This document shows positions 1 to 64,000 of a stretch of 64,000 nt of DNA, in pieces. The notes under the pieces are model-generated. The model was not told where the DNA came from. It was given only the letters and a program-made list of their open reading frames with translations, and did no database searches. The position numbers and the translations under genes are program-made. Origin of the DNA: a virus; IMG/VR virus record IMGVR_UViG_3300048672_000512, positions 1-64,000 of that record. The stretch is one strand, 5' to 3'. Numbering within the stretch: position 1 is the first letter of the stretch; the number at the start of each line of letters is the position of its first letter.

Positions 1-76
1 CAGCTTCGACGATGGTGATGACCGCTGATCCCAAATGACATGTAGAAAAGTGCACGGCTTGTCCGTGCAAAACCAA

Positions 77-118
77 AGAAACCCGAATTAGGAAACTAAC
101 TCGGGTTTCTGCGTTTCT
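77..118 (+). terminator. Stem-loop, probable terminator of the upstream gene
   Basis: AGAAACCCGA (77-86) pairs with TCGGGTTTCT (101-110) around TTAG-GAAA-CTAA; the U-tract is weak. Confidence 0.5.
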
Positions 119-180
119 GGGGGGGGTCTTTTTCCCGGGAACATTTTTTACTGGTAGCAACTACCGACGCGAGTAACACA

Positions 181-1095
181 ATGGATAGCTCATCAATCGA
201 CTGGGACACATTCTCTGAACTGGAAAAGTCACTGGTTCAAGAACTTGGCAAGCAGCAGTTTGCATTAGCAAAAGTCAGTCTGGATCAAATGGTTCAGATG
301 ATCCCTGGAACAAAGAAGATAGCTACAGAACTCAAGAATAGCTTGACTAGCGTAGCAAGTGCTCTTGCTTCGGATGACTTGACAAAGAAGGCCGCCGCTG
401 AATATGTGGCAAGCTATTACGCAGCATTCAATAGCAAGCTAGCTGCCTTTCTGTCTTCTATAAAGACAGCAGACGATGCAAAGTCTGATAGTCACGATGA
501 CGGGTTTGCTCTGTCTCAGAAGATACTGGACAAGCATAGCGACTCTGAAGCGGCTCTGAAGTCAGAACTTCTCAAGAAGGGATACGTCTTCACCAAAGCG
601 CCTGTAGTTGTTATCGCCACTCCATTCTTCAATCCGGCGGAACTGCGTCGCAATGGTTTCAACGTTGACGCATTTGAAGGCTATTTCATTCTCAAAGATC
701 AGTATGTAGCTGGTGTCACTAACGAGTACGCAGCGCAGCGAATTGCGGATGCTGCGGTAGCTGGATCCTCTGGCAAGGAAAACGCTCTCGGTTTGACTAA
801 GGATCAAGCTAAGAAGTTCCTCAAAGAAGAGCGCGATGCAAAGACGCAGAAGAAGATAAAGGATGCAGAGTTGCACGTACTCGATGATCTGGTTGACACC
901 ATCAAAGGCAAGTATGCAGCGCAGCGCTTTCAGGATCTTGGTCCGAAATTTGGTTGGTACAACGCTCGCTGGTGCTGGCTTGTTCCTTCTGGTCAAGTTA
1001 CTCTGTTGTCGCGTTCCACTGTTGCAGGAAGCTCCGGCGGGCACCTCAAAGTGAAGAACGTCAGTTTTCCGTTTTACCGCAGTGGGGTAAAGTAA
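181..1095 (+). CDS. Hypothetical protein
   Basis: 304-aa ORF; stop overlaps the next ATG (TAATG). Confidence 0.8.
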   Translation: MDSSSIDWDTFSELEKSLVQELGKQQFALAKVSLDQMVQMIPGTKKIATELKNSLTSVASALASDDLTKKAAAEYVASYYAAFNSKLAAFLSSIKTADDAKSDSHDDGFALSQKILDKHSDSEAALKSELLKKGYVFTKAPVVVIATPFFNPAELRRNGFNVDAFEGYFILKDQYVAGVTNEYAAQRIADAAVAGSSGKENALGLTKDQAKKFLKEERDAKTQKKIKDAELHVLDDLVDTIKGKYAAQRFQDLGPKFGWYNARWCWLVPSGQVTLLSRSTVAGSSGGHLKVKNVSFPFYRSGVK

Positions 1096-1649
1096 TGACA
1101 AGAATCATAGTTGCAACTCCGACAGAAGACACTCTCGGTTTGTTGCGCGACATGTATGCATCGTCGCCTAATGACAACATGGTGTACGTGCCGATTCTGT
1201 TTCTGTCTTCGCCTGACGAAACTTTTTCTGACCAGTCTCCAGTGCTTGAAGACTCGATGTCTTTTCAGATCAGTGTTCGGCCAATCGTTCACCGAAATGT
1301 GCACAACACCGCTACCAAGCGTACAGAAATGGTGATGGGCGTTGTTCTTCTCGGTGAAGACGGAGAATACACACCGTCTGCTGAATACAGAAAGCAAGTG
1401 CTGAAAGTAAACGGCGATCCGAGATTCGTGCCATTCTTTACTGTTTGCTACAGCCCGTTGGTGTCTCGACCCTCGCGTCACTTTCTGGTGTCTGTTGCAA
1501 ATACTCTGGTAAAGCAGACATTGACGTTTGATGTTCAATGGACTGACGAAGAGGCAGTCATGAAGACATTCAACAGAAACGCTGTTGACGAATTGGAACC
1601 GGCAAACCCTGAAGCTATGCACAAGTATGCCAAACGTACTGGAACTTAG
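1095..1649 (+). CDS. Hypothetical protein
   Basis: ATG at 1095 coupled to the upstream TAA; preferred over the ORF-track start at 954. Confidence 0.7.
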   Translation: MTRIIVATPTEDTLGLLRDMYASSPNDNMVYVPILFLSSPDETFSDQSPVLEDSMSFQISVRPIVHRNVHNTATKRTEMVMGVVLLGEDGEYTPSAEYRKQVLKVNGDPRFVPFFTVCYSPLVSRPSRHFLVSVANTLVKQTLTFDVQWTDEEAVMKTFNRNAVDELEPANPEAMHKYAKRTGT

Positions 1650-2151
1650 TGCTTTCAAGTCAGTAGCTCAGACGCACCCAGTTCCAAAGAAAGCAGGAAA
1701 TTTAGTGTCGCTTGTAGACCGCTGCTACGTGTGCGACAGAAAGTTCATTGCGTATGGCGGAAACGACTCTGCATTGATTCAAGAATTTCACCATATATTT
1801 CCTCAGGCTTTCGGTGGAACAAAAGGTCCAACAGTGTCTCTGTGCAGTGGGCATCACTCTTCGCTGCACAGAATTGCAGAACGAGTGCTGGCTGGAAAGA
1901 GCTACAACGAGTTCTTGCAGTCGGGTGAGAATCATGCTATAATAAACCAACGCCTGTTCTACCTAGCTAACTGCGTGGTTCAGGCAACACGGAAGCTCAA
2001 GGAAGACCCTAACCGGATGGTTCCTGTGCAAGTCAACGGCAACGCCAACTTCCATAGCAAGCTAGCGAAAATTTCAGAGTACTACAAGAAGTCAAAGGCA
2101 GACACTATAAAGTGCCTTATTGAAGCAGAGCATCGTAGGCTATTTCCGTAA
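1627..2151 (+). CDS. HNH endonuclease-like protein
   Basis: CYVC...HHIFPQAFGG...LCSGHH motif; start uncertain (1585 or 1627). Confidence 0.7.
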   Translation: MPNVLELSAFKSVAQTHPVPKKAGNLVSLVDRCYVCDRKFIAYGGNDSALIQEFHHIFPQAFGGTKGPTVSLCSGHHSSLHRIAERVLAGKSYNEFLQSGENHAIINQRLFYLANCVVQATRKLKEDPNRMVPVQVNGNANFHSKLAKISEYYKKSKADTIKCLIEAEHRRLFP

Positions 2152-2174
2152 TAGCGAAACTGAAAGGACCAATC

Positions 2175-2408
2175 ATGCAAACAGTGATAAACTGGCAGCC
2201 TATCGAAACAGCCCCCAAGACTGGAGAATTTGTCTTGTTAGCTGGAGGTACATGGGAAGATGATTTTATTTCAGAGATACAAATCATTCAAGTAGCTAGG
2301 TGGGTAAGCAAATATGAGCAATGGGTTACCTGCCTAGCTGACGATGGGTGGGTTGTATTTGAGTACTGCAACCCTACGCACTGGGCACCGATAGAAGCTA
2401 GCGTCTAA
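2175..2408 (+). CDS. DUF551-like small phage protein
   Basis: WQPIETAPK...VLL...W...PTHWAP signature; SD AAGGA upstream. Confidence 0.7.
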   Translation: MQTVINWQPIETAPKTGEFVLLAGGTWEDDFISEIQIIQVARWVSKYEQWVTCLADDGWVVFEYCNPTHWAPIEASV

Positions 2409-2430
2409 ACTGAAGCAGAAAGGGCCAATC

Positions 2431-3177
2431 ATGTCTAAGAATGAAATCGTTGAAGGTAGAGAGTCTTCGGCTTCCAACGTCAAACTGAAGTGTGGCGATT
2501 GCATGTTCTTTGCCGAGTCAAGGCACCCTTCAAAAGGTAGCCCCTGCAACAAGCTCGGAGTTCAGTCTTTCGGCACGGCACCTCATTGCTACACTGCAAA
2601 CATTCGAGTCTTCAGAAAGGTTGCTCCAGAAGCAATTGCAGCAACTGCAGCTCTGGTTGCTGCTTTCAGCGCGCAGCAGCAGCGTGTTCTCATGGGACTT
2701 CTCAAGAATGCAGCTTCGCTTGAACGCTGCAAGTTGTCCTTCCTTGAAAAGGTCTACTTCTCTGTTGGAAATCCGGACTACCTTGACAATTGGTTCTGCG
2801 GTTACGCTCTCGGACTTGATCCAGACAAGAACGTTATGGTGGCAGGCTCCGATTACCTTCAGAAGGGAACCGCAGTAACCACTGCGTATCTCATGCGCAG
2901 TTCGCTTTACACGCGAGCAAAGTTCGTCGATATGAAAGACAAGATGCTTGCCTCTGGAAAGCTCTATGAGCCGCGCAAACCAAAGAAGAACCACGTGGTA
3001 GCTATTGACTACGAACCTCCAACCATAGAAACTGCTCAAAGCTGGCTGGATAGCGCAGCTGCAGGAAAAGGAAAGCCGCAGGCAAAACGCATGCGTGCAT
3101 CTAGCAACAATCCTGTACCTGTCAAGAATAGCGATGGCAGCGTGACCTTTGAAGTAACAAGCGCACGAGGCGTCTGA
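2431..3177 (+). CDS. Hypothetical protein with Cys-rich N-terminus
   Basis: CGDC...PC...HC residues; start follows an AAAGGG SD-like site. Confidence 0.7.
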   Translation: MSKNEIVEGRESSASNVKLKCGDCMFFAESRHPSKGSPCNKLGVQSFGTAPHCYTANIRVFRKVAPEAIAATAALVAAFSAQQQRVLMGLLKNAASLERCKLSFLEKVYFSVGNPDYLDNWFCGYALGLDPDKNVMVAGSDYLQKGTAVTTAYLMRSSLYTRAKFVDMKDKMLASGKLYEPRKPKKNHVVAIDYEPPTIETAQSWLDSAAAGKGKPQAKRMRASSNNPVPVKNSDGSVTFEVTSARGV

Positions 3178-4259
3178 TGTCAGAAGAAACTGACGAAAAG
3201 CTTGTTCACGGTCTTTTCGGTTCTGTAGCTTCGTGCCTCGACGAACGAGTTAGCAAGGCACGGCGCATTGAGCTGTACGGCCTTCTGATGCTGTACCTTT
3301 TCAAGGGTACAGATCAACATAGAATACGCAATTGGTTATCGGCAACTGGTGTGAACTTTGAGTTTCTGCGCTGGCGCAGACTGCTACACCGAAACGGAAT
3401 GCTGCTGCTGAATTGCAAGGTCTACACCTTTGCCTACTTTGTTGGTGACAGATCGGTAACGCCAGCAAGCTGCAACCTGTCACAAGAAGAGGCACTAGCA
3501 TGCAGACAGGCTTGTAAACATCCAGAGCTAGCCGCAAAGCTTCAAGAATTCATTGATGAAGATCGCGCTCTGTTCTCGATGTCTGGTCTAAGCGACATGA
3601 TCGGAAAGGCATTGACATGTAGAGACATACGCGGCTACCTTGGTCACTATGTAGGAACCCGCTTAGCTTTTCTACATGGATATGGCTATGACAGTGACAC
3701 GCTGAAATCCGACATGAAGAGTTGGGCGCTCTACGCGCTGTTGCGTGCATACCCGAGATACGATGACAAGGGTCACATTCTTTCCATTGTTAAAACGGCG
3801 ATGCACAACCACGCACAGAACATTGTTAAGCATGCAACGTCACAGAAGAACCAGCATTTGACAACAGACTCCGATGGAACATGCCACGCTAGAGTCTTGT
3901 CGTTGGACTTCGGTGAGACAAGCGATGTCACCAGCTTGATTGAAGAGCCAGGGTCGTCAACAGTTACAAGCAGCTACTTGGTAACAAATATAGAGGGTAC
4001 AACTCAGGGTAACTGGGAACAGTTGTTTGCTCTGCGTGAATTAATGAATAACGATAGGCTGAAGCCTGTGCAGCGGCAGTTCCTGCTTCTCTTGACAGGA
4101 GCGCATGACGCAGATTTCAGTGCGTGGCTAGGTCAGTCAAACAGTGCCGCATACGAGTCCATGTCGTTTGAAAAGTACATGGATAGAGCGACTGCATTCA
4201 TCGGTGCTGACAGCAGGAAAGTACAGCAGCTGTTTGCTGGATTGCGTAATCTGGTTTGA
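3177..4259 (+). CDS. Putative divergent RNA polymerase sigma-factor-like protein
   Basis: SDMKSWALYALLRAYPRYDDKGHILSIVKTAMHN resembles sigma70 region 2 (homology call is tentative). Confidence 0.45.
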   Translation: MSEETDEKLVHGLFGSVASCLDERVSKARRIELYGLLMLYLFKGTDQHRIRNWLSATGVNFEFLRWRRLLHRNGMLLLNCKVYTFAYFVGDRSVTPASCNLSQEEALACRQACKHPELAAKLQEFIDEDRALFSMSGLSDMIGKALTCRDIRGYLGHYVGTRLAFLHGYGYDSDTLKSDMKSWALYALLRAYPRYDDKGHILSIVKTAMHNHAQNIVKHATSQKNQHLTTDSDGTCHARVLSLDFGETSDVTSLIEEPGSSTVTSSYLVTNIEGTTQGNWEQLFALRELMNNDRLKPVQRQFLLLLTGAHDADFSAWLGQSNSAAYESMSFEKYMDRATAFIGADSRKVQQLFAGLRNLV

Positions 4260-4270
4260 AGGAGAATGAA

Positions 4271-5113
4271 ATGAAAGTGCCAAAGTTTGCATTTGTAGGA
4301 TCATCTTCCGCAGGCAAGACGACTCTCACATATCAGGTGTGTGGAGAACTGAAACTCTACGGTGTACGTGTTGACGGAATTCTGCAGCAGGACCGCCGGC
4401 TTCCTTTTGACTCGGCGCTTCTGGAAAGTCGCTTTGAAGCTCAGGAATGGTTTCTCGGCAACATGATCCAAATGGAAAGCTACATGTCTTTGCAGAGTGG
4501 CGTTGACATGATAGTGAGTGATCGAAGCCTTGTTGACTTCTTCTGCTACATGAAGACTCAATGGGGCGACTCTGTACACGCTGAAAAAGTTCGTATGTGG
4601 GAGCAGCTGGTACGTGCTCACGTTTCTAGCTACGAGTATCTTTTTTACTGTGCGCCACTCCCATACGACAATGATGGTGTGCGACCAAACGAAGAGTTCA
4701 TTAAGAAAGTGGACACTACTCTTCTTGGAGACTTTGGAACTCTCTGCACTCACACGCCTAGGAACAGTAAAATTGTTTCTGAGGACATCATACTCAGCAA
4801 CACTTTGCGAATTCTAGGTTGCAGTCAGTGTCTGGGCGAAGACGCGTATCTTACCGGGTCGTGGGCTAGAGGTGGGCAGTCAAGGGGGTCTGACATTGAT
4901 CTATTCATGTCGATTTCAACTTGGCGCAAGAAGGTTGCAGCAAGTTTAGAAGCAGAAGGTAGGAAGGCGGTCTGGGTTGCGTCTGAAACAAAACGCAACG
5001 ATCCTGGATGCATTGGAGTCTTTCGTATCTCTGACACGCGTCCAGTGATTGAGGTTCAAGTGTTTGAAGACGATGCAATGCCAGCACGCATAAAGTCACA
5101 GCGAGAAGGCTGA
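4271..5113 (+). CDS. AAA_28/NadR-like P-loop kinase fused to a minimal nucleotidyltransferase domain
   Basis: Walker A GSSSAGKTT and DRSLVDFFCY; C-terminal GSWARG...SDIDL (pol-beta NTase motif); GGAG SD before ATG 4271. Confidence 0.7.
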   Translation: MKVPKFAFVGSSSAGKTTLTYQVCGELKLYGVRVDGILQQDRRLPFDSALLESRFEAQEWFLGNMIQMESYMSLQSGVDMIVSDRSLVDFFCYMKTQWGDSVHAEKVRMWEQLVRAHVSSYEYLFYCAPLPYDNDGVRPNEEFIKKVDTTLLGDFGTLCTHTPRNSKIVSEDIILSNTLRILGCSQCLGEDAYLTGSWARGGQSRGSDIDLFMSISTWRKKVAASLEAEGRKAVWVASETKRNDPGCIGVFRISDTRPVIEVQVFEDDAMPARIKSQREG

Positions 5114-5139
5114 TTGTTGAAATTAAACGAGGCTATACC

Positions 5140-5424
5140 ATGAAGTACGAAGACATGACAGACGCGCAGAAGACTGCACATTGGGACAAACGTAGAAAAG
5201 AAACCAGTGCAATGTATGACGCTGTTAGGCTTGCAGACTTTAGTCTTCAAGCAAAATGGATCATGCTCGATAAAAACATAAGTAAGAAAGAACTTGCGCT
5301 GCGTCTCGGTTGGCCCACATCTGTGGTATCTGACTGGTTGAGCGGCACTGCAAATCTTTCTATCCTGCAGATGTACTCTATCGCAGACGCACTTGGTGTG
5401 CCGTTGACAATCTCTATGATCTGA
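5140..5424 (+). CDS. XRE-family helix-turn-helix regulator
   Basis: ISKKELALRLGWPTSVVSDWLSGTANLSILQMYSIADALG. Confidence 0.8.
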   Translation: MKYEDMTDAQKTAHWDKRRKETSAMYDAVRLADFSLQAKWIMLDKNISKKELALRLGWPTSVVSDWLSGTANLSILQMYSIADALGVPLTISMI

Positions 5425-5437
5425 TTTCAGCCAAAAG

Positions 5438-5472
5438 AAAAGCCCCGGACCTTGCGGTTGCGGGGCTTTTTT
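5438..5472. terminator. Bidirectional intrinsic terminator
   Basis: AAAAGCCCCG / CGGGGCTTTTTT between convergent genes. Confidence 0.85.
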
Positions 5473-5490
5473 ACGTCTGTACTTTGCAGT

Positions 5491-6144
5491 TTACATTCCT
5501 AGGCTCTTCTTCAAGCCAGCGCAGATCTTCTTGTGCTTGCAGTTGTCAATCAGGTACACGGCTTCTTCCTGTTCCACAGAACCACGGCGGCGTAGCTCGT
5601 TGAGCGCTTCCTTTTCAGTAAGAGCGTTGATCTTGTTTGTCCAAGCAATAAACGAAACCTTTACCGCTTCAGGAGAATCAAAATCAACTACGCTGATTCC
5701 ACGCTTAGGTTGCTTCACCGGTTTTTCTTCTTCCTCTTCCTCACGGCCACCAGTAACGTAGGTGTTTTTGCTGATGCCCTTGCTACGCATCTCTGCCTCT
5801 ACTGCAGTCTCATGCTGTTCCATACGCTCTAGTTCTTCTTGCGCCCGGTCAGAGCGTAGAACCTCTATTGCATCCTTGGTAGCTACTGGCGTGATCAAAC
5901 CAGCAGCAACAGCCTCTAGAAAGTAAGCAGCTTCGACAAGAATCTTTCGCGGAACTGTTTTGGTGACTTCAACCGGCACCCACGTCTTTGGGACTCGAAT
6001 GATACGTGAAACGTCTCCGTGCTTCACAGAGATCATCACGTCACCGCCTCCAGAATCTCGGCTCTTGCGCGCCTGATCCGAAGTGTTGATTACATACAGA
6101 GCGCCGTTGCCAGCGTGGAGTTCTTCAGTAGTGAGCGTTTGCAT
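5491..6144 (-). CDS. Hypothetical protein
   Basis: 217-aa ORF in a three-gene minus-strand unit. Confidence 0.75.
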   Translation of the reverse strand: MQTLTTEELHAGNGALYVINTSDQARKSRDSGGGDVMISVKHGDVSRIIRVPKTWVPVEVTKTVPRKILVEAAYFLEAVAAGLITPVATKDAIEVLRSDRAQEELERMEQHETAVEAEMRSKGISKNTYVTGGREEEEEEKPVKQPKRGISVVDFDSPEAVKVSFIAWTNKINALTEKEALNELRRRGSVEQEEAVYLIDNCKHKKICAGLKKSLGM

Positions 6145-6154
6145 TTTATGCCTT

Positions 6155-6529
6155 TCAAGTCAAGTTGTTGGATATGAAAACAATCATGTCCACGATGTCG
6201 GAAAATTCCGCTTTGGTTTGGTTTGTGTTCCAGCTTTTGTATTTGTCTTCAGTCTTGGATATGTCTTCAACGTCTTTCTTCTTCATATCCGATATGCTTC
6301 TTTCAAATATGAACTCGAAGTACTTTGCAGCCTGTATGGCTGTAGCTACTCTGTAAAGATCACACATGACTTCAACTTCAGACAACCCGTAGTGGTTCTT
6401 TATAGCTTCTCTATCTCCAGCTAGCGCTGTTACAGCCTCATGTTGGCAGGTTCTGGATACACAATACCTACACGTATCTACTTCACAGTTATTGCTAGCA
6501 AGTTTCTTGCTTGTAATAGGGCAGATCAC
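6155..6529 (-). CDS. Hypothetical Cys-rich protein
   Basis: 124 aa; CP...C...C..C...C pattern; overlaps the upstream stop. Confidence 0.7.
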   Translation of the reverse strand: MICPITSKKLASNNCEVDTCRYCVSRTCQHEAVTALAGDREAIKNHYGLSEVEVMCDLYRVATAIQAAKYFEFIFERSISDMKKKDVEDISKTEDKYKSWNTNQTKAEFSDIVDMIVFISNNLT

Positions 6530-7134
6530 TTGCGATTCCTTTTCTTTTTACCTGAAGTTTTTGGGCGTATGCCAATGTCTTTGTGAATCAAAGCAGCCTC
6601 GATAACGTGCTCTGGTACAAAATCACCATCATAGGGTTTAAGTCCAGACAGAATGTATGCAGCGTAGCACCCTATCATTGAAGCATCAATAGCATGTGGT
6701 GTTATTCGCACGCCCTTGTAAGCAGCGTAGACGGATTCTAGATCAACGCCGCGCCGCTTCAACTCGTTTTTCCACTGCGAAGCTGGCAGCACCTTTGTTT
6801 CAACGGAAGCAAAGTTGGTTATAAGCGCACCAAGCATTATGTTTACCAGCTCGATGGTGACACCTCCCATTCTGCGAGACATGTACCTTTCAGCAATTAC
6901 ATGCGTTACTTTGTATCGCGTAGCTATATCGTTCAGAGAACCTAAGTACACTCCAAGTTGCTTTGATGGCCTTGACTTCAAGTCTCTCAGTGTGTTGTGT
7001 AGGCACCCGAACTGAAGTACTTTGATTGCCGGTGTTTTCTCATGTTCAAGATCGCATTGAAGAACAGAGTACCCATAATTAGCTGAACCCGGATCACACG
7101 CTAGTATCGTACATCGCATAATTGAATCACTCAC
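6526..7134 (-). CDS. ruvC: RuvC-like Holliday junction resolvase
   Basis: ILACDPGSANYGYS, VIAER and HAIDA acidic motifs; ATG alternative at 7119. Confidence 0.8.
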   Translation of the reverse strand: MSDSIMRCTILACDPGSANYGYSVLQCDLEHEKTPAIKVLQFGCLHNTLRDLKSRPSKQLGVYLGSLNDIATRYKVTHVIAERYMSRRMGGVTIELVNIMLGALITNFASVETKVLPASQWKNELKRRGVDLESVYAAYKGVRITPHAIDASMIGCYAAYILSGLKPYDGDFVPEHVIEAALIHKDIGIRPKTSGKKKRNRK

Positions 7135-7197
7135 ATTTTTATTACAGAGCAGAAAGCTGCCTGTCTATGTAGACTTTCACAGTATTTAGAGGGCAAG

Positions 7198-8511
7198 ATG
7201 CCAGTTAAAAGCACAACTAACAATCGAATTCTACCGTCAAATGCAAGAGCAATTGACGTAGCTAAACGAACCATTGATCAGATCATTCCGATTCAGAACA
7301 GGAGATATCATGCTGCGTTTCAAGTTCAAGGTTATGGTGGCGTTTTGTACTCGCGCCTTGAAAGCGGAATACGATGCGCTTGTAAATCGATGGTACACAC
7401 GATATCTTCTAGAATCAATGAAGATGGAAATGCGGACCCTGGCGTTATCAACTCGGTACTCACAGGGCAGGAGTTTGGTGTACGCCGCTATGGTTCGCGC
7501 CAAGCGGATAATCCGGGGTGGCAACTAGCCGATGACGGTAGCTTTGTTATTGACATTCAAACACAGCGTCCGACTCAATCCTCTTTTGATCGTCAAGTCA
7601 ACACACGTTCTGGTAACGCTAACACAACCATATTCGGTTCTCAGTTTGACCGAATGTCAAACGATGCAAGCGATCCAGCGTCGTCAACTATCATATCGGA
7701 TGCAGAAGGTGTAAACGGGCCAACGGACGGTGTGTACTCGCTGGACGACTTAGCTTCAAACTTCGATCGTACGTTGCACGCACACTCTGACATATCCTGC
7801 CCTATCTGCTTAGGAACAGGATACACCGGCGGCTATTCAGTGTACAACGGGTGGCGGCGAGTCTTTACGGCTTTTGAAGACGCTGTAAAGAACTCTGCTG
7901 ATACCTATATAGACACTGTAGAGGACATACCGACTAGCCATGGTATTAGTAGCGAATGGAGCGTAGTGCTGCCGTTTGGTGCTATTGGAGTAGACAGGTG
8001 TTGTGTCTTCAACGGATTGCAACCCTGCACGTCTGTTCAAATATACATTGATGACGTGCGGCTCACTTCGGAGCATCATCTTCTGTCGTTCTGCAATGGG
8101 CGCATGCACACGGTGAAGATTGCCTTTCCTGAAGAAACAACTTGGACTCACTTTGAAGTGCAAGTCAACGTCTCCAGAGATGAGGCTTTGTTTGAGTTGC
8201 CAAAGACAACCAAGTCAAGCATCATGTCGCTTCTGGAAACAACAGATCCGTTTCAGGTTATTCTGTCTCCGATGATACCAAGGTTGCGTGCATTGGACGT
8301 TATCTGCGAGTCTACGCTTGGAAAAACTCTTCATGTCAAAGGGGTGACAAACTTCAATGACAAGAAGGCAAGCATACTAGGATGGGAAGCTGAAGTTAGA
8401 GTTACGCAGCCACATGAACTGATATCCAAGCTACCAAAGCGCCGCACTATTATTCAGGCCCGCCGACCTGCAATGGTCACTGACAACATAACCGGAAACA
8501 AGAGAACATGA
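7198..8511 (+). CDS. Hypothetical protein, possibly a virion neck/head-completion protein
   Basis: 437 aa; RCAC and CPICLGTGYTGGY motifs like those in large-phage structural proteins (function is inference). Confidence 0.5.
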   Translation: MPVKSTTNNRILPSNARAIDVAKRTIDQIIPIQNRRYHAAFQVQGYGGVLYSRLESGIRCACKSMVHTISSRINEDGNADPGVINSVLTGQEFGVRRYGSRQADNPGWQLADDGSFVIDIQTQRPTQSSFDRQVNTRSGNANTTIFGSQFDRMSNDASDPASSTIISDAEGVNGPTDGVYSLDDLASNFDRTLHAHSDISCPICLGTGYTGGYSVYNGWRRVFTAFEDAVKNSADTYIDTVEDIPTSHGISSEWSVVLPFGAIGVDRCCVFNGLQPCTSVQIYIDDVRLTSEHHLLSFCNGRMHTVKIAFPEETTWTHFEVQVNVSRDEALFELPKTTKSSIMSLLETTDPFQVILSPMIPRLRALDVICESTLGKTLHVKGVTNFNDKKASILGWEAEVRVTQPHELISKLPKRRTIIQARRPAMVTDNITGNKRT

Positions 8512-9074
8512 ACCTGTATCGATTACATTCAAACCCATCGTCATTGGTTGGCCATTCAAAGGCAGGTACGGTTCCGGCACTCGGCAACTTAGTAAGATAC
8601 CTCTCAGACGCAACTATGAAAGACTTGCTGGAAAAGATGCGTAATTGTATTCACCAGCTTGCCTACTGGAATATGCGCAGCGAGATCGAAGGAGAACTTC
8701 CTGAAGCGACAAATCCAAATTTTGATGCAAAGGATCCAAAGGACTGGCAAGAACTAAAAGACTCAGAGACTAGCAGCGCAACAACCTACTTTCAACAGTT
8801 AGATGTTATGCTGGACAAGGTCTTGACAAAGAACCAGTTAAAGTCTTACCTGGATGACTACGAGTCCGCAAGTAATAGCAGCCGTAGTTGGGGCGCTCTT
8901 GAAGGCTCTGAAGCAACCATAGACGAGCTACCAGACGTTGTAGCATTTGTTATAAACCACGCACTCGCACAGCTGAACTGGTCAGTGCTAGCTGATGAAA
9001 TCAGAGACAGAGTTGCTGTGGTAAACAACGGGAGCCGTGGCTATGAGTTCAGAGTAGAACCCTCTAGCTGGTGA
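8508..9074 (+). CDS. Hypothetical protein
   Basis: ATGA overlap with the upstream gene. Confidence 0.7.
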   Translation: MNLYRLHSNPSSLVGHSKAGTVPALGNLVRYLSDATMKDLLEKMRNCIHQLAYWNMRSEIEGELPEATNPNFDAKDPKDWQELKDSETSSATTYFQQLDVMLDKVLTKNQLKSYLDDYESASNSSRSWGALEGSEATIDELPDVVAFVINHALAQLNWSVLADEIRDRVAVVNNGSRGYEFRVEPSSW

Positions 9075-9110
9075 CTCGCACCCATTTTTAATTCGACCAT
9101 TACAAGTGTC

Positions 9111-9200
9111 TGCTCGTCGAAACGAAAGCTGGGTCGTAGCTTTGACGGGTAATCGACCAATCCTTGCTGATGACAAATACAGCAGCAACTTCGACCCAAC
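9111..9200 (+). ncRNA. Candidate structured 5' leader RNA (pseudoknot or switch)
   Basis: GTCGA/TCGAC and AAAGCT/AGCTTT stems; loop TGGGTCG complementary to CGACCCA at 9192-9198; TTGCTG/CAGCAA hairpin; no family recognised. Confidence 0.35.
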
Positions 9201-9217
9201 AATAACCCTGGAAAATT

Positions 9218-9910
9218 ATGAGCAATCAAATGGAAATGCTGCGTCGCGTCCTGCGCGCATCCGCTGATCTGACCGCTGCTGCCCGCACGCACTCGGATTT
9301 TGACTGGTTTGTCATTACTTCGCCGCTGACCTGCTACAAAGCAGATCGCCAGAAGAATTTCAAGAAGTACACAATGAAGCCGGCTGGTGAAGGCGAATAC
9401 AAAGCCTTGTGCGGTTTCAAGATGTCGGGTAGCTCCAACGCTATCGTTCTTCGCTATGTGCAAAGCTACGATGACAATGGCGATCCGATCTACATCGATT
9501 TCACCATTCCGATTCGCAAGATGCGTATTGATGCTCCGGACATTCCGGAAAGCGTCATTCGTGAACGCATGAAGAACGGCGAAAAGGTTCTTGCTTGGAT
9601 GGATAGTCAAGCTGCTCTTGGCAAGGGTCGTCGTCCGGCTTGGATGTCGCAGGGCGCAAAGACTCCGACGTCTGAACCGAAGGGCGTTCCGGCACCTGAA
9701 GCTGCCAAGAAGGCTGAGGCTGAACTGCCGCCTTTCGTTCCGAAGCGCAAGGTTCAAGGTCCGACCGACAAGTGGGGCTTCTCGAAGAAGCCGGATGCAG
9801 CTCCGGCCAAGGCTCCTGCTGCAAAGCCGGCAAAGCCCGCCCCCAAGGGTGACTCGTCGCGTGGCGACGATGACGATGACTTCGGCTCGCTTCCGATTCG
9901 CAAGAAGTAA
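9218..9910 (+). CDS. Hypothetical protein with Pro/Ala/Lys-rich tail
   Basis: 230-aa ORF with strongly biased, highly-expressed-type codon usage. Confidence 0.8.
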   Translation: MSNQMEMLRRVLRASADLTAAARTHSDFDWFVITSPLTCYKADRQKNFKKYTMKPAGEGEYKALCGFKMSGSSNAIVLRYVQSYDDNGDPIYIDFTIPIRKMRIDAPDIPESVIRERMKNGEKVLAWMDSQAALGKGRRPAWMSQGAKTPTSEPKGVPAPEAAKKAEAELPPFVPKRKVQGPTDKWGFSKKPDAAPAKAPAAKPAKPAPKGDSSRGDDDDDFGSLPIRKK

Positions 9911-9983
9911 GTAGCAGGCACTTAAGGGTCTGAACCGGAGTTTAATCGCTCCGGTTCACCTACACTACTAGTTAGCAGGCAGC

Positions 9984-10424
9984 ATGATGCAGATAGAGCA
10001 ACCCTCGCAACAACTTATAGAACTCATATCGTCAACTTATAAAATCAGCGCTGAAGAGGCCTTGCGTCGCTGGTGCTATGCTTATGAGACAGCATCGGTA
10101 TTTGGCTACGATCAGAATTTTGAATTCATTGCGTCGGTGCTTGAGCAGCTTGATTCTAAAGAGCACATGCTTCAACTACCTAGTAGTCCTGACGTAGCCT
10201 TGACAGCGCATAGCAAACCAAGGTCACCTCTTCAGAAGTGGAAAGACAAGTTGCGCAGAAAGAAGTACAAGCTACTTCACCCACCAAAGCACAAACACCA
10301 CACAGCTTTTCATAGATGGCATGCTAGCCTGAGACGTAAAGCTAACAAGTTCTATCAGCCAAAGCATACAATCGGCAGCTCTTCCATACACCTCTTAGCC
10401 TCTGTACTGAACAACCATGACTGA
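9984..10424 (+). CDS. Hypothetical protein with basic His/Lys-rich C-terminus
   Basis: 146-aa ORF overlapping the next gene. Confidence 0.7.
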   Translation: MMQIEQPSQQLIELISSTYKISAEEALRRWCYAYETASVFGYDQNFEFIASVLEQLDSKEHMLQLPSSPDVALTAHSKPRSPLQKWKDKLRRKKYKLLHPPKHKHHTAFHRWHASLRRKANKFYQPKHTIGSSSIHLLASVLNNHD

Positions 10425-11646
10425 CATCAAAAAGATAATCAATGAAACAGTGTCTTCTCCGGAAGAGGCTAGCCGCATGCTTCGCAAGCTTGCGCAAGCT
10501 GTTCAAGAACTGATTTCTGTAGACACGGTTATTAAACGCCAACTTGCCCGAGTAGTGAAAGCTGCGTCGGGCGATGTCGTTTTTGAGATCAGAACTGCAC
10601 CCGGTTCTAGCTCCGGCGGCAAGGCTTTTTCCTCACCTACTCCGAAGGAAACGCCGCGCCTGAAGGTTGAAAACATGGAGCAGCTGCGCAAGGCGTCGGC
10701 TGTTGGCCGTCAGCTGTATGAAACTCGTGCAGATCTGATTGCAACCAAGTCGCGCCTGCGTACGCAGCTTGACGGTTTTCCAAAAGAGCAGATTGACAGG
10801 TGCATTCGCGCTATTGATGAAATGCTGAAGTCCGTCAATGCAAAGATGACGGATCACTTTGCTTTTCTGAGCGGCCTAGCTAAGTCGCATCTGCCGGAAG
10901 CTGTTGGCAAGTTCACAGAAGCTGTGCACAGCATCCTTGAAACCGGTGTTGACTACGAATCTGCAGAAGCGGATTCCTACCTGTTTGAAGAAGACGGTGA
11001 CATCTGCATTGCTCACTACATTCAACTTCGCGGCATGGTTGACGAGGAAGGCACTTCGTTTCCGCGAATGTTTGTTGTGGTTACCTATCGCAGCGGCACT
11101 AGCGAAAGCAGTGGCTACTATCTGAGCGTGCTTACTGAATTCTCGCCTCCTACTTCTGATCTGTTTGTGAAGCGCGTGTCTACTGCTAAGGAAGTTGCAG
11201 CTGGTCTGAATCAACTTCTTGAACTTGACAAGTTTCAAAATTCCATCGGTAGCCTTCCTGTCAAGCTCATGCTCAGTTCGGAACAGGTCAAGCCTGCTGC
11301 TTTTGGCGAAGACCTGAAAAAGGTTCTGCGAGCAATCAAGCTGGAAGACAAGGAAGTGATCTTTGTCACCACGTTCCGTGACAAGACAAAGGCTAATCAG
11401 GTAGCTACCAAGCTTTTCCCTCTGTTCCGTACGATGATAAAGAACAAGGAAAAGGTCAAGCTTCGCATGCGCGTTCTTGCTGTTCCTGAAGGTGAGAAGT
11501 ATGAAGGCGCAATGGCGGTTCACTTCTACCTGCGCATGCCGACGGGTATTCCTGTTGAAGAGTCTGATCTGGAGTTCCTGAAGCTTCGCTTCAACCTCTC
11601 TGACGAAGCTCTGAAGCGTATTGTACGCGAAATCAACCGGGGCTGA
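10417..11646 (+). CDS. Hypothetical protein (possible virion protein)
   Basis: 409-aa ORF. Confidence 0.8.
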   Translation: MTDIKKIINETVSSPEEASRMLRKLAQAVQELISVDTVIKRQLARVVKAASGDVVFEIRTAPGSSSGGKAFSSPTPKETPRLKVENMEQLRKASAVGRQLYETRADLIATKSRLRTQLDGFPKEQIDRCIRAIDEMLKSVNAKMTDHFAFLSGLAKSHLPEAVGKFTEAVHSILETGVDYESAEADSYLFEEDGDICIAHYIQLRGMVDEEGTSFPRMFVVVTYRSGTSESSGYYLSVLTEFSPPTSDLFVKRVSTAKEVAAGLNQLLELDKFQNSIGSLPVKLMLSSEQVKPAAFGEDLKKVLRAIKLEDKEVIFVTTFRDKTKANQVATKLFPLFRTMIKNKEKVKLRMRVLAVPEGEKYEGAMAVHFYLRMPTGIPVEESDLEFLKLRFNLSDEALKRIVREINRG

Positions 11647-11647
11647 A

Positions 11648-12007
11648 ATGCCAACCACATACATCAAGAAGCTAGCGTCTCAAGGAAAGGGCAGCATCCA
11701 GGCTCTTGAAAAGAAGTGGAAGCAAGCTGACAAGCTTGCTACCGAGAATGGCAACGGTCACAAGGATGACTACGCTTACCGAATGAAGATCTTTCAGAAC
11801 CTAGTGCATGCAGCAGCTTTGGAAGATCCGGTTGACAGTGTTGCTTTCGATGTGCCGTTTCTTATTCGTACGCTCGAAGTGATACGCGAAGACGTGAAGT
11901 CTGACACCGAGTTGCACAACATAGTGGAGCGTCTGGTTCAGGCTTCCAAGGAAAAAGGCAGCGCCCTTACAATGCAGGACTATGAGTCCGTGTTTGGCTA
12001 CAAGTAA
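11648..12007 (+). CDS. Hypothetical protein
   Basis: ATG 1 nt after the upstream TGA. Confidence 0.7.
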   Translation: MPTTYIKKLASQGKGSIQALEKKWKQADKLATENGNGHKDDYAYRMKIFQNLVHAAALEDPVDSVAFDVPFLIRTLEVIREDVKSDTELHNIVERLVQASKEKGSALTMQDYESVFGYK

Positions 12008-12123
12008 AAGGAAATTGAATTATGATCAAAGTAGGTAATAATCTTACAGCAGCGCAGATTGCTGCGCTGAACGGGAACCAGGGGGGTTCCGCTGGTGCAG
12101 GATGTGGTTACTGGTGTAGTTTA
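12008..12123 (+). repeat. 5' cassette repeat copy 1 (SD + MIKVG..ALNGNQGVPLVQD.VTGVVY module)
   Basis: Aligns to 19442-19556 with about 12 mostly synonymous substitutions and one extra G. Confidence 0.95.
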
Positions 12124-13664
12124 TGACGGCACAGGCATTGGGCACGCCCCTGGCAACAGGCTTGGTGCATCAGTAGATAAAAACTATTCTTCATGGCCGG
12201 GTGTTACTATTGATTCGCTAACAAGCACTGCCGGATGGTCTTTGACTCAGACAAATGGATCAATTACAGCAGACACCATGAGCGACGGTTCTGCTTGCCT
12301 GAAATTTTTCGCAAATGGGTCTGGCGGGCCGAATCTGTTTATGACCAAAGATATTGGAGACGTCAGATATGACTCGTCAACAAGCTTGGGGGCGTGGATA
12401 GAGGTTAGCGACCCTGGGATCATTGCATCTATAGAGGTTGTAGTAAGCAATGAGGCGGGTGGAACATTTACTAATTGGCGGATTTACAAGTTTGGCGGAA
12501 GCGGAGGCGCAGTATTCCGTGGGCAGAGATACTTCGCTATTGTCAATACAGCGAATGCTACTTTGGGTGGCGGGTCACCAGCTACCGCAGGCTCCTGGAA
12601 GTCTTTCCGAATAAGAGTTACCTCGTCATACCAAAGCCACGCCGGATGGATAAAGATAAGCAACTTGATGGTTGCGCCTACTACTCGCCCAAAAGTTTGT
12701 ATTACGTTTGACGATGGGTTCGCATCTCAGTATTACGAGGCTTTTAGGTATATGTAAAAGTATGGCATACCTGGAACCCTTGGAGTAACACAAAGTCTGA
12801 TAGGCGTGGCCAACTACTGCACCTTGGCACAGCTACAAGCTATGTATGCGGCCGGATGGTCGGTGGTGCCTCATGCGGTGACACATGTCGGATTCAACGG
12901 CACCGGCAATGCTACGCTACCAAACAGTATTGCACAGGCACAGACACCAGTTGGCGCTGGAGCACTCACGCTGAATGGTTCAGTTGGCACTGCCGCATTT
13001 GATGCTCCGCGTCACGTATGTGTACGTTCGGCAAGTGACCAAGGCAGGATAATCACAATAACGGGGCTCGATGCTACTGGTGGTGCGTTGTCAGAAGATT
13101 TATATACCTGGACTGGTAGTACGCCGGTTCCTACATTAAATCTTTTCAGCAAAGTCAACTCTGTATCTATCGATGCTGCAGCTACTGGAGCAATTACAAT
13201 AGGGCAGTCTCTAAGCATACTAGAAATGACTGCTCAGATTGTAGGGCCGCGAAGCTACGTTATTGCAAATGGTATGCCGAGGGGAGCCTACGACTGGATA
13301 TACCCTAGTGGCGAATTCAACACCTCTTCTACCGCACTGATGTCCTCTTTGGGCATGCGCTCTGCACGTATCGTTGGCGGTCAGGGTCAGTCGCCACAAA
13401 TGGGTGATTTCAGAAAGTATGAGCTGCCAGGGTACGGCGGGGGCGGATCGTCAATGACTGCCGCAACAATGCTTGCATGTGTAGACAATGCAATCGCCGA
13501 GGGCAGAAATCTTGTCATATACTTACACGAGCTAATTCAGGCAGGGTCTCCAACTAGCACAGACACTTGTGAGTGAACTTATATCTTTTATAGACGGGTG
13601 TGCATCTCGTGGGGCAGCAGGTAAGTGTGATTTTATAACGCAAACAGAGATTCCCGTATCTTAG
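12022..13664 (+). pseudogene. Disrupted NodB-type polysaccharide deacetylase, tail-associated
   Basis: TFDDG and HAVTH motifs; +1 G in G6 at 12081-12086; in-frame TAA at 12755-12757 (YM*KYGIPGT); further frameshift near 13565 with a plausible C-terminus LVSELISFIDGC... to 13664. Confidence 0.8.
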
Positions 13665-13687
13665 TAGACAGCAACTGAAACCTACAA

Positions 13688-13776
13688 CCAAGCCTCCACC
13701 CGGAGGCTTTTCCACGCTACACTACGGCCATCATGAAAAATTTCAAAACCTTTTTCACGTCGATCTGGTCAGGTGT
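13688..13776 (+). repeat. 3' cassette repeat copy 1 (terminator plus start of a small ORF)
   Basis: 89 bp matching 20893-20980 with about 4 substitutions and one indel; contains the hairpin AAGCCTCC-accc-GGAGGCTT-TT. Confidence 0.95.
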
Positions 13777-13867
13777 GATGCCTCCGGTTGCTATACCTAA
13801 AGTACCTAACAAGCAGGTTACGGTTCCAGGTTTTGCAAAGCAGATCACGCCGACTGGTTCAGCTTAG
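13733..13867 (+). CDS. Small 44-aa hypothetical protein (MKNFKTFFTSIWSGVMPP...)
   Basis: Read by hand; sits between two terminators; a broken remnant lies at 20938-20982. Confidence 0.45.
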   Translation: MKNFKTFFTSIWSGVMPPVAIPKVPNKQVTVPGFAKQITPTGSA

Positions 13868-13869
13868 CT

Positions 13870-13893
13870 AAAGCCCCCGGGCGGAGGCTTTTT
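13870..13893 (+). terminator. Intrinsic terminator
   Basis: AAAGCC...GGCTTTTT hairpin. Confidence 0.7.
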
Positions 13894-13966
13894 CACATAC
13901 CCGCCAAGCCTTGATCTAAAATCATCTTCAACCAGGCTATCAGCCTTTTCAGTAGGTTAAAGAAAA

Positions 13967-14641
13967 ATGTCACTAATCAAAGCAAAACAGATTGATAAAG
14001 TCCTGGGTACACTCAGGACCGCAAGCAGCGCCTTTACCGTTGCAACCGGAGCTTCAGTTAACGTAACTACTGCGTTTACTGGCAAGACCTCTGGTGGTAG
14101 CAACACGGCAGTCGGTGTGTTCACCTCGTCGCCTGCAAACAAGGTAGTAATAATCATCAGCACTACGGGCAAGCCCCTGACGGATGCTGGTGGTGCTAAC
14201 GAGGTTTACGGGCGTCTGACATTCGCTGCAGCGGTGTGGACTCTTACCTTCTACTCTGGTAACGACGTTCCCTACACTATCTCTGCAGGGCACCCTTCGC
14301 TTGGCGTAGTAGCAAACATCATTTACGGCGAAGCGGTTCAGCTTAGCAACATCAACGCAACCGACGTTATCTACGGTCTGGATAGCATCGATGAAACCAG
14401 CGTTGACTCATCACGCCATGCTCACGTCAATGAAGTGATAGCGGTTACCAGCAACGGGCAGACCGCGTTTACTCTAACGGGAACTCCGTTGGACGTCACG
14501 CTAGTTGAAATGCAGGTCAACGGTCAGAATATGCAGGACCGGATTTCTGTCAGTGGCACAACTGTGACGTACACGGCAACGGACTTTCCTCTGGAAACCA
14601 CGGATACTGTGCGATTTATTTATACCAAAGCTGCGCTTTGA
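13967..14641 (+). CDS. Putative tail/virion accessory protein
   Basis: Thr/Gly/Ser-rich beta-type sequence; C-terminal GQTAFTL...VNG...TTD.V.F.Y domain shared with 21121..21708. Confidence 0.6.
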   Translation: MSLIKAKQIDKVLGTLRTASSAFTVATGASVNVTTAFTGKTSGGSNTAVGVFTSSPANKVVIIISTTGKPLTDAGGANEVYGRLTFAAAVWTLTFYSGNDVPYTISAGHPSLGVVANIIYGEAVQLSNINATDVIYGLDSIDETSVDSSRHAHVNEVIAVTSNGQTAFTLTGTPLDVTLVEMQVNGQNMQDRISVSGTTVTYTATDFPLETTDTVRFIYTKAAL

Positions 14642-14666
14642 TTGAACTAAGGAAAAAGGAAAAGAT

Positions 14667-14978
14667 ATGATTAAGATATCAAGCTCTGATGCAGGAACGG
14701 ATAGCTGGCTCAAGTTGCATGCTGGTGGGAATTTGGATGCCCTGATTACAGGTGCTATCACTCGTGATGCCAGTGGAGTTATCACCTCAGCTGGTGTGGT
14801 GTGGCCGGATGGAACAAGTGGTGTTTTCACTGCTACTGCTATTGACTCAACCTGGGGTGCGATCAATAGCTACACGGTAACTTATGTAGGTAGTACCACA
14901 AAGACTGTAACTCAGCCAACCATGACTCGTGATGCCAATGGGTCGGTTAGTAATCGCCCGGCAATGACGGTAGCATAA
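14667..14978 (+). CDS. Putative tail-associated protein
   Basis: 103 aa; ITRDASG..WPDG pattern; strong SD. Confidence 0.6.
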   Translation: MIKISSSDAGTDSWLKLHAGGNLDALITGAITRDASGVITSAGVVWPDGTSGVFTATAIDSTWGAINSYTVTYVGSTTKTVTQPTMTRDANGSVSNRPAMTVA

Positions 14979-14989
14979 GGAGAAAATAA

Positions 14990-16258
14990 ATGGGAATTTT
15001 AGATAAACCGGGATTGAGTTTTAGCGCGGCGCAGCGGGCTGCTCTTGGTGGGAATCAAGGGGTTCCGCTTGTGCAGGATGCGGTTACTGGGGTTGTTTAT
15101 GACCGGATTGGTAGTATAACCCCTATGGTCAGTTTTTCTGCGATTACTAATATACAGGCACTATTACCAATTGCTCAAACACTCATGTCGGCGACCTCAC
15201 AGGAGGTATATATTACCGCAACTGGAGACAGCCTTATCCAACTTGGCGGCGATACTGCGGCACAAAGTAGCGATGTTCTAGCAGAGAGGGATGGGTTCGT
15301 CGCGCAATTACGCACCCAGATCAATAGCAGACTAGGCACACCAGATGGTGGGCAGTGGCTACCTGCACAGGCCAGCCCTAGCGATACGCGCGTCAGTAAC
15401 AGCGGATCGCCAGTCATAGTTGCCAACTGGGGTCCATATAATGCGTATCGTAATAGCAGTAGCGTAACTGTTAGTCGTAGCGCGATTTCGCTGGAAAGTG
15501 CAGGCCATAATATCTCATGGACCGTCTACGGCAGGTATTTGGACGTAGAGATTTGGGAAAATGCCCCGACTTATGTCGGCACTGCAAGTTGGACGGTAGA
15601 CGGCAGTGGCGGGGGCACTATAAATTCAAATGGTGGGGCGGGGGCTACTGATACATACCGCACCGTGCGACTGGACTTAGGGTCTGATGCCTCTCATGTC
15701 GTGTCTGTCAGTTGGGCTACTGGTAAGGTGTTAGCTACCGGAGCAACTATTACACGCGGACGTGGGGTTGTTTCAAGGCGATTTGGATTTGGTGGCAGTA
15801 AGGCTAGCACTTGGACTGGATTATCTACAAAAGTTCAGCGGACAAGCTTTAGTACGCTGGTAACGCATCTACACATAATCAGGTTTTCGTTTAATGACTG
15901 GGCTAACCAAGTCGCTGATGGTTTATCCATTAGCGGGTTTACGGCAAATGTTCAGTCACTAATCACGCTTGCTCTTGCAAACACTAATGTAAAATCTGTT
16001 TTGTTGGTTGCTGACCCAGTATCTTCAACCGCAGACAACAAGTCTATACTATATAGACAGTTTTCAGATGCACTCAAGGGTTTGGCAGTAGGTAAAGTAG
16101 CCTTTTATGACGTAGATGCGTCCACTAATAGCACTTATAACGCAGGGAATACAGCTGGCTACTATGTTGATTTTGTGCATCGGACTGGCGCTGGGTACGC
16201 GGCAGAAGCTCGATATCTTGCTGAGGCACTGATTAATCCTAGTCTGTTGAAGACATGA
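14990..16258 (+). CDS. SGNH/GDSL hydrolase (esterase), tail-associated
   Basis: GDSL block I, SFND block III, DFVH (DxxH) block V; N-terminal GNQGVPLVQDAVTGVVY module. Confidence 0.8.
   Translation: MGILDKPGLSFSAAQRAALGGNQGVPLVQDAVTGVVYDRIGSITPMVSFSAITNIQALLPIAQTLMSATSQEVYITATGDSLIQLGGDTAAQSSDVLAERDGFVAQLRTQINSRLGTPDGGQWLPAQASPSDTRVSNSGSPVIVANWGPYNAYRNSSSVTVSRSAISLESAGHNISWTVYGRYLDVEIWENAPTYVGTASWTVDGSGGGTINSNGGAGATDTYRTVRLDLGSDASHVVSVSWATGKVLATGATITRGRGVVSRRFGFGGSKASTWTGLSTKVQRTSFSTLVTHLHIIRFSFNDWANQVADGLSISGFTANVQSLITLALANTNVKSVLLVADPVSSTADNKSILYRQFSDALKGLAVGKVAFYDVDASTNSTYNAGNTAGYYVDFVHRTGAGYAAEARYLAEALINPSLLKT
15049..15099 (+). repeat. 51-bp perfect repeat of 19506-19556
   Basis: TGGGAATCAAGGGGTTCCGCTTGTGCAGGATGCGGTTACTGGGGTTGTTTA at both loci. 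Confidence 0.95.
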
Positions 16259-16285
16259 CAGTGGCACATTACCATAGCAACAACC

Positions 16286-16309
16286 AAAGCCTCCACCCGG
16301 AGGCTTTTT
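16286..16309 (+). terminator. Intrinsic terminator (same family as 13690 and 20895)
   Basis: AAAGCCTCC-accc-GGAGGCTTTTT. Confidence 0.85.
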
Positions 16310-16402
16310 CACACCCACCCATTCCCAGCCCCTTCCACCACACCAAACCCTAAAATCTGTACCGATCCTCACATTATCAGAGTTCAAATAGGCTAAAACA
16401 GA

Positions 16403-19330
16403 ATGTCACAAATCCAAGGCAAACAAGTTCAACCAGCATCGGCAACAGTCCCTGGAGTTGTGACTACCGGGGCTCAGACGTTTGCTGGTGCAAAGACGTT
16501 TACGGCTAACTGCCTTACCTCGTTCTCTTCCACAGGTTCGGTAAGCTACACGCTGGTTAATAACAACGCGGGAACTGCAGCGGATGCCGGGTACGTACTA
16601 GACAACGGTACTTACACTGGCGGCGTAATTCTGCGAGGTTCTGCATATGCGGCTACACCAAACAGAGTTTCGCTGCACTCTTCCGGGGGTACGCTGTCTT
16701 CTATTTCGTTCATAACCAATGGGGTTGAGCGAATAGTTCTGGACACAACGTCGTTTACCTCAACGGTTCCTTTTGTTGGCAGCCTGACTGGAAACGCTTC
16801 CACGTCTACTGCTCTGCAGACAGGAAGGACGTTCTCGTTAACTGGTGACGCAACAGGCACTTCAGCAGCTTTCACTGGTGCGGCTAATGCCTCTATTCCT
16901 GTCACGCTTGCTAACTCAGGTGTTACTGCTGCCACTTATGGATCAAACGGAAACATTCCAGTTATCACTTTCAATACGAAAGGTATTGCAACAAGCGCGA
17001 CCAGCACACCTCTGACTTTCCTTAATAATGTTGGAAGCAGCGATGCCAATACGGATAATGGTATTGGTATGCGTAGTCTTATTTGGACTACTGGTTCGTC
17101 TAACTTCCCTTCAGTAGCAGGTATTGGGTTTGAAGTTAGGCGGGCATCAGGGTCTGGTTCGGATGCAGGGACGTTTCAGTTTGCTACAACCAATGATGCA
17201 ACCGGAAACGTCTATTTCCGAAAAGTCATCGGGTATTCCTCTGGAGACACTTGGTCCGACTGGGCGCAACTACTGTATAACGGTACGTCCTACATGCAAG
17301 CAGTAGGTAGAAGCAACTCATGGGGAAATACGAACGGCACCCTTACCGGCGCGTTCAACGCAATCATGGGGACAAGCGCATCTGCAACTTGGCTTGTTTC
17401 AGGCACGAGTGCGGGTACTTTCCGTGGTGGTATTCAGTTGCTGGATGCCGGGGGTGCTATGCGCTTGTACACCGGACCAACTACCTACACTGAGTACACC
17501 GGAAACAACATAAACATGGTTTCCGGTTCCACGTTGACAACCACAACTGTCAATGCGGTTACCGTTACTTCCAATAACAACACTACAGGTTCAAACTCGC
17601 TGACTATACTGAACAGCAACGGAGGTTCTGGGGCAGACGCTAGGTTGCTATTGAGCAACGGAGCAAACACTGGTGGCTTGATAATCCGCTCCGCCGCCTT
17701 CTCAGCACCTAATCGTGTAACCCTGTATTCTAGTGCTACCACTGCTTCCAACGTCTCCATAAACACCAACGGTATCGATCGTGTTGTGGTGGACAACTCC
17801 ACAGTAACCTCAACACTCCCGTATGTGAGCAGTGTAGGCTTTCAAGGTAACGCTTCAGACACAGTAACCACACCTAGCTTTTCATGGTCGGGGGATACAA
17901 CAACTGGTCTTTACCGACCTGCGGCGTCACAGGTAGGCGTAGCGCTTGGTGGCAGCAACATTGCTACCTTCTCGGCAGCAGGTATAACGCTATCTAACAC
18001 TGCGTCCTACGCTGACACTCTGTACAACAGAATTCAAAGTCCTGGTGGTGGACTTTCTGTTGGCACTGTTGGATCTCAACCGGGCGCAATTAGAATAACG
18101 CTGCCTGTTGGTTGGACGAATACCCTGTTGCGGTTTACCGTCAAGGTTTTCAACTACGCTACCGGGGCAGGCTTTGATGCAGTGGTAGCAGGGTACAACT
18201 ATGCTCCGACTAGTGTGTGGTATAATCCAACCGCCTATATAGTAGGACAGTCAGATGTAAATCGCAATTTCACTATTCGCTTTGGTTACACAGCCGGAGG
18301 AAAAGCTTGCGTCTATATCGGGGAACTAGGCTCTACTTGGCAATTCCCGCAGGTGTACGTCACTGATGTTCAGCTTGGTTACGGTGGATACAACTCTAAC
18401 TGGGCTACCGGCTGGTCTGTTGGTTTTGAAAGCACTGCTTTTGAATCAGTATCCCAAACCGTAAGCACGCCGCAAGTGGGCTACGCTACCTCAACGAACA
18501 CTGTCAATGCTAATGTTCTGAGAGACGGCTCGGGCAACTTCTCTGCAGGAACCATAACTGCCAAGTTTAACGGTTCCTCCAACATGATAGCAGTGTCGGA
18601 CGGTACTACGTTCCCAACTGCAGTGTCGAGCGTAGCAACGTCGGGTTCTCGATCCGTAGACTTAGCGCCTAACACTTATCAGCGCACTGTTGCAGCGGAG
18701 TTCAAGAACTCGTCACTATACGGGTTTACTGGTAACTACACTGGCCTGGTTACTATTGCTCCCTACGTTGGGACTGTAGCTTCCACGGGAGATGCGAACT
18801 ACCAACTTGCGTTTCACCCGTCTGGCGCTGGTAGCGCCATTAGTCCGTCCTTGAAGTTCCGTGCGGGACTAGACACAACCTGGGGTTCGTGGAGTGAGAT
18901 CTTACATTCAGGAAATGTCGGTAATTACGCCGCAAGCCAAACCACCGGAACGTTTACCCCAACCATAGCCGGGACCGTTGTAGCTGGAACTGGGTCTTAC
19001 TCTCTACAGCGTGGTCGGTACACAAAGACTGGAAATGTTGTTAACTTCAGCCTACACATAGCTTGGAACTCTCACTCCGGCACTGGTAACTTCTATGTAC
19101 TAGGTCTTCCGTTTACCTCTTCTAATGCTTCCGCCTACGATTTTTGGCCGGTTACTATCTCAGCTATTGGTCTTACGTGGACTGCTGGTTGGCAGTTATC
19201 TGCGAGAATCCCTGGAAATAATACCGCTATTGAGATACAACAGATTGATCCGGCTACAGGAACATTCTTGGGTGTCCCTATGGATACCAATGTCACTTCG
19301 TTAATAGTATCTGGCTTTTACAACGTGTAA
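16403..19330 (+). CDS. Long tail fibre protein
   Basis: 975 aa, G/S/T/N-rich; fibre motifs QTFAGAKTF, FSLTGDATG, GTYSW/TWGSWSEI; C-terminal TFTPT...GRYTKTGNVV knob. Confidence 0.85.
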   Translation: MSQIQGKQVQPASATVPGVVTTGAQTFAGAKTFTANCLTSFSSTGSVSYTLVNNNAGTAADAGYVLDNGTYTGGVILRGSAYAATPNRVSLHSSGGTLSSISFITNGVERIVLDTTSFTSTVPFVGSLTGNASTSTALQTGRTFSLTGDATGTSAAFTGAANASIPVTLANSGVTAATYGSNGNIPVITFNTKGIATSATSTPLTFLNNVGSSDANTDNGIGMRSLIWTTGSSNFPSVAGIGFEVRRASGSGSDAGTFQFATTNDATGNVYFRKVIGYSSGDTWSDWAQLLYNGTSYMQAVGRSNSWGNTNGTLTGAFNAIMGTSASATWLVSGTSAGTFRGGIQLLDAGGAMRLYTGPTTYTEYTGNNINMVSGSTLTTTTVNAVTVTSNNNTTGSNSLTILNSNGGSGADARLLLSNGANTGGLIIRSAAFSAPNRVTLYSSATTASNVSINTNGIDRVVVDNSTVTSTLPYVSSVGFQGNASDTVTTPSFSWSGDTTTGLYRPAASQVGVALGGSNIATFSAAGITLSNTASYADTLYNRIQSPGGGLSVGTVGSQPGAIRITLPVGWTNTLLRFTVKVFNYATGAGFDAVVAGYNYAPTSVWYNPTAYIVGQSDVNRNFTIRFGYTAGGKACVYIGELGSTWQFPQVYVTDVQLGYGGYNSNWATGWSVGFESTAFESVSQTVSTPQVGYATSTNTVNANVLRDGSGNFSAGTITAKFNGSSNMIAVSDGTTFPTAVSSVATSGSRSVDLAPNTYQRTVAAEFKNSSLYGFTGNYTGLVTIAPYVGTVASTGDANYQLAFHPSGAGSAISPSLKFRAGLDTTWGSWSEILHSGNVGNYAASQTTGTFTPTIAGTVVAGTGSYSLQRGRYTKTGNVVNFSLHIAWNSHSGTGNFYVLGLPFTSSNASAYDFWPVTISAIGLTWTAGWQLSARIPGNNTAIEIQQIDPATGTFLGVPMDTNVTSLIVSGFYNV

Positions 19331-19375
19331 CAGGACTAACGCTTTTATAACCTTCGCCACTTACAACAGCGTCTC

Positions 19376-19402
19376 AGCCGAGCTAAGAATCTTAGCTCGG
19401 CT
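19376..19402. terminator. Perfect 12-bp stem-loop after the tail fibre gene
   Basis: AGCCGAGCTAAG-aat-CTTAGCTCGGCT. Confidence 0.65.
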
Positions 19403-19441
19403 TCTCACACCCGAGGTAAAATAGAAGTCTCGGGGACTAAC

Positions 19442-19556
19442 AAGGAAATTGAATTATGATCAAAGTAGGTAGTAATCTTACAGCTGCGCAGATCGCTGCG
19501 CTTAATGGGAATCAAGGGGTTCCGCTTGTGCAGGATGCGGTTACTGGGGTTGTTTA
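19442..19556 (+). repeat. 5' cassette repeat copy 2
   Basis: Aligns to 12008-12123. Confidence 0.95.
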
Positions 19557-20873
19557 CGGATCTGACGGCGTTGCGCGTATAAACGGCAATCCAAGTACAG
19601 GTGAAAAATACCGTATGGTCTGCTGATGTTAATGGGTTGACTGGGCTAACTGTCACGGCAGGCACTCTTAGTCTGACAACGCTAGACGGCGAAACTGTCG
19701 TCAAGGTGCAGGGCTCCAGCAATACTGATACATACGTTGACCTTGATTTGTCGGCCACTCCTGCGCTGTTCTACGGCGGGGCAACGGCCACCGTGTGGAG
19801 CGACACATCAGTGACTGCCAATCTCGGCATGTTGGTGAGCGCTGATGGAGCTTTTGCTGCCTATACACAGGGCGGCTATGCACCAACAGCCTGGGCCGAG
19901 AACAACGCTTTAGTTTCTCGCACCGTAGAGAAATTTATGCTCCAGTTTTTTGCTGGCGGGACTGTCGCAGACGTGCAATTTAGCCCAGGATATCAGGGGA
20001 CATGGATCGCTACACCACCAACTTACCCGACCCCAGTAGTCAAGATCAGATTCAGGTTTACAAAGAAGTCAACATTTACCCCGTGCGGGTATTTACAGCG
20101 ACTGTCGCTTACATCTGGACGCAAGTCGCGTGTTTGCATCACATTCGATGACGGGTACGAGTCTGCGTTTCGGTGGCTAAAGCCAGTGCTAGACAAGTAC
20201 AACCTGAAAGGCACATGGGGAATCATTACTAATAAGACAGATACGCCCTCGTTTATGACAAGATATCAGCTCGCTACGCTGTATAACGAGGGGCACGAGC
20301 TGGTCCCGCATGGACCTTTAGGCTCTATTACTGGGGATATCGTAAATAACTACCTGGCAGATCCAGACCCAGTAGCTTCCGCTGTAGCTGATGTTCAATA
20401 CCACAGAAACAACCTCAGAGCCTGGGGTTTATTGAGAGTACAGGCAGAAAGCTGTTATATATGGCCTCGCGGAGCCCATGCAAGATATGTTGATGATCTT
20501 GCTTACGACAACGCTCTGAGGGCAATCGGCATTACACATGCGCGAAGCGCTTCTGTCACGAGATATTCATATTGCGTCCCTCAGTGGCCGAACCAACTCA
20601 TGCTACCAATCGTGGGGCACTCTCAGGGGGGTCAGTAGTGGGGCAGAGACTACGAATATAACCCTTCTAACGAATATCATAAATGATGCTGCGTTACGTG
20701 GAACAGATGTAAATCTGATGTTCCACCATGGGGTATCTCCGACTGACGTAGCATGGGGCTCAAATGGCGGACTAAACATTAGAGCGAATGATTTTGACGC
20801 AATATGTGCGGCAGTGGGCGCGAATGTTAGAGCAGGGACTCAGAGTAATGTTTTATTTGGTGATATGCGATAG
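19456..20873 (+). pseudogene. Frameshifted NodB-type polysaccharide deacetylase, tail-associated
   Basis: ITFDDG and ELVPHG motifs; ATG-19456 frame stops after ...GEKYRMVC and needs a +1 shift near 19600; G6 at 20626-20631 breaks the frame before the ...NLMFHHG C-terminus. Confidence 0.8.
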
Positions 20874-20892
20874 CATTACGTGAGAATGTAAC

Positions 20893-20980
20893 CCAAGCCT
20901 CCACCAGGAGGCTTTTCCACGCTACACTATGGCCATCATGAAAATTTCAAAACCTTTTTCACGTCGATCTAGTCTGGTGT
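20893..20980 (+). repeat. 3' cassette repeat copy 2 with terminator and decayed small-ORF remnant
   Basis: Matches 13688-13776; A5 to A4 deletion and TGG to TAG change. Confidence 0.95.
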
Positions 20981-21120
20981 AGCGTGTTCTTAGCTGTACT
21001 CCGTTCATCTTGGTTGACAGAGTGGAGACATTACAAATCACTACCAACAAAACTTCTGTTGTTCTTTGCTAGAATTTTACAACCGGGCAGATCAGCTCAG
21101 CCCGTAGCAAACTCAAAAGT

Positions 21121-21708
21121 ATGCAACTTCCTGCATTTACCTCTAACGACTACAATGGGTTTGTAAACTACCTACTATCTAACGCAGTAAAAGCAAGCGC
21201 TCTACCAACTACGATACAGGTTAGAGTGAGCACTTCGCCACTTCCCATAGGTGGAAGTTTGGTGAGTCCAGTGCTTATTGATTGCTACGTTAGTGTGCTG
21301 CCTCCAACTAGCCCTGTAGTCGGTAGCTTCTGGTTAAATGCAAACCCAAATTCTACAGGCTACGCTACGTTAAACCTGTGTGTTTACGTAGCAGCCTCTC
21401 CGCTGTGGCATCTTTGTGCTTCTGTGCACGAAGTAATGAACAGCTCGCAAGCTTTGACTGAAGCCTTAGCCTACATCAGCCAAGGCTCTGGTTCTGGTGG
21501 TGTGGAGTTTCAGTACTCGCCGCCACTAGTTGACGGTATGAGTGCGTTCACGCTACCCGTACTTCCAACCGGGCCGGTCAAGCTTCTTTTTAATGGAGTA
21601 ACGTACAGAGAAGGCTTCGACTTCACTAGGTCCGGTGTAAACATAACTTGGCTGAACTCTGTTCTTATTGAGACAACTGACTCCTTGACGTTCTCCTATC
21701 CAGTGTAG
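21121..21708 (+). CDS. Putative virion accessory protein
   Basis: C-terminal domain similar to that of 13967..14641. Confidence 0.6.
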   Translation: MQLPAFTSNDYNGFVNYLLSNAVKASALPTTIQVRVSTSPLPIGGSLVSPVLIDCYVSVLPPTSPVVGSFWLNANPNSTGYATLNLCVYVAASPLWHLCASVHEVMNSSQALTEALAYISQGSGSGGVEFQYSPPLVDGMSAFTLPVLPTGPVKLLFNGVTYREGFDFTRSGVNITWLNSVLIETTDSLTFSYPV

Positions 21709-21753
21709 TTCTTTCATTTTTAGTACAAGCTTTTAACATCTAGGTAGGAACAA

Positions 21754-22161
21754 ATGTCAGTTGACAAGGCGCCCGTCATTGAGTGGGCAGTTAAATTAGT
21801 AGGCGCTGCTGCTGGCCTTGGTGTCTCTTGGTCAGCACAACCGCAACACCTCGTAAAGAGGAACATATTATTGATATTAGGAGGTTTGATCATATCCGCA
21901 GTAGCATCATCGTTTACCATATCCTTTGCTTCAACATTCATACCAGCGGCTGCAAAGGAGTCCATAGAGGGTTACTTTGTAGCCTCAGCTCTGAATGGTC
22001 TATTCATCGTTCCGCTGATTATATTTCTAAACAACTACGCACGCAAGGGTGCTGGCATGAAGGACTCTGCTTTTACTGTTGAGAGTCCTGCAGACAAACT
22101 CAGTTCCAAAGAGGTAGCCTCCTTGAAAGACTTGATAGATAACCGGAAGAGTGAGTCATGA
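21754..22161 (+). CDS. Membrane protein (holin-like?)
   Basis: About 3 hydrophobic segments and a charged tail. Confidence 0.6.
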   Translation: MSVDKAPVIEWAVKLVGAAAGLGVSWSAQPQHLVKRNILLILGGLIISAVASSFTISFASTFIPAAAKESIEGYFVASALNGLFIVPLIIFLNNYARKGAGMKDSAFTVESPADKLSSKEVASLKDLIDNRKSES

Positions 22162-22487
22162 ATACACACCAAGATTTAGGAAATGTTTACACAGCACTAG
22201 CTGTATGGAACGCAGCCTGCGCCGTGCTAGTGTTTCTTAGTATCTTCAGTCCGTGGGTATCAACCTGGCCAAGATACATTCGCATGACCTATGCATCGAT
22301 AGCAGCTGTTCTAATCGCAGAAGCTTTGATGTACGGGTTGCGAATAGAGACGCTAACGAATCCTTGGTGGGCAATAAAAGACATTTCGCTAGGGGTAACA
22401 GGAATTCTCATAGTACGCCACATATATCTTGAAACACGAAAGATAACAGGATCAAGCAATGGACTCACTTCTAACTCGCACTTTTGA
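22158..22487 (+). CDS. Membrane protein
   Basis: About 3 hydrophobic segments; ATGA overlap. Confidence 0.65.
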   Translation: MNTHQDLGNVYTALAVWNAACAVLVFLSIFSPWVSTWPRYIRMTYASIAAVLIAEALMYGLRIETLTNPWWAIKDISLGVTGILIVRHIYLETRKITGSSNGLTSNSHF

Positions 22488-22830
22488 CTTCTTTAACATT
22501 GCTAACCTGCTGCTTGCAGCACTGCTTGTTGTCTTTATCTGGATAGGTGCACAGGCAGCAAAGAAGAACAACTTCGACTGGTCTGAAATGCTAAAAGGTG
22601 GCGACGGAAAACCGTCTGCGCTGCGTCTTGGTATTTTGGTATCCATAGCGGTTTCTTCCTGGGTTCTCGTGTACGCTGTTCTCAACAAAGCAATGGTTTC
22701 TGCTGACCTAGTCTATCTGTTCGGTATATACCTTGCAGTGTGGTCCGGCGCCAAAGTAGCAGAGAAGTTTATCGAGGGATGGGTTGCAGTACGCACAGGA
22801 AACAACAGTTCTCTACCACCAACCACTTGA
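22459..22830 (+). CDS. Membrane protein, holin-like
   Basis: 3 hydrophobic segments; KPSALRLGILVS...W...Y...W pattern. Confidence 0.55.
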   Translation: MDSLLTRTFDFFNIANLLLAALLVVFIWIGAQAAKKNNFDWSEMLKGGDGKPSALRLGILVSIAVSSWVLVYAVLNKAMVSADLVYLFGIYLAVWSGAKVAEKFIEGWVAVRTGNNSSLPPTT

Positions 22831-22848
22831 ACACACTAAGGAAATTCA

Positions 22849-23274
22849 ATGGATATTGCTTCTATCACCAGCCTGATAACTTCAGGTCTTAGCGCGCTTC
22901 CGACTCTCGGTTCGCTTTCAACCTTTTCCAAGTTCATGACTGCGGGTTTTGCCCTGACAGTGTTCCTTTCTGTCTACACGTTGTGGCTGTTTTTTCTAGC
23001 TTCAATGGTGTTGATCGCTGCTCGCAAGAAAGGAACACTGTCAAAGCCTGCACTGGTTCTTGGTATTCCTGTGATCGGTCTAGGCCTTCTCATTGACGTT
23101 TCTGTCAACGTGATGCTGACTGCCGTGTTCATGGAAGCAACGAAAGAATGGACTGTCAGTCAACGACTCAGCCGATACAAAGCAGAAGCTAGCGGCTGGC
23201 GTTACAAGATTGCAAAGTTCATCTGTGAAAACTTCCTGGACACATTTGATCCGAGCGGTTGTCACTGCAAGTAA
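22849..23274 (+). CDS. Membrane protein of a conserved phage family
   Basis: 2 hydrophobic segments then EWTVSQRLSRY...WRY...C..LD.FDPSG.HC. Confidence 0.65.
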   Translation: MDIASITSLITSGLSALPTLGSLSTFSKFMTAGFALTVFLSVYTLWLFFLASMVLIAARKKGTLSKPALVLGIPVIGLGLLIDVSVNVMLTAVFMEATKEWTVSQRLSRYKAEASGWRYKIAKFICENFLDTFDPSGCHCK

Positions 23275-23354
23275 GACGAGGTTGAATAAACAGGCGATGC
23301 GAGTGTTCAGCTTGTATCGCCTTTTTCATTTGAAACACAGTAAAGGATTACATC

Positions 23355-24842
23355 GTGGCAACCACTGCAGTATTTGTAAAGAGCCTGTCTCAGGATCTTG
23401 CACCTACGCTTGATCTGACTGCGTCTCTTGCTTTGGGAGAAACCATAGTTTCGGTAAGCGTAGCTACCGTGACACCGGTAACGTCTCCTGCTATAGTAAT
23501 AGACGCGGTTCCTACTACTGACGGACTTGGCGTTCTGCTGACATTTCAAGCCGGCAACGCTAACACTTCTTACGGAGCAGTGCTAACGCTGTTCACGTCA
23601 ACTCCCCGAGCGATATCACAACCAATTGCAGTTTATGTAGCTCAGGACTTGCTGTCACCGTACGACACATCAGACCCTTACAGCTTTCGTACAACGGTTG
23701 ACGAGGTACCTGCTGGCGAGTCGGTAGTTGGAAAGGGAATCTTCTTTCTTGCAGCGGATGCTGATGCTTCTCAGGGCTACGTAACGTGGACTCTGCTGGG
23801 TGACGGAGGTGTCACCTTTGCTACTGGAAACGGTTTTGATTATCGAATCCTTCCATCGAATTTCTTTACGCAGATTGAAGCTCAGTCAGTTATTCACGTT
23901 CCGAGTGACGTCCCGTCAACTCTGGACGGAAACAGCTATCAGCTGCGATGGGAGCTGCACCTTCCGGGAACGCCAGACCAGTATTCATTTGAGTCCATTC
24001 GCGTATCCTCCAAGGAAGGATCTGTACCTACAGGTCCAAGTGACGCACTTGAACTAGCCGGTGATCCTATCAGTCTGTCAATTGTCACCACAAAGCTGTA
24101 TGACAATGTTGGGTTTGAAATCTTTCTTGGCAACGTGAAGGAAGTCAACTACACGCCTGTAGCTAACCCAGTCAAAGTTTCTAGTGGTTGGCTATATCAG
24201 ATATCGATTCAGACCAGTCCACTTACAGCTAGTCTTGAAGCCTACACAGTAGTGTGGAAGTATTGGAACAACCTAGCTACCGGAACAGTGTTTCGTGAAA
24301 CCTCGTCCTTGTTTCTGTTCTCGGCATCTCTTCTGCAGGCTATCGATGACGTGAAGCGCCGAGTTTCAAAAGCACGCACCACGCTGACCGGCTTCTCTGA
24401 CATGATCTTTGAGTCTTCGGATATCGCTGCTTACTTGAGGCGCGGACGTGACTACTTCAACGCAGCTGGTGGTCTTGTCACAAACTTCAACATGTCAAAC
24501 GCGACGGGCGCTATTCGTGAATACTGGCTTCAGTACACCGAAGTAGCTCTTCTTGAAGCTCAGTCCCTTGCTGAAGGAGAAAAGGCTTTTGACTTTCAGG
24601 GTCAGGCTATAAGTCTGAATACAGAACAGCGCGCGCAAGCTTATCAGTCTGCGGCTGATCAACTTTCTGGAAGGCTCAACAACGATGTGCGACCACTTAA
24701 GTCAAACCTTCAAATGCGAGGTTGCACTGAAGGCGACGGTGACGTCAACAGTATCTCTGGAAATCGGCCAAGAGTCGGCATCACTATAAGTCAACTGTCG
24801 CAGTTCGGACGTTGGGGCACCAGTCGCTTCTACGGATTCTGA
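23355..24842 (+). CDS. Putative virion structural protein (possible head-tail adaptor domain at the C-terminus)
   Basis: 495 aa with GTG start; beta-rich N-terminus and helical C-terminus with AFDFQGQAISLN (function is inference). Confidence 0.55.
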   Translation: MATTAVFVKSLSQDLAPTLDLTASLALGETIVSVSVATVTPVTSPAIVIDAVPTTDGLGVLLTFQAGNANTSYGAVLTLFTSTPRAISQPIAVYVAQDLLSPYDTSDPYSFRTTVDEVPAGESVVGKGIFFLAADADASQGYVTWTLLGDGGVTFATGNGFDYRILPSNFFTQIEAQSVIHVPSDVPSTLDGNSYQLRWELHLPGTPDQYSFESIRVSSKEGSVPTGPSDALELAGDPISLSIVTTKLYDNVGFEIFLGNVKEVNYTPVANPVKVSSGWLYQISIQTSPLTASLEAYTVVWKYWNNLATGTVFRETSSLFLFSASLLQAIDDVKRRVSKARTTLTGFSDMIFESSDIAAYLRRGRDYFNAAGGLVTNFNMSNATGAIREYWLQYTEVALLEAQSLAEGEKAFDFQGQAISLNTEQRAQAYQSAADQLSGRLNNDVRPLKSNLQMRGCTEGDGDVNSISGNRPRVGITISQLSQFGRWGTSRFYGF

Positions 24843-24862
24843 CCTTACTAGGTAGAGTGTAA

Positions 24863-25570
24863 ATGGCAGTAAAAACCTTCACTGGTACTGGACTTGCAAG
24901 CGACACTGCTTTGTGGTCTGATACAAGCCTACCTGTTTCTGGAGATAGTGTTGTAATATCTTCTGGCTCTACCTGTACGCTAGACGGAGACTACATATGG
25001 GGCGATGGAAGTCTATCCACAGTAGAAGCCGAAAACGCGGTGGTTGTATATGGTTCTCTTGTTGGAAGCACCACAACTCCGTGGAGCCTGAAGTGCATAG
25101 GCGCTCTCAGAACTGCAGCTGGTGGCGTTACCAACTTTGACCAAACAGGAACCGGAAACACAGGAACGCTGATACTTACAGTCGGTGCATCCATAGACTT
25201 CAACACTTCAGGGACAAGTCACAGCGGTTATATAAACTACAGCGCGCTGTCAAGTGCAGTAGTTTCTGCTCTAGGTTCGGTGCCAGCAGACGTGTGGGCT
25301 TACAGCTCAAGAACCCTAACCACTGGTACAGACCTGACTCCGGTTCTTACTGCAATAGGTTCACTGCCTGCTGACGTGTGGGCAAACACGGAAAGAACGC
25401 TAACTACTGGCACGGATCTGACGCCGGTACTGACAGCTATCGACGCCCTGCCTACAACAGATGAGACAACGCAGTTGATTCAAACAAGCAACTACATAAA
25501 TAACGCTAGCAACACAGGTAGCGGAACAACCGTGCAGACAACTTCTCCTTTCACCACCGTTCGTAATTGA
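24863..25570 (+). CDS. Hypothetical Thr/Ser/Gly-rich protein with a short internal duplication
   Basis: PADVWA...RTLTTGTDLTPVLTAI occurs twice. Confidence 0.7.
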   Translation: MAVKTFTGTGLASDTALWSDTSLPVSGDSVVISSGSTCTLDGDYIWGDGSLSTVEAENAVVVYGSLVGSTTTPWSLKCIGALRTAAGGVTNFDQTGTGNTGTLILTVGASIDFNTSGTSHSGYINYSALSSAVVSALGSVPADVWAYSSRTLTTGTDLTPVLTAIGSLPADVWANTERTLTTGTDLTPVLTAIDALPTTDETTQLIQTSNYINNASNTGSGTTVQTTSPFTTVRN

Positions 25571-25583
25571 AACTGTGAATGCT
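25568..25583 (+). promoter_or_regulatory. Conserved intergenic motif TGA(A/C)ACTGTGAATGCT, copy 1
   Basis: Near-identical copies at 40930 and 52549, each upstream of an operon. Confidence 0.65.
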
Positions 25584-25630
25584 ACTGTGAACAACAAGCA
25601 GTGCTTTCTTAAACCAACACAGCCAAAGCA

Positions 25631-28600
25631 ATGACATCAGACATCAATCTCAATCTGGAGCCGCAACAAGTTACCACTGACGTGCTTCTGGAGAAGTACG
25701 CAAAGAATAACGAGAAAACGGAAGATGATATCTTCCGTCGCGTTGCAAAAGGTCTAGCTGCAGTAGAAAAAACAAGCAAGCTGCGCAAGAAGTGGGAGAA
25801 AATCTTCTATGAAAACATGAAGCGCGGCGCTATCGGTGCTGGTCGCATCATGGCAGCTGCTGGTTCTGACGTTAAGGCTACGCTAGCTAACTGTTTTGTG
25901 GAACCTGTAGGAGACTGCATTCAAGGCTTTGATGAAGATGGTCTTCCTGGTATCTACACCGCTCTTACTGAAGCTGCAGAAACCATGCGGCGCGGTGGTG
26001 GTGTCGGCTACGACTTTTCTGCTATTCGTCCGAAGAATGCCTATGTGAACAGTACGCAGTCAATGGCCTCTGGTCCATGCTCGTACATGAATGTTTTTGA
26101 TACAAGCTGTCTCACAGTGGAAAGTGCTGGTTGCTTTGCAGCTGACACCCTCATCAATACAACTGACGGGCTGATTTCCGTCAAAGAGATAGTAGAAGAC
26201 GATACTAAGGACTACTTTGCTGTTACGCATTTAGGTCCGAAGCGTATTACCGCAAAATTCTATAATGGCATCAAAGAAGTCTGGAAAATAGAGACGGCAC
26301 TCGGTTTTGTAAACAAGCTAACCATCAATCACAAGATGGCTCGTTTTAACCGGGGAACCATCTGCGTTACGCCATTAAAGCAGATACTAAGCAATGACAA
26401 CAAGTCTATTCTGCTGTCAGTTCCTAGCGTAGGTGCCCTTGAACCTACCTGGTCCCGCGAAGAGCAAGAAGCTTATCTGATCGGTGCGTTCCAAGGTAAC
26501 GGCAGCTGGGTTTACTATACTGACGAGGACGGCTATCGTAACGTAAAGGGAATAAAAATTGCAAACAATACCACTAAAAGCTCAGTGGTAGATAAGCTGC
26601 TTTCGTGTGCTCATAGCCTGGGGCTGAAAGCCAGAAGTAAAAAAGTCACAGGCGAAAACACTTTAGTAGTGTCAATATATGACACTGCGTACTTTAACGG
26701 AGAGTGGTACGACCGGGGTGTTAACAAGGGCGCTGACATGGCGGTACCAGACTTCATAATGGGGTCATCGTTAAATGTACGGGCAGCCTACGTTGCTGGC
26801 TACATGGAGGCCGACGGCTACCTAGACGAAACAAAGAGCTACGTAAAAGCCACGTCTGTTACCAAAGAACTGTTAATTGGCATTCAGAAAATTCTAGCCA
26901 GTCTGGGCGTAGTTTCTAAGCTAGCTGTTGACAGAAAAGCAGAAAAAACCTGGAAAGCACTGTGGAGGCTATGCGTACTCGGTCCGGTTCCGCAAACACG
27001 TTATAACGAAACTGTCGGTGCCTTCTCAATAAATAGGCTACAAAACTTGTCATCCCGAGACCGCAGCGGTATTGGACACCCGGCTACGGACGTACTAGCC
27101 TTTGGCTACAGTAAGTCGAGGTTCTCTAAGTTCTGGTCTGGAGACATTTCACGCTATCCTAGGATTTCGTTTAACGCAATTATAAACAGTGACTGTGCTC
27201 CAGAACTAACGCAAACAATAACCGATGAGATTGTTTGCTGCGAATTGCTAGGCAAGCAACCAACATTTGACTTAGAAGTTGAGGACGTGCACCTTCTCAG
27301 TGCCGACGGGATCTACTCCTCAAATTCGAGGCGCGGCGCACAGATGGGTGTTTTGAAGATTGAGCACCCTGACGTTGAAGAGTTCATCGAAGCTAAACGC
27401 ACCGAAGGCCGCTGGCGCAACTTCAATGTTTCTGTAGGAGTTTCCGACGCGTTCATGCAGGCCGTAAGCACTGACGCTGACTGGCAGCTGGTTCACAAGG
27501 CTAAGCCCTGCGATCGTCTGATTTCAGAAGGAGCTTTTCAGCGTACGGATGGGGTGTGGGTTTACCGAACGGTAAAGGCTATTGATCTTTGGAACAAGAT
27601 CATGAAGTCGGCTTACGACTATGCAGAGCCGGGTATTCTTTTCCTGTCTGTTATCAATAACGATAACAATCTTCGTTACGTTGAGACTATCAGCGCTACT
27701 AATCCGTGCGTTACAGCAAACACTCGGTTGCATACTCAGTACGGAATGGTTCGCATCGGCGAGTTGTACGAAAACAAGTCCAAGCTTGAAGTTACGGTAG
27801 ACGCCCGCACGTTAGACTCAAAGCAGTTCTGCGGTACTGCAACGCGCCAGTCAACTAGTGCTTTTATGACTTCGCCGCGCGCAAAGGTTTGGACGATTAT
27901 CACTGAAGCGGGTTACGAGGTTACGGCTACCGAGTGGCATAAGTTCTATACGCAGCGCGGCAAGATTGAACTGAAGGACTTGGTGGTTGGTGACGAGCTT
28001 TTCATACAGTCAGGTCTTGGGCAGTTTGGCGTTGAAGGTTCGGAAGAGGCAGGCGCTGCCGCAGGAGCATACCACTCAGAGCTTACGGTGCCGGAGTTCG
28101 TTTGGAAGGGAACTCAAGAGTGCGTAAATGGCTTTCTTGCATCCTTGTTTTTAGACGACTACTTACTAAAGTGGAACCTTAGTGCTATGCGGTGCGGTAA
28201 CGTTAGCCGTAACACAGCAAAAGACATTCAGGTGCTACTAGCAAACCTCGGACACTTCAGCTACGTAAAAGAAAACACGGATGGCACCTGCTACGTTGAG
28301 GTTGATGGAACACCTGGACCGTCTAGAAGTGGCAAGTGGTCTTCTGCTATTACTAGTATTGAATACTCTGGAGAGGAAGCAGTATATGACGTAACTCAGC
28401 CTGATCACAACTCTGTAATCTTCAATGGGCTTGTGACTGGACAGTGCGGTGAGCAGCCATTACCGGCGTATGGATGCTGTGATCTTGGTCCGATCATTCT
28501 TCCAAAGTTTGTTCGCAATCCGTTCACTGAAGCGGCTTACTTTGACTTTTCTTCTTTTCAGGAGGCTGTTGCTATTCAATGTCGCATGCTTGACAATGTG

Positions 28601-30124
28601 CTTGATGCAACGCTGTGGCCGCTTGAACAGCAGAAGACTGAAGCAGCAAACAAGCGTCGTATCGGTATCGGGTTCACCGGACTTGGCAACGCACTAGCTA
28701 TGCTTGGAGTTCGCTATGACAGTGATCAGGGGCGTGAACTTGCAGAAAGCATAGCCTTTGATATGCGCAGTGCCGCATATCTAGCTTCTGTGGAACTAGC
28801 TAAAGAAAAGGGTGCGTTCCCACTGCTTGACGTTGACAAGTACCTTGAGGAAGGAACGTTTGCATCCCGGCTTCCTGAGAGCATCAAGGCAGCTATTCGA
28901 GAGCACGGCATTCGCAACTCGCATCTTCTTTCGATTGCTCCTACAGGAACAGTTAGTCTAGCCTTTGCAGACAACGCTAGTAACGGCATCGAGCCTCCAT
29001 TCTCGCTTGCATACAATCGCAAGAAGCGTCTAGCTGACGGCGGTCATGCAATGTATGCGGTTGTGGATCATGCTCTTCGCGTGTTTGTTTCTACTGAGTG
29101 CCCAGTTGAGTTACGCACGCCACTCATGGCTGCTATCTGCGGATACCAGACCTCGTTTGACGTGAACGGCAACACATATCAAGTAAAGGACGTTCTTCCG
29201 AAATCCTTTGTCACGGCGCTTGAAATGTCGGTTGATGACCACATCAAGATGATGGAAGTTATTCAGCCCTACATAGACACCTCGCTCTCAAAAACTGTCA
29301 ACGTTCCTGAGGACTATCCCTTTGAAGACTTCAAGGACATGTATCTTAAGGCATGGAATGCAGAACTGAAAGGCCTAGCCACATATCGTCCCAACTCTAT
29401 TCTTGGATCTGTTCTTTCTGTTGCGGCAGCACCTGTAAAGGAGACGTCGCAAGTAGCAGCACAAGATGACAACCCGCTTACCAAGGCTATTGACAAGCGA
29501 CCTCTTGGCAGAATTGAAGGCGTTACAGAACGTGTAAGCTACACAACGTCAGACGGTGACAAGTCTTTCTACCTTACTGTTAACTTTGCAAGGACGTCAG
29601 GAACAGTAAACGGCAACGAAGTAGCCATTGAACGACCTATCGAGTTCTTCCTTCCGTCTGACCAACTTGGAGAAGCGCAGCAGTGGATATCCTCCAATAT
29701 GCGTAACTTGTCGCTGATTGCGCGTGCTGGTGGCCCAATCGCTAAAGCACTAGCAAACATGCGAAAGGTTGGATGGGACAAGGGTCCAGTTCGATCCGGT
29801 TGGCTTGTAAAAGACGATGGGTCGCGTGTTCCGCGCTTCCATGACTCCGAGTGCGCAGTTGTAGGTTATGCGATTCAACAGATACTCATTGATCGTGGCT
29901 TTCTGACGTCGTCAGGATTGCAGGTTTCTGTTGAGAAGCTTGCCGAATCGTTGAACGGAAAGCAGGAAGTTGCTCAACCTGTTCTTGATAAAGCAACTGC
30001 GGCTACTCCTAGCATCATGACTGGCTCTGGAAAGAAGTGCCCGGACTGTGGTGCTCACGAGTTGCGCAGGGTTGACGGATGTCAGAAATGCATGAACTGT
30101 GGTTACTTAGGTTCGTGCGGTTAA
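25631..30124 (+). CDS. nrdJ: Class II (adenosylcobalamin-dependent) ribonucleotide reductase with two inteins
   Basis: ANCFV, GGGVG, RRGAQM, NP|CGEQ, CDLG, RRIGIG, IAPTGT motifs; C-terminal TSCPD-like domain and CPDC...CMNC zinc ribbon. Confidence 0.93.
26132..27325 (+). mobile_element. Intein 1 in NrdJ with LAGLIDADG endonuclease (398 aa)
   Basis: SAG|CFAADT...[11 protein letters not shown]|SRRGA; LIGAFQGNG and VAGYMEADG blocks. Confidence 0.92.
27707..28444 (+). mobile_element. Intein 2 in NrdJ, Gln-terminated, with a reduced endonuclease (246 aa)
   Basis: TNP|CVTANT...[13 protein letters not shown]|CGEQ; block [10 protein letters not shown]. Confidence 0.9.
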
Positions 30125-30125
30125 C

Positions 30126-30416
30126 ATGCCTGCGCATTTTTCTTCCATAAGACGAAAAAGCTATACGCGACGCCTTGGCGACGTATCGCGTATAGTTAGA
30201 GACTCTTACGGAGGAAAGTCGGGTTGGTTTGCATTGTGTGCCGAAGTGCGTGAACGTGATCGCTATTCGTGCACACGATGCAAGTTGTTTTTAGGGAAGA
30301 GCGGCGGAGAGGTGCATCACTGCATACCTCTCAGTCGTGGCGGAACTACAACAAAAGCCAACCTTACTCTACTCTGTCATACTTGCCACAAGTCTAAACA
30401 TTCACACATGAAATAG
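30126..30416 (+). CDS. HNH endonuclease
   Basis: CTRC...EVHHCIPLSRGG...NL..LCHTCH..KH. Confidence 0.85.
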   Translation: MPAHFSSIRRKSYTRRLGDVSRIVRDSYGGKSGWFALCAEVRERDRYSCTRCKLFLGKSGGEVHHCIPLSRGGTTTKANLTLLCHTCHKSKHSHMK

Positions 30417-30419
30417 CCT

Positions 30420-31445
30420 ATGTCACTCATAATTCAAAGCGCTTTGAAATTGAATGAAAGTCTGTCTGCAGCAGGCGTCAAGTTCAATCTTGAGGCCTCA
30501 GTTGTACAACCTGATTGTCAGCAGATCAGCTTGCATGCAGACAGGGAAACCATAAAGGCTGTTGCTGCAAGCCTTCGTGCTAAGGGCTTCAATACTGATG
30601 CAAGCTCTGATAGCAAGACTCTGGTTCTGAGCAAGACTGTTCGCAATAACACAGCCATAGTAGCCTTTAGTGCAGAAGGGCGCGGCTTCAGCATCACTGC
30701 TGCAGCGCCCGAAGCGCGTGTTGCTTTTGCTGTTAAGCAGTATGGTCCAAAGCTTGAACAGGCAATAAAGAAAGACCACTCTGCGGCAGAAGCAAAGCTA
30801 CGCGATGCTGACGCTACGGCGGTTGCAACCTATCTTGGTGAGAACTACGATCCAACACCCAAGGGTGTCTACATTGCTTGGCTGTGCAAGATGTATAGTA
30901 CAGGCAACGCTTTCAAGATCGCAGAAGACGCATTTGCTATCAAGAAAGCACTTGTAGCCTTTGAGAAGTTCAAGCCAAAGATGGAAAAGCGTGACATCAA
31001 TCAGTACACCAGCGTCGGTGAGCTGAAGGATGCAGCTTCTCCTTTCTACACAGAGAAAACAAAGGGTGACGAAGACCGAGAGGTCCGTGGTCAGGTTGAC
31101 ACTGTTATCAACAGCCAGAACTTCTCTGTTGTTATTCCAAAGACCGAAGCTGCATCCTGCGCTATTGGCAAAGGCACTGACGGGTGCACTGCAGCTACCT
31201 CTGGAGAAGGGCCGAACCAGTTCAGCAATTACAACTCAAAAGGTCCGCTCTACATCATTCGACTTAAAGACCACTCTGGTAAGGTTCGCAAGTTTCAGCT
31301 TCGTTACGAGACTGATAGCTTCATGGATGAAAAGGATCAACCAGTAAGTAAAAGCGATATTGCATTGCTAAGCTCCTTCAAAGAGTACGCAGACTTCTTG
31401 AACCTTCTCATAGAAAAACACTATGGCGAATACCTCAAGGATTAA
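30420..31445 (+). CDS. Hypothetical protein
   Basis: 341 aa; C-terminal GT.GCTA...Y...GPLYII segment recurs in large phages (from memory). Confidence 0.7.
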   Translation: MSLIIQSALKLNESLSAAGVKFNLEASVVQPDCQQISLHADRETIKAVAASLRAKGFNTDASSDSKTLVLSKTVRNNTAIVAFSAEGRGFSITAAAPEARVAFAVKQYGPKLEQAIKKDHSAAEAKLRDADATAVATYLGENYDPTPKGVYIAWLCKMYSTGNAFKIAEDAFAIKKALVAFEKFKPKMEKRDINQYTSVGELKDAASPFYTEKTKGDEDREVRGQVDTVINSQNFSVVIPKTEAASCAIGKGTDGCTAATSGEGPNQFSNYNSKGPLYIIRLKDHSGKVRKFQLRYETDSFMDEKDQPVSKSDIALLSSFKEYADFLNLLIEKHYGEYLKD

Positions 31446-31459
31446 CCAGAAAGGTTCGT

Positions 31460-32125
31460 ATGTCGATTTCAGTGCTACACAGTAAAATTCTGCTTAAAGC
31501 AGCAACACGCAACAAAGTTGTTGCTTCTCGAACAAGTAGCTTCTTTGCTTATCAGGACACGCAACGTCCGAAGTTCAATGATGCTGAAGAGATTGCAGAC
31601 GACGCCAGTGAGGAATCTGACGCTTACGCTGATACGTCTGCAGCTAGCAGTCACGGCTACGATCTACCCGCAAGTCTTAACGACATGATTGCTTCTGCTG
31701 ACGACGTTGACGAAACAGTTGACGAGTCTCTTTCGGAAGGAGCTGAAGAGGCTAACGACTTCTTTCTGCTTCTGCAGAGCTACCTGCGGTTAGTGCCAAG
31801 TCCTACAGACGAACAGGTTCACAAACTTGCAGAGTCTCTTGGAATGTCACCAGAAGAACTTGAACAGGGGATTTATCATACTCTTTCAATTCTTCTTGAA
31901 GACGAAGAGCTTTCAGAAGACGCTAGGGACTTGATACAACAGAACCTCGATAGGCAAGGTGCTGTAGCTCAAGAAACATTGGCAGATGAAAACAACTTCA
32001 TCGATACAGACGAAGTAGACGACAATCCAGTAGCCGTCTTTTCGGATGCAGAAGCTGAAGATGACGGTGTCGTTGACACCGGCGTGGACTCCATTGACAA
32101 CCTGTCCGAACGTGACGGGTATTGA
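31460..32125 (+). CDS. Highly acidic hypothetical protein
   Basis: Very D/E-rich after a basic N-terminal 40 aa. Confidence 0.75.
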   Translation: MSISVLHSKILLKAATRNKVVASRTSSFFAYQDTQRPKFNDAEEIADDASEESDAYADTSAASSHGYDLPASLNDMIASADDVDETVDESLSEGAEEANDFFLLLQSYLRLVPSPTDEQVHKLAESLGMSPEELEQGIYHTLSILLEDEELSEDARDLIQQNLDRQGAVAQETLADENNFIDTDEVDDNPVAVFSDAEAEDDGVVDTGVDSIDNLSERDGY

Positions 32126-32152
32126 AATCTCAATCAACCTTATAGGTGAAAC

Positions 32153-32977
32153 ATGAAACTTACCGCTTCCAGCATGCTGAATGGCTACACCCCTGTTACT
32201 ATCACGGAATACGAAGAGATCAACCCTCGCGTTGCTCGCGTCATTCTGACAACGTCTAGCACGGACAAGGCTGCAATTGCAGCTTCGCTGTCTAGCACGC
32301 TGAAGAACTCTGCTGCAGCTATTCCGGATTCTTTCCGCTGGCTTGAATACGGCAACAGCATGATCGGCTATGTTACTGCGTCGCAGGATGTTCGTGTCCT
32401 TGACAAAGAAGCAAGCCCGATTCAAGCCGGTTACAAGCTTGTTGCTGCAAACATCTTCATGGACAATGACGATTCCCAAGTGTGGGAACTGAAGTCCGGC
32501 GCAGCTGGCAAGTATCTTGTGCGTCAAGGTCACGACAACCTAGCGGAACTGATTGAAGCGAATCGTCGCTCGCCTCGTGGCTCCACTCCTCGTATGCACA
32601 GCGTGAAGAGCGCAAAGGCTGAAACAAACGAAGTCATCGCCTTTGTTAACAGTCACGGTAGCATGACGCCAGAAGTTGACTACGGCATGTGCGTTCGCAC
32701 TACAGCTCGCGGTTACGAAGTTATCGTTGCTGGTGTTCAAGAGCCGATTGAAGTTCTGCAATCTGAAGTCGTATCTTCGCATGTTCTTGATACTGATGAA
32801 CTCAAGCAAGCTATTGCTGCTGCGTATCAGACTGCAGGTGAACGCCCTCAGAAGGTTCGTGCTGCTACCGATGATGGCAAGATGTCGCTTGAAGAATACT
32901 ATCGCAAGCTGTTCAGCTACAATCCTGCCTACGTCAAGCTGATGATGAAGGTTATCAAAGAACAAGCATCAATGTAA
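32153..32977 (+). CDS. Hypothetical protein (possible head protein)
   Basis: 274-aa ORF; SD AGGTG. Confidence 0.8.
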   Translation: MKLTASSMLNGYTPVTITEYEEINPRVARVILTTSSTDKAAIAASLSSTLKNSAAAIPDSFRWLEYGNSMIGYVTASQDVRVLDKEASPIQAGYKLVAANIFMDNDDSQVWELKSGAAGKYLVRQGHDNLAELIEANRRSPRGSTPRMHSVKSAKAETNEVIAFVNSHGSMTPEVDYGMCVRTTARGYEVIVAGVQEPIEVLQSEVVSSHVLDTDELKQAIAAAYQTAGERPQKVRAATDDGKMSLEEYYRKLFSYNPAYVKLMMKVIKEQASM

Positions 32978-32991
32978 GTTCAAATCATACG

Positions 32992-33022
32992 TACCCCGTA
33001 CTCCGTAAAAGGATACGGGGTA
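32992..33022. terminator. Stem-loop
   Basis: TACCCCGTA / TACGGGGTA with inner TCC/GGA; U-tract poor. Confidence 0.45.
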
Positions 33023-33055
33023 TAGTTGCTTGCGGACACAAAACAGGAATACAAA

Positions 33056-33745
33056 ATGGCACTGAAAGCGACCAAGACTTCCATGCGAACTGCAGCGGTA
33101 AGTACCAAAAAAGTAGTAGAGAAACAGAGTCAGAAAAAAGAATCTGTGAAGGAGACAAAGAGCATTACATTTGACGTTTCTCCTGAACGAAACCCGGCAC
33201 AAAAACGGCTTTCTAGCGTAGCTGCCGAAGGCGAATCTCTGCCTGCCGTTATTGCACCAGATGTAGAGAAGAAGTTGCAATCCATGTTCGGTAAGAAAGC
33301 CGGTGTGATTGTAGACATGCTGGAAATGGATGACAGCGATGGCGCGCTTACCCTTGTCAGCAGATCCTTGCTGCAGACACTGGTTGACATTCTTCCAATA
33401 GCAGAGAACAACGTTAGAAAGACCGATGGTGCAAAGGGCGTGTACGGATTCAATCAGCTTGTATCTCAGGTGCGAGAAATGTGCAATGACATACGCGCCC
33501 ATCAGGATCGCGGCCATATAGGGCAGCGAATAGTTGAACAGAGCGTACGTCCAGTTTTTGTAAGTATCAGCATGCAGATAGTTCAAGCCTTCATTGAGCT
33601 TGACTCGATAGCTAGAGTTAGTATGAAAGAAACTGACTACGCGCGCTTTGTAAAAGCGCTTGATAGTATGAAAACAAATCTGGCTCAATATATGATGTCT
33701 CAGTACACAGAAGTTGAACAGCAAGTTACCAGATCTTTAAGCTGA
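33056..33745 (+). CDS. Hypothetical protein
   Basis: ATG 33056 with AGGA SD; basic N-terminus, helical C-terminus. Confidence 0.75.
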   Translation: MALKATKTSMRTAAVSTKKVVEKQSQKKESVKETKSITFDVSPERNPAQKRLSSVAAEGESLPAVIAPDVEKKLQSMFGKKAGVIVDMLEMDDSDGALTLVSRSLLQTLVDILPIAENNVRKTDGAKGVYGFNQLVSQVREMCNDIRAHQDRGHIGQRIVEQSVRPVFVSISMQIVQAFIELDSIARVSMKETDYARFVKALDSMKTNLAQYMMSQYTEVEQQVTRSLS

Positions 33746-33791
33746 AACACTCACTCATTTTTGAAGCATTGCAACACAGATAAGGGCAATC

Positions 33792-36700
33792 ATGATTTCT
33801 AACTTTGTAACCGAAAACAGAACTATCACTGTTCCGTTGTTTCGGCAAAAGCCTCAATTCACGCCAGTTGCTGTTGCCGCTCGTAATGTGTCGCAACCAG
33901 CACGCGCTATTACTGCAGCTCCGGTGATCCGTCAGGTTTCCACTCTGTACCCTGACGCTAGGTTTGAGCTGGTTGAAAAGGACCGCAATAACGGTTTTCT
34001 ATACCTTTTCAACGGCAGGTACGAAGCGCAGAAAGCTATGTACCTTTTCCTTTCCATGGTTACGGCTGCTGCATATCCTACGCTAGAGCAGATTCCTATT
34101 GGCAAGAAGGTTCGTGGAAATAGCGCGCCTGTTAAGGAAATGACAAAGGGCGATCGTGAAACCATAAACAAGGTTCTGATCGAATCCTTCAAGCGTCGTG
34201 GTGCCGTGTCGTTGACCACGGTTAAAAAGCAGGCTTCCGAGTTTCGCGTTACGCTGCCGCTGTTTGCTTCAACTGGACTTAATCTTCCTGGTATTACAGC
34301 TCGGCTGTCCTCGCGCGCCGGCGTTACTAATGAAGAACTTGAGCAGTTCGGTACAGGCCGGGAATGGCCGCTAGCATCGCTTCCGGCTACGGGTGGTAAC
34401 TACAATGACAAGTTCAAAGCAGGTATCGCTTCAGCGAGTCCAGTTCTGAAGTTTGTAAAGCTCGGGGAACTCGATGCTTGGGTTTTGGAATTGACTATCA
34501 CAAAGGGTCAAGCTGAATTCCTGACCAATTCTTCTTGGGTTGAAATCCGCCCGATGGACTTGCATGGTCTGCTATACGAGTGGGGGTTGACATACTATGG
34601 CGATCTTATCAAGGCAACTCCTGACTACGCAATTCCGCTTCGTCAAATTGCAAAGTCGCTTGATGCTTCTCGTACAACGCCGCGCCTTAGTGAAGACGGG
34701 CTTCTTGTCACTGAGCGTGCTGAAATCCTTGCACTGCCACGCGAGCTTGACGCTGTTCGTACTTTTGAAGACCGCTATGCGTCTGCGTACACGCAGCCGA
34801 ATGGTGCCTTCGGTGCCTTGGATCTTGAAAATCCTACGGCTGCACCGCGTCGTCCGCCTAAGGCGATGCCGGTTCTTATCGACTGGGCCAACCTAAAATT
34901 TGCGTACACCACGCAAGATGGGCGTTTGCAGACGCGTTCTCTGGATCGTTCGCGCCCGGTTACCGTAACTCACATTGTTCGTTTTCTGGAACGCAGGGTA
35001 GGTAACGATTCTGTTCGCCATGTACTAGCTCAAACGGTGTCTGTAGGTTCCAAGTGGGGTTTTGAATACCTTGGTGAGATTCGCAGCATCACTGAACTTG
35101 AACGCGCAATTGAAATTGTCGGCAAGGCCGTTGATGAATATAAGGGCATTACTGAAATCCCTCTGTATGAAGTTGCGCGCTACGCGCTGACTCCGATGGC
35201 AGAGCTGCCGGAAAACCTGCATCAGTCTTTTGCCGGTACGCTTACATCTTTCTACGCTCTGTGCAAGGCTGTGCTTGAACGCATTGACGCAGAACCCGAA
35301 ACGGCCTATGCAGAGTACTCGGTTCCTACCATAATCGAACTGCGTGCTTTCCTTGTGATCTTTACGAAGTATGCAAAGGACATTCGCAAGCTTCGCACTC
35401 AGGACGAAGAGCTTCGTAAGCCATATCTGGAGCAGCCGCCTGAAACCATTCGCCCGGAGGATCTTGCAAAATACACAGATCCGAACATGCCGCTGGAAGC
35501 TGTTCCGTTCGCTAATGACTCTGGCAAGCAGCCTTGGGGTGCTTTGCCTCACCAAGCAAAGATTGCACATCTTACAGCATCAGCACCGCCTAACGTCATT
35601 CTTCCAGTCGCTACTGGTGGTGGCAAATCTTCGATCATCATCTACGATATCCTTCGTGAAATGGGTCGCGGTAGTAAAGGCCCGTTCCTGATTCTTTGCC
35701 CGTCGCATCTTGTTTCCAACTACGTGCGAGAGTTTGTCTACTTCACGAACTCTGAAGTGAACGTGATTCCGATCACCAACTACACAATCAACCGTCATGG
35801 CTATGAACGCCTGCAGACGATGATTGAAAAGGCTCCGGTTAACACGGTTCTGATTGCAGACTTCAACTCGATTCGCAACAAGGCTTCATCTATTGCGTAT
35901 GGTGTTGCGCCTACCAAGGTGTTTCCTGCTATCGAGTTTCTGCGTCAGTTCGCTCCGCAGTATGTAGCTATTGACGAGAGTCACTACCTGCGTAATCGGA
36001 ATGCGCGTCAAGATGCCGTTGCTCGCTTGGTGTCTGACATTCCTAAGATCCGCCTAGCTTCGGGTACGCTGGTTGCTAACGTGCTTCTTGATCTGGTTTC
36101 TCAGTTTGCTCTGATGGACCCGACACTGTTTGGCACGGAAGAGGATTTCATCAAGACCTATGCTGCTGGTTCTACCGGTAACAAGGTTATCTATCGAGAC
36201 GGTGCAGAGCAGGAAGTGAATTCGGCACTGCGCTCTTCGTGTCTGTTTGCAAAGGCGCAGAAGAAGGAATGGGCTGCTATCCTGCCATTCCCGTTGGAAC
36301 AGATTCACGGTGTTGAGCTTAGCAAGGCTCAGAAAGAGGTTTACCAGAAGATCTTTGAACAGTCGTTTATCGAAGCAATCAAGCAAGATTCTGCGCGTTT
36401 CGGTCTTCTTCTCAAGCGAGACGAAGATCTGACAGATCGTGAACGTGAAGAGCGTAACTCTCTGAACCTTGACGGTCTGATGTCGCAGTGTCTGCAGCGC
36501 ATTGAGTCGTTCCTGACTGCACCTGGCGAAGATGAAGGTGGCGCTCTTGAACTAAAGGGTGACGATCTTATTTCACCAAAGGTGCGCAAGATTGTTGACC
36601 TGTGCAAGACGCATCTGGAAAAGGAGATTCCGGGCAAGATTCTTATCTTCACCAACTACAACAAGTCAGCAGACGCAATTGACAAGGCTCTGAAGGCAGC

Positions 36701-39700
36701 TGGCCTTGGTGATATGTCCATCTACTACACGGCTACCGAAAAGGAGAAGTGTGGTGCGGACTTTGAGAACAACCCCAAGAAGAAGATCATGTTCGGGATT
36801 GAAAATTCCATGAACACTGGTTTGAATCTTCAGTACTGCTTCCCAGGTCACACTCAGATCATGACAAGTAAGAACACTGTCATGTCGCTGAAAGACGTGT
36901 TTGAGAATCCAAACGTCACAGAAGTTCTGTCCTATGACCTGAAGAATCGCAAGATTGAAATCAAGCCAATTCTTCGCAAGATTCGTACGCGTGTCAAGGA
37001 AGTAGACAAGTACGTCAAGATAGGCGTCGTTGACAACAAGACGGGTGAGCAGCGGTCTATGGTGGTAACTGCAAACCATAAGATTTTCATGAAGGGCGGT
37101 GGCAAGCTGCGTGCAGATGAACTTACAGAAGGTGATCAGCTTATAACCTTTGGTGGTAATTTTGAACGCATGCGTTCAAATCCAGACACTGATGAAATCC
37201 TTTCGTCTGCTGACTGGTTAGAAGTGCGCAATCGTGCAATTGCGTGCCCTGAGTGTGGAGAGTTCATCACACCTCAGAGCAAGATGAAACACCTAGCAGT
37301 TGAGCACGGTATTGGCGTTGCTGAGTATCAAGCACTGCTTGCAACAAAGAGCAAAAACAGCAAGCACAACTGGAGTAGCGATCGAGAGAAGATGCTCAGT
37401 GCCGTTCTGAAAGGTCATGCAGCGCAAACACACGAGCAGCGTTCAGAATACACGTCCAAGGCATGGGCTAATGACGACGGTACGCGACGTCAGCGCATGT
37501 CAGAGCTTGCTACTGCACGTTGGCAAGATGAGGATTACAAGGAAGCTACTGGCAACGCAATATCTGAAGCGCTGTTGAAGATACCTGAAGTTCTTTCTGA
37601 AAACTCAAAGCGTAATTGGGCACGTCCTGAGTACCGTGAGCGGCTGCTGGAAGTATTCTCTTCGGAGGAACACAAGCAGAAGTTGCGAAACTCTACTACT
37701 GAGCGTCATGAGAACGATGCCAGTTTCACGTTGAAGTGCTTGGTTGGAATGGCTGAAGGCCGCATGTCGGAACCGTCAAGCTATGAACAGAGGGTTATTG
37801 ACCTGCAGATTGACAACTTGAAGTTTGTTGGAACCTCGCATGCTCACTGCACTATCACTTTGGAGATTGACGGAAAGCGTGTTCTGAAGAACCCAGATTT
37901 CATATCTGAAAACCACCTGGATGAAGACGGTCAACCTTTGCGCGTTGTTGAAGTAGTTGGTGGTCGCAAGTGGACAAATCGCTTTGCAGAGCACGACAAG
38001 AAACTGATTGCAGCATACAAGAATGCTGGCATCAAGTGCTTGGTAATTGGAGAAGAGGACTTTGCAGACCTGGAAACAGTAGAGGCAAAGTTGCAGTCCT
38101 TTGTAAACAATCACTATCTAACGGTTCGTTGGGTTCGCAACTACACGAACACGAATGTGATTGGTGACTTCAAGTACGACATTGAAGTTGAAGGTAACCA
38201 CAATTACTTTGCTCTTGCTGGAAACGAGGATCTAGCACGTCAGAGTCGAAAGGGCATTCCTGTTCTGGTAAGCAACTGCAGTAGGCTGATTAGGTGTGAG
38301 ACAGTGTGGACCCCAGGTGTTCTTGAACAGGGTAACGCACGTATCGGACGCCCAAATCTGAAAGTTGAGGAATCACGTCCTTACGTCTACTACGACTGGG
38401 TTGTGGCTCTGGATACGCTTGACGTCACGAAGATCAGCTACCTGATTTCAAAGACTATCTCTGCAGCAAAGTTCTCTGAAGCCGGAAACGAACGCTTTGA
38501 TGACATTGAAGTTCCGCCGCTGTTTCCCATGACTCTGGAAAACATCCAGAACATGAATTCGTGGCAGGAGACTCTTCCTGAGTACATCAGTGCCTATCAA
38601 GCATATCAGAAAGCGACAGAAGCCGAGTACGCGGACTATCGTGAACGTGCAAAGGACTACCTGTTTGACGCTGACGGAAAGCGCCGAATGGCTAAGGTGT
38701 CGCGCGCTGCTAACCCTCCTGGTTCTGCTCTTATTCGTCGAGTTCCTTACCACCCGGGTACGGAGCTTTATGGTCAGGATCAACTTGGACTTGTTCGCTA
38801 CGACCAATTCCTGCGTCAGCAGGGCTTCAACGTAGCAGCTGAAGACGATGAATTTGCAGAGGATAGTGGAGCGGAAACTCCAAGTGCAGATGGTGGTTCT
38901 AAGGGGCGCCTGTCTCCTGAAAAGCGCGAACAGCTTCTCAGGGAGAACGCACTCGTAGGTGGCATGTGGGCGCATACGGAATTTGGTGATGGTCAGATTG
39001 AAAACCTTTCAGTGTCTACGATCAAGGTTCGCCTTGATAGCAGCGGTGAGCTGGTTTCGGTTGATCGCTTGAACTGCTTCCTGATCACTCGTGCTGAGAC
39101 GTCGTCAAAGGACATTCGTACTCAGGTTCTGAAGTTGCGTGGTCAAGTTCCGCTTGATGCACCAATTGAGGTTCTTGAGTCTCAGTTGACACCTGCAAAG
39201 ATGAAGATGCTTGAACGTGAGCGTCGCCAAGCAGACCAGGATGCGTATCAGCAACAGGAAGAGGAACAGGCAAGCACGGAATTTGAATTCCGCTTCAGCA
39301 TTGTCAACGACTGGCTATCGATCATCCTTGTCAACTCTGACAATGACACTGCAGTATCCGTTGTTCAGCAGAGCGGCTTCAAGTATTCACCCGAGTACTT
39401 CTATGCTGAAATGCGAACACCTAAGATGCTGTTTGATCAGTTCCAAGCGTGGTTTGATGCAGGCCTTGAAATTCCCGCAGACTACACTGACCACCTTACT
39501 GAAGTCTACAAGCGCTTCAAGTCGAATGGCAAGAAGGGCGTTACTTCGTTCATGGGCATTGCTAAGGAGCTGGAGATTCGCAACTTCTACAAGGTTGAAT
39601 TCAAGCCTGATGCTGATGCAAATACGATTCGACCCTTCCCGCTTATTCAGGACGATATCCTGTACATAGCTCTTCCTTCAAAGGGCCATCCCGGTTCCAA

Positions 39701-39905
39701 GAACGCTATGCGTCACAAGGTTCCTGGCGTGACGTGGTACAAGGAAGAAGAAGGAGCCGCGCTAGCTGCGTACACCAAGACGCGTAACAACGCAGTTACT
39801 TTCTTTGAACACATCGAAAGTCTTGGTTACACAATCTCTAACAAGGCGGATCTTATTGCAGAGCTTCGTACGCTGAAAACCATCCCTGCCAAGCCGTCCA
39901 AGTAA
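33792..39905 (+). CDS. Giant SNF2/SF2-family helicase with one intein
   Basis: Walker A ATGGGKS, Walker B IDESH, motif III ASGT, motif V NTGLNLQ, motif VI EQGNARIGRP. Confidence 0.9.
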   Translation: MISNFVTENRTITVPLFRQKPQFTPVAVAARNVSQPARAITAAPVIRQVSTLYPDARFELVEKDRNNGFLYLFNGRYEAQKAMYLFLSMVTAAAYPTLEQIPIGKKVRGNSAPVKEMTKGDRETINKVLIESFKRRGAVSLTTVKKQASEFRVTLPLFASTGLNLPGITARLSSRAGVTNEELEQFGTGREWPLASLPATGGNYNDKFKAGIASASPVLKFVKLGELDAWVLELTITKGQAEFLTNSSWVEIRPMDLHGLLYEWGLTYYGDLIKATPDYAIPLRQIAKSLDASRTTPRLSEDGLLVTERAEILALPRELDAVRTFEDRYASAYTQPNGAFGALDLENPTAAPRRPPKAMPVLIDWANLKFAYTTQDGRLQTRSLDRSRPVTVTHIVRFLERRVGNDSVRHVLAQTVSVGSKWGFEYLGEIRSITELERAIEIVGKAVDEYKGITEIPLYEVARYALTPMAELPENLHQSFAGTLTSFYALCKAVLERIDAEPETAYAEYSVPTIIELRAFLVIFTKYAKDIRKLRTQDEELRKPYLEQPPETIRPEDLAKYTDPNMPLEAVPFANDSGKQPWGALPHQAKIAHLTASAPPNVILPVATGGGKSSIIIYDILREMGRGSKGPFLILCPSHLVSNYVREFVYFTNSEVNVIPITNYTINRHGYERLQTMIEKAPVNTVLIADFNSIRNKASSIAYGVAPTKVFPAIEFLRQFAPQYVAIDESHYLRNRNARQDAVARLVSDIPKIRLASGTLVANVLLDLVSQFALMDPTLFGTEEDFIKTYAAGSTGNKVIYRDGAEQEVNSALRSSCLFAKAQKKEWAAILPFPLEQIHGVELSKAQKEVYQKIFEQSFIEAIKQDSARFGLLLKRDEDLTDREREERNSLNLDGLMSQCLQRIESFLTAPGEDEGGALELKGDDLISPKVRKIVDLCKTHLEKEIPGKILIFTNYNKSADAIDKALKAAGLGDMSIYYTATEKEKCGADFENNPKKKIMFGIENSMNTGLNLQYCFPGHTQIMTSKNTVMSLKDVFENPNVTEVLSYDLKNRKIEIKPILRKIRTRVKEVDKYVKIGVVDNKTGEQRSMVVTANHKIFMKGGGKLRADELTEGDQLITFGGNFERMRSNPDTDEILSSADWLEVRNRAIACPECGEFITPQSKMKHLAVEHGIGVAEYQALLATKSKNSKHNWSSDREKMLSAVLKGHAAQTHEQRSEYTSKAWANDDGTRRQRMSELATARWQDEDYKEATGNAISEALLKIPEVLSENSKRNWARPEYRERLLEVFSSEEHKQKLRNSTTERHENDASFTLKCLVGMAEGRMSEPSSYEQRVIDLQIDNLKFVGTSHAHCTITLEIDGKRVLKNPDFISENHLDEDGQPLRVVEVVGGRKWTNRFAEHDKKLIAAYKNAGIKCLVIGEEDFADLETVEAKLQSFVNNHYLTVRWVRNYTNTNVIGDFKYDIEVEGNHNYFALAGNEDLARQSRKGIPVLVSNCSRLIRCETVWTPGVLEQGNARIGRPNLKVEESRPYVYYDWVVALDTLDVTKISYLISKTISAAKFSEAGNERFDDIEVPPLFPMTLENIQNMNSWQETLPEYISAYQAYQKATEAEYADYRERAKDYLFDADGKRRMAKVSRAANPPGSALIRRVPYHPGTELYGQDQLGLVRYDQFLRQQGFNVAAEDDEFAEDSGAETPSADGGSKGRLSPEKREQLLRENALVGGMWAHTEFGDGQIENLSVSTIKVRLDSSGELVSVDRLNCFLITRAETSSKDIRTQVLKLRGQVPLDAPIEVLESQLTPAKMKMLERERRQADQDAYQQQEEEQASTEFEFRFSIVNDWLSIILVNSDNDTAVSVVQQSGFKYSPEYFYAEMRTPKMLFDQFQAWFDAGLEIPADYTDHLTEVYKRFKSNGKKGVTSFMGIAKELEIRNFYKVEFKPDADANTIRPFPLIQDDILYIALPSKGHPGSKNAMRHKVPGVTWYKEEEGAALAAYTKTRNNAVTFFEHIESLGYTISNKADLIAELRTLKTIPAKPSK
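36837..38276 (+). mobile_element. Intein in the SNF2 helicase carrying a Zn-finger plus Vsr/DUF559-like endonuclease (480 aa)
   Basis: LQY|CFPGHT...VTANHKIF...YDIEVEGNHNYF...LVSN|CSR; CPEC..H...H finger; SYEQ...NPDF...VVEV core. Confidence 0.88.
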
Positions 39906-39916
39906 TCAACCAACTT

Positions 39917-39946
39917 AGGGGGTCGGAGCTAATAACTTCGACCCCT
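39917..39946 (+). terminator. Stem-loop immediately upstream of the ATG at 39954
   Basis: GGGGTCGGAG pairs with CTTCGACCCC; no U-tract. Confidence 0.45.
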
Positions 39947-39953
39947 GTTCAAA

Positions 39954-40352
39954 ATGCAACTGAACGCTTCCAACATCCATGCCGCTATCCTGCAATACTT
40001 GAAGGATCAGAAGGTAGCTCTTGAACACGAGATTGAACTTACCGAGAATCATATCAATCACTTTGTTGGTCAGATAGCGTACACCTACAACTTGATGGGT
40101 GAGCACGTTCGCGCTGCTATTGGCACTGTGGGCCTCTTCCCATCCGAGCTTGTCAATCACCTTGAGTCTGTTCTTGAAAGGGCAGAAAACAAGGTTGAAG
40201 AGGCTCTTGGTATCGCGGACACCTCAGACGAACCGGAGGTTGCCGCTGAGGATGACTCGGAGGCAATTCCTGATGCGGTAGACGCTGATGCGGAAAACGC
40301 TGCACCTGTTGTCAAGACCACTTCTTCCAAGAAGAAAAAGGCTGCTGAATAA
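39954..40352 (+). CDS. Hypothetical protein
   Basis: 132 aa; acidic then basic tail. Confidence 0.75.
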   Translation: MQLNASNIHAAILQYLKDQKVALEHEIELTENHINHFVGQIAYTYNLMGEHVRAAIGTVGLFPSELVNHLESVLERAENKVEEALGIADTSDEPEVAAEDDSEAIPDAVDADAENAAPVVKTTSSKKKKAAE

Positions 40353-40714
40353 TGGCTGCTAACATCTTTTCAAACCACGTACCTCGCCTTACGGCAAGAG
40401 GTCCGGTGCAGTACTTCGCTGTTTCAAGCACAGCAGCAGGAACCTACTATTTCAATCTGTCAGGCCTTCTGCGCCCTGGTATCACAAACATCGGTTTGGC
40501 TGTGCAGGCTATTGGTTCTCAGGTCACGGCTTCGCTTTCTCTTCAGGAACCGTCGCAACCTACTGAACCGACAGATGCAGACCTTGCATCGCTTGCGTGG
40601 TTTGCAACTACCCCGGTTGCAGCTGGTGGATATCAAGTGCTGAATCCGCCTTTTGCTAACTGGATCAAGCTTGTATTTGCAGGTGCGGGAACGGCTTACG
40701 TCGGTTCCATGTAA
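40352..40714 (+). CDS. Hypothetical beta-rich protein
   Basis: TAATG coupling to the upstream gene. Confidence 0.75.
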   Translation: MAANIFSNHVPRLTARGPVQYFAVSSTAAGTYYFNLSGLLRPGITNIGLAVQAIGSQVTASLSLQEPSQPTEPTDADLASLAWFATTPVAAGGYQVLNPPFANWIKLVFAGAGTAYVGSM

Positions 40715-40719
40715 CAATC

Positions 40720-40758
40720 AAAAGCCCCTTGGTTTGTTTAGCTAAGGGGCTTTTATTT
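40720..40758 (+). terminator. Intrinsic terminator
   Basis: AAAAGCCCCTT / AAGGGGCTTTT followed by ATTTT. Confidence 0.85.
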
Positions 40759-40929
40759 TGGCTGAAATCTATGGTTTCCGAAGCACGCTTCCAGTCTTCG
40801 ACTACACCGTGTTTCCTGCTGTTTTTTCATTACAGAATCGACCGGAAACAGAGGTTTCCGGGCCGAGACGTGTATCTGGGTGCAGAAGCGAAAAACCCAT
40901 GAAAATGGCGTGTTTTCTGCGCTTTCTGG

Positions 40930-40945
40930 TGACACTGTGAATGCT
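40930..40945 (+). promoter_or_regulatory. Conserved intergenic motif, copy 2
   Basis: TGACACTGTGAATGCT, ending 40 nt before the queD start. Confidence 0.65.
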
Positions 40946-40984
40946 AATTGTTAAGCACGAAATCTCACTGTAAAAGGCATACCA

Positions 40985-41437
40985 ATGTTCAAATCGACCA
41001 AGACCTATGGTAGTGATCGCGGTTTTTCCGTAGCTCTGCGCAACCATCGCGCACGCAATGACAACTGTGAGTTGCTTCATGGTTACTCGCTGGGTTTCAA
41101 ATTCGTTTTCGCTTCACCTACCCTGGACGCTCGTGGATGGGTTGTTGACTTTGGCGGATTGCGTACGTTGAAAGAAGAGCTTGAACATAACTTCGATCAC
41201 ACTACTCTCATTGCTGAAGACGATCCAGAACTGGAAACCTTCAAGCTCTTGCACGATAAGAAGGCACTGAAGCTTAACGTGCTGCGCGGTGTTAGCTGCG
41301 AAGAGCTAGCCGAACAGGTCTTCAACCTGACTAGATTCTGGCTGGACACAAACGGCTATAAGCACGTCACGTTGGAAAGTGTTGAAGTATTCGAGCATGG
41401 TGCAAATAGTGCACTCTTCTACAACTCCAGCAAATAA
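40985..41437 (+). CDS. queD: 6-carboxy-5,6,7,8-tetrahydropterin synthase
   Basis: H...C..LHGYS Zn motif, WVVDFG.L, FDHTTL, SCEELA, V.VFE. Confidence 0.9.
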   Translation: MFKSTKTYGSDRGFSVALRNHRARNDNCELLHGYSLGFKFVFASPTLDARGWVVDFGGLRTLKEELEHNFDHTTLIAEDDPELETFKLLHDKKALKLNVLRGVSCEELAEQVFNLTRFWLDTNGYKHVTLESVEVFEHGANSALFYNSSK

Positions 41438-41463
41438 CGTCAGAGAACATCGGAGAACATCAA

Positions 41464-41856
41464 ATGAATAACCCTTATAGCGGCGTTCCGTCAAGCTCAG
41501 ACGCCTTCAGTCAATCCACATTAGTATGGATCAAGTTTCAGGTTGTAGGATTTCACTTCTATCCGAATGCACCTGACGACGTCTCTTACCTTCGAGACAA
41601 TCACCGCCATGTATTCAATTTCAAGGTTACGATTTCCGTAACGCATGATGAACGCGAGATTGAATTTCACCAGTTCAAGCGAGAGCTTCAGGCGCGCTAT
41701 TCATCGGAGGAGCAGTTCGGCGGATCCTCTTGCGAAACTATTGCAAAGAGCTTGCTGAACTACATCGTAGACAAGTACAAAGGACACGAGTTCGTGTCCG
41801 TTGAAGTTTCTGAAGATGACGAGTGTGGCTCGGTTGTAACCTGGGAAAGGGGTTAG
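41464..41856 (+). CDS. QueD-like T-fold paralogue (DpdL-like candidate)
   Basis: GFH.YP...L...HRHVF.F.V...V.H..REIEF..FK, SCETIA, VSEDDECG. Confidence 0.6.
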   Translation: MNNPYSGVPSSSDAFSQSTLVWIKFQVVGFHFYPNAPDDVSYLRDNHRHVFNFKVTISVTHDEREIEFHQFKRELQARYSSEEQFGGSSCETIAKSLLNYIVDKYKGHEFVSVEVSEDDECGSVVTWERG

Positions 41857-41862
41857 TAGATC

Positions 41863-42222
41863 ATGATAAAAGAAACTTGGTATCTGCTGTATCGTGTACT
41901 TGACAATGGCGAGCTGGAATTTGTCAGAAGGACAACAAGCGGATCGCTTGCTTTTTCCTGGTTCAACGATGTTGATACTTGCGTTCAGATAGTGACGGAT
42001 ACAAGTCTTTGCACGGCTACCGGGTGGGAAGACTTTCAAAACATACTGTCGTCAATAGCCCTGCGTATAAAGGCTAAGACAGAAGAGGCAACAAAAGATC
42101 TTCCCCAAGGAACTTGCCTCTCTTGTCGTGGCGATGGAGAAATAGGTGGTCAATTCTGTGGAGGTACTTATGAACAGTGTCCCGCCTGCAACGGTACAGG
42201 AGTTGCTACCAATGGCAAGTGA
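41863..42222 (+). CDS. Hypothetical protein with a DnaJ-type zinc finger
   Basis: CLSCRGDG...CPACNGTG. Confidence 0.7.
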   Translation: MIKETWYLLYRVLDNGELEFVRRTTSGSLAFSWFNDVDTCVQIVTDTSLCTATGWEDFQNILSSIALRIKAKTEEATKDLPQGTCLSCRGDGEIGGQFCGGTYEQCPACNGTGVATNGK

Positions 42223-42922
42223 TCCGCGTGCTAGTCTCTGCAAAGCTCCACTGTTCTACGGCAAAGAACTGGAAGGATTCTCGCAAGGAGAATACACGGT
42301 TTTCGTAACGGACATTCGCTACCTTTTGGAAAACGAAAACCTTGTTACTAGCGCAGCGTGGCTAGCTCACAGCTGCCTTCCGTCTAACGTTCGCTACCTA
42401 CATCCTTACCAGTGGCTGCACAGGCTGTACTTAGGTGCGGGTGAGCTATCTGATATTTCAATCAGCGACTTGCATGATCTGCTGACTTCTGAATATATAG
42501 CAGTTGTCAAGACACTAGTCGTAGAAGCTACAGCTGAGTGGTATCTAGCAAACGCGGCAGAGCTTAAGCATCTAGTGCAGGAGTTCAACTGCTCAAGTGC
42601 AAACAGAAGCGCAGCTCGCAGCCGATACCGTACAACCACAAAGCTTCAGTTTGAGTTTGTAGTTACCACAACAATGATAGGCTCTGGTGGCAGGTTTATA
42701 ACCGACTGTACTGAAAAAGAGTATGTAGCTGTTAAACACCTGCAAGACAGCTTTGAAGCCTGCAACGTATCTTTCTACTACAAAGTAGACGCGTGTAACG
42801 TAGTTGTTATCTCTATCAGAAACTCACTAGCAGGAAATACAGCAGTTAGGCTTAGTTCTGTGGGTGGCAAATACAGCAATGACGTGGACTTGACACCATA
42901 CATCGATGACATGAAAAGATGA
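42212..42922 (+). CDS. Hypothetical protein within the modification operon
   Basis: ATG 42212 overlaps the upstream gene; stop overlaps the dpdA ATG. Confidence 0.7.
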   Translation: MASDPRASLCKAPLFYGKELEGFSQGEYTVFVTDIRYLLENENLVTSAAWLAHSCLPSNVRYLHPYQWLHRLYLGAGELSDISISDLHDLLTSEYIAVVKTLVVEATAEWYLANAAELKHLVQEFNCSSANRSAARSRYRTTTKLQFEFVVTTTMIGSGGRFITDCTEKEYVAVKHLQDSFEACNVSFYYKVDACNVVVISIRNSLAGNTAVRLSSVGGKYSNDVDLTPYIDDMKR

Positions 42923-44247
42923 ACAAAAAAGAAAAGGAAGAGCTGCTACGCTCCGGTGTTGGGTATTACCTAGCACCTGCCTGCATAGATAGAATACTGC
43001 CATCGCTTATCAAAGAGGTTGCAGATGGGTCAACAGAGTTGACAGCGTCAACGCAGAAAGAAGGGGCGCTAGCTAAGTACCACCTAACGATGCCTGGAAA
43101 GAGTCTGTATATTGCTTCAGACTCTTACGCTTTGCGAAACACACAGCTTCTGAAATCAAAGAACTTCCACAACTGGCGAGCATTGTCCGACTCACCCTTT
43201 GGTCTGATAAATCACTTTGATAGTCCAGATCGGATTGCAGGTTTCCTGAAGTCTACCAAGTTGATTCTTCAGGACTCTGGTGGTTTTCAGATGGCTACCG
43301 GAAAGACAGACTTTGTGTGTCCTGAGTACGTTCTGGAAAAGCACAGAAACAACGCAGACATCGGAGTGACACTGGATATTCCGATCTACCCGTTCACGCA
43401 TGCTATAACAGCAGAGACAATACCAAGAGTTGCGTCAGTCACTGAAAGAACGAACCGATACTTTCTGAAGTCTGGCTATAGCAGCTTCATGAATCTGAAT
43501 CATGGAAGAAACATCAAGGAGCGTCTGAAGTGGATGGAGAGCACTCAGAAAAAGGCTCCGGGTGTCGCTCTATGCATCGGGGGTTTCATCAGCAACAATC
43601 GCAGAAAGGTGCTACCCAAAGCGTTTGCTGCAACGGTTGTCAAGCTCATTCAAGCGTCTGGGTATAGATACTTTCATGTTTTGGGTGTTAGTACAAGTTG
43701 GCAACAGATCATCCTAGCTTCAATAGCGCACAGGTATAAAGTGCTGATAACCAGCGACAGCACATCCTGGCTTACACTAGCGCGACGCGGCTGCTTGATA
43801 ACGCCTAACTATGACGTGTATCAGCTTCCAAAGTCAAAGCCTGGTCACAAGACAGACAAGCTTTTGAACTGCGTGTGTCCTGCTTGTTCCATCTTTCAGT
43901 ACGAAGCTTTGTACTCGCACAACACGCGGTTTGCTCTTGTGCACAATTTGCTAGCAGCAGACCGAATTGCTTCTCAAATCAACGCAGTTTTTGCTGGCAA
44001 TCCAGACCTGTCTGTAGACTGGGAGTCCAGTCTTGTGAAAGAGAACATGAAAGGCGTTGACGCCTACATAAACGGCGAACGTGTATGGAAGGACACAGAC
44101 GAACTGAAGACCGGAACAACCAAAATTCGAGAGTCGCTGTTCAGCAGCAGCGAAGACTTTGTGCATGCAGATCTGGCAACACAGAAGGCTTCCCTGAACA
44201 GAATTTTGACAGCATACGACAAGTTCTTTGCAGAAAGAGGAATCTAA
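42919..44247 (+). CDS. dpdA: tRNA-guanine-transglycosylase-like protein, probable DNA 7-deazaguanine transglycosylase (DpdA)
   Basis: ILQDSGGFQ catalytic Asp, TLDIP, FHVLG, TSDSTSW, CVCPAC...HN zinc site; next to queD/queE. Confidence 0.8.
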   Translation: MNKKEKEELLRSGVGYYLAPACIDRILPSLIKEVADGSTELTASTQKEGALAKYHLTMPGKSLYIASDSYALRNTQLLKSKNFHNWRALSDSPFGLINHFDSPDRIAGFLKSTKLILQDSGGFQMATGKTDFVCPEYVLEKHRNNADIGVTLDIPIYPFTHAITAETIPRVASVTERTNRYFLKSGYSSFMNLNHGRNIKERLKWMESTQKKAPGVALCIGGFISNNRRKVLPKAFAATVVKLIQASGYRYFHVLGVSTSWQQIILASIAHRYKVLITSDSTSWLTLARRGCLITPNYDVYQLPKSKPGHKTDKLLNCVCPACSIFQYEALYSHNTRFALVHNLLAADRIASQINAVFAGNPDLSVDWESSLVKENMKGVDAYINGERVWKDTDELKTGTTKIRESLFSSSEDFVHADLATQKASLNRILTAYDKFFAERGI

Positions 44248-44248
44248 C

Positions 44249-45463
44249 ATGAGCAAGATGTTTTACGTCGGTCTGGAGCGCTATCAGTCTCGCTACAGCT
44301 ATGATCTTGAGAATTGGACGCGCCAAGCCTGTGGTGAAAACTTTCCGCTTGAATTCGTTTCTGTTGGAGACAGCAAGTCGCTACACGCAATCAGCAACGG
44401 TCAGGTTCTTGACGCGTGTATTCGACCGCTACACGCGCTGATGCAGATTTCTGAGTTGATTCAATACGTGCAAGACGGAAGTCTAACTTCCGACGATCTG
44501 ATCTTCTTTGAAGACATGTACCATCCTGGCTTGGATGGTCTAGCTTACGCTCTTGCTCTGAAACGCGTCAAGCCACTTATCGTAGGTCGCTGCCTAGCGC
44601 AGACAATCGATCCAGACGATTTCACGTCAAACCATCCGGTGCTGCGCAAGTGGATGCCCAAGTATGAAAAGATGGCGCTTGACATCTTTGACGTACTGTT
44701 TGTTGCATCGCATGAAATGGTGAGCTTCATGCGAGCGGCTGGTTGGAACGCGCACGTGCTTGTTACCGGTCTTCCATTCAGCACAAAGTGTGTACGTGAA
44801 GTTGCAAACTGCAATCCTGATGGTATGCAGCCTGAAGGCTTTCACTCGCGCAAGCAGCGCGTGGTGTTTGCTTCGCGTCTTGACTGGGAAAAGCAACCCG
44901 TCTTCTTCCTTGAGGTTGCAAGAACAGTGCGTAAGATAGCACCGCATATCGAGTTTGCTTTCTTATCAGGCAAGCCGTGGTCAAGCAACAGACGGAGCAT
45001 TGAAGTTGAGATCCGCAAGGATATCAATGACGGTCTGGTTTCCATGTACGACAACCTTAGCAAGGAAGCGTACTACGATATTCTAAAAGACTCGCGTGTG
45101 CTGTTCAATTGCGCGCTGCAAGACTGGGTTTCAAACACGGTGTCTGAAGCTGATGCTCTTGGCTGCAATCTGGTGTTTCCTGCCTACCGCTCTTTTGTTG
45201 AGTTGTTTGTGGAGCGACAGTCCTGCCTGTACACACCTTGGAATGTAAAACAAGCAGCGGACGCGGTAATCGTAGCTTGTTGCAAGCCGGATGAAAAGAT
45301 CGGAAGTACGGCCGATATGATGTCAGCAATGACAGCTAGCAGCATGACACAACTTGCTGAGCTACTGCAAGATCATATTCAAGGAGAAGGCTTTTCGCAT
45401 GGAACTACGGTTGCTGACCTTGACAGGATGCATTTTAACCGAGCAGACTGGAGCTACACATGA
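44249..45463 (+). CDS. GT-B fold glycosyltransferase (GT4-like)
   Basis: FASRLDWEKQP and Y..IL...RVLFN.ALQDWVSNTVSEA.ALG....P nucleotide-sugar-binding pattern. Confidence 0.85.
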   Translation: MSKMFYVGLERYQSRYSYDLENWTRQACGENFPLEFVSVGDSKSLHAISNGQVLDACIRPLHALMQISELIQYVQDGSLTSDDLIFFEDMYHPGLDGLAYALALKRVKPLIVGRCLAQTIDPDDFTSNHPVLRKWMPKYEKMALDIFDVLFVASHEMVSFMRAAGWNAHVLVTGLPFSTKCVREVANCNPDGMQPEGFHSRKQRVVFASRLDWEKQPVFFLEVARTVRKIAPHIEFAFLSGKPWSSNRRSIEVEIRKDINDGLVSMYDNLSKEAYYDILKDSRVLFNCALQDWVSNTVSEADALGCNLVFPAYRSFVELFVERQSCLYTPWNVKQAADAVIVACCKPDEKIGSTADMMSAMTASSMTQLAELLQDHIQGEGFSHGTTVADLDRMHFNRADWSYT

Positions 45464-46311
45464 TTCCTATCTATGCAGATACAAATGTAGGGCCGAAGTT
45501 CTACACGCGAGCCGATGCGCTGCTTGTACGCCACACGTTCTTCACTATTCAGAGTGAAGGTCCATTCTGCGGGCGGCCTGCTTTCTTCATTCGCCTGGGA
45601 GGATGTAATCTTGGCGACAAGTCCAAGTACTGTTCTTTCTGTGACTCGGATTTCAGAGCAGAGCATTCCACGTATCAAACCTACCAAGAATTGCTTGACA
45701 AGATTCTTGAAGTAAGGGCGCCGCTTGAGTATGACCCGCTTATCGTGATCACGGGCGGTGAGCCGTTTCTGCAGGCTATACAGCTTCAGCGTTTTGTACG
45801 GCACTTGCATGAAAACTTGGACTGGGTTGAAATTCAATTTGAGTCCAACGGAACAATGTTTTCGCACATCCGCAGCCTACTAGCGCAAGCTGTCTACAAC
45901 TCCGTGTCTGTAGTCGTGTCTCCAAAAGCTGCAATGACGGATGATGGCTTACACTTCACGGGCGACCCTGGAGCTTCCTTCACCGACGCTGAAGAATCAG
46001 ACAGCGCATCTGAAGAAACCTGGTTTATTGCAGACAACCTCTATTACAAGTTTGTGGTTTCTGCAGATCCAACTTCAAAGCATAACCAGTTGCCTGCATG
46101 GGTAGACAGGATTCCGCCAGAGAAGGTTTACATATCTGCTATTGCAGAGTACAGGCGTGAACTGAAGCCTGGAGAAACCGCAAACCTGTGGGATGCGACT
46201 CTGATTGATCAGGCGAGTACTTCCAAGAACTACCAATATGCTGCTGAACTTGCAATGGAGAAAGGATTCAACCTGAGTGTACAGAGTCACCTTCTTTGCT
46301 CAATAGAATAA
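45460..46311 (+). CDS. queE: 7-carboxy-7-deazaguanine synthase (radical SAM)
   Basis: FFTIQSEG, FIRLGGCNL...CSFCDSDF, ITGGEP, FESNGT, VSPK, KFVV, LSVQSH. Confidence 0.9.
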   Translation: MIPIYADTNVGPKFYTRADALLVRHTFFTIQSEGPFCGRPAFFIRLGGCNLGDKSKYCSFCDSDFRAEHSTYQTYQELLDKILEVRAPLEYDPLIVITGGEPFLQAIQLQRFVRHLHENLDWVEIQFESNGTMFSHIRSLLAQAVYNSVSVVVSPKAAMTDDGLHFTGDPGASFTDAEESDSASEETWFIADNLYYKFVVSADPTSKHNQLPAWVDRIPPEKVYISAIAEYRRELKPGETANLWDATLIDQASTSKNYQYAAELAMEKGFNLSVQSHLLCSIE

Positions 46312-46436
46312 TGTATCAAGGATACCAAAGAAAGACAGACAGAAGGTTCTGTCTTGCGTGTGGATGCAACCGTTGGCATTTCAAAACCGAAAATGGCAAT
46401 TGGTATTGCATCGTGTGTTTCCGACTCTTAACCTAA
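46311..46436 (+). CDS. Small 41-aa zinc-ribbon protein (not in the ORF track)
   Basis: TAATG coupled; MYQGYQRKTDRRFCLACGCNRWHFKTENGNWYCIVCFRLLT has CxxC...CxxC. Confidence 0.6.
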   Translation: MYQGYQRKTDRRFCLACGCNRWHFKTENGNWYCIVCFRLLT

Positions 46437-46448
46437 GCGGGACGTCAA

Positions 46449-46814
46449 ATGATCAAGAAGATTTCAACCATGCTACTTCTGTGCGCTACAGTTTCACTAG
46501 CACCAGTTGTGCAAGCTGCAGAGGTTTCCTCAGATATCAATCTGCGCCCTATTGTTAGTACGGCTAGGGGCTTGGGTTATCTGCTTGGCACAAATGAAGA
46601 CGAGCGCAAGCTGTTTTTCGGTTACCTGTACGGAGCTTTAGGCATGGGGAACCATGTATTCTTTTGTCTTCCGGAAACTCCATCGATAAAGAGTATGGGG
46701 CTATTTGCAGTGCGTGCCTTTAACTCCATCCCAGAAGACAAACGGGACGTAGTAGAGGCAGCAGACGCTCTAGCTGTTTATCTGGCACTTCGATACAAGT
46801 GCACAAAGGCGTGA
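46449..46814 (+). CDS. Exported Rap1a/Tai-like (T6SS amidase immunity-like) protein
   Basis: Signal peptide (MIKKI...VQA|AE); GYLYG...FCLP...PE...AA..L..YL..RY.C pattern. Confidence 0.55.
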   Translation: MIKKISTMLLLCATVSLAPVVQAAEVSSDINLRPIVSTARGLGYLLGTNEDERKLFFGYLYGALGMGNHVFFCLPETPSIKSMGLFAVRAFNSIPEDKRDVVEAADALAVYLALRYKCTKA

Positions 46815-46822
46815 ACCTTGTG

Positions 46823-46855
46823 AAGGCTCTGTAGATAACTCTACAGAGCCTTTTT
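46823..46855 (+). terminator. 12-bp perfect hairpin plus T-run, 5 nt before the polymerase ATG
   Basis: AAGGCTCTGTAG-ATAACT-CTACAGAGCCTT-TTT. Confidence 0.7.
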
Positions 46856-46860
46856 AACTT

Positions 46861-49365
46861 ATGACCATGTTTACCGCCTACTTTGAAACTGGACAGCTGC
46901 GCTACCGTAGTGATCTTGAAGTCCTAAACCTTTCTGAGGTGGAAGACTTCTACAAGCTAGTGCCAGTATGTTCTAGAAACTGGAAGTCCTCCGAGTTCCG
47001 TCTTCTGGTTGTTGTGGAAGCTGTAGATCGTCAAGACCTGAAGACAGGAAAGCTTCTGTCTATGGACCTTGAAAAGGAGCGCGGTTCCTCCTACTACGCA
47101 AACACAATGACTGCACTTCTACCTGGGCTGCTTGACGCCTCATGGAAGATGTACACAGACTGGCTTGCAGTAGACAATGAAACACCTGAAGTTTCTGAAG
47201 TAGCTCTTGGTGTTGTCAATTTCAACGCTGCAAAGACGTACACGCTTGAGCCTACAGCAAGAAAGGCGATGCACAAGAAGTTTGCGGATCGTGTTATACA
47301 CGTGATCGATAGCATGAAACCCACGCATGTCTTTGTGTGTGGAGACACTGCTACCGTCAACCTGTTGGAATTGCTATCCGAACAGGATGTTCCTCACTGC
47401 GAAGTGAAGCGTGGCTGGGTTTTTGACCTAACGCACAAGAACCACAAGTTCAAGCTGGTTCCATCGCTGGATCTTGAAACGCTGTACAACCCAAAGGCTA
47501 ACGAGTCTGCAGATGACGACGACGGCGACTCAGACATGGCGGACAAGTACGCAACTGCAGATCTGCTGTACTTTGTAGGTCGCAACCTTGTAAACCTGTT
47601 TGCTGGACGGCACCTGTACTCTCTTAAGAGGCTGCGTCCAAAGGCCGTGTATGTAGACACCGTGGAACAGTTTGACAAGGTCATGGACCTTGTTGAATCT
47701 CCGGACGTTGAATATGTTGGCACAGACACGGAAGGTGCTAGCCTGAATGTAGTGACCAACAAGATATTTTCTGTGCAGTTTGCTGTAGACACAAAGGTTG
47801 GCTATGTCATACCGCTGTTGCATCCAGATACGCCGTTTGATGGAGAAGAGCTGAAGTATGTTTTCAAGCGACTTCGGAAGTTCTTTGGTGCTACCAAAGA
47901 GGCAAGCCTGAAGACGCTGGTGTACATCAACGGCAAGTTTGACCTGCGCTTTCTACGTGTGCAACTAGGCATTCCTGTCATTCTGCATCGCACCTATGAG
48001 GTTAACGCCGGCGAACAGCTTCTGGATGAAAACATTGGCTTGTTTGGTGGTGCTGATTCTGGAGGTCTGCGCTTTCGCAAGGATAACGACAAGGTCCGCA
48101 CCTCGTATCAAGGCCTCATGAATGCTCTGTGCCTGTACGAGAACGACGCTTACTACAATCTGCAGTTTTCAAAAGAAGACCGTGGAAACATGGGTGCGCA
48201 ACCGTTGAATGATCCAGACGTTCTCTACTACTGCGCGCATGACTCTGTAGCTGTCTTAGCCATGGCACGCATGCAGATACGTAGAGCTAAACATACATTC
48301 GTGCGTCCGAACTTTGACAGCAAGAAGCTGGTTCCATATTACAAGTATTTCATTCGGCACGTTGTTCTACAGATGGGGGCTACGGTTCAAGGTCTTTCCT
48401 ACATGGAGCAGAATGGCTCGCCCATTGACCTTGAATACCTGACCATTCTTGCTGGAAAGAAGTCACCTTTGCTTGCTGAAATCAATCAGCTGAACAACGA
48501 CATGCGGGCCTTCCCTAGCGTAGCTGCAACAGAGAAGCTGCTGTTGAAGTCTATGGGGCGCTCCGGTGGTGGTTTGCTTGGTTCCGTTGGAACTGCTGGC
48601 ATGTTCGACATATCTAAGCGGGATCACTTGCACAAGCTGTTCTACGAAGTGATGAAGCTTAAAGTGGTGTCGCATACAGGCGGTGGTGCCGTAGCAATCG
48701 ACAAAGAGTTCATAAACACCTACAGCGCGGATTACAAGGAAGTAGCAACCTTTGGTCAGTACACCAAGGTAACGAAGCTGATGTCAACCTACGTCAAAGG
48801 GTGGTTGAAGAAGATTCAAGTTTCGGTAGACGACCTAGCTAGAAGTGTTCTGAGTCCTGGCTTTGGATTCTTTACCATTGTCACTGGACGCCTGAACAGT
48901 TTCAAACCTTCTTTGCAGAACGTACCGTCACGCGGAGGTACGGCAAAGATAATCAAGCGAATGTTTCGAGCACCCAAGGGTTTTCTTAGCGTCAATTTCG
49001 ATTACAGCGCGAATGAAATCCGTGGCGGCGCTATCCTTGCAAAGGATGATAAGCTAGCCGGAGCTTTTCAAGATGGTATCGATCTACGTAAACAGTGGAT
49101 TGTAAAACCTTCAGCTGAACTTGCAGCCAGTCTAGCAACGCGCGGTGACGTCCATATTCAGAACGTCAAACGCCTGTTTGGTGTTTGGGTTGCAAAGTCC
49201 GACCCTCGCCGTAATGCCATTAAGGCAGTTGTGTTCGGTCTTATGTATGGAAAGGGTGCAGGAACCCTCGGTAAGGACTTGAAGAAGGACGCTCTGAATG
49301 AGGCTATGGATAAGCGTCGCAGTATCGTCAAACAGATACGGGAACTTGAAAAAGAAGTAAGCTGA
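46861..49365 (+). CDS. polA: Family A DNA polymerase, N-terminal part (UDG-like domain, 3'-5' exonuclease, motifs A and B)
   Basis: ExoI DTEG, ExoII NGKFD, ExoIII YCAHD; TGRLNSFKPSLQN; motif A DYSANEIR; motif B RNAIKAVVFGLMYG. Confidence 0.92.
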   Translation: MTMFTAYFETGQLRYRSDLEVLNLSEVEDFYKLVPVCSRNWKSSEFRLLVVVEAVDRQDLKTGKLLSMDLEKERGSSYYANTMTALLPGLLDASWKMYTDWLAVDNETPEVSEVALGVVNFNAAKTYTLEPTARKAMHKKFADRVIHVIDSMKPTHVFVCGDTATVNLLELLSEQDVPHCEVKRGWVFDLTHKNHKFKLVPSLDLETLYNPKANESADDDDGDSDMADKYATADLLYFVGRNLVNLFAGRHLYSLKRLRPKAVYVDTVEQFDKVMDLVESPDVEYVGTDTEGASLNVVTNKIFSVQFAVDTKVGYVIPLLHPDTPFDGEELKYVFKRLRKFFGATKEASLKTLVYINGKFDLRFLRVQLGIPVILHRTYEVNAGEQLLDENIGLFGGADSGGLRFRKDNDKVRTSYQGLMNALCLYENDAYYNLQFSKEDRGNMGAQPLNDPDVLYYCAHDSVAVLAMARMQIRRAKHTFVRPNFDSKKLVPYYKYFIRHVVLQMGATVQGLSYMEQNGSPIDLEYLTILAGKKSPLLAEINQLNNDMRAFPSVAATEKLLLKSMGRSGGGLLGSVGTAGMFDISKRDHLHKLFYEVMKLKVVSHTGGGAVAIDKEFINTYSADYKEVATFGQYTKVTKLMSTYVKGWLKKIQVSVDDLARSVLSPGFGFFTIVTGRLNSFKPSLQNVPSRGGTAKIIKRMFRAPKGFLSVNFDYSANEIRGGAILAKDDKLAGAFQDGIDLRKQWIVKPSAELAASLATRGDVHIQNVKRLFGVWVAKSDPRRNAIKAVVFGLMYGKGAGTLGKDLKKDALNEAMDKRRSIVKQIRELEKEVS

Positions 49366-49398
49366 GCTACCAACCCAAGAAATCACACGGAGAGTAAG

Positions 49399-50412
49399 AT
49401 GCCAAATGCAGGAAGTCAAACTAGTCAGACTAGTCACGATGTAACGATACGCAAGATGTTGGATGGGTGCGAGCTTCTTGTAGACGCTTACAGCCTGACT
49501 TGCGTGGATCCAGTCGTACCGTCGCCGCACGGAGCCTCCTATATGTTTGTGGATGGCACGTGGGTAGGCGCTAGTACAAGCATAACCGGAACCGTTGGAC
49601 GCAAAGCGCGTGTTATTCCACACCAAGGATCAGCACCGCCGCGTTCAAACATCACAACAGAAGTCCTTGCAACAGGAGCAAATACAAACTGCACCGTTGA
49701 AGTATGTATTCCAGGTCAGCTATGGTGGCATGGTCAGAGCATAGAGTTTGCTATTGAACCGTTTTCAGTTCTTGTTCTATCAATGACTGGTACTGGAAAG
49801 TGCGATCTGAGAATCACTGGAAGTGGCTACCAGTCCGTAACAAGCGGGCTTGGTGGCTCTGCTCGCTACAACGTATCTGCAAACAATCCACGAATCACAG
49901 ACATTCGCTCCGGCCCAGCTGTTCATACGTTCACTGCGGGTCAGGCTGGTATGGTGATTGTTCTGTGCTATGACACAATGCTGATAGTGGGACCACCAAC
50001 AGCACCTGCGGGCACGATAACGCATAGCTTCCAGCCAGTAAGCTCCAGCACATACACTGGATATAAAGGCGCTGCGTCATCTACTACTGTCAAGACGGAA
50101 GACAAGGTAAAGATCAACCTTGATAAGCTACCGTCGCATATTAAAGACAGGTATAACGCTACTATTGTTAGAAAGCTGCAAGAGTACATAACAGCGTACG
50201 AGACTGGATCTGGAATTACGCTTGTGCCAAATACCATGTCAGTAACGCAGAGTAAAGATGACCCGCCTCGCACGTTTCATGCTTCCTTTCGTTCTCATGG
50301 ATACGACAAAGAAGTGTTCAATGGACTAGACGCCTTTCTTCTTGTGAAGGGTTATGCAGGAAGTAGATACGACGTTGCTTCCTCCCTGATAGATCTTGAC
50401 TTTGAGGTGTGA
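49399..50412 (+). CDS. Hypothetical protein inserted between the polymerase halves
   Basis: 337 aa with GGAG SD; no intein or homing-endonuclease motif recognised. Confidence 0.75.
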   Translation: MPNAGSQTSQTSHDVTIRKMLDGCELLVDAYSLTCVDPVVPSPHGASYMFVDGTWVGASTSITGTVGRKARVIPHQGSAPPRSNITTEVLATGANTNCTVEVCIPGQLWWHGQSIEFAIEPFSVLVLSMTGTGKCDLRITGSGYQSVTSGLGGSARYNVSANNPRITDIRSGPAVHTFTAGQAGMVIVLCYDTMLIVGPPTAPAGTITHSFQPVSSSTYTGYKGAASSTTVKTEDKVKINLDKLPSHIKDRYNATIVRKLQEYITAYETGSGITLVPNTMSVTQSKDDPPRTFHASFRSHGYDKEVFNGLDAFLLVKGYAGSRYDVASSLIDLDFEV

Positions 50413-51354
50413 ATGACAACCGAAACAGAGTCACCTAAAGCAAAACTCGCAAGGCTGCGCACCGAGCTGAAAGACATAGACAGCAAGATAGAAGAGATTG
50501 AGGCAAAGGATTGGAAAGCGTTTGCGCAAGAAACCGTTGAAAAGTTCTATGGTGAGTTTGACGCTACGCATCACTATCTGGAAAACTGCGCTGACCACAT
50601 TCTGACAGACATGCACATCATGTCTCCAGTCGGGCGACGACGTAACATGTGGCGAGTTCTTACCGGGCGTCCCGGTATTCTTGCAGCTGCGCAGCGTCGA
50701 GGCAAGAACGCTCCGATTCAAGGCTTTGCTTCCGAGCTTGGTTGTGCAGCGGGTACGCTCATTATTGAGGAGCTTTATCTCTTTCTTCGACGCACACGTA
50801 AGTGGAATTGGCAGTTTCTGAATGACGTTGGTTTGTCTGTGATCGGCTACCTTCTGTCTCTGTACAACCGAGCGGTTCATGACGCTAACTATTACACGGT
50901 TCGCTACGAAACCATGATTCCACACATTCATATCATGCAGCACCAAGCCACCTACGGCGTAGCTCGCTGGTATGAAGAAAACTTTGACATCAAGTTCAAC
51001 GTAGACCCGGAAATCGAACTTGACTTCTCGGCTACTGCCGACAAGACGCACACATGGAACTGGGCGCTACACGGAACCGATGGCATAAAGACCAGTGGTG
51101 ACAGCCTGGATACGTGCCTGTTCAATTCTCTTGTTGATCAAGTGAAGCTGAAACAGATCACCAGCTCCAAGGAACTCAAGAGAATTGTGAAGGTGATCTG
51201 TGCACCCTGGGAAGATCAGGAAATGCGTGACTACCTGAATCAGAAGTACCCACTGTTGGGTGTCACTGATCTTGATACACAGATTGAAGGTTTCCTTGAA
51301 TCGTTCAACGCAAAGATTCAGGCCTTCTGTTCCGAACCAAAGAACTTTGAATAA
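50413..51354 (+). CDS. polA: Family A DNA polymerase, C-terminal part (motif C)
   Basis: SPVGRRR, QRRGKNAPIQGFASE, motif C VHDA; own SD GAGGT. Confidence 0.9.
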   Translation: MTTETESPKAKLARLRTELKDIDSKIEEIEAKDWKAFAQETVEKFYGEFDATHHYLENCADHILTDMHIMSPVGRRRNMWRVLTGRPGILAAAQRRGKNAPIQGFASELGCAAGTLIIEELYLFLRRTRKWNWQFLNDVGLSVIGYLLSLYNRAVHDANYYTVRYETMIPHIHIMQHQATYGVARWYEENFDIKFNVDPEIELDFSATADKTHTWNWALHGTDGIKTSGDSLDTCLFNSLVDQVKLKQITSSKELKRIVKVICAPWEDQEMRDYLNQKYPLLGVTDLDTQIEGFLESFNAKIQAFCSEPKNFE

Positions 51355-51365
51355 GGAACCATGAA

Positions 51366-51536
51366 ATGTCTTTTCTTGACAACCTTCTCGGGTTAATCTT
51401 CCTCTCCGTTTTCTTTACGGTTTGGACGCTAGGCTTTGTAATCGCCAAGGGTTTTGCGGCATTCGCCTGTATTTTCCCGCCGTATGCCCTCTACGTTGTT
51501 GTGGAGTACGCATGGAATCATGTCCAGCTTTGCTGA
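51366..51536 (+). CDS. Small 56-aa membrane protein (not in the ORF track)
   Basis: MSFLDNLLGLIFLSVFFTVWTLGFVIAKGFAAFACIFPPYALYVVVEYAWNHVQLC; AAGGA SD. Confidence 0.65.
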   Translation: MSFLDNLLGLIFLSVFFTVWTLGFVIAKGFAAFACIFPPYALYVVVEYAWNHVQLC

Positions 51537-52551
51537 TGTAATAATCAACCAGCTGGAAAGGTATGCAGGTGAAAAGAAGATTGGCACAAAGTTCTCTTTC
51601 ATTCTGTGTCCTTTCCATTCTGAGTCAACACCGTCTGGTCGCATACGTCACGACCCTTCAAAAGACGGAATAGGTAACTTCAAGTGCTACGGGTGCGGGC
51701 GCAGAGCCAGCTGGAATGAGATAGCTGCAGCGTTAGGCTTACAGCAATTCAAGTCTGCAGGCGAAACGCTAGATGGAAGCGTACCGCACATTGACACCAC
51801 AAGGTACAAGGAACAATTCCTAGGCACCAGCACAGCATCGAACGTAGAACATGAAGATCTTCTGATGTTTGATCTGAGCCATTCTCTAGCAGAAGAGCTT
51901 GGGTTGAAAGACAATCAGTGGAGAGGGTACGATATAGACTGGTTGCGTGAAGCCGTGCAAGCTCGAATCTGCTACGCAGTAAAGGCAGAGCGTCACTATC
52001 TGTGGCTTCCAGTGATGATCAACTCAGAGGTAAAAGGCTACATCAAGGCTCAGTTTCACAAACCGTACTCCAAGAAAGTGCCTTCGTACCTGAACGCTCC
52101 TGGAAGCTGGTCGCTGACACACGGATTATTTCCTTTCGATCTTGCAGTCAGCACGATGCGAGAGCTGAACAGGAAAACAATGGTGCTGGTTGAGGGTCCG
52201 CGTGACGCGCTGCGACTTGTTCACTTTGGCATTCCTGCTGTATGCATTCTTGGTACGCATTCGTGGACGGATGCTAAAAGCAGGTTGCTTGAATTTGCGG
52301 GTGTTGAACGCGTAGTTCTAATGATGGACGGTGACGATGCCGGGCGTAACGCAACGTACCTGCTAACTAACGGGCACTATCCAGAGTCACCAGAGCAGAA
52401 AGTGTTCAACGGATTGGAGTCCGTGTTTGATCTGAAGACAGTGCGCCTATGGAACTTTGATGTACCTGAAGACTTTCCTGAGAAAGCTTTCGATCCCGGA
52501 AACATGCCAACCTCGCTTTTGAGAAAAGTAAAAGCGAACATGCTTGTTTGA
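51520..52551 (+). CDS. DNA primase (zinc finger plus TOPRIM)
   Basis: CPFH...H...CYGC; VLVEGPRDA; MDGDDAG. Confidence 0.85.
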   Translation: MSSFADVIINQLERYAGEKKIGTKFSFILCPFHSESTPSGRIRHDPSKDGIGNFKCYGCGRRASWNEIAAALGLQQFKSAGETLDGSVPHIDTTRYKEQFLGTSTASNVEHEDLLMFDLSHSLAEELGLKDNQWRGYDIDWLREAVQARICYAVKAERHYLWLPVMINSEVKGYIKAQFHKPYSKKVPSYLNAPGSWSLTHGLFPFDLAVSTMRELNRKTMVLVEGPRDALRLVHFGIPAVCILGTHSWTDAKSRLLEFAGVERVVLMMDGDDAGRNATYLLTNGHYPESPEQKVFNGLESVFDLKTVRLWNFDVPEDFPEKAFDPGNMPTSLLRKVKANMLV

Positions 52552-52564
52552 AACTGTGAATGCT
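52549..52564 (+). promoter_or_regulatory. Conserved intergenic motif, copy 3
   Basis: TGAAACTGTGAATGCT, identical to the copy at 25568. Confidence 0.65.
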
Positions 52565-52615
52565 TTTAGCAGTAATAACCACTTGCACAATTGAAACCAC
52601 TGAAAGGTAAACACC

Positions 52616-52924
52616 ATGAACCAAGATCAAACTCAAGAACAAGCAACTGACGAGATTCCTGCAAACTTGCTGGTGCTCGCTGAAGTGATGTACGGTGCAT
52701 ACTATAAAGAATCCGACTTGAAGGTTGTACCGTTTAGCGAGCTTACTCCGACACACCTTGACCGGTGGCTACGAACAGCAGAGGCCGCAGCAACGTTCGT
52801 GATTGGTAAAGTGTTTGAGGACGAGGAAGAAGTACTAGAAGCTACTCTGTCGGAAAACGCTGTAGACGAAGCCAATGTGGTTCCTGGTTGCGATAACAAC
52901 TGCCCAGGTTGCAGCTGCAAGTAA
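52616..52924 (+). CDS. Hypothetical protein
   Basis: 102 aa; AAAGGT SD. Confidence 0.7.
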   Translation: MNQDQTQEQATDEIPANLLVLAEVMYGAYYKESDLKVVPFSELTPTHLDRWLRTAEAAATFVIGKVFEDEEEVLEATLSENAVDEANVVPGCDNNCPGCSCK

Positions 52925-52934
52925 GGAGACACAA

Positions 52935-53429
52935 ATGAGCGAACACGAGAACGAGAACGATATCAGTGCTGAAGAAGGTTCTTCTCCACACTTTGAATAT
53001 GCTACAAACTTCCTGCGCATTGAACAGCAAAAAGAAGATCCTCTTGTGTACGAGGTCAGTTTCCTACCGGACCTGACAACGCGTCCGCATGTACACGGGC
53101 CTCTTCACTTCTGGCGAGAAGTAGTGCGTGCAATGCGAGAGCTTACTGGCGACAGTAGCTGGATCATTCGATATGCAAGTCAAATCGACGCCCAGAATGT
53201 GCCGGCTGCAAAGTCCTCGCATGCAAACACAGTGCTGCTTGACCTGATGGCCCCATATCGCAGTGTTGTCAAGGCCTTGCTTATCGGTGGAAAGGTGAAC
53301 TTGAGGATGTTGCCTCGTTCAGAACCTTACTTCTTCAAGTCTCGGGATGCTGTAAACGCAACGGCTAGCGCACGCCGTGCCTCTCGAAAGAACAGGCAGT
53401 CTCCTATCAATCAGCCAATTGAGGAATAA
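52935..53429 (+). CDS. Hypothetical protein
   Basis: AAGGAG SD before ATG 52935. Confidence 0.75.
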   Translation: MSEHENENDISAEEGSSPHFEYATNFLRIEQQKEDPLVYEVSFLPDLTTRPHVHGPLHFWREVVRAMRELTGDSSWIIRYASQIDAQNVPAAKSSHANTVLLDLMAPYRSVVKALLIGGKVNLRMLPRSEPYFFKSRDAVNATASARRASRKNRQSPINQPIEE

Positions 53430-53434
53430 ACAAT

Positions 53435-53731
53435 ATGTTCAATATCAAAACTAGCAAGTGGACACTGACAGTTTCCACGTGCTATGTTGAATTTTCTTGT
53501 GACCTGCGTCAGTATTCGGATGAAAACGCATACACAGCTATTCGTACTTCTGATGTAGCTGCTGTCCAAGTAGAGAAGACTCAACAGCAAACGGTTGTCA
53601 TCAAAAGCAAGATGCCTGACCGCCAGATCAGGGTGACTTTTGACAGCGCTGCAGCAGCAGCAAAGTATGCTGCTTACATTTCAACTGCCATCTTCACTTG
53701 TATCTATCCACCAGACATCGATCTGACATAA
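53435..53731 (+). CDS. Hypothetical protein
   Basis: GAGGA SD; 98 aa. Confidence 0.7.
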   Translation: MFNIKTSKWTLTVSTCYVEFSCDLRQYSDENAYTAIRTSDVAAVQVEKTQQQTVVIKSKMPDRQIRVTFDSAAAAAKYAAYISTAIFTCIYPPDIDLT

Positions 53732-53744
53732 ACACGTAAGAAAG

Positions 53745-53769
53745 AAAACGGGGCTTCGGTCCCGTTTTT
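53745..53769 (+). terminator. Intrinsic terminator with cUUCGg loop
   Basis: AAAACGGGGC-TTCG-GTCCCGTTTTT. Confidence 0.85.
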
Positions 53770-53785
53770 CACATCAGGAGTTCAA

Positions 53786-54451
53786 ATGAAATCAATCGCT
53801 GATGCGTATTCAGAGAAGGCTCGCATCCTTTCGGATGTCAACATTGCTATTGAAGCCGCCGTTCTTGGAAGCGAAAAGCTGCAAGCCGCAGTAGCAAGAC
53901 TCAAGGAAGTTCAACGCGACTACTTTGAATTGCTGATCGCTAAAGCTGACAAGCAGATTCCTCTAGACGTCACAGAGGAAACAACAATGGATCTTGCTGA
54001 CTTCATTCTGACGTCAAGCTGGATTCCTCAAATGGCGGATACACTGTTGCGTCAACGCAAGGCTGCGGCGAAAAAGCGAGCACGCAAGTTGTACTCAAGC
54101 TGTTTTCCAGACGCAATCGGTAACGAGTCAAAACGCGATCTTTTCGAGTTGCTGCGCAAGGCAACTCGCAACGGCGATCTTGAGCTGATAGCAATGGTCG
54201 AAGAGAAGCTTGGCGTGCTTAAAGATGACTCAGAGGTCTTTGTTGTGATCGAAGCTATCGATGCTCAAGTGCGCTTGATGCAAGGCTCAAAGCTGTTTGA
54301 CATTTGCCGTGGCTTCTACAGTGGAAGTCCCGCAGCAACAGATAGCTTGCTTAGTTTCGTCCTGGAAACTACAGCAGACATTCAGGCAAAGCTTCCGCTG
54401 CCAGTTGTAAAGTCTTCAGGTTTTGTGAATACCGAAGGTCACGGTTTTTAA
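53786..54451 (+). CDS. Hypothetical helical protein
   Basis: AGGAG SD; 221 aa. Confidence 0.75.
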   Translation: MKSIADAYSEKARILSDVNIAIEAAVLGSEKLQAAVARLKEVQRDYFELLIAKADKQIPLDVTEETTMDLADFILTSSWIPQMADTLLRQRKAAAKKRARKLYSSCFPDAIGNESKRDLFELLRKATRNGDLELIAMVEEKLGVLKDDSEVFVVIEAIDAQVRLMQGSKLFDICRGFYSGSPAATDSLLSFVLETTADIQAKLPLPVVKSSGFVNTEGHGF

Positions 54452-54470
54452 TCAGGAAAGGCTCAACATC

Positions 54471-55424
54471 ATGTCCATGAATACAAACGCAACCGCTGCT
54501 GATAGCGCCTCTAGCGTGCAAACAGCCTTCCCATTCTTTCGTGTGGAAGTTATCGAAGCAAGCGAGTTCGTTGATGAAGTTATCGGTATGTGGTCACCAC
54601 GACTGGTGACGATGCAGCTGACGTACCCTCGTTTCATTCATGCTGAGTTTCTGCGCCATCGCGTCTTCTCTCACAGCGTAAGCAGTAGCCGAGCTATTCC
54701 GGTTGCACGCATGCTTGCTGACATCAAGGCAAACCCTGCTTTCTTTACGCACATCGGAAAGAATCAGGCCGGCATGTCCGCAGCCGTTGAAGTTGAGGAT
54801 GACGTCAAGGCAAAATTCAAAGATGAATGGTTGGAGCTGTTGGAAATCACTTCCAAGTACGTCACGCGTTGGAGTGATGAATACAAGATTCACAAGCAGG
54901 TTGCTAACCGTGCAGCTGAACCTTGGCAGCTTATCAATCAGGTTGTGACTTCTACTGCTTGGGGTAACTTCTTCGAGCTGCGTTGTCATGAAGACGCTCA
55001 GCCCGAGATTCATGAACTAGCGCTGCTTATGCGAGACGCATACTACGAAGCCGATTTCAAACTATTGAGTGCTACCTCGAAGCACCAATGGCACCTTCCG
55101 TACATCAAGGAGTGGGAACGTGAGGCTTTCCATACTGATGCGCTGCTTCGCATGTCAACTGCGCGATGTGCTCGCTCCTCCTACAACAATCATGACGGAA
55201 CAAGCGCAACTTATGAGGAAGATGCAAAGCTTTTTAAGAGGCTGCTTGGATCGCGTCCGTTGCATGCTTCTCCATCAGAGCATCAAGCTACACCAGTGAA
55301 GTCTGTCAAGAACGGTCTTATGCGAAACCTGCTTGGGCTTCCGGTGCGAAACGACTATCAAATATCCAACCTTCAAGGCTGGAATCAACTTCGCCGGTTC
55401 GTTGAGAGTGGCGACTTCAGCTAA
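54471..55424 (+). CDS. thyX: FAD-dependent thymidylate synthase
   Basis: RHRVFSHSVSSSRAIP (RHRx7SxR), LR...AQPEI, HASPSEHQA. Confidence 0.92.
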   Translation: MSMNTNATAADSASSVQTAFPFFRVEVIEASEFVDEVIGMWSPRLVTMQLTYPRFIHAEFLRHRVFSHSVSSSRAIPVARMLADIKANPAFFTHIGKNQAGMSAAVEVEDDVKAKFKDEWLELLEITSKYVTRWSDEYKIHKQVANRAAEPWQLINQVVTSTAWGNFFELRCHEDAQPEIHELALLMRDAYYEADFKLLSATSKHQWHLPYIKEWEREAFHTDALLRMSTARCARSSYNNHDGTSATYEEDAKLFKRLLGSRPLHASPSEHQATPVKSVKNGLMRNLLGLPVRNDYQISNLQGWNQLRRFVESGDFS

Positions 55425-56088
55425 TCGCAAGTACGGCAAAAGGAACTTTAGCAAGAAAGGAAGCAGAACTTTCGGACCTAAAGTTCCAAAGCCGAGGCTA
55501 CTCAAACTTCAAAGCCTGATCGTGCAAAAGAAGAAGTTCAAGTATTTGTCGGATGAACTGATTCAGGCGTTTCTTCACGTGTTGAAGCGCTTTGATCTGG
55601 AGTCTGAAGTCAAGCGCATAGAAGCTGGTGCAGACCTGGAACCGTTCACGGCAAAAGGAACAAACCTTACGTACAGGCCATCGCTAGTTCACACTGCGCG
55701 TGACGGAACCGTGACTGTCTACATTGTAGGTTCACCATACGCCCTTGGATTGACGGATACGGGCGAACGCATGTGGTCTTATCACAGAATGTGGGCTCGC
55801 ATCTTTGCTGAAGACAAAGGCTTTGAAGTTACCACTGTTGTGGTGTCGCCTTTGACAAAGAAGCCAATGTACGGTTTCTTCGGTGTACCTCCTGCATGGG
55901 AACAAGCAAACCCGCAGTGGAACTATCGATCTGCAAAGCTAGCAGTTACTTCTATCAGAGAGGCACTAAAGGACGCAACCGACGCAGGACACACAAAAGA
56001 GGAACTTGTGAAGTTGAGGCAGAACCTTAGATTCTACAAGGATCTTATGGAACTAAACGCAAAACGCATGGAGAATACTGATGACTGA
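55333..56088 (+). CDS. Hypothetical protein (start uncertain, possibly GTG 55522)
   Basis: Long open frame filling the gap after thyX. Confidence 0.6.
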   Translation: MGFRCETTIKYPTFKAGINFAGSLRVATSANRKYGKRNFSKKGSRTFGPKVPKPRLLKLQSLIVQKKKFKYLSDELIQAFLHVLKRFDLESEVKRIEAGADLEPFTAKGTNLTYRPSLVHTARDGTVTVYIVGSPYALGLTDTGERMWSYHRMWARIFAEDKGFEVTTVVVSPLTKKPMYGFFGVPPAWEQANPQWNYRSAKLAVTSIREALKDATDAGHTKEELVKLRQNLRFYKDLMELNAKRMENTDD

Positions 56089-56506
56089 AGAAACGCCGAA
56101 AATTGGTGATGTCTGGTATCGATATGTTGATGACCAACGCATAGACGCCTACAATCAGGTAAAGATGCACGTGTCAGAGGTTGAGTATCGAGTTGTCAAG
56201 GTTACACTGAAAGGTGTTTGGCTAATTGACGATGAAAAGTCTCGTTATGGGTACGTGAAGAGCAGCTACGGTTTCATTCAAGGAAAACGCTTCGTACTTA
56301 CGGCAGCAAGAGTTCGCTTTGCCTATCCTACCAAGCAGCTTGCTATTGAATCGTACATAGCACGCAAGAAGAGTCAGATCGACTTGTGCTTGCGTCGCGC
56401 TGAACTTGCAGAAGCAGCTTTGAACATTGCCAAGGTCATTCAGATGGACCCGTCTGTGCGCCCTTACGCAACTGTCACCTCTGCATATCGTCTTGATCTT
56501 GAATGA
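56081..56506 (+). CDS. Hypothetical protein
   Basis: GGAG SD; 141 aa. Confidence 0.75.
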   Translation: MTEETPKIGDVWYRYVDDQRIDAYNQVKMHVSEVEYRVVKVTLKGVWLIDDEKSRYGYVKSSYGFIQGKRFVLTAARVRFAYPTKQLAIESYIARKKSQIDLCLRRAELAEAALNIAKVIQMDPSVRPYATVTSAYRLDLE

Positions 56507-56516
56507 AGTGGTTAGT

Positions 56517-56813
56517 ATGACTACACGAAAAGTTGTGTGCTCTGCAATCAGGTCAGAGTCAGGAAAGCTGATGCTAGGTTTGCGCCACTACGGCGAAGAC
56601 ATGAAGGTTCAGCTTAACTTCAGATCCGATGCTTCTGATTTTACAAACAGGTGCGGAGCTGATCAGGGTTTTGTAGATCAGTACGGAGTCTACATGACAA
56701 GAGAAGAAGCCTGGCGGGTAGCGGTAGCCGCAGGGCAGATAAGCAAAGAGTGCGAAACCGCACGCGAAGCCTTTGCTGTACATTGCAAACTCTACAGTGA
56801 GGACTTGTACTGA
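56517..56813 (+). CDS. Conserved phage hypothetical protein
   Basis: VCSAI...G.RH...QGFVDQYG..MTREEA..VA..AGQ...LYSEDLY. Confidence 0.75.
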   Translation: MTTRKVVCSAIRSESGKLMLGLRHYGEDMKVQLNFRSDASDFTNRCGADQGFVDQYGVYMTREEAWRVAVAAGQISKECETAREAFAVHCKLYSEDLY

Positions 56814-56814
56814 A

Positions 56815-57060
56815 ATGAACAAATATCCTTCAATACGCCTGCTTATTGAACCGCGCACCGGAGAATCTATAAAAGCCTTTGTTGACGCTGCATTAGCTTT
56901 TGCAAATGACTACAACGTCGCTGTGACGGGGAAGTTCAATGGTGCAACTATGTATGTAAGTCCTGGAGCGTCTGCTGCTAGCATTGTAAAAGGTTTGGAA
57001 GAAGATTTAGCTATGCTAGCAAACTTGCGCCCCTCCGTAAGTTGGCCGAGCCTAAAATAA
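56815..57060 (+). CDS. Hypothetical protein
   Basis: ATG 1 nt after the upstream TGA. Confidence 0.65.
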   Translation: MNKYPSIRLLIEPRTGESIKAFVDAALAFANDYNVAVTGKFNGATMYVSPGASAASIVKGLEEDLAMLANLRPSVSWPSLK

Positions 57061-57070
57061 AGGAGTAACT

Positions 57071-57547
57071 ATGGACAACAAAGCTACCTACGTTCCGCAA
57101 GTTGGTGGAACTCATTACCAGTCTGACTATCAGGTGTGGGACTACTCTGCTGACGTGCATCTTGACCCTTACCGATTCAATGCTGTGAAGTATCTGCAGC
57201 GAGCTGGTCAGAAACCAGAAGTATCGGAGTTGCGCGATGTGATGGCAGCGCTATCCTATATGAAGAAGCTAGCTGTGCTGCTGAAGATGTCGGATCACTG
57301 CTCAAGAGGCTCTTTCTTCAGTATGTGGGCGGGTGTCGGCTCTATCCTTAGCAAGGAAGAAAAGACTCCTTTTACCGACAAGTTTGCTGACAGCAACAAA
57401 GTGAAGCCTGTGTACTTCAGCATCATTGTCGATATCGTCAATGTGATCGACAAGGACACACGTATTCTGGACTTCTATAATCGCTTGGAAGAGATTGAAA
57501 AGCGGTTGGAAGCCTGCGTTGCTTCTCTGCAAGAAGCCTATAAGTAA
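57071..57547 (+). CDS. DUF3310-like protein
   Basis: QVGGTHY...QVWDY...NAVKYL.RAG.K. Confidence 0.75.
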   Translation: MDNKATYVPQVGGTHYQSDYQVWDYSADVHLDPYRFNAVKYLQRAGQKPEVSELRDVMAALSYMKKLAVLLKMSDHCSRGSFFSMWAGVGSILSKEEKTPFTDKFADSNKVKPVYFSIIVDIVNVIDKDTRILDFYNRLEEIEKRLEACVASLQEAYK

Positions 57548-57558
57548 GGAAGCAAACC

Positions 57559-57960
57559 ATGAGCAGGCACACATACCAAATTTGTCAACTAACAGGTGAC
57601 TCGCTTAACTTAGCGGTTGCTATTGTCAGAGGTGAAAAACCGTACTTGGCAGTAGTGCGAAAAGGCTATAGCACAGCCGGAACTCGGCTCTTCGGACAGC
57701 ACGACGCCGAGTTCTTTCGTGACACAAGCAATAGGCACCTGAAAGCAGTAATTGCAAAAGACTACCGCAACGGGATGTGCTTGCTGGAGATGATTGAAGA
57801 GTTTGCAATCGGATGCAAGCGTATAGTTGATGCAACATGGGAAGCAGAGTCTGCAAAGCCTGTAGCTATAGAAAGAGGCAGCTCTTTCATAGAGGCGGTT
57901 TTGCGTTGTTATGTTGCTTGTCGCACTGGCTCCGAAACGTTAACGCTTGACATTGTTTGA
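57559..57960 (+). CDS. DUF2591/NinX-like phage protein
   Basis: LTG..LN.AVA...G...I...AVLRCYVA...G. Confidence 0.55.
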   Translation: MSRHTYQICQLTGDSLNLAVAIVRGEKPYLAVVRKGYSTAGTRLFGQHDAEFFRDTSNRHLKAVIAKDYRNGMCLLEMIEEFAIGCKRIVDATWEAESAKPVAIERGSSFIEAVLRCYVACRTGSETLTLDIV

Positions 57961-57990
57961 ATAACCGCCGTAACGGCAAAGGACTACGCA

Positions 57991-58641
57991 ATGGGATGCT
58001 CTATTGAAATGCCGAAGTACGTGTGCCACAAAGAAGTGTGGGCTTTGAAAATAGCTAACATTGTTCCGGCGCAAATGCGTCTAGACAGTTCGCCTTATGA
58101 CGGTAAGTGGTTGCTCATTCCAGAAGACAAGCAATACGGTCCGATAGAGGTCGATCACCTTGAATACTACGTCAAACACAAACCGCAAGCCGGTGGTTAC
58201 TACGTTCAGTACAAGGGAGGTTACGAAAGCTACAGTCCAGCGGATGCCTTTGAAGAAGGCTACACACGCAAGACACCTGTAGAAACCCTCAACGCACGGA
58301 AAGCAACAGTGATTCGTGAAATCGAAATTGAAGCGTTGATCCAAGCTAAGAGGTTGACACGTCCGCGCCTTACTCCGGCAGACATCGATGCCACAATCAA
58401 AGCCGAGACGTACACAACTTTACCAAGTGGCAAGGTGATGGTGTGCGAGTTGACTCTTTGCAATGGATTCACGGTGCGTGGAGAAGCAGCTGTAGTTAGC
58501 AAGGGCAACTTCAATGAGGAAATTGGTCGCAAGATCAGCCGTGAAAACGCCCGCAGCAAAGTGTGGGAGCTGGAGGGCTATCTGCTGCAACAGAGGCTGT
58601 ACGAAGATGTAGTTGAAGAACAGGCTACAAAACTTCCTTGA
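57991..58641 (+). CDS. Two-domain protein with a C-terminal gp49/gp66-family domain
   Basis: GGYYV.Y..GY.SYSP..AFE.GY followed by L.NGFTV.GE...VS..NF..EIG..I..ENA..KVWELEGY. Confidence 0.7.
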   Translation: MGCSIEMPKYVCHKEVWALKIANIVPAQMRLDSSPYDGKWLLIPEDKQYGPIEVDHLEYYVKHKPQAGGYYVQYKGGYESYSPADAFEEGYTRKTPVETLNARKATVIREIEIEALIQAKRLTRPRLTPADIDATIKAETYTTLPSGKVMVCELTLCNGFTVRGEAAVVSKGNFNEEIGRKISRENARSKVWELEGYLLQQRLYEDVVEEQATKLP

Positions 58642-58720
58642 CTGCTAGGGTGCGAACTGGCCGCACACCACAACAGCGCCCACCATTTTTTGTGTAGTAA
58701 ACACAACCGGAATAAACACC

Positions 58721-59179
58721 ATGCCTACTACCAGAAGTGGTGGAGCTTCCTTCCCTAAGAAGAAGGATTGGCCTACACTCACATTCAAACAGATATCAAG
58801 AAACACTTCGCAATCGCGTCATGACTTGTCCCATCAAGTCAAGATCCTGAATTTGAAATTTGGGCTGTCCAAGACAGTGTTGCCTGCTGGTAATCTGCTA
58901 GGAGTAGCGCGAACTTATACACCAGACACCAGCTATCTACGATACACAACCTCAATTGAGATCTGGCCTGCTGACAAGGTAAAGCTTTCCTGCAGCTGTG
59001 ATGACTTCAAGTATCGATGGGAATATGCACTGTGGTTGCGTAACTGCGCAGACATCATTTACTCCAACGGAGAGCCGCCTTTGGTTACGAATGGCATACT
59101 ACATCCAGGAGCGTGCAAACACCTCATAGCGCTGCACGCTGCCCTTGTTGCTAGAGGCAAAATACATTCACTGGTATGA
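58721..59179 (+). CDS. SWIM-type zinc finger protein
   Basis: CSCDDF...GACKH. Confidence 0.7.
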   Translation: MPTTRSGGASFPKKKDWPTLTFKQISRNTSQSRHDLSHQVKILNLKFGLSKTVLPAGNLLGVARTYTPDTSYLRYTTSIEIWPADKVKLSCSCDDFKYRWEYALWLRNCADIIYSNGEPPLVTNGILHPGACKHLIALHAALVARGKIHSLV

Positions 59180-60195
59180 GTAACAAGATGGATGAAACTG
59201 GACTTGACGACGAAGAGGGTGCACTTAGCCGAAGATCCTACCTTGCCAAGGTCAAGGATATACGCGAGCAGATTACAGACAATCTGTCAACACCTCAGTA
59301 CTTGCAGATATACGAAGAGCTGATTGAAAATGCAATGCAACCAGTTCTAGTTTCCTGCAACTATTTTGATCTTTTTCTGCTACGCCTAGTGTCCTGGCAA
59401 GATGTTAACTTTCGACGCAAGGCCTCGTTTCTGAAACGCGCTGAGTTCCCTCGCTTAGCAATGACCTTTCTTCTGCAGCGAACTCCAGAAGAGAGACTGA
59501 CTGCATATCGAAACCTGCGCCTTGATCGCGGCGCTCGCATCGAATTCCTCAAGCTGTTTCTTCAGTACACAGCAGAGTACAAGAAAGCTTGCAACTGTGA
59601 ACTGGAGTTACCTGATGGCAGCTCCGCGATGTCGGTTCTGAGTCACTGCGCTTCTGTGAAGGCAGACATCGAAGTCAGGTTGAAAGCAACGCACCCGTTG
59701 ATTGCTGCTATTCGTGAAGTTGAATACTGGTTGGATAGCGCGCAACACTTCAAGCAGTTGCTCATGGAAAAGTATGTTCGCATGTGCATCAACACTGCAG
59801 AGAAGGATAGAACCCTTATCTTTGGTGAAACAGTAAAGCTCGATGACATTGTGCAGACATACCTGATGGCTGCGTCTAGAGCGATTGATAAGTGCGATCA
59901 CCGACAAGGAACGCTGACAACTCTCATTCAGAAGTGGATGCTTACCGCTCGTGAGGTAATAACCAAACAGAAGGACAGAACAGACAATGTAACCATAAGT
60001 GGCATAGACGAAGAGGAAGTTCAGTGGGCTGTTGTTCAGTCCTATGAACAGACTGTGCTTGACCAAAACGACGAAGACGAGAAGCTTCTCGTTTTGTGTG
60101 AAGTAGCTAAGCTGGTAGATCCCACTGGAGCTGCTAGAGAGATCCTTGGCATACCGGAATTTTTAACTGAGCGCGAGCTAAAGCGCCTTTCCTGA
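59176..60195 (+). CDS. RNA polymerase sigma70-like factor
   Basis: YVRMCINTAEK...DDIVQTYLMAASRAIDKCD...LTTLIQKWM aligns with region 2. Confidence 0.65.
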   Translation: MSNKMDETGLDDEEGALSRRSYLAKVKDIREQITDNLSTPQYLQIYEELIENAMQPVLVSCNYFDLFLLRLVSWQDVNFRRKASFLKRAEFPRLAMTFLLQRTPEERLTAYRNLRLDRGARIEFLKLFLQYTAEYKKACNCELELPDGSSAMSVLSHCASVKADIEVRLKATHPLIAAIREVEYWLDSAQHFKQLLMEKYVRMCINTAEKDRTLIFGETVKLDDIVQTYLMAASRAIDKCDHRQGTLTTLIQKWMLTAREVITKQKDRTDNVTISGIDEEEVQWAVVQSYEQTVLDQNDEDEKLLVLCEVAKLVDPTGAAREILGIPEFLTERELKRLS

Positions 60196-60206
60196 AAGGA
60201 ACCACA

Positions 60207-60962
60207 GTGAACGATACTTTTACTCAACACATCATTGACGTCTGCCATACGCAGGACACTGTCAACCGCAAGTCTCTTGGTGACGACTGGAAGTACCAAG
60301 GTTACAAGCAAGAAGACGTTGACTACGCCTTTGCTGCGATTGATGAAATCAGCGAGTTCTGGCGTAGCGCTCTTCACTACAAGTGGTGGGCTAAGGCAAA
60401 AGAGCAGGACATCGACAATGCTATTACCGAGCTGGTTGACATTCTGCACTTTGGAGTCTCGCAAGACCTCATTCATCAGCACTACTTCCTTGGTGTAAAA
60501 GACGACGCCAAAGCCTATCAACTTATTGCGAAAGACGCAGTAAGGTCTGCAGACCGAGCCAGAGCTAACTTTGATTACACCTGTAAGAGCGGTACTGACA
60601 CTCAAATCGCAATGCGCCGCGCTACAAAAGAACTACTTGCGGGCTTCACGGCTGCGTGTATTGAAGACCACGATGTGTTTATGTGGGATGACTTCTGGGA
60701 ACTTACCTACCTGATTGGCGCGACACCAGAGCTTATCGTGTCACGCTACAAGGCTAAAGCACAGCTCAACCTGTTCCGTCAAGCTAACGGCTACAAGGAT
60801 GGTACTTACAAGAAGTATTGGAAAGACGGGCGCGAGGACAATGCCTTCCTTTCTGACTATCTGAAAACCCTTCAAGCCTACCCTGGTGACGAAGAGATTC
60901 AAAAGTGGCTGACTGCAAACTATCTCCTGTGCACTGCACCGACTGTCACGGCTCAAGCTTGA
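60207..60962 (+). CDS. Dimeric all-alpha dUTPase (dUTPase_2 family)
   Basis: AIDEISEF...YKWW.K...ELVDILHF; Y..K..LN.FRQ..GYK.G.Y.K.W..G.EDN. Confidence 0.85.
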   Translation: MNDTFTQHIIDVCHTQDTVNRKSLGDDWKYQGYKQEDVDYAFAAIDEISEFWRSALHYKWWAKAKEQDIDNAITELVDILHFGVSQDLIHQHYFLGVKDDAKAYQLIAKDAVRSADRARANFDYTCKSGTDTQIAMRRATKELLAGFTAACIEDHDVFMWDDFWELTYLIGATPELIVSRYKAKAQLNLFRQANGYKDGTYKKYWKDGREDNAFLSDYLKTLQAYPGDEEIQKWLTANYLLCTAPTVTAQA

Positions 60963-61008
60963 GACTTCAACTTTCCAACAACTGCAAGTAAAGCAAAAGG
61001 ACTACATC

Positions 61009-61602
61009 ATGGCTGTTCACCTCTATCCGGCTACCGACGTCAACGCTATCGGCGTTATCGAGCAACTCGAAGACGCAGATGCTACTTCTGTTGAAGTTCG
61101 CGTTATTCATTATCGATTCTACGGCAAGAGCACGGCGCTGTACGCTAACCAGCTGCCGGAGTCCAAGGGCGGCTACACTATTGCCTACACAATCGATTCC
61201 GTCTACCACAAGTCTTGCTCGATCACGTTTGCAATTGCAGCCTGCTCTGCTGAAGATAACTTCGTCAAGGCAACTGGCACGCAGCTTGCTACAAAGCGCC
61301 TGCTTGAAGACGGCCCTCTGTATGAAACTGACCTGAGCGTTGGTTCTGACGCTATCGTGATCATGGTGGACTACGATGCGGAAACAGGAAAACCGAAGAA
61401 CGCTTGGTACGAATTTTCCAACTCTTCTTTGCTGCGGCGCTCTATCGCTGAACACTGCATTGAAGTTGCAGAATACATGAGGAACACTGGCTCATTGCTT
61501 GCAATGGAGCCTGATGACGATGGAGAAGAATACGACGAGGAAGATGGAGTTGCTGATGAAAGCAGCGAAGAAGTAGTCGCTGACGAAGAAACTGTGAAGT
61601 AA
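61009..61602 (+). CDS. Hypothetical protein with an acidic tail
   Basis: A..S.EDNF.K..G..LA pattern; AAAGGA SD. Confidence 0.75.
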   Translation: MAVHLYPATDVNAIGVIEQLEDADATSVEVRVIHYRFYGKSTALYANQLPESKGGYTIAYTIDSVYHKSCSITFAIAACSAEDNFVKATGTQLATKRLLEDGPLYETDLSVGSDAIVIMVDYDAETGKPKNAWYEFSNSSLLRRSIAEHCIEVAEYMRNTGSLLAMEPDDDGEEYDEEDGVADESSEEVVADEETVK

Positions 61603-61653
61603 GTTTGTAGCATACAAGCTGCATGCAGATAATCTCAAACTAAGGAATACATA

Positions 61654-63030
61654 ATGGCAAAAGGCCGCGATATTGACGACGTTGAAGTCGGTGGTGGTAA
61701 GGGCAAGCGGGTCAAGCCGGAAGAGCTGGTAGACATTGTAAAGCTTCCGCCAAAGAGGTACATGACGTTGCGACTTATCGGTCAAGCATTCTTGTACGGC
61801 GGTCACTGGATCAAGACAAAGACGCGTGAGGGAAAGCCTACGCAGTTCTATACACCTTGCCTTGCATTCGATAGTGAAACTGGCAAGCATGATTCCACCA
61901 AAAAGTGCCCCTGGTGTGACCACGAGGGAGAAGAAGTTCGGTTTGCTGTAGACACTTGGACAAATGCAATCGTCCGTGACCTGCAAAAGAAGAAGCCTGC
62001 TGAAGTCGAAGAACCCTCTGAAGAAGAACTCGAAAGTGGTTTCAAGTCAAAGGATTCTGAGACTTGGACTCCGGTTCTCGCCTTCCGAATGGGAACATCG
62101 GTTGTTCGTTCAGTGAAAGAACTTCGTGAGCTGAACACTGTTGATACGGATGAAGGAACAAAAACCTTTGGCATGACTCACCCCAAATACGGGTGCGATA
62201 TTCAAGTCAAACACAATCCAGACGTTGCACCTGCACAGCAATATACAGTTCATAAGGGCGGTGAACCGACACCGCTCAAGCGGTCGGAGCGTGGTTACCT
62301 TATCTGGGATCTGTCTAACCTGCAGCCGGATATGGGAACCTACGAATCAGAACTGAAGGAATACACGCGTTGGGCTGAAAAGATGGGCCTGGCAGTTCCA
62401 AAGAAAAAGTCAAAGTCTGTGCCGGATGACGACGGCAGCACAGGAATGGACGACGATGACGAGGACGAAATGCCGCGCAAGAAAACCGCACCGGCAAAGA
62501 AGTCCCGCACAAGTCCACCGCCTGAAGATGATGACGAGGACGAAATGCCGCGCAAGAAAACCGCACCGGCAAAGAAGTCCCGCACAAGTCCACCGCCTGA
62601 AGATGATGACGATGACGAACCTGTCGTCAAACCAAAGCGCAAAGCTGCGCCTCCCCCTGATGACGATGATGACGATGATGAGCCGGTTGTTAGGAAAAAG
62701 TCTGCAGCCAGCAAACGCGTAGTTGAAGACGATGATGATGACGAGGATGAACCCGTTGTCAAGAAAAAGCCTGCAGCTAAAAAGTCTCGTTTCGAGGATG
62801 ACGAAGACGAAGATGAACCTGCAGTGAAACCGAAGCGAAAAGCGGCACCACCCCCTGATGACGATGACGAAGATGAAGAACCCGTTGTCAAGAAAAAACC
62901 AGCTGCCAAGAAACGCGTCGTTGAAGATGATGACGAAGACGAGGATGAACCTGCAGCACCTCGCAAAAAGGCAGCAGCAAAACCGGCAGCTAAGAAGTCT
63001 CGTTTCGATGACGATGACGACGAAGACTGA
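61654..63030 (+). CDS. ssb: Single-stranded DNA-binding protein (gp32-like) with a long charge-blocked tail
   Basis: PC...CPWC core, G.DI.V.H...Y; upstream of recA; about 200-aa D/E and K/R tail. Confidence 0.65.
   Translation: MAKGRDIDDVEVGGGKGKRVKPEELVDIVKLPPKRYMTLRLIGQAFLYGGHWIKTKTREGKPTQFYTPCLAFDSETGKHDSTKKCPWCDHEGEEVRFAVDTWTNAIVRDLQKKKPAEVEEPSEEELESGFKSKDSETWTPVLAFRMGTSVVRSVKELRELNTVDTDEGTKTFGMTHPKYGCDIQVKHNPDVAPAQQYTVHKGGEPTPLKRSERGYLIWDLSNLQPDMGTYESELKEYTRWAEKMGLAVPKKKSKSVPDDDGSTGMDDDDEDEMPRKKTAPAKKSRTSPPPEDDDEDEMPRKKTAPAKKSRTSPPPEDDDDDEPVVKPKRKAAPPPDDDDDDDEPVVRKKSAASKRVVEDDDDDEDEPVVKKKPAAKKSRFEDDEDEDEPAVKPKRKAAPPPDDDDEDEEPVVKKKPAAKKRVVEDDDEDEDEPAAPRKKAAAKPAAKKSRFDDDDDED
62455..62612 (+). 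repeat. Perfect 75-bp tandem repeat (2.1 copies) within the SSB tail
   Basis: DDEDEMPRKKTAPAKKSRTSPPPED twice; further degenerate units continue to 63027. Confidence 0.95.
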
Positions 63031-63054
63031 CCTCTAAAAGTGAGTTGACAAACT

Positions 63055-63089
63055 AGGTCCGATTCGGTGTTTCTGGATCGGACCTTTTT
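63055..63089 (+). terminator. Intrinsic terminator
   Basis: AGGTCCGAT / ATCGGACCT followed by TTTT. Confidence 0.8.
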
Positions 63090-63119
63090 ACCTTGTGGTT
63101 GCACAAATAAGGAAGTTCA

Positions 63120-64000
63120 ATGGCTACAAAGAAACCTAAAGCTGCTACGCAGAGTCGTTCTCCTGTTGACATGCTAGCAATTGTTTCTGACCTGGAGAAG
63201 GTTGTAAAGATTCAAAGCATTACGCTAGGTGCGGAAGACCGAGTGTCTACTGGGCTACTATGCCTTGACGTCATTCTTGGCGGCGGCATAACTGCTGGAT
63301 GGTACACGTTCTCAGGTGCTGAGCAGTCTGCAAAGACAACTACCGCTATCACAGCAATGGCTTCTGCTGTTAAGCAGAACGTCAGTATGCCTGTTCTTTG
63401 GGACGCAGAGCAGAGTAGCGGTTCTTCGATTGACTACGTCAGCAACATCATGCAATCGTGTGGTGTAAACAAGTCCATTGAAGAGCTGTTCGGTGTTCGT
63501 AAGAATGGCAAGTATGTAACTGTGCCCCTGGTTTATTATCGAGACGAAGGCGAGCTTGAAACATTCTTTGACTGGACCTCTGCGCTACTTCGTCGTTTGC
63601 CAGACAAGCGACTTGAAAACGGGCAGTGGTGGTACATCTACGAAGACACAAAAGAAAATCGAGCAAAGTACAAGGAAGTTCTTGACGCTGGAATGACGCG
63701 TGCCTCAAACGGAATCTACATTCCAGCTGAAGACGGCAGCCTTCAAGCCTACATTCTGATTGATAGCTATCCGTCGCTAGTTCCAAAGGCGATGGACGAC
63801 GATGATCCTTCTGCCGGCATGGCGCTTGCAGCTCGTGAATTTGCAAAGCATATTCCACGTGTAAAAGGCAAGCTGCGCTCAAAGCGCGTTGCAATCGTAG
63901 GTATCAATCAGATTCGTGAAAAGCCGGGTTTCAACATGGGAGATCCTCGCTACGAACCTGGTGGCCAAGCGCTACGTTTCAACTCGGATGTGCGCGTATG
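63120..64000 (+). CDS. recA: RecA/UvsX-like recombinase (3' end outside the window; not in the ORF track)
   Basis: STGLLCLDVILGGG, Walker A GAEQSAKT, Walker B LIDS, INQIREK, PGGQALRFNSDVR; AAGGAAG SD. Confidence 0.9.
   Translation, partial: MATKKPKAATQSRSPVDMLAIVSDLEKVVKIQSITLGAEDRVSTGLLCLDVILGGGITAGWYTFSGAEQSAKTTTAITAMASAVKQNVSMPVLWDAEQSSGSSIDYVSNIMQSCGVNKSIEELFGVRKNGKYVTVPLVYYRDEGELETFFDWTSALLRRLPDKRLENGQWWYIYEDTKENRAKYKEVLDAGMTRASNGIYIPAEDGSLQAYILIDSYPSLVPKAMDDDDPSAGMALAAREFAKHIPRVKGKLRSKRVAIVGINQIREKPGFNMGDPRYEPGGQALRFNSDVRV

Follow-up and report, generated by a model that had tools for sequence, protein, structure and literature searches.

Among the closest described systems are the split family B polymerases of T4-related phages. 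In Aeromonas phages 25, 44RR, 31 and 65 and Acinetobacter phage 133 the polymerase is encoded as gp43A and gp43B (Petrov et al. 2006, 2010, as described in PMC3061061 and PMC2988022). The break falls where the two antiparallel fingers helices reach their tip, and the two cistrons lie 2 bp to 3 kb apart, with a seg-like homing endonuclease gene in one phage; such a gene is not universal in split gp43, the gap in 44RR being an untranslated spacer. No splicing is involved, relatives have an unbroken gene, and the phage 25 subunits co-purify and are active (PMC3061061, PMC2988022). Splitting Pfu PolB in the laboratory near the finger tip, with an AUGA overlap, gave a stable 1:1 complex with wild-type kinetics (PMC3061061), and in the jumbo phage PhiKZ the replicative polymerase consists of two gene products, DNAP-N and DNAP-C, in a stable 1:1 complex (PMC13648687). 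Natural fingertip splits of phage polymerases are already known for family B.

Other phage genes are found in pieces. The nrdA gene of Aeromonas phage Aeh1 is arranged as nrdA-a, mobE and nrdA-b, and the pieces of its product come together with neither RNA nor protein splicing; the tails that end these pieces at the break are important for assembly and originated with the mobE insertion (PMC3045599). MEP401-type phages of OM43 carry PolA in two ORFs, the first with the exonuclease and the N-part of PF00476 and the second with the C-part. A small unknown ORF separates the two, the same layout recurs widely among related metagenomic genomes, and the authors left an intron open (PMC10580990). In fractured genes, an N-intein ends the first half and a C-intein (HN, then C/S/T) starts the second (Dassa et al. 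2009, PMC2677866).

The window, the 64,000-nucleotide stretch that we analysed, comes from an uncultured giant freshwater phage and carries a family A polymerase gene in two halves with another gene, ORF2, between them. By analogy, this locus is the family A counterpart of the split T4-like gp43: the break lies at the tip of two antiparallel fingers helices, there are unbroken relatives, and there are no splicing elements. The fingers of families A and B are not homologous, however, and the predicted hairpin here is a lineage-specific O1-O2 insert rather than part of the core fingers. The PhiKZ polymerase is also of family B, and from another phage lineage. Three relatives of the window (L006, L012 and P0039) resemble engineered Pfu PolB, with a -1 ATGA overlap and coupled translation, whereas the window’s own halves are 1 kb apart and do not overlap, and split Pfu PolB is a laboratory-made archaeal family B enzyme. 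As in Aeh1, an essential gene is fragmented with another gene between the halves, but the enzyme is different, the helices at the break pre-exist in unsplit relatives, and ORF2 is not recognisable as a homing endonuclease, as mobE is. The MEP401-type phages share a family A polymerase on two ORFs with an ORF between, but are small podoviruses unrelated to the window’s jumbo-phage clade.

ORF calling gave three ORFs on the plus strand, at 46861-49365 (834 aa), 49399-50412 (337 aa) and 50413-51354 (313 aa). The first, the polA N-subunit gene, encodes the N-terminal domain, a 3'-5' exonuclease (Pfam PF01612), the thumb, motif A (FDYSANE) and motif B (RRNAIKAVVFGLMYG), and ends in TGA. It matches Pfam DNA_pol_A (PF00476) over profile positions 26-232 of 381 (E 2.8e-29, 102.7 bits, cut-off 34.3). 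The third, the C-subunit gene, encodes the rest of the fingers, with NAPIQG at residues 99-104, motif C (VHDAN, with VHDA at 155-158) and the C-terminal helices. It continues the same profile at positions 236-308, with 25.2 bits, which is below the curated cut-off for this half alone, so such phages are easily annotated as having a truncated polymerase and a hypothetical protein. Judged by these matches, the halves are two consecutive pieces of one DNA_pol_A domain, as the original prediction had proposed on reading the DNA. It had also placed NAPIQG and VHDA on the second gene, where they are, and the stop of the first about 35 aa after FGLMYG, which we measured as 37 aa. In motif C the invariant Asp is kept and the next Glu is replaced by Ala. 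The same change is found clade-wide, including in cultured unsplit phages, and so has no bearing on the split.

The 3' end of the N-subunit gene encodes the outgoing helix of the fingers hairpin (49267-49362, N-half residues 803-834), with hydrophobic residues at L807, A811/L812, A815/M816, I822/V823, I826, L829 and V833. A spacer of 33 nt (49366-49398) follows, with GGAGAG at 49389-49394 ahead of the ORF2 start. ORF2 fills the rest of the gap, much as had been described, and near its end contains the Shine-Dalgarno-like motif already noted for the C-subunit (GAGGTG, 50404-50409), directly before the ORF2 stop, a TGA that abuts the C-subunit ATG. The return helix of the hairpin lies at 50434-50520 (C-half residues 8-36), with heptad positions L12, L15, L19, I22, I26, I29 and W34. 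Hydrophobic residues thus occur at 3-4 spacing on both sides of the break, in keeping with the heptad helices that had been read there. All three ORFs share one frame and both separating stops are TGA, a feature that the earlier reading had overlooked.

A Logan contig with a depth of about 60, probably from the source sample, has the identical sequence without an alternative joint, so a low-coverage assembly error is unlikely. Of the sequencing runs listed as containing the sequence, one is of DNA, probably the source sample, and none is of RNA; the listing is silent on expression. Apart from the two halves, the 178-kb record gives no PolA match, and it has no PolB match. It is estimated to be only about 75% complete, and the absent part of the genome could encode a further polymerase. 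A megablast search of the locus against phage records gave no match, and a search of viral contigs for loci related to the C-half found none.

Placed one after the other, the two halves align with the single-CDS polymerases from BcepSaruman (1056 aa) and BCSR5 (1075 aa). Both phages are cultured jumbo-phage relatives, and their continuous polymerases have a helical insert at the break position. An AF2 model of a third unsplit relative, P0018 (mean pLDDT 89.5, hairpin region 82-92), has a fold similar to Klenow and Bst (TM 0.77-0.78, normalised to target). Directly past motif B it places a helix at 787-815, a turn of three residues at 816-818 and a second helix at 819-841. The first corresponds by homology to the window’s outgoing helix and the second to its return helix, and the breaks of the split forms map onto the turn. 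The helix-turn-helix insert, of about 63 aa, replaces four residues corresponding to Taq 683-686, which we take to be the O1-O2 loop of the fingers. With its long helices, tight turn and heptad-spaced hydrophobic contacts, it is predicted to be an antiparallel two-helix coiled-coil hairpin. The original prediction that the break falls at the tip of an inserted coiled coil in the fingers, and that unsplit homologues would show a continuous helical insert there, agrees with these alignments. As the hairpin is already present in unsplit relatives, it was not brought in by an insertion.

The split is not singular. N-halves ending 33-46 aa after motif B were found in 16 of 64 metagenomic relatives, and there are 11 further stand-alone C-halves of 217-314 aa; a candidate twelfth, P0014, proved to be an N-truncated fragment of an unsplit polymerase. 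Start codons and Shine-Dalgarno-like motifs are seen at the halves in many diverged lineages. In three lineages (L006/7/8, L012 and the P0039 contig) the halves are adjacent, with a 4-nt ATGA overlap of stop and start. Four lineages besides the window have cargo at the junction, and the genes are unrelated: a GNAT gene in another frame together with an ORF2 homologue and hairpin elements (L004), a 581-aa gene that weakly matches PD-(D/E)XK-type or restriction-endonuclease-like families (L009), two KilA-N paralogues (L013) and a DUF7487 gene (L014). Among the cargo of all these lineages, only ORF2 and its L004 homologue, and the two L013 KilA-N genes, are related. When the window was compared with L004 and L005, which are separate contigs of the same run, homology ended exactly at the N-half stop codon and resumed exactly at the C-half ATG. 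Within this clade of polymerases the split is widespread and seems to have recurred. In all three cargo loci with both halves on one contig (the window, L009 and L013) the halves are in the same frame, which has a chance of about 1 in 27 and is not explained by a two-subunit model.

The most probable explanation, in which we have considerable confidence, is that the locus encodes a replicative family A polymerase made as two polypeptides, with the break at the hairpin turn and ORF2 as junction cargo. The two chains would associate non-covalently, chiefly through the fingers core and through the palm, which would re-form by interdigitation as the motif A strand of one chain packs against the motif C strand of the other. 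The terminal helices of the two halves would add a two-stranded antiparallel coiled coil. The pre-existing hairpin would have been a permissive break point, with ORF2 sitting in the resulting intergenic junction and not needed for joining the halves.

Modelling N-half residues 470-834 with the C-half gave an ipSAE of 0.82, against 0.02 for the best of three controls; of 80 solved complexes, 58 attain the mark used, as do 2 of 110 mismatched pairs. Agreement between runs covered at least 95% of contacts, and partner pLDDT was no lower than 81. Along N 807-833 and C 8-35 the contacts coincide with the heptad hydrophobic positions (L/I/V/A/M/W, 3-4 spacing), so the two halves modelled together behaved as had been anticipated. 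The halves of a split gene can, however, pass such a test by likeness to solved single-chain PolA, so the pass is a measure of likeness and not of binding, and the model may reflect memory of single-chain structures. It had been proposed that the coiled coil zips the halves together. In the model the terminal helices do meet at heptad positions, yet only about 15% of interface residues belong to the hairpin and about 85% to the palm and fingers core, so the share given to the coiled coil was overstated.

Strong purifying selection has acted on each half in its split state. In the comparison of the window with L004/L005, pN was 0.098 and pS 0.68 for the N-half, and 0.100 and 0.72 for the C-half, which gives indirect support for assembly into an active enzyme. 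The same figures bear on the suggestion that this is a decaying polA pseudogene, with the working polymerase supplied by the host or by the missing quarter of the genome. The incomplete record would leave room for this, and a motif C without its second carboxylate might be read as decay. However, pN is far below pS in both halves, with synonymous sites saturated in the comparison, and the catalytic motifs otherwise appear intact. The same split has also been retained across many diverged lineages with its start codons and Shine-Dalgarno-like motifs, and VHDA is common to the unsplit polymerases of cultured, viable phages. Decay is therefore very unlikely.

There is only a slim chance that the halves are joined by RNA splicing, in which the 1050 nt between the coding parts of the two halves, the N-half stop included, would be an intron that carries ORF2. 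The halves are in the same frame, so excision of 49363-50412 would give an in-frame fusion, and a relative, L014, has a group I intron in motif B of its polA (Rfam RF00028, 64.4 bits, E 1.2e-15). The Rfam search that detected this intron found nothing at E <= 1 in 46000-52500, in line with the earlier reading that the locus has no intron. Outside ORF2 there are only 33 nt upstream and 0 nt downstream, so a ribozyme core could fit only within the ORF itself, and the cargo boundaries are stop and start codons. L014 itself has a separate split at the hairpin, with its own stop and start, in addition to its motif B intron. In the relatives with ATGA-overlapping halves the frames differ and there is nothing to splice.

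The shared frame would also suit read-through of TGA, giving a polyprotein of about 1497 aa in which the hairpin of the fingers would display ORF2 as a domain at its tip. Each of the two intervening stops is a TGA, no stop occurs among the 11 codons that separate the first of them from the ORF2 start, and L009 and L013 also have their halves in a common frame. Against this, TGA is the commonest stop of plus-strand ORFs in the window (24 of 46), and it ends some of them in ATGA overlaps of the kind that real stops form. No tRNA gene of any kind, suppressors included, lies in the window; TGA recoding was ruled out on these grounds. L004 has an out-of-frame GNAT gene and hairpin elements between its halves, and the relatives with adjacent halves are out of frame. 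A Shine-Dalgarno-like motif and an ATG of its own mark the start of every ORF, and the ORF2 start, MPNAGSQ, is conserved. Read-through is thus highly improbable.

Ligation by a split intein is effectively refuted by the sequence, although an ORF between two halves recalls the layout of fractured genes (PMC2677866) and relatives have inteins in neighbouring genes. Alignment with unsplit homologues reaches to a few residues from the end of the N-half and begins at about residue 10 of the C-half, so that no N-intein of about 100 aa or C-intein of about 35 aa fits. Pfam gives no Hint or intein match, and there is no Cys/Ser after the break or HN before the +1 residue, just as the original prediction had noted the lack of intein termini.

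For the two-polypeptide polymerase, no terminator-like or promoter-like site above shuffled expectation was found within or between the three genes, and the N-subunit, ORF2 and C-subunit are most likely co-transcribed. Translation of the C-subunit is probably coupled, as its ATG directly follows the ORF2 stop.

With these comparisons the fingertip split, for which documentation and tests have until now come from phage polymerases of family B, is extended to family A, and there is comparative evidence that one defined structural point has tolerated breaks repeatedly. More tentatively, with the odds slightly against it, the fingers hairpin may be a reusable break-and-dock site, where at least three independent splits fell within about 10 residues at the turn, which then became a landing pad for unrelated cargo, some of it nuclease-like. 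It is possibly a portable split site for family A. The locus offers a concrete natural junction for engineering a two-piece PolA, for split-protein assays or domain insertion, and the relatives define natural pairs for testing that are adjacent, coupled or separated by cargo.

ORF2 itself gave nothing usable in Pfam, PHROGs, a word-indexed search, exhaustive HMMER or the ESM Atlas, and nothing at E <= 1 by tblastn against phages; no Pfam, PHROG or Atlas match identified it as a homing endonuclease. A match to a 40-residue stretch of a 1781-aa repeat protein (E 4.5e-6) was taken as compositional. There is no paralogue in the 178-kb record, no direct or inverted repeats of note flank the insert, and the AF2 model has a mean pLDDT of 29.8. 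The protein is beta-rich in its N-part and alpha/beta in its C-part, with a Ser/Thr/Pro linker between the two. Its one homologue, with 61% identity, lies at the same junction of the related phage L004, and from the junctions compared ORF2 is best described as one of several unrelated cargoes.

The polymerase of this phage is a genuine two-gene family A enzyme, broken at the turn of a two-helix hairpin that already existed in its fingers, and the gene between the halves, ORF2, is lineage-specific cargo. The main value of the locus is a break point that is both defined and repeatedly used. The replication genes resemble those of jumbo phages, namely Burkholderia phages BCSR5 and BcepSaruman, Achromobacter phage Motura and Ralstonia phage phiRSL1, with 35-37% amino-acid identity in the polymerase. 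All three ORFs lie on the + strand: the polA N-half (46861-49365, 834 aa), ORF2 (49399-50412, 337 aa) and the polA C-half (50413-51354, 313 aa). The N-half has a 3'-5' exonuclease domain and covers positions 26-232 of the 381 in the Pfam DNA_pol_A profile, and the C-half covers positions 236-308, so the two follow on from each other within a single domain. The N-half contains motifs A and B and stops 37 residues past FGLMYG; NAPIQG and motif C (VHDAN) are both in the C-half. ORF2 starts with its own GGAGAG and ATG, and its TGA stop directly adjoins the C-half ATG, with GAGGTG just upstream. The split stretch is identical in a Logan contig (depth about 60), which probably comes from the same sample. 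The ORFs, the Pfam matches, the distribution of the motifs and this contig thus bear out the original observation that polA is divided over two genes. The 178-kb IMG/VR virus record that contains the window, about 75% complete, holds no other PolA and no PolB match beyond the two pieces.

The polymerase is annotated as a single CDS in BcepSaruman (1056 aa) and BCSR5 (1075 aa), followed by small genes and a primase, as in the window. When aligned, the halves span both proteins end to end, and the break sits within a stretch also present in the unbroken proteins, between motif B and a conserved D-W..AQ..DK segment. Mapping to solved structures equates N-half residue 807 with Taq 682 and C-half profile position 37 with Taq 687. 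About 63 residues (N 808-834 and C 1-36) therefore replace four Taq residues, which we take to be the loop between fingers helices O1 and O2. P0018, an unsplit relative (1096 aa), gave an AF2 model with a mean pLDDT of 89.5, on the whole of which Klenow, Bst and Pol theta superpose. In P0018 the last residue of motif B is 783, and directly after the motif B helix the model has a helix (787-815), a three-residue turn and a second helix (819-841), with local pLDDT of 82-92. The alignment and this model agree with the expectation of a continuous hairpin insert at the break in unsplit homologues. The helices were there before the split.

With the polymerase part of the N-half as query, 64 relatives of bimodal length were found: 43 show no break (about 990-1220 aa, or N-truncated), 5 end within motif B and 16 end 33-46 residues past it, so that the breaks of the split forms fall on or beside the P0018 turn. 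The C-half as query brought up another 11 C-halves that stand alone (217-314 aa, 38-85% identity); a twelfth match, P0014, was rejected as an N-truncated unsplit fragment. What separates the halves varies among the loci of these metagenomic relatives. Nothing lies between them in L006, L007, L008, L012 and the contig of P0039, where they overlap by the 4 nt ATGA and the final N-half codons contain a Shine-Dalgarno-like GGAGG or GAGGT. The N-half of L004, whose polymerase is about 85% identical, stops at the same ...ELEKEVS as that of the window and is followed by a GNAT acetyltransferase gene, a 61%-identical ORF2 homologue and hairpin elements; the matching C-half is on a separate contig of the same run, L005. 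Between the halves L009 has a 581-aa gene with weak restriction-endonuclease-like matches, L013 two KilA-N paralogues and L014 a DUF7487 gene. The cargo sets of different loci, compared with one another, are unrelated. Cargo-separated halves on one contig are in the same frame in all three loci (N-half and C-half starts 46861 and 50413 in the window, 1580 and 5786 in L009, 4384 and 8479 in L013), for which the chance is about 1 in 27. Adjacent halves are always ATGA-overlapped, a -1 relation.

We placed these forms on a quick, unrooted maximum-likelihood tree, built from the part of the gene that precedes the break. The seven split rows verified by context require 4 changes against the 43 unbroken rows, and well-supported branches force at least 3. 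An AU test rejects a tree uniting these seven rows (p about 2e-47), a group that we chose once the tree had been inspected. Counting all 16 split rows raises the changes to 11, but some of the unverified short rows may have been cut off at contig ends. In place of repeated fission, adjacent halves may have fused or the gene may have recombined internally, and an unrooted tree fits these equally. Breakage that recurs at a single structural point is the simplest reading, if not a proven one.

Recoding or read-through of TGA, fusing the three ORFs into one product, would fit their common frame and the two separating stops, both TGA. However, more long + strand ORFs of the window end in TGA (24 of 46, many in ATGA overlaps) than in either other stop, the window has no tRNA genes and the L004 gap holds an out-of-frame gene. 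The halves of L006, L012 and P0039, being adjacent, out of frame and overlapping, are workable only as two proteins. Removal of an intron is also unlikely, as only 33 nt of the gap lie outside ORF2 and Rfam gave no match at E <= 1 over 46000-52500, while the same search does detect a group I intron in L014 (RF00028, 64.4 bits). That intron interrupts motif B after ...VVFG, and L014 is split at the hairpin as well, with a separate stop and start there: past the intron come a short exon (VIYGKS...helix, stop), the DUF7487 gene and the C-half. The polA of L014 is thus in three pieces (L014:6998-7238 and L014:7270-9306). P0017, P0035, P0042 and P0043 likewise end at or just past VVFG, probably owing to an intron of this kind. 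A split intein joining the halves can be dismissed, as both align with unsplit proteins right up to the break and Pfam gave no Hint match; the predicted absence of both intron and intein therefore holds.

We modelled N 470-834 with the C-half, using a separate alignment for each. The complex reached an ipSAE of 0.82, against 0.02 for the best of three controls; of 80 solved complexes 58 reach the ipSAE mark, as do 2 of 110 mismatched pairs. Contacts agree by at least 95% between runs, with partner pLDDT of at least 81. Because the model may remember single-chain PolA structures, this shows an ability of the halves to rebuild the PolA fold rather than binding. In the pairs of lowest error, the motif A strand (N 707-713) meets the motif C strand (C 160-165). 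The terminal helices touch through hydrophobic residues at 3-4 spacing on both the N-half (L807, A811/L812, A815/M816, I822/V823, I826, L829, V833) and the C-half (L12, L15, L19, I22, I26, I29, W34). The proposal that a coiled coil zips the halves together is thus only partly upheld: the models contain the coiled coil, with its heptad-spaced contacts, but as a minor share of the predicted interface (19 of 123 residues on the N-half, 17 of 133 on the C-half).

In the comparison of the window with L004/L005, where synonymous sites are near saturation, pN and pS were 0.098 and 0.68 for the N-half, 0.100 and 0.72 for the C-half, and 0.26 and 0.73 for ORF2. By these values both halves are kept under strong purifying selection while split, which speaks for a function of each, and ORF2 is also constrained, but faster-evolving. 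Homology ends at the N-half stop codon and starts again at the C-half ATG, so the junction behaves like any intergenic cassette-exchange site.

The closest precedent is gp43 of T4-related phages, although that is a family B polymerase and ours is family A. It is split in the finger tip in phages 25, 44RR, 31, 65 and 133, with spacers of 2 bp to 3 kb, one holding a seg-like endonuclease gene, and the subunits co-purify and are active (PMC3061061, PMC2988022). Pfu polymerase, split by accident near its finger tip through an AUGA overlap, is fully active as a 1:1 complex (PMC3061061); L006, L012 and P0039 use this genetic device too. The PhiKZ family B polymerase is also a two-gene complex (PMC13648687). 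Reassembly of Aeh1 NrdA is helped by tails that the mobE insertion created (PMC3045599), whereas the helices of the window polymerase are older than the split. A limited literature search found no papers on the split in this jumbo-phage clade.

Motif C is VHDAN across the polymerase clade, split or unsplit (window:50875-50889, C-half residues 155-159), with Ala replacing the usual Glu after the catalytic Asp throughout. P0061 (1221 aa, 189-kb contig), otherwise unsplit, has precomputed AP2 and HNH_3 Pfam domains between its exonuclease and polymerase domains, probably because the gene caller read through an intron with an endonuclease gene, or because of an in-frame insertion. In L006 and L007 the gene upstream of polA has 875 aa with an Intein_splicing match, whereas in L008 it has 639 aa and no match (L006:812-3439 against L008:1520-3439), so that near-identical phages are polymorphic for the presence of this intein; a neighbouring 1261-aa gene has an intein with a LAGLIDADG domain. 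Directly upstream of the window polA (window:42919-46311) are a DpdA/TGT-like transglycosylase, a glycosyltransferase-like gene and a radical-SAM QueE-like gene; L004 shares the last (71% identity) and also has PTPS/QueD-like genes. The phage DNA is probably modified with a 7-deazaguanine. The hairpin elements that follow the ORF2 homologue of L004 (L004:9927-10069) are of the same type as an intergenic hairpin at window:40810-40850, TGTTTCC...TTTTTCATTAC...GGAAACA. This looks like a dispersed repeat of the phage group, and is the probable reason why the contig broke into L004 and L005.
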